A stretch of DNA of 16,973 nucleotides from a virus (lineage: Duplodnaviria; Heunggongvirae; Uroviricota; Caudoviricetes). Below the pieces are notes generated by a model that saw nothing but the letters and a program-made list of their open reading frames with translations, was not told the DNA's origin and did no database searches. Each line of letters starts with the position of its first letter. Position 1 is the stretch's first letter. The translations under genes were made by a program, and so were the position numbers. Positions 1 to 16,973 of this stretch are shown here, in pieces. Location of the stretch: positions 1 to 16,973 of IMG/VR virus record IMGVR_UViG_2529293240_000008; one strand, given 5' to 3'.

Positions 1-335
1 TGTCGAAACATGCGGAGATGGCGAAGGCGTTCGACTATATCCTGAATCACTGGAATGCGCTGAACGAGTTCTGTCGTGACGGCTGGGTGGAAATAGACAA
101 CAACATCGGTGAAAACGCGTTACGATCGGTGGCGGTTGGAAGAAAAAATTATCTCTTTTTCGGCTCAGACAAGGGAGGAGAAAGTGCGGCGATCATCTAC
201 AGTCTGCTGGTCACCTGCAAACAGAACGAAGTGGAGCCGGAGGACTGGTTGCGCGAAGTGATCGAGAAGCTCAATGACTGGCCGTCGAACCAAGTGCATG
301 AACTGCTGCCCTGGAACTTCTCGTCTGTAAAATAA
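1..335 (+). CDS. IS66-family transposase (TnpC-like), C-terminal portion; 5' end lies upstream of the window
   Basis: Frame is open from base 3 to the stop at 333-335 (track ORF 18..335). Product carries the IS66-type C-terminal motif ...IDNNIGENALRSVAVGRKNYLFFGS... Family assignment is from established knowledge of IS66 transposases. Confidence 0.8.
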   Translation, partial: SKHAEMAKAFDYILNHWNALNEFCRDGWVEIDNNIGENALRSVAVGRKNYLFFGSDKGGESAAIIYSLLVTCKQNEVEPEDWLREVIEKLNDWPSNQVHELLPWNFSSVK

Positions 336-367
336 TCCTTACGCTACGTACTTCTCGGGGCGCTTAC
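1..367 (+). mobile_element. Right end of an IS66-family insertion sequence
   Basis: CTTCTCGGGGCGCTTAC at 351-367 is the reverse complement of a GTAAGCG... terminus, about 30 bp after the transposase stop. The IR consensus is recalled from memory, not checked. Confidence 0.55.
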
Positions 368-1150
368 CTTCAAAATGATGGACATTATTTTTGTGGAACC
401 GGAGGTAACAGACCAGACGGTTTAAATGAGCCGGTTACTTTAAACGGGTGATGGACAGCACCTCAAAAGTTCAGATGGATTATATTTGTCTGCAATACCC
501 CGGGTATTTTCGATTTGCGAAATGGATGGAACGACTTGCTCAGGGGATAGCTGATGGAGTTACTGAAGTACCGAAGGACCACTAAAAATCACAGGCCGGG
601 AATTTCGGCGTTTCCGGCGTAGGTGTGCCACGAATGCATCCAGTGGCGTGATGTTGGATGCAATGCTGTATGAGAGATGAGGGGCGGCGTCCAGACGCAG
701 CCTTCAAACCGCCTTGAGCTGCTGCCGTTAAGAGCGGTGGTGGTGAGCGTCAAGGTTAAAAGGCGCAGAACATGTGTCAGGTAGGTGTTGCGGAGATGAA
801 CGAAAGTGAACTGTCGATGAAGTGTCGAAAGGAACCTCTAGGCGATGTCGAAAATGTGCTATCTACGCAGCGCATGACGAGTCCAGCAGATATCTGGTAC
901 TGGCTGGGCGGCATCCGGCATATAGGCAGCATGAACGCAACACAGGCTCTCGTACGGAACGTGGGAACCTGTCGTCTCGATGCTAAGGGAGCGGCGCGGA
1001 GCAGAGGCACTGCAAGCGCCTGAGTACCGATGCGAGACACAGGGGCAGATGGCTTCGTAGTAGTGAGGAAGTGCCTGTAATGGGCATGGAGCGAAGGGGG
1101 TCAGTCGTTGGGGCTGGTTTATCGGTCAACCGGATAGCCGGGAGGAGCCC

Positions 1151-1440
1151 ATGAGTCAGCCAAAGCCGTTCGAGGTCTCTAAGTATGCGGTTTGGAAAGC
1201 ATACCAGCGGGTCAAAGCTAATCGAGGTGCGGCAGGTGTCGATGGGCAGTCAGTCGAGGCGTTTGAGGTTACCAATCGAAGCTATACCCGGTAATGGCGC
1301 AGGTTGACCTGCACTTGGCCAAGTGGATTGCCCGCAAACACAAGCGAGCGCGAGGTAGTCTGGTGCGTGCATTCGAGTGGTTACTGCGAATTCGTCACGA
1401 CTGCCCGACGCTGTTTGCACACTGGTGCTTAGCTTACGAT
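1151..1440 (+). pseudogene. Group II intron reverse transcriptase/maturase remnant
   Basis: ATG at 1151 preceded by GGAGGAG encodes MSQPKPFEVSKYAVWKAYQRVKANRGAAGVDGQSVEAFE..., a typical group II RT N-terminus, then stops after 47 codons. A C-terminal-like tail (...LAKWIARKHKRARGSLVRAFEWLLRIRHDCPTLFAHW...) follows in another frame, so roughly 1.3 kb of RT core is missing. Confidence 0.5.
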
Positions 1441-1460
1441 ACTTGAATGGTTCAACGACA

Positions 1461-1494
1461 AGAGCCGTATGACGCGAGAGTGTCACGTACGGTT
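1461..1494 (+). ncRNA. Group II intron domain V catalytic hairpin
   Basis: GAGCCGTATGACGCGAGAGTGTCACGTACGGTTC: 34 nt, 10-bp helix with AGC triad and G-U wobbles matching the domain V consensus GAGCCGUAUG...CGUACGGUUC. Confidence 0.6.
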
Positions 1495-1608
1495 CCGTGG
1501 GAGCGTAGGGGGGCGGTGCCCCTGCGCCACCCGATATCCCCTTTGAGTGCGGTTACGTCCACAGAGGTAAATGCCGCTGACGCGGCATCTGTAATCTGTT
1601 ACTTTGTG

Positions 1609-1662
1609 TATATCATTTGCTATATATTGTCAATATGCTATTGTTGTAAAGCAAATGATATA
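1609..1662 (+). promoter_or_regulatory. Putative operator/promoter of the TA operon: 12-bp perfect inverted repeat flanking an AT-rich core
   Basis: TATATCATTTGC (1609-1620) and GCAAATGATATA (1651-1662) are exact reverse complements, ending 10 bp before the antitoxin start codon. Confidence 0.4.
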
Positions 1663-1672
1663 CGGAGGCTTT

Positions 1673-2412
<740 letters not shown>

Positions 2413-2466
2413 GGAGTAATGCCGATCAGTTAAGGATCAGTTGACCGATCCAGTGGCTGTGTAAGA

Positions 2467-2499
2467 ATCCGGAAACGCTCACTCGTTTCCGGATTTTTC
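2467..2499 (+). terminator. Rho-independent terminator downstream of the TA operon
   Basis: ATCCGGAAACG-CTCACT-CGTTTCCGGAT perfect 11-bp stem followed by TTTTT. Confidence 0.65.
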
Positions 2500-2584
2500 T
2501 GTGCACAGTAAAAGACCACCGCCTGAGGAGGTGGCTTTTCAGAATGCCCCCTATAAGGGCTGAGGGATCCCCACAAAATTACTG

Positions 2585-2915
2585 CTAATAAACCAGCACC
2601 ATATTTCGGTAGGTTCTGGACAGATGGTTTAGAACTGTGCTCAGTACTGTTCGTCTTAAAATAAGTGGCGAGTGTCGAAGAACATTCTTCGCTAACGTCA
2701 GATATGAGATAACCCGCCGGGATTTAATGCTGTTAGCCTGATATTTCAGGTGTAACCCTTTATTCTCAGCGTGATAACCGAGTAACCACATTACGATAGT
2801 GCTCAACGTTGCCAGCAGACTCAGAACCAGAATTCTTCCTGTTGAACGACTTTTGCTGGCCCGAAGACCAAATCCGAAGCGCCCGTTCTTTTCATCACGA
2901 AAGTTTTGCTCTATC
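2585..2915 (-). pseudogene. Gene fragment of unknown function whose 5' part is cut by the IS600-like insertion
   Basis: Track ORF 2585..2941 (-) takes its start codon and first ~8 codons from inside the IS inverted repeat, so the native N-terminus is missing. Product has a hydrophobic segment (ILVLSLLATLSTIVMWLL); family not recognised. Confidence 0.3.
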
Positions 2916-2979
2916 TGAGGTAGCCTGAGTTTAACGGACACTCCTTCCTGAAATAGAATGGCATCAGAAGGAGCTAATA

Positions 2980-3282
2980 ATGAGCAGAAAAACCCAACGT
3001 TACTCTAAAGAGTTCAAAGCCGAAGCTGTCAGAACGGTTCTTGAAAATCAACTTTCGATCAGTGAAGGCGCTTCCCGATTATCCCTTCCTGAAGGCACTT
3101 TAGGACAATGGGTTACCGCCGCCAGAAAAGGGCTCGGTACTCCTGGTTCCCGCACGGTGGCTGAACTGGAATCTGAAATTCTGCAACTGCGTAAGGCGTT
3201 AAATGAAGCTCGCCTTGAGCGAGATATATTAAAAAAAGCAACAGCGTATTTTGCACAGGAGTCGCTGAAAAATACGCGTTAA
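2980..3282 (+). CDS. IS3-family transposase OrfA (HTH DNA-binding subunit)
   Basis: 100 aa, MSRKTQRYSKEFKAEAVRTVLENQLSISEGASRLSLPEGTLGQWV..., followed by a leucine-zipper-like region. RBS GGAG upstream. Confidence 0.9.
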   Translation: MSRKTQRYSKEFKAEAVRTVLENQLSISEGASRLSLPEGTLGQWVTAARKGLGTPGSRTVAELESEILQLRKALNEARLERDILKKATAYFAQESLKNTR

Positions 3283-3317
3283 TCGAACAATGGCGACAAC
3301 AATTTCCCATTGAAGCG

Positions 3318-4136
3318 ATGTGTCAGGTATTTGGTGTATCCAGGAGCGGTTATTACAACTGGGTACAGCATGAACCCTCAGACAGAAAACAAAGTGATGA
3401 GCGGCTAAAACTGGAGATTAAGGTGGCACATATCCGCACTCGCGAAACATATGGAACCCGGCGGCTCCAGACGGAGCTGGCAGAGAATGGCATCATCGTT
3501 GGTCGTGACCGACTGGCACGTCTTCGTAAGGAGCTAAGGCTACGCTGTAAGCAGAAACGCAAGTTCAGAGCGACTACGAACCCGAACCACAATCTGCCAG
3601 TTGCGCCAAATCTGCTGAACCAGACGTTCGCTCCTACAGCACCAAATCAGGTCTGGGTGGCGGACCTGACGTATGTTGCCACACAGGAGGGATGGTTGTA
3701 CCTCGCTGGCATCAAAGATGTTTATACGTGCGAAATTGTCGGCTACGCCATGGGAGAGCGCATGACAAAAGAGCTGACAGGTAAAGCCCTGTTTATGGCG
3801 CTCAGGAGCCAGCGCCCACCTGCCGGGCTAATCCACCACTCTGATCGAGGTTCACAGTACTGCGCATACGATTACCGGGTCATACAGGAGCAGTCTGGTC
3901 TGAAAACATCAATGTCGCGTAAAGGTAACTGTTACGACAACGCTCCGATGGAAAGCTTCTGGGGAACGCTGAAAAATGAGAGCCTGAGCCACTATCGTTT
4001 TAATAACCGGGATGAAGCCATCTCAGTAATACGGGAATACATTGAGATTTTCTACAATCGTCAGCGTCGTCACTCTCGTCTGGGGAATATCTCCCCGGCA
4101 GCCTTCAGGGAAAAATATCATCAGATGGCTGCTTAA
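3318..4136 (+). CDS. IS3-family transposase OrfB (DDE catalytic domain), normally expressed as an OrfAB fusion by -1 frameshift
   Basis: Contains ...WVADLTYV...HHSDRGSQY...CYDNAPMESFWGTLK... (DDE integrase core). The frame is -1 relative to orfA and the true N-terminus is probably supplied by frameshifting near 3229-3235. Confidence 0.9.
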   Translation: MCQVFGVSRSGYYNWVQHEPSDRKQSDERLKLEIKVAHIRTRETYGTRRLQTELAENGIIVGRDRLARLRKELRLRCKQKRKFRATTNPNHNLPVAPNLLNQTFAPTAPNQVWVADLTYVATQEGWLYLAGIKDVYTCEIVGYAMGERMTKELTGKALFMALRSQRPPAGLIHHSDRGSQYCAYDYRVIQEQSGLKTSMSRKGNCYDNAPMESFWGTLKNESLSHYRFNNRDEAISVIREYIEIFYNRQRRHSRLGNISPAAFREKYHQMAA

Positions 4137-4247
4137 AAAAGAACAAATGGTAGTGTCCGCTATTGCCAGTACACCTCAATTGCCTTTACAACCTCCGGGA
4201 GAAGTTCCTGGTTTGTATAATCAAAGTTATCAACATGGAGAACAGTT

Positions 4248-4508
4248 ATGTTTTCGAACTTTTTCATGGCTTCCTCAGCTGACTTATATGTTCTGCTATA
4301 TAGCGAGTCTCAGAAGTGTTTTCATATTGAGACTGTTTCCGCAATGATTGATAAAAATGTTCGCATGTACCTTGAGGGGCGAAGCGGCGATTTTGTCACC
4401 ATTGGTATTGGTTCTTCCGTAGAAGAGCTTCGCGAGATAAGGAGCAAACTTGTTGAGATGCGTCATGGTGTTGCTGCTCCTCACTTTTTGGTTGCTCCGG
4501 AGGAGTAA
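4248..4508 (+). CDS. Hypothetical small protein (86 aa)
   Basis: ATG with GGAGA 7 nt upstream. Its 3' end overlaps the 3' end of the minus-strand HTH gene by about 110 bp, so one of the two may be partly spurious. Confidence 0.35.
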   Translation: MFSNFFMASSADLYVLLYSESQKCFHIETVSAMIDKNVRMYLEGRSGDFVTIGIGSSVEELREIRSKLVEMRHGVAAPHFLVAPEE

Positions 4509-4944
4509 CCTCGCCAGTTAACAGCCACATCGGATCGCAGCCAAGAATATTTGTCAGTGGGATAAGCATACTGATAGTTGGTTCATACTCTCCGCTCTCC
4601 CACTGGATGATGACTTCTTCATCCACATCGAGCAGCCTGGCGAGTTCGGCGGTTGTTAAGCCGCAGGCTTCGCGTTGGGTGCGAAGGTTAACCAGCCAGC
4701 TTTCAGGGAAGGATTGTTTTTGTTGTGCAGGAGAAGCCGCAGATAGAGCATATTCATGGATAAATTCCATTACCTCAATGCCCAGTTCCTTTGAGCGAGC
4801 ACAATCCAGAAGATGGAATGTGCGTACAGCACTTAGCAAATTTGCAATATTTAATGCAAAGGAATCAAGTTCTAAGCCCTTAAGCGTAACACAGCCGCAG
4901 TTGATAAAATTAGTTGTTTCTGGAGTTGCTTTTAGTGTCTTCAT
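4396..4944 (-). CDS. XRE/Cro-C1-type HTH protein with an uncharacterised ~85-aa N-terminal domain and acidic/Gln-rich tail
   Basis: HTH segment ...LRTQREACGLTTAELARLLDVDEEVIIQWESGEYEPTISMLIPLTNILGCDPMWLL... at residues ~85-145; own promoter upstream; sits downstream of cI on the same strand. Confidence 0.6.
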   Translation of the reverse strand: MKTLKATPETTNFINCGCVTLKGLELDSFALNIANLLSAVRTFHLLDCARSKELGIEVMEFIHEYALSAASPAQQKQSFPESWLVNLRTQREACGLTTAELARLLDVDEEVIIQWESGEYEPTISMLIPLTNILGCDPMWLLTGEVTPPEQPKSEEQQHHDASQQVCSLSREALLRKNQYQW

Positions 4945-4997
4945 ATATCCGTCAACAATTTTAAATTGAACTTAATCAAGTTATAATTGATGGTGCG

Positions 4998-5026
4998 ATA
5001 TTATGCTTTGAGAAATAGGCTGTCAA
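4998..5026 (-). promoter_or_regulatory. Near-consensus sigma70 promoter for the 4396..4944 gene
   Basis: On the minus strand: TTGACA (plus 5021-5026), 17-nt spacer, TAATAT (plus 4998-5003). Confidence 0.5.
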
Positions 5027-5052
5027 GAAAAAATTGATATCGTGTGTTTTAG

Positions 5053-5077
5053 GCAAAAAAAACGGGCAAAGCCCGTT
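5053..5077 (-). terminator. Rho-independent terminator downstream of the cI-like gene
   Basis: AACGGGC-AAA-GCCCGTT hairpin (5061-5077) followed on the minus strand by a T8 run (plus A-run 5054-5062). Confidence 0.7.
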
Positions 5078-5088
5078 AAAATCAAAGA

Positions 5089-5778
5089 CTAACCAAATCT
5101 GTTTATGTTGAATGGTACTGATGAGATCACTTTAGACTGGATATAAAGCAGAGCTAACCCCTCTTTTTCGATGCTCCATGGTTGATAATTGGGGTTATCA
5201 GATAACACCATGATTTTGCTTCCAATTTTTTGAAGCCTTTTCACGTAGCATTCTCCATCAAAACAAAATGCATAAATACCATCGCCATCAAAATAAGTTA
5301 CTGTCTTATCAAGAAAAAGAAGGTCACCAGGTGAGATTGTGGGAGCCATACTGTCTCCTCTGGCGTTACCTATTTCTATATTTTTGAATGCCCGATTTCC
5401 AACAAGACGTCGGGCATATTCAGGATCAAGTTCTATTGAGCGCACTACATCTATCAAGTCACCACGGACATGAGTTCCATCACCGCAACTAAACTCAACA
5501 TCAAGGACATTAAACACGACGCTATCTGTTCTTGTCTGGTGTTTCTCTTGCGAGGAAAAGGTTGGTGAGGAGTCTTCACCTAAGAACCAGGATTGTGGAT
5601 AACCGCTAATCTCTGATAAATGCGCGAGCTTATCACTCCGTGGAAATGTTTTTCCTGTTGTCCAGTACTGCACTGATTGCGCACTCACACCTAACTTGCG
5701 GGCCAGTTGAGCCTGAGTCCATCCTTTTGCTTTCAGCATCGCGGCTATTCGATTTTCCGTGTTTTTGACGTTCTTCAT
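5089..5778 (-). CDS. Phage CI-like repressor (N-terminal HTH, C-terminal S24/LexA-like autopeptidase domain)
   Basis: HTH ...WTQAQLARKLGVSAQSVQYW...; C-terminal GDSMAPTISPGDLLFLD (Ser nucleophile) and a downstream Lys (YVKRL). Likely ATG start at 5778 (MKNVKNT...), two codons inside the track ORF. Confidence 0.85.
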   Translation of the reverse strand: MKNVKNTENRIAAMLKAKGWTQAQLARKLGVSAQSVQYWTTGKTFPRSDKLAHLSEISGYPQSWFLGEDSSPTFSSQEKHQTRTDSVVFNVLDVEFSCGDGTHVRGDLIDVVRSIELDPEYARRLVGNRAFKNIEIGNARGDSMAPTISPGDLLFLDKTVTYFDGDGIYAFCFDGECYVKRLQKIGSKIMVLSDNPNYQPWSIEKEGLALLYIQSKVISSVPFNINRFG

Positions 5779-5911
5779 GACCAAATCCTGTGGGTTTCTT
5801 TACAAGGATAAATCTTTACTTGATTTTAGTGTATTCGATCCTTTTGCAACTTGCATGTTAATTTAAACTTGATGTATTCTTGATTTATAAAGTTAATGTT
5901 GGTGCTTTGTT
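5779..5911. promoter_or_regulatory. Divergent immunity promoter/operator region between the cI-like and cro-like genes
   Basis: 133-bp AT-rich spacer between divergent starts; three CTTGAT repeats (5819, 5868, 5880) and an imperfect palindrome TAAATC-N7-GATTTT (5809-5827). Individual promoter elements could not be assigned confidently. Confidence 0.5.
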
Positions 5912-6184
5912 ATGAAAGGAAATGATTACGACAAACTTCGTGCATTAATTGCGCAAAATGCCATAGCGCGAAATCTGGGTGTGACACCGCAAGCGGTGAA
6001 TCAGTGGTTTTCAAAAAGCACAATTCCTGCCCGTTTCGTTTTACGCGTATGTGAAGTAGTTGCATGGAAGGTCACGCCGCATGGCTTAAGGCCAGATCTT
6101 TATCCTCACCCTGAAGATGGAATTCCTGATTCGTTACGCAAAATTTCAAATCCAAGCTTAGCGCACACAGAGGATGAGAAGTGA
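5912..6184 (+). CDS. Cro-like small HTH regulator (YdaS-like)
   Basis: 90 aa; HTH ...IARNLGVTPQAVNQWFSK...; divergent from the cI-like gene. Confidence 0.7.
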   Translation: MKGNDYDKLRALIAQNAIARNLGVTPQAVNQWFSKSTIPARFVLRVCEVVAWKVTPHGLRPDLYPHPEDGIPDSLRKISNPSLAHTEDEK

Positions 6185-6221
6185 TGGTGGTGATATGAGC
6201 GAAAAAATAACTATTAAATAC

Positions 6222-6248
6222 GATGGGGCAACCATTTCGATTGCCCCA
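6222..6248. terminator. Candidate bidirectional hairpin terminator between convergent genes
   Basis: GGGGCAA-CCATTTCGA-TTGCCCC hairpin between the cro-like stop (6184) and the minus-strand gene stop (6255); flanking T-runs are weak. Confidence 0.3.
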
Positions 6249-6254
6249 ATCACA

Positions 6255-6548
6255 TTAGCGTTCGCTGAGAAGTTGTTGGTAAGCCTTAAAGGATGCGAAC
6301 TGCATTCTACCTTTGGCATTGAGTCCAATGCCTTCGCTTGTACACCAGGTGATGAACTCGGTTGTATCCGCTTCAACTTTAATAACTCGTTGCCCGCTTC
6401 TTTCGACACGCTTAATCAATTTTTCAGCGTCGTGTTTCCACTCGGTGTAACTGTCGGAGAGCACATCTGCATCAGTAAAAATCTTTTTGAACTCATGATA
6501 CTGAATAGCATCGCGAAACCAGAATAAACCAACGGCCTGAACTTTCAT
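6255..6548 (-). CDS. Hypothetical protein (97 aa), opposite-strand gene in the cII position
   Basis: Strong RBS (AAGGAGG, 6 nt before ATG) on the minus strand; charged, globular-looking composition. The overlapping plus-strand ORF 6174..6527 is codon-aligned antisense and Leu/Ser/Phe-rich, typical of a shadow ORF. Confidence 0.55.
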   Translation of the reverse strand: MKVQAVGLFWFRDAIQYHEFKKIFTDADVLSDSYTEWKHDAEKLIKRVERSGQRVIKVEADTTEFITWCTSEGIGLNAKGRMQFASFKAYQQLLSER

Positions 6549-6661
6549 GTCGAACCTCCTTTGGTTCTTTTGTTTATAGGGATCAAAAGGATAACTGAAG
6601 GATGGTTCGGCACCAACAAGTACGAATGTGCGGAATCTTAAAAGAATTTATCCGTAAGGAG

Positions 6662-7375
6662 ATGGCAGTGAACACCGCAATTTTTAACGACAAAGTATCC
6701 ATGACCAGCGTTGAAATCGCAGAGCTGGTTGGAAGTCAACACGGCAATGTCAGAATATCAATAGAGCGTCTGGCAAAACGCGGGGTGATTCAACTTCCTG
6801 CAATGCAAAAAGTTGAGAACGAACAATCATTTAGCCAAAACAAATTCACAAACGCATATATTTTCGAAGGCGAACAAGGCAAACGCGACAGCATCATTGT
6901 CGTCGCACAACTTTGCCCGGAATTCACTGCCCGCCTGGTAGATCGTTGGCGCGAACTGGAAGAGCAGGTGCGCAAACCAATGAGCGAAATCGAAATGGTT
7001 GCCGCGATGGCTCTTGAAGCCGTTCGTCAGCAAAAACGCCTCGACAAGATGGAAGAAAAAGTCAGTCACGTTACTGAAACTGTCGAACAAATCAAAAGAG
7101 GCACCATCCGCGATGGTTATGCAGGCTACCGTCAGCTGGTGGCGGAAACGGGTATGTCAGATGCGAAATGCCGCAATCTGGTGAACATCTATCAAATTCC
7201 AACTGATACTCACGAATTTCTTACTCCGGACGGATTGTTGTCACGCCGCGCAATTGTTGCAGTGGAACCGTTTATGGCTGCTTTCCATCGTATGATGAGC
7301 GAAGCGGAACCGAGAGGAACTCGTTGGTATCACCCGAAAATGGGGCTGTTCCAGGCGCTGGGCTGGCAGGGGTGA
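6662..7375 (+). CDS. Rha/AntA-family phage regulatory (antirepressor-like) protein
   Basis: N-terminal ...TSVEIAELVGSQHGNVRISIERLAK... matches the Rha/AntA N-domain pattern. Start is uncertain (ATG 6662, GTG 6668 or ATG 6602); AAGGAG at 6656-6661 fits the GTG best. Confidence 0.7.
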   Translation: MAVNTAIFNDKVSMTSVEIAELVGSQHGNVRISIERLAKRGVIQLPAMQKVENEQSFSQNKFTNAYIFEGEQGKRDSIIVVAQLCPEFTARLVDRWRELEEQVRKPMSEIEMVAAMALEAVRQQKRLDKMEEKVSHVTETVEQIKRGTIRDGYAGYRQLVAETGMSDAKCRNLVNIYQIPTDTHEFLTPDGLLSRRAIVAVEPFMAAFHRMMSEAEPRGTRWYHPKMGLFQALGWQG

Positions 7376-7394
7376 CGATGTTTACGGGTAATTT

Positions 7395-7568
7395 ATGCAA
7401 GTCCTCAATCGCTGGTTCCGTGACGGAAGGGGGCGTCGTGTTCACGTTATACGCTGGGAGCCTGAAACACAGCGGGTTATTTATCTGCGTGATGGTTATC
7501 CATATGAATGTTTCAGCCCGTTGTGGTTGTTCAGGCGTGATTTTGTTGAGTGCGAAGCGCCGCCATAA
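7395..7568 (+). CDS. Candidate small ORF (57 aa, Arg/Trp-rich)
   Basis: ATG at 7395 to TAA at 7566-7568 (MQVLNRWFRDGRGRRVHVIRWEPETQRVIYLRDGYPYECFSPLWLFRRDFVECEAPP); no clear RBS; below the ORF-track size cutoff. Confidence 0.2.
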   Translation: MQVLNRWFRDGRGRRVHVIRWEPETQRVIYLRDGYPYECFSPLWLFRRDFVECEAPP

Positions 7569-7589
7569 TAACGGCGCGATAATGGAAAT

Positions 7590-7898
7590 TTACACGAAGC
7601 GGATCTGGAGTTTTTTCCCTGTTGCGCGTGCAAATTTTTTCAGTGTGGCAAATGATGGTCCGCTGACACCTGAGGCAAGATTGCTTTCCATTCTGGTGAT
7701 GGCGGTTGCTTTGGTACCCATGCGTTCAGCAACTTCAGCCTGGGTGAGACCAGCTTCTTTGCGTGCGGCCAGCATTTCATCAAGCAGTGCGAACTCGTCG
7801 GCGATGGCGTCGTATTCTGCTTTAAAAGCCGGGTCATCCATCCATTTAGCTGCCATTTCATCGTGTGTCATGATTGGTGGGTTACGTTTACCAGTCAT
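7590..7898 (-). CDS. HigA-like antitoxin (XRE-type HTH)
   Basis: 102 aa; ...AGLTQAEVAERMGTKATAITRMESN... HTH; GGAGG RBS 7 nt upstream; start overlaps the stop of the upstream toxin gene by 11 bp. Confidence 0.75.
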   Translation of the reverse strand: MTGKRNPPIMTHDEMAAKWMDDPAFKAEYDAIADEFALLDEMLAARKEAGLTQAEVAERMGTKATAITRMESNLASGVSGPSFATLKKFARATGKKLQIRFV

Positions 7899-8217
7899 GC
7901 TTAACCTCCTTCATTCTGGTTTCAGCTTTTTTACGCTCAGCTGGTGGAGTTTTTTGAGTTTTCTTGATGAAGCTGTGCAGCATGATGATGCGCTTCCCTG
8001 TCAGTGTGCAGTAAAAAACGCGGGCAATGCCATCGCTGCCTTTAATCCGAAGCTCAAAAAGCCCATCACCAAAGGCGCTGGTGTGAGGTTCTCCGAGATT
8101 GCTGCCGTATACCTTCATGCGTTCAACAAGATGCTGGTATCTGGCACGCATACTCAATGGAAGCTGATCGACCTCCAGTCGGACCTCTTCACTGTAGTAT
8201 TCGATAGTGTAGTTCAT
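7888..8217 (-). CDS. HigB/RelE-superfamily toxin (Gp49-like addiction-module killer protein)
   Basis: ...LGEPHTSAFGDGLFELRIKGSDGIARVFYCTLTGKRIIMLHSFIKKTQKTP... is the characteristic HigB/Gp49 pattern. Toxin-first order typical of higBA. Start is uncertain: the track extends to 8253 with a TTG; Met at 8217 gives 109 aa. Confidence 0.75.
   Translation of the reverse strand: MNYTIEYYSEEVRLEVDQLPLSMRARYQHLVERMKVYGSNLGEPHTSAFGDGLFELRIKGSDGIARVFYCTLTGKRIIMLHSFIKKTQKTPPAERKKAETRMKEVKHDW

Positions 8218-16973: not shown

Follow-up and report, generated by a model that had tools for sequence, protein, structure and literature searches.

A decayed group II intron, probably of class D, on the Shigella virulence plasmid pINV, sited in the terminal repeat of a Tn3-family transposon remnant

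The intron locus and its neighbours

The window (the whole stretch of 16,973 nucleotides that was analysed) contains at positions 623–1535, on the plus strand, the 913-nt remnant of a bacterial group II intron, probably of class D (RmInt1-like), from the Shigella virulence plasmid pINV. Upstream lies the 3' end of the IS66-family element ISSfl4 (1–368, plus strand), recognized from the Pfam domains DDE_Tnp_IS66 and IS66_C on 18–332 and annotated in pCP301 as ISSfl4 ORF3. The C-terminus of the transposase stops at 335, and the terminal repeat, as read from the sequence (...GGGGCGCTTAC), stops near 368. Downstream, outside the intron, a TacA-like antitoxin and a GNAT toxin (Pfam TacA1 and GNAT) are encoded in an operon at 1673–2412 on the plus strand. 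This operon is taken to be GmvAT, the acetyltransferase-type toxin-antitoxin system of pINV (PMC6519299). The original prediction was right in placing a group II intron, whose RT/maturase gene carries an internal deletion, between an IS66 terminus and a toxin-antitoxin operon. It left the interrupted host sequence unclear; this host is a remnant of a Tn3-family transposon (438–622 and 1536–1541), of which the intron occupies the terminal inverted repeat.

The remnant is truncated upstream of the intron by ISSfl4. The 5' exon (438–622, plus strand) is the surviving inner part of the transposon end; it is 95% identical to the E. coli plasmid p100 (L003) and is shared with the closest full-length intron copy (L004), and its last 32 nt (591–622) form the inner part of the terminal inverted repeat. 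The 3' exon (1536–1541, plus strand) comprises the outer 6 nt of the repeat and reads ATCCCC in the window and AACCCC in the relatives and the empty site, equivalent to the tip GGGGTT on the other strand. Similarity to every relative stops at 1541, as expected for the tip of a transposon. The full 38-bp repeat is GGGGTTCTACGCCGGAACCGCCGAAATTTCCG..., and the intron splits it between positions 6 and 7 (GGGGTT|CTACGCC...); the uninterrupted site in p100 reads GGGGTTCTACGCCGGAACC....

A sequence search retrieved the same 913-nt form from 73 plasmid records; each plasmid has it only once, and nothing points to proliferation. In some EIEC plasmids the copy is 5'-truncated at window position 958 and the downstream region is kept. 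The intron gave no match in the phage collection searched, and the element was found on plasmids and chromosomes only. Existing records show here a 'hypothetical protein' of 54 aa, encoded on the opposite strand, or else an 'arylsulfatase'; the locus deserves annotation as a group II intron remnant.

Boundaries, ribozyme domains and the two deletions

The boundaries (623–1535; GUGUG start, AU end) were obtained from Rfam matches and from comparison with 10 relatives and one empty site. The 5' boundary, GTGTG (GUGUG in the RNA) at 623–627, agrees with the GUGYG consensus and is kept in the 10 relatives. The originally predicted start at 623 is therefore retained, whereas the end moves from 1545 to 1535 (...ACCCGAT, in agreement with the AY consensus), i.e. 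the intron is 10 nt shorter: the Rfam model Intron_gpII (RF00029) and the alignment of the relatives both stop at this base, and the 6 nt that follow correspond to the empty site. For the 5' end of L010 (Photorhabdus) and for L094 (S. marcescens), the pattern search returned an odd boundary or none.

The last 6 nt of the 5' exon (IBS1, GCGTAG, 617–622, plus strand) are the perfect complement of EBS1 (CTACGC, 864–869, plus strand), which forms the terminal loop of helix 854–859/870–875. EBS1 covaries with the last 6–8 nt of the exon, as seen in relatives inserted at different sites (L006, L015, L061 and L063). A candidate EBS2 (GGAACC, 831–836, plus strand) falls in a part of the Id arm that is left unpaired and is the complement of GGTTCC, which close relatives carry in their 5' exons; its putative partner in the window, the candidate IBS2 at 610–615 (plus strand), reads GTTTCC. 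The GGAACC/GGTTCC pairing fits the close relatives, and covariation support for EBS2/IBS2 was not obtained from Ralstonia and more distant copies. The ligated-exon junction would be expected to read ...TTTCCGGCGTAG|ATCCCCTTTGAG (i.e. ...GGCGTAG|ATCCCC...).

Covariance-model searches, one of the checks named with the original prediction, matched domain I and domains V–VI. The model group-II-D1D4-2 (RF01999) aligned to 669–782 with 81.8 bits (E = 1.8e-15), and RF00029 aligned to 1460–1535 over model positions 1–77 of 77, with 57.8 bits against a gathering score of 40 (E = 2.6e-9) and no non-standard pairs. For domains I–III, a consensus fold was calculated with RNAalifold from 23 relatives; it spans the entire 5' 540 nt of the intron and contains 134 base pairs, 94 of which show compensatory double changes. 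Paired cells amounted to 97.3%, compared to 38–46% (about 40%) in slid-partner controls, and none of 500 shuffles reached the observed value. The window copy keeps 126 of the 134 pairs, and all 8 broken ones fall in a 14-nt deletion.

Mapped to the window (all features on the plus strand), the consensus places the core of domain I at 666–957, closed by a basal helix (666–676/947–957) and containing a hairpin at 682–705 (loop CCAG), helices at 712–755 and 764–776, and the Id arm at 785–943. A candidate alpha-alpha' interaction is found between CCAG (691–694) and CUGG (894–897); both sides are invariant and thus uninformative for or against pairing. Domains II (965–1046) and III (1050–1103) show compensatory changes in the consensus fold and have all their pairs intact in the window. 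Domain IV, read from the sequence at 1104–1458, has been collapsed by a second, larger deletion. Inspection revealed a 7-bp helix, GTCGTTG (1104–1110)/CAACGAC (1452–1458), which, from its position between domains III and V, is probably the base of domain IV, and the retained 5' part of the domain carries a Shine-Dalgarno sequence, GGAGG (1141–1145), and an ATG at 1151. Domain V is a 34-nt hairpin at 1462–1495 with the AGC triad at 1463–1465; it was recognized by RF00029 and by two domain V-only models, with all pairs standard, so that the hairpin was rightly predicted to be retained, at coordinates one base off (1461–1494). Domain VI (1499–1532) follows from the RF00029 alignment, and its helix and bulge, read from the sequence, provide a candidate branch-point, A1529, located 6 nt before the 3' end.

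The description of the element as a ribozyme shell holds in that the domains are recognizable, but the shell is not fully intact, and the lesion in domain I had been missed. Comparison with 22 other sequences showed that 14 nt (GGCGGCCCCTCGGA) are deleted at 683–688 (plus strand), where one copy of a GGCGGC direct repeat is left. The deletion takes out a hairpin of 5 bp with a 5-nt loop (GAGGG-NNGGC-CCCUC) together with 3 nt of the next helix. By order, this hairpin is the first after the basal helix of domain I, and it is present and nearly invariant in 22 of 22 other sequences, L004 included, which suggests that it is functionally important. Since GGCGGC repeats flank the segment in L004, the deletion may have arisen by slippage. 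Beyond the two deletions the RNA is very clean, as it would likewise be if activity had ceased only recently or if splicing in trans were still possible.

The larger deletion was sized, again following a check proposed earlier, against L004. This sister copy is 1875 nt long and 94–97% identical to the window copy, and the difference in length of 962 nt is exactly 948 + 14. According to BLAST, L004 position 3661 corresponds to window position 1268 and 4610 to 1269, which places the 948-bp deletion at 1268|1269 (plus strand). An annotated open reading frame of 47 codons (1151–1294) starts upstream of the junction. Its length was given correctly, although only codons 1–39 (MSQPKPFEVSKYAVWKAYQRVKANRGAAGVDGQSVEAFE; 1151–1267, plus strand) are authentic sequence of the intron-encoded protein (IEP), being identical to the L004 reading frame at 39 of 39 positions and to the Ralstonia IEP at 31 of 39; beyond the junction, the remaining 8 codons are out of frame. 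The predicted C-terminal-like tail in another frame was found at 1270–1446 (plus strand): these last 58 IEP codons, in their true frame, end in ...LLRIRHDCPTLFAHWCLAYDT* (...PTLFAHW) and correspond to IEP residues about 355–412, with the alignment to relatives covering residues 355–410. The C-terminal part is in the +2 frame in both L004 and the window copy, and two-event scenarios fit equally whether the frameshift of the L004 reading frame came before or after the 948-bp deletion. A base-by-base walk along the junction at 1268|1269 revealed no microhomology, and no mechanism can therefore be named for this deletion.

The deletion removes IEP residues ~40–354, i.e. the whole RT domain and most of the maturase domain; in an intact relative, Pfam places RVT_1 at 68–288 and GIIM at 314–382. 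A mobile group II intron requires an intact RT/maturase in domain IV, and the element in the window, in which this gene is deleted, is a derivative and not an autonomous intron. The 47-aa and 50-aa open reading frame fragments gave no Pfam match on their own. On that basis the RT stump could stem from a non-intron RT (retron, DGR or Abi-type), with the hairpin at 1462–1495 being coincidental, but the probability of this is negligible: for both fragments, the full-length relatives contain RVT_1 together with the group II maturase domain and lie within the same ribozyme flanks, and both the Rfam matches to domains I and V–VI and the covariation-supported fold of domains I–III are accounted for by an intron. 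Those relatives that have intact ltrA genes (412–420 aa) carry the RVT_1 and GIIM domains only (Pfam). The N-terminal peptide was checked for a retron or DGR origin, as had been suggested, and this reading was rejected on the basis of the RVT_1 and GIIM domains and the ltrA annotation of the full-length relatives.

Class D relatives and proposed homing to Tn3-family repeats

The element is assigned to class D on the basis of an earlier catalogue entry (S.b.F2), the C-terminal PxLFAHW motif and the 58% identity between the Serratia IEP (WP_052447675) and the multi-copy ltrA genes of Sinorhizobium. The class D motif is defined as LX3AX3PXLF[V/A]HW (PMC4615759), and the tail in the window (LLRIRHDCPTLFAHW) fits this motif except for the A, which is R here and Q or R throughout the sub-lineage. 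The locus was placed in class D as S.b.F2 by Leclercq & Cordaux in 2012 (PMC3522654, Tables S2/S3), who located it on pINV of S. flexneri 301 and of two S. boydii strains. Their interval, NC_004851 90922–91037, corresponds to window positions ~1405–1520. The catalogue recognized only 116 bp, with 76% identity to Ce.ja.I1, and listed the entry as a fragment of unknown homing site, whereas the present analysis yields 913 nt with both ends, two deletions sized against the 1875-nt sister copy, and the target.

RmInt1 of Sinorhizobium meliloti (class D/IIB3, endonuclease-less, with a 419-aa IEP) likewise encodes RT and maturase domains only, and RmInt1 and the present lineage (IEP of ~412–420 aa) share the C-terminal ...PxLF[V/A]HW motif. 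Target recognition is similar in its use of EBS1, EBS2 and EBS3, and the short target of RmInt1 (−20 to +5) would fit within the 38-bp repeat (PMC4615759). In contrast to RmInt1, the lineage described here belongs to another sub-lineage, in which the conserved A of the motif is R or Q; its target is a Tn3-family terminal repeat and not the transposase gene of ISRm2011-2; and the window copy is naturally ORF-deleted and lacks one domain I hairpin. A parallel for the site is RmInt2 (S. meliloti, class D), which inserts in the inverted repeats of ISRm17 and thus also homes to the terminal repeats of a transposable element (PMC4615759), although its host is an insertion sequence rather than a Tn3-family transposon. 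With terminal inverted repeats as the homing site, both ends of one element can be targets.

The nature of the repeat is seen in Serratia (L007), where repeats of ~38 bp that start with GGGG, as in Tn3-type elements, bound a tnpA unit on either side and are inverted relative to each other. The left-end repeat (GGGGTGCTACGCCGGAACC...) is intact and lies to the left of tnpR/tnpA; the right-end repeat, GGGGTT|CTACGCCGGAACC..., lies 26 bp past the tnpA stop codon and is split by the intron. In Yokenella, ~50 bp separate the end of a C-terminal tnpA fragment from the intron that follows; the window retains a single truncated repeat end. The same site is occupied in close relatives from Escherichia, Serratia, Yokenella, Enterobacter, Arsenophonus and Xenorhabdus, and empty on E. 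coli plasmids. Ten occupied ends in 9 loci of close relatives all have the intron at 6|7, and in the 192-bp mini-element of Serratia pSsAf2.3-1 both ends are occupied. A 5-bp target-site duplication was present neither in the Serratia transposon (flanks TCCTA/TAAAT) nor in the mini-element (ATTAT/TACAT), which suggests that these Tn3-type ends were rearranged or were never mobile as a unit. Free sites are common on E. coli plasmids: a match was found in 194 E. coli records, only 3 of which have a place covering at least 80% of the query; among the matches listed, the low-coverage ones cover only 63 nt of the 5' flank.

Taken together, the data allow the tentative proposal, to which we give slightly less than even odds, that an undescribed class D sub-lineage of the Enterobacterales, possibly extending to Ralstonia, homes to Tn3-family terminal repeats, always at 6|7 and reading outward, and that the relic is its marker. 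The introns would ride on plasmid-borne Tn3-type elements while disabling the end that they invade, since at 6|7 the intron comes to lie between the tip that is cleaved and the part of the repeat to which the transposase binds. A literature search for group II introns in Tn3-family repeats found no report, which is weak evidence given that most subscription journals fell outside its scope.

Proposed history and present activity of the relic

With a probability of roughly 0.85, we regard the element as a class D intron (IIB3, of the RmInt1 type and without endonuclease) that sits in a Tn3-family repeat, has decayed through two deletions and is now an immobile relic. On an F-type plasmid, an ancestral copy of ~1.87 kb would have entered one terminal inverted repeat of a Tn3-family transposon by retrohoming, the repeat being recognized by EBS/IBS pairing (IBS2 GGTTCC, IBS1 GCGTAG and IBS3 A) and the intron inserting between its nucleotides 6 and 7 in the orientation reading outward from the transposon. 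In the pINV lineage, this copy would then have been shortened by 948 bp in the RT/maturase gene and by 14 nt in domain I, and the host transposon would have been cut back to 185 bp by the insertion of the IS66-family element. What is left over are both splice sites, EBS1/IBS1, most of domain I, domains II and III, the base and 5' part of domain IV, and domains V and VI. Having no protein of its own, the relic cannot move; its splicing would take both a compatible trans-acting maturase and tolerance of the domain I lesion. Most likely it does nothing at all and is a passive passenger of the plasmid. In this account, the data themselves show what the element is, where it begins and ends, its deletions, its pairing and its target site, and the sequence of events, the slippage and the loss of activity are inferred from them.

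Transcription start sites (TSSs) have been mapped on pWR100 by dRNA-seq (PMC7132871, Table S3). No sense-strand TSS was reported between the IS66 element and window position 1628, the latter being the TSS of gmvA itself, 93 nt past the intron; three antisense TSSs lie inside the intron, at window positions 936, 1096 and 1497 (PMC7132871). Transcription may read through into the intron from the upstream IS66 element. A sigma-70 promoter scan of 300–1750 gave 0 matches and is uninformative. No intact cognate maturase was seen on the plasmid, where the only other class-D-like RT (on an S. boydii plasmid) is broken into three; an IEP that is intact and ~70% identical to the Serratia and Ralstonia IEPs is encoded by some E. 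coli chromosomes.

These data bear on the question whether the intron is still functional, i.e. whether it is an ORF-less intron that is spliced from read-through transcripts by the trans-acting maturase of another class D intron in the cell, similar to natural ORF-less introns and to engineered RmInt1 deltaORF donors, which work with the IEP in trans (PMC4615759). All 126 pairs outside the small deletion (126/126) are intact, as are domains V and VI, the branch-point A and both splice-site consensus sequences; EBS1/IBS1 pairing is perfect; and the 5' part of domain IV with the ribosome-binding site and start region, the usual anchoring site of the IEP, is retained. A maturase might come from the ~70%-identical IEP of some E. 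coli chromosomes, and some related class D IEPs can cross-complement (PMC4615759). We nevertheless consider continued function improbable: the deleted hairpin hardly varies among 22 relatives, each plasmid has one copy without sign of proliferation, the sole other class-D-like RT on the plasmid is broken, no sense-strand TSS feeds the intron, and, with exons that consist of non-coding transposon debris, splicing is under no selection. Natural ORF-less bacterial group II introns were reportedly described by Simon et al. in 2008 as typically multi-copy and co-resident with ORF-containing relatives. They are likewise ribozymes that lack a functional IEP gene and depend on a maturase in trans, whereas the window element is single-copy, carries ORF stumps and a ribozyme lesion, and has no partner that we could find on the plasmid.

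The antisense TSSs raise a further option, namely that the relic has been co-opted as a source of antisense or small RNA, or as a structured spacer with an insulating or modulating effect on the neighbouring plasmid-maintenance operon gmvAT, and it is 99.8–100% conserved across many pINV plasmids at a position 93 nt upstream of the gmvA TSS. We judge this very unlikely. Recent common ancestry of the pINV plasmids accounts for the conservation, plasmid DNA of mosaic AT/GC content commonly has pervasive antisense TSSs, gmvAT possesses a separate TSS (1628) and, past the intron, a palindromic operator-like sequence, and some EIEC plasmids have the copy truncated at 958 with the downstream region kept. 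A passively carried relic remains our preferred reading.

For the window itself the result matters little, as it concerns dead mobile DNA on an IS-rich plasmid: the 913-nt element is an ordinary fossil, and the homing specificity for a Tn3-family repeat is the one modestly new point. The S.b.F2 entry is to be corrected from 116 bp to 913 nt, the element being an ORF-deleted intron that is present from end to end and whose homing site is defined. This correction bears on the counts of 'fragment' versus 'full-length' copies and on free homing sites in models of intron extinction. If the proposed targeting holds, the intron would be a parasite that immobilizes its own vehicle. Experimental confirmation would make it a clear case of one mobile element inactivating another, and would provide a natural programmable ribozyme scaffold aimed at a sequence common to many resistance transposons.

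Boundaries and fold of the intron remnant

The locus was searched with Rfam at curated thresholds, and both covariance models matched: group-II-D1D4-2 at 669-782 (domain I; 81.8 bits, E=1.8e-15) and Intron_gpII at 1460-1535 (domains V-VI; 57.8 bits, E=2.6e-9). The group II intron of the original prediction is upheld, both as an observation and in its interpretation. Its 5' end had been correctly placed at 623 (GTGTG). The 3' end had been put at 1545 and lies instead at 1535, where the Rfam model stops on ...ACCCGAU, the motif that terminates every relative; the next six bases, ATCCCC, are already part of the host sequence that was interrupted.

A consensus fold was computed from an alignment of the 5' 540 nt and 22 relatives with mutual protein identities of 56-100%. 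It comprises 134 pairs, 94 of them with compensatory double changes. Paired cells amounted to 97.3%, versus 38-46% when the partners were slid by 1-3 columns, and none of 500 shuffles matched the observed pairing values. The window copy has standard pairing at 126 of the 134 pairs, and all eight failures are due to a 14-nt deletion. Mapped onto the window (plus strand throughout), the fold places the D1 basal helix at 666-676/947-957, D2 at 965-1046 and D3 at 1050-1103; D4 is closed by a 7-bp helix read from the sequence (GTCGTTG, 1104-1110, with CAACGAC, 1452-1458). The predicted domain V hairpin is present, although at 1462-1495 rather than 1461-1494, and was also matched by two D5-only Rfam models. 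D6 occupies 1499-1532, and its branch point is probably A1529.

The terminal loop at 864-869 carries EBS1 (CTACGC), the exact complement of IBS1 (GCGTAG, 617-622), the final six exon bases. Relatives inserted at other sites have matching EBS1/IBS1 pairs at the same alignment position: GCGAAC/GTTCGC in Ralstonia, CACCACC/GGTGGTG in locus L015, TTACGGG/CCCGTAA in L061 and GGTGGTGG/CCACCGCC in L063. This covariation independently establishes where the 5' splice site lies. A candidate EBS2 (GGAACC, 831-836) complements GGTTCC in the exons of close relatives, and the window exon reads GTTTCC; covariation support for this second pairing was looked for and not obtained.

The interrupted host site

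The host sequence, left open in the original prediction, was resolved from an empty site on E. coli plasmid p100. There the 5' flank (95% identity over 185 nt) directly joins AACCCC without an intron (...CGGAAATTTCGGCGGTTCCGGCGTAG followed by AACCCC), and the opposite strand, GGGGTTCTACGCCGGAACCGCCGAAATTTCCG..., resembles in form a Tn3-family terminal inverted repeat. On Serratia symbiotica pSsAf2.3-2 an intact relative lies 26 bp past the stop codon of a gene annotated as a Tn3-family transposase and is followed by AACCCC, with the matching repeat GGGGTGCTACGCCGGAACCCCAG... inverted on the far side, beyond tnpR-tnpA. In Yokenella a C-terminal transposase fragment (67% identity) stops about 50 bp before the intron. 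The reconstituted sites start GGGGTT and continue CTA(C/A)GC(C/G)GGAA... (GTAAGC in the Yokenella variant), or CGGGTT and CTATGC... on a second Serratia plasmid. In all occupied loci compared (the window, the sister copy on a plasmid of Escherichia sp. 10290, Serratia (two species, three plasmids), Yokenella, Enterobacter, Arsenophonus and Xenorhabdus budapestensis) the intron sits between repeat positions 6 and 7. Each locus has a flank of its own past the six tip bases, which fits a transposon boundary. On S. symbiotica pSsAf2.3-1 (L093, 2409-6326), a segment of 192 bp lies between the inner halves of two Tn3-type repeats, and both of these are invaded by identical, outward-facing intron copies of 1863 nt; the segment would amount to a miniature element derived from a Tn3-type transposon and occupied at either end.

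In the window only 438-622 and 1536-1541 remain of the transposon. Upstream, an IS66-family element ends near 368, and the intervening 69 bp (369-437) match no locus compared. Several unrelated loci have a toxin-antitoxin pair no more than a few hundred bases from the Tn3-type end that carries the intron, some inside the repeat and some outside: RelE/HigA in the Escherichia sp. 10290 plasmid (L004, 4952-5523) and in L002 (4344-4915), a RelE/ParE toxin next to a hypothetical gene in L088 (3556-4289), and TacA/GNAT in the window (1673-2412). This proximity may reflect the known association of such modules with Tn3-family transposons, or chance.

Deletions and probable loss of activity

The sister copy in L004 measures 1875 nt and is 94-97% identical over the shared parts. 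The internal reverse transcriptase deletion that had been predicted amounts to 948 bp against this copy, absent between 1268 and 1269, with no microhomology at the junction; a further 14 nt are missing from domain I. Together they explain the entire length difference from the 913-nt window copy (1875 - 913 = 962 = 948 + 14). The predicted 47-codon ORF is present at 1151-1294, and so is the C-terminal-like tail in another frame (ORF 1294-1446, ...LAKWIARKHKRARGSLVRAFEWLLRIRHDCPTLFAHWCLAYDT). Of the intron-encoded protein (IEP), codons 1-39 and the last 58 survive the large deletion, the latter matching approximately residues 355-412 of intact relatives; the intact 420-aa Serratia IEP has its RT domain at 68-288 and its maturase domain at 314-382, so essentially all enzymatic sequence has been lost. 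The ORF of L004 is itself frameshifted (303 + 162 aa), and no intact copy of exactly this intron was seen among those compared.

The 14-nt deletion, a second lesion that the original prediction missed, takes out a hairpin of 5 bp (GAGGG-NNGGC-CCCUC) together with 3 nt of the helix that follows. All 22 other sequences have this hairpin in nearly invariant form, so the proposed "ribozyme shell" is nearly, not completely, intact. In L004 a GGCGGC direct repeat brackets the lost segment; the single copy left at 683-688 makes replication slippage a reasonable explanation.

Since no protein is encoded, autonomous movement is impossible, and splicing is not under selection, the exons being non-coding debris. 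Most likely the remnant is an inert fossil. Residual splicing in trans is unlikely: the sole other class-D-like RT/maturase gene on the same S. boydii plasmid (NZ_CP026837.1, 44069-45281; 63% identity to the IEP of Serratia) survives as three separate pieces, and may be the E.c.I3-derived remnant catalogued by Leclercq & Cordaux. A related class D intron is present in the E. coli 2009C-3133 chromosome (L095, 1-3126) and in at least 8 further E. coli genomes. It encodes an intact ltrA of 413 aa that shares about 70% identity with the IEPs of Serratia and Ralstonia; an IS3-family element has inserted into its ribozyme, and its D5-D6 matches that of the window at 88% identity. Some co-opted role for the remnant is more improbable still. 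In published dRNA-seq data for S. flexneri M90T (PMC7132871, Table S3; window = record - 3612) no sense-strand start lies between the IS66 element and 1628, the gmvA start, and minus-strand starts inside the remnant at 936, 1096 and 1497 are flagged as novel transcripts. Around 1628, just upstream of the antitoxin gene, a near-perfect palindrome (1611-1665, ATATCATTTGCT...AGCAAATGATAT) is probably the GmvAT operator.

Occurrence, annotation and class

Window 560-1620 matches Shigella boydii plasmid NZ_CP026837 at 100% identity; for the S. flexneri virulence plasmids pCP301 and pWR501/pWR100, as for plasmids of enteroinvasive E. coli, the figure is 99.9%. The whole stretch is unbroken in 73 plasmid records, and a phage search with it gave no match. 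The surrounding annotation (ISSfl4, IS600, ospD3, ospC1) is consistent with pINV. Every public record examined lacks an intron annotation here. A 54-aa "hypothetical protein" (589-753, minus strand) spans the 5' splice site, and the area appears as "arylsulfatase" in some RefSeq records; both calls are probably spurious. Elsewhere in the window, an isrK-like sRNA with a C4 antisense RNA after it, a phage P1/P7-type immunity pair, occurs in two tandem copies 656 bp apart (8293-8481 and 8949-9137, plus strand; 62 and 80 bits in each), opposite an "IS91 family transposase" CDS (8342-9550, minus strand); either the annotation or the RNA matches need explaining. A tight cluster of four tRNAs (Met-CAT, Arg-TCT, Thr-TGT, Gly-TCC; 14279-14589, plus strand) between ospC1 and an IS5-family element looks phage-derived.

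Leclercq & Cordaux (2012) listed NC_004851 90922-91037, which corresponds to about 1405-1520 of the window, as S.b.F2, a 116-bp fragment of bacterial class D, 76% similar to Ce.ja.I1, on pINV of three strains. The relatives' IEPs (412-420 aa, without endonuclease domain), a tail matching the class D motif save one position, and 58% identity to multi-copy Sinorhizobium ltrA genes agree with this class. The class D intron RmInt2, which homes into inverted repeats of ISRm17, is a precedent for targeting transposable-element ends. The literature searched, with incomplete coverage, contained no report of group II introns homing into Tn3-family repeats. Overall, the finding is an ordinary one, partly catalogued already; the one modestly new point is its membership of an intron sub-lineage that targets the terminal repeats of Tn3-family transposons.

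What the first reader, a model, noticed from the sequence alone, without database searches (positions are those of the whole stretch)
6255..6548. Opposite-strand 97-aa gene with a strong RBS in the cII position
A minus-strand ORF with a canonical AAGGAGG Shine-Dalgarno, its own hairpin downstream (6222-6248) and a charged, protein-like composition lies between cro-like and Rha-like genes that are both on the plus strand. I do not recognise the product (MKVQAVGLFWFRDAIQYHEFKKIFTDADVLSDSYTEWKHDAEKLIKRVERSGQRVIKVEADTTEFITWCTSEGIGLNAKGRMQFASFKAYQQLLSER). An independently transcribed single gene in a known variable slot of lambdoid genomes is the typical footprint of a lysogenic-conversion or defence/anti-defence gene.
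Basis: partly seen in the sequence, partly recalled or inferred. Interest (0 to 1): 0.5.

Follow-up and report, generated by a model that had tools for sequence, protein, structure and literature searches.

The report
Swappable prophage accessory gene beside cro
This is a real, conserved 97-residue gene of unknown function that sits as a self-contained, exchangeable cassette facing the cro gene of a lambda-like prophage; it belongs to a large protein family that no curated database describes, but its kind (a prophage accessory gene, or "moron") is ordinary.

Summary
ORF 6255-6548 (-) is a real gene: dN/dS is 0.05-0.2 in relatives, the SD is strong, and a conserved hairpin terminator follows it. 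The overlapping plus-strand ORF 6174-6527 is an antisense shadow with dN/dS about 1.

RefSeq already calls the gene a hypothetical protein (WP_000867908.1), and it matches PHROG 4753 (unknown function) over its full length. There is no Pfam, NCBIfam, PADLOC or PDB sequence match. An exhaustive profile search finds at least 1,125 clusters of roughly 100-residue relatives, in phages and in chromosomes.

The slot is a cassette site. Related prophages with the same cro have nothing there. Others keep the identical upstream region and start codon but carry a BssS-family gene with its own terminator. Distant relatives (about 30-45% identity) also lie convergent with cro-like genes beside S24 repressors.

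Best reading: an accessory gene transcribed against pR and so probably expressed in the lysogen. The defence or anti-defence function has no direct support, and the biochemical function remains unknown.

The parts
6255..6548 (-). 97-residue coding gene (WP_000867908.1, hypothetical protein; PHROG 4753). The product is a soluble 11.4-kDa alpha/beta protein with pI about 7.9.
   Evidence: Translation. PGAP annotation. phrog_4753 at E 1e-48, full length. dN/dS 0.05-0.2. AF2 pLDDT 93.6 with beta-alpha-alpha-beta-alpha-alpha topology. pI.
6555..6561 (-). Shine-Dalgarno sequence AAGGAGG, six bases upstream of the ATG.
   Evidence: Read from the sequence. GGAG and the TTCGACATGAA context are invariant in 9 relatives.
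6588..6616 (-). Candidate promoter for the gene (inferred): -35 TTGGTG 6616-6611, 17-nt spacer, -10 TATCCT 6593-6588. It is a weak match to consensus.
   Evidence: TTGGTGCCGAACC and the xATxxT columns are conserved in an otherwise diverged intergenic region. The same region precedes the alternative BssS-family cargo. The consensus scan at 9/12 did not call it.
6224..6248 (-). Intrinsic-terminator-like hairpin ending the leftward transcript before it enters cro. The T-rich tail runs to about 6200.
   Evidence: Terminator scan. Fold of -25.1 kcal/mol, z -3.85. Stem conserved with pair-preserving changes.
6174..6527 (+). Antisense shadow ORF (117 codons), not a gene.
   Evidence: dN/dS 0.8-1.2 and a stop in L036. 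No family hit. Ends at the only TTA codon of the real gene.
5912..6184 (+). Cro-like (YdaS family) gene, convergent with the 97-residue gene. Left boundary of the cassette slot.
   Evidence: PF15943 at 1.2e-12 and phrog_35. Mosaic breakpoints at 6152 and 6185.
6662..7375 (+). Rha-family regulator, divergent from the 97-residue gene. Right boundary of the slot.
   Evidence: PF09669. PGAP annotation. Mosaic breakpoint at 6546.
5089..5784 (-). CI-like repressor (HTH plus peptidase S24), on the same strand as the 97-residue gene.
   Evidence: PF00717 at 4e-17 and PF01381.

Best explanation
The feature is an autonomous accessory cassette (a 'moron') placed directly after cro in a lambdoid prophage and pointing against the early rightward (pR) operon. 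It consists of a weak conserved promoter, a strong SD, a 97-codon ORF and an intrinsic terminator.

Shown:
- The ORF is a real gene under purifying selection.
- The cassette, ORF plus terminator, is exchangeable and dispensable for the immunity switch.
- The product is a soluble single-domain alpha/beta protein of a very large uncharacterised family.

Inferred:
- The gene lies on the cI strand and converges on pR transcription. It is therefore probably expressed when pR is repressed, in the lysogen, and damped by transcriptional interference and antisense RNA after induction.
- The terminator keeps its transcript from running antisense into cro.
- The protein has no enzymatic, membrane or DNA-binding signature, and its only structural neighbour is a regulator with an oligomerisation domain. 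It most likely acts by binding a host or phage protein or a small ligand, changing the physiology of the lysogen. This would parallel the BssS-family cargo that replaces it in sister prophages.

The molecular target is unknown.
For: - Real gene: codon-position variation 45/22/82 and dN/dS 0.05-0.2. Full-length phrog_4753 match. 1,125 representative clusters at E<=1e-3.
- Cassette structure: SD and ATG. Conserved terminator. Conserved promoter-like block.
- Exchangeability:
  - STEC309 has the same cro followed directly by plus-strand genes.
  - Strain cq9 has the same upstream region, SD and ATG but a BssS-family ORF (PF13991, 1.3e-15) with its own terminator.
  - Breakpoints fall at 6546 and 6152/6185.
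  - Identical protein sits beside a different cI/cro pair (L039).
  - Premature stops occur in two viral contigs.
  - The gene is present in only 75 of 5,426 complete E. coli genomes.
- Recurrent placement beside the switch in distant lineages: Klebsiella prophages and L036, L054, L055, L062, L068, next to S24 repressors and Cro-like genes.
- Soluble domain: AF2 pLDDT 93.6. Near-neutral pI. No Pfam, NCBIfam or PADLOC hit.
Against: - No expression data exist. The promoter is only a 7/12 match, and the consensus scan found no promoter here.
- G+C of the gene (43.9%) does not differ from cI and cro, so composition does not mark it as foreign.
- Placement next to cro recurs in phages that share only 30-45% identity. 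This could instead mean a role in the switch itself.
- Nothing identifies a target or phenotype.
Confidence: 0.6

Rival explanations
1. The protein is a modulator of the lysis-lysogeny switch. In this reading it is a stand-alone oligomerisation-type domain that binds an HTH regulator (Cro, CI, Rha or a CII-like protein). Alternatively its convergent transcription tunes pR read-through. Either way the position next to cro would be functional rather than incidental.
For: - The convergent-with-cro, same-strand-as-cI placement recurs in at least five lineages at 30-60% identity, with different Cro and repressor families.
Against: - The same cro and repressor work without it, and it can be swapped for a BssS-family gene.
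- Identical protein occurs with different cI/cro pairs.
- Many relatives are solitary chromosomal genes with no phage context.
- hhalign against YdiL/Aca2 gives probability 0.3.
- Foldseek rates the 2ox6 match only at E 0.72.
Confidence: 0.17
2. It is a prophage-encoded defence or superinfection-exclusion protein, or an anti-defence protein.
For: Lysogen-oriented single genes near the repressor are often exclusion or defence genes. This is established for rexAB, sieB and bstA, and is discussed in PMC7067206. The slot is variable.
Against: - No PADLOC match.
- No membrane segment, nuclease, ATPase or other effector domain.
- The sister cargo in the same slot is a BssS-family gene, not a defence gene.
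- Orientation against the early operon argues against an early anti-defence role.
- Chromosomal relatives lie among redox and metal stress genes, not in defence islands.
Confidence: 0.15
3. It is a stress-related small protein that uses its invariant cysteine, for example in thiol, redox or metal sensing or buffering. The prophage copy would then give the lysogen a stress-tolerance trait.
For: - Cys69 (97% of family members) sits in a W-C motif, together with invariant Asp26 and near-invariant Trp37 and Arg81.
- Five chromosomal contexts of the 101-residue clade lie next to stress or redox genes:
  - rubrerythrin/ferritin and flavin reductase
  - OYE and glyoxalase
  - HMA and flavodoxin
  - Fur, catalase-peroxidase, ArsR and TehB-like genes
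  - ferredoxin genes
Against: - The sample is small and comes from one clade, in anaerobes where such genes are common.
- No conserved operon partner exists.
- The phage EKP1 homologue keeps this Cys but has lost Trp10 and Trp68, so these conserved aromatics are not universal.
- There is no known redox fold match.
Confidence: 0.08

Closest known systems
Phage 'morons' / lysogen-expressed accessory cassettes (lambda rexAB, bor, lom; the class discussed in PMC7067206)
   Same: A single ORF with its own terminator and putative promoter, lying between genes that are adjacent in sister prophages. It is oriented against the lytic operon, is present or absent among relatives, and is replaceable by other cargo.
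   Different: Expression in the lysogen is not shown. G+C is not distinct from the neighbouring immunity genes. The same family recurs at this position in very distant phages.
PHROG 4753 (phage protein family of unknown function)
   Same: Full-length match, residues 1-97 on profile positions 1-97, E 1e-48.
   Different: The PHROG carries no function. The family found here is far broader, with at least 1,125 clusters at 50% identity, chromosomal members and tandem two- and three-domain proteins.
SO3848 of Shewanella oneidensis (PDB 2ox6), an Aca2/YdiL-like HTH regulator
BssS-family prophage genes (PF13991)
   Same: They occupy exactly the same slot, strand, upstream region, SD and start codon in sister prophages, and have their own terminator.
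   Different: The sequence is unrelated. The resemblance is positional only.
Lambda CII / 186 CII (CP76)
   Same: Neighbourhood only: the first slot after cro.
   Different: The strand is opposite and there is no sequence match. In L036 a CP76-like gene coexists with the homologue.

Membership tests
Phage moron (autonomous accessory cassette) | Lies between two genes that are adjacent in related phages, with presence or absence varying among relatives | tested here: met
   STEC309 has the same cro with no opposite-strand gene. Strain cq9 has a different cargo in the same slot. Breakpoints fall at the cassette ends. Present in 75 of 5,426 E. coli genomes.
Phage moron (autonomous accessory cassette) | Own transcription terminator | tested here: met
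   Hairpin 6248-6224 plus a T-rich tail, conserved with pair-preserving changes. This is sequence-level evidence only.
Phage moron (autonomous accessory cassette) | Own promoter | tested here: inconclusive
   Conserved TTGGTG-17-TATCCT block, also shared with the BssS-family cargo. It is a weak consensus match and was not called by the scan.
Phage moron (autonomous accessory cassette) | Expressed from the repressed prophage | not testable with these tools
   Needs strand-specific RNA-seq or a reporter in a lysogen.
Phage moron (autonomous accessory cassette) | Base composition distinct from its neighbours | tested here: not met
   G+C is 43.9%, against 42.5% for cI and 45.1% for cro.
PHROG 4753 | Full-length significant match to the family profile | tested here: met
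   E 1e-48, 164 bits, residues 1-97 on profile 1-97.
Aca2 / YdiL / SO3848-like regulators | [quoted passage not shown] | tested here: not met
   No HTH family at E<=1. The protein has 97 residues against 116-166.
Aca2 / YdiL / SO3848-like regulators | Detectable sequence or profile similarity | tested here: not met
   hhalign probability 0.3. The PDB profile search does not list 2ox6, 1s4k or 7b5j.
Aca2 / YdiL / SO3848-like regulators | Fold similarity to a family member | tested here: met
Known anti-phage defence systems (PADLOC-DB 2.0) | Match to any defence protein model | tested here: not met
   No families at E<=1.
Lambda-type CII / CP76 activators | Sequence match, and co-orientation with cro in the pR operon | tested here: not met
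   No Pfam match, and the gene is on the opposite strand.
RNase H-like / RuvC nucleases | Five-stranded mixed sheet with catalytic carboxylates | tested here: not met

The most novel reading that the evidence does not exclude
The 97-residue protein may represent a large, undescribed family of stand-alone 'regulator-tail' domains related to the non-HTH half of SO3848/Aca2-type repressors. In temperate phages, members would be stationed convergently beside cro to act on the lysis-lysogeny decision, for example by sequestering or heterodimerising with an HTH regulator. A related possibility is that they sense a redox or small-molecule signal through the invariant Asp/Trp/Cys/Arg set and couple host state to prophage behaviour.
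Probability: 0.1. Interest if true: 0.7.

Novelty: new member of a known kind. Interest (0 to 1): 0.33.

Why it matters
The result settles which of two overlapping ORFs is the gene, and at least one deposited phage genome annotates the wrong strand. It defines a precise cassette site next to cro, with a shared upstream region and interchangeable cargo. That site is a handy place to look for lysogen-expressed genes in enterobacterial prophages.

It also flags a family of over a thousand sequence clusters that has a confident fold but no Pfam entry and no known function. The family is a reasonable target for a deletion or over-expression screen. By itself the finding does not change any concept of phage biology.

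Tried and rejected
- Pfam, NCBIfam and PADLOC scans of the protein gave nothing, as did Pfam on 105 distant relatives.
- PDB sequence and profile searches gave nothing significant.
- The first AlphaFold run, on 15 close homologues, was poor (pLDDT 62.6). A deeper 86-sequence alignment fixed this.
- The afdb50 fold library was unavailable.
- BFVD gave only two uncharacterised phage proteins.
- I tried to link the family to Aca2/YdiL by profile comparison and rejected the link. The SO3848 sequence could not be obtained, because YdiL does not retrieve 2ox6 by sequence. The aligned region of 2ox6 is therefore inferred from the published topology only.
- Long or fused relatives showed no informative extra domains.
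- Single distant proteins found no viral loci, and the broad alignment was too diverse for pattern search.
- Literature searches for the accession and the PHROG id found nothing.
- GiPD474, the Gifsy defence protein, was checked and rejected because it is an ATPase-domain protein.
- The plus-strand ORF 6174-6527 was rejected as a gene.
- A GGATAAAT motif shared between the cI-cro region and the region upstream of Rha was not pursued. In relatives that stretch is coding sequence of the rightward gene.
- The 77-79-residue ORFs upstream of two distant homologues are Ala-rich helical proteins with no family match and no counterpart here.

Full report

- The start is ATG 6548-6546. AAGGAGG lies at 6561-6555, six bases upstream.
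- Downstream, an 11-pair hairpin (6248-6224, 6 G-C pairs) is followed by a T-rich tail and was called as terminator-like.
- The hairpin region folds at -25.1 kcal/mol, z = -3.85 against shuffles.

In a 17-kb window with 119 ORFs of at least 40 codons, length alone means little, so I tested coding by comparison. Nine homologous loci at 59-95% protein identity were compared with the window.
- Variable columns fall 45/22/82 on codon positions 1/2/3 of the minus frame.
- Pairwise dN/dS is 0.05-0.2 wherever dS is measurable.
It also has a stop in one relative.

That plus ORF is the familiar antisense shadow. Stops in that frame require TTA, CTA or TCA in the real gene. The gene has a single TTA and no CTA or TCA, and the shadow ORF ends exactly at that TTA.

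**2. What databases already know**

- NCBI's pipeline annotates the gene as hypothetical protein WP_000867908.1 in E. coli.
- It is present in 75 of 5,426 complete E. coli genomes and is always called 'hypothetical protein'.
- Cluster members from Escherichia, Shigella, Salmonella and Klebsiella carry no other name.
- It matches PHROG 4753 (unknown function) end to end at E 1e-48.
- Pfam, NCBIfam and PADLOC give nothing.
- Sequence searches of the PDB give nothing significant.
- Literature searches for the accession and the PHROG id found nothing.

**3. The family**

A profile search of 1.84 billion representative proteins found 1,125 clusters at E<=1e-3, of which 96 reach 1e-10.
- Nearly all are single-domain proteins of 90-115 residues.
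- A few carry two or three tandem copies joined by coiled-coil-like linkers. These have no other recognisable domain.
- The signature is G7, W10, Y17, D26 (invariant), Y34, W37, G52, F65, W68-C69, R81, F84-A85.
- None of 105 diverse members matches a Pfam family.
- The proteins are near-neutral and soluble. The window protein has pI 7.9, and the family median is 5.9.

**4. Structure**

- With only close homologues the AlphaFold model was poor (pLDDT 62.6).
- With 86 diverse sequences it is confident (pLDDT 93.6, pTM 0.84). The topology is strand 5-9, helix 14-23, helix 34-50, strand 54-58, helix 62-72, helix 78-96.
- Foldseek ranks 2ox6 first as well, but weakly (E 0.72, TM 0.55).

SO3848 is described in PMC8434428 as a structural homologue of the anti-CRISPR-associated repressor Aca2 and of YdiL. 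It has an N-terminal HTH and a C-terminal part with two parallel strands, an extra helix and two additional C-terminal helices. That part serves dimerisation in Aca2. The published topology reads like the model here, so the 97-residue protein plausibly corresponds to the non-HTH part of SO3848.

I could not see the residue alignment, so this correspondence is an inference. At sequence level there is no link. YdiL retrieves Aca2 but not 2ox6, and hhalign of the family against YdiL/Aca2 gives probability 0.3. The relationship is therefore fold resemblance to one protein, not family membership.

**5. Genomic anatomy: a cassette**

In every close relative the gene lies between a Cro-like gene and the next rightward gene. 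It is convergent with cro and on the strand of the S24 repressor. The same holds in Klebsiella prophages with different repressor, cro and replication genes.

Megablast of 5800-6700 against complete E. coli genomes shows sharp mosaic classes:
- **(a) Full match.**
- **(b) Match from 6152 rightwards.** A different cro is followed by the same gene and Rha.
- **(c) Match up to 6185 only.** The same cro is followed by something else.
- **(d) Match from 6546 rightwards.** The gene itself is replaced.

An example of class (c) is STEC309, where cro is followed directly by plus-strand genes with no opposite-strand gene.

An example of class (d) is strain cq9. The upstream block, the SD and the ATG are the same, but the ORF is an 83-residue BssS-family gene (PF13991, 1.3e-15) with its own hairpin and T-run. 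Homology resumes at the end of cro.

Further points bear on dispensability:
- The identical protein also occurs beside a different cI/cro pair (L039).
- Two viral contigs carry premature stops in the gene.

The unit 'ORF plus terminator' is therefore an exchangeable, dispensable cargo behind a shared upstream region.

In that region the block TTGGTGCCGAACC and an xATxxT hexamer 17 bases downstream are conserved while surrounding bases diverge. This fits a weak sigma-70 promoter: -35 at 6616-6611 and -10 at 6593-6588. It is only a 7/12 match, and the consensus scan did not call it. The terminator stem is conserved with pair-preserving substitutions. On the plus strand it lacks a T-run, so it should stop leftward but not rightward transcripts.

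**6. Distant relatives**

- Homologues of about 30-45% identity in unrelated phage contigs are again found beside the switch.
  - In L055, L062 and L068 the gene is followed by a convergent small cro-like gene and then a divergent S24 repressor.
  - In L036 a CP76-type CII-like gene and a YdaS-type Cro lie between it and the repressor.
- Other phage copies sit elsewhere, for example next to an integrase or a terminase.
- The 101-residue clade from anaerobe metagenomes is chromosomal and monocistronic, with no conserved partner.
  - Its neighbours are often redox or metal stress genes. They include rubrerythrin, flavin reductase, flavodoxin, HMA, Fur with catalase-peroxidase, ArsR, TehB-like, glyoxalase and OYE genes.
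  - This is a weak lead from five contexts.

**7. Explanation**

The best-supported reading (about 0.6) is a prophage accessory cassette. Because it points against pR and lies on the cI strand, it is expected to be expressed when pR is shut, and to be damped by convergent transcription after induction. Its terminator protects cro from antisense read-through. These expression statements are inferences from geometry.

The protein lacks any enzymatic, membrane or DNA-binding signature and resembles an oligomerisation-type domain. A binding role, to a protein or a small ligand, that alters lysogen physiology is the most economical guess. The BssS-family alternative cargo points the same way.

The rivals are:
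- **A switch modulator (about 0.17).** The recurrent cro-proximal placement and the SO3848 resemblance favour it. Dispensability and the chromosomal relatives count against it.
- **A defence or anti-defence protein (about 0.15).**
- **A cysteine-based stress protein (about 0.08).**

**8. Novelty and verdict**

The gene is already catalogued as hypothetical, and its kind is well known. Three things are new here:
- resolution of the two overlapping ORFs;
- the exact cassette boundaries and the alternative cargo;
- recognition that the product belongs to a very large family with a confident fold and no curated description.

Interest is modest, at about 0.33. The most novel reading still open is a new class of stand-alone regulator-tail domains acting on the lysis-lysogeny switch. 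I give it a probability of about 0.1.

Noticed in passing
L053 (Elizabethkingia phage EKP1, OM284015.1) 4001-4279 (+) versus annotated CDS 4064-4396 (-): The deposited record annotates the antisense shadow ORF ('hypothetical protein 21'). The 92-residue family homologue on the other strand, which keeps the D, W, G, F..FC and R..FA motifs, is left unannotated.
   Followed up: partly
window 8293-8481 and 8949-9137 (+): Two tandem copies of an isrK sRNA plus C4 antisense RNA pair (Rfam, 62-80 bits). Each lies inside or at the start of repeated Ash/Rha-family ORFs (7324-8898, 8895-9755). This points to a duplicated P1/P4-type antisense immunity or antirepressor-control module.
   Followed up: no
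window 669-782 and 1460-1535 (+): Group II intron RNA domains (RF01999 at 81.8 bits, RF00029 at 57.8 bits) lie only about 870 nt apart, with no reverse-transcriptase-sized ORF between them. This suggests an ORF-less or degraded intron next to an IS66 fragment (18-335).
   Followed up: no
window 14279-14589 (+): A tight cluster of four tRNA genes (Met-CAT, Arg-TCT, Thr-TGT, Gly-TCC) lies downstream of the replication genes. It is followed by a DUF6538 protein and an IS3 element.
   Followed up: partly
L071 (E. coli cq9) 2252-2503 (-): A BssS-family gene occupies the same cro-Rha slot, using the same upstream region, SD and start codon as the 97-residue gene. The slot therefore behaves like an expression site with interchangeable cargo.
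   Followed up: yes
L054 4692-4931 and L055 4766-4999 (+): In two distant phage contexts the family gene is directly preceded by a co-oriented 77-79-residue Ala-rich helical ORF with no family match. This may be a two-gene module, and it is absent from the window.
   Followed up: partly
L049-L052, L073-L076 (chromosomal 101-residue clade): Non-phage relatives are monocistronic and sit among redox, metal and electrophile stress genes: rubrerythrin, flavodoxin, Fur with KatG, ArsR, TehB-like, glyoxalase and OYE. The family also has a near-invariant cysteine.
   Followed up: partly
window 6552-6577 (+): A short plus-strand hairpin (GAACCTCCTTTGGTTC) followed by a T-run overlaps the SD of the minus-strand gene. 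It could act as a weak terminator or pause for pR transcripts, but it is not conserved in relatives.
   Followed up: partly
P0021, P0026, P0039 (metagenomic proteins): These family members carry two or three tandem copies of the domain, separated by coiled-coil-like linkers and a repeated LPAGAN...AL..AA..G segment.
   Followed up: partly
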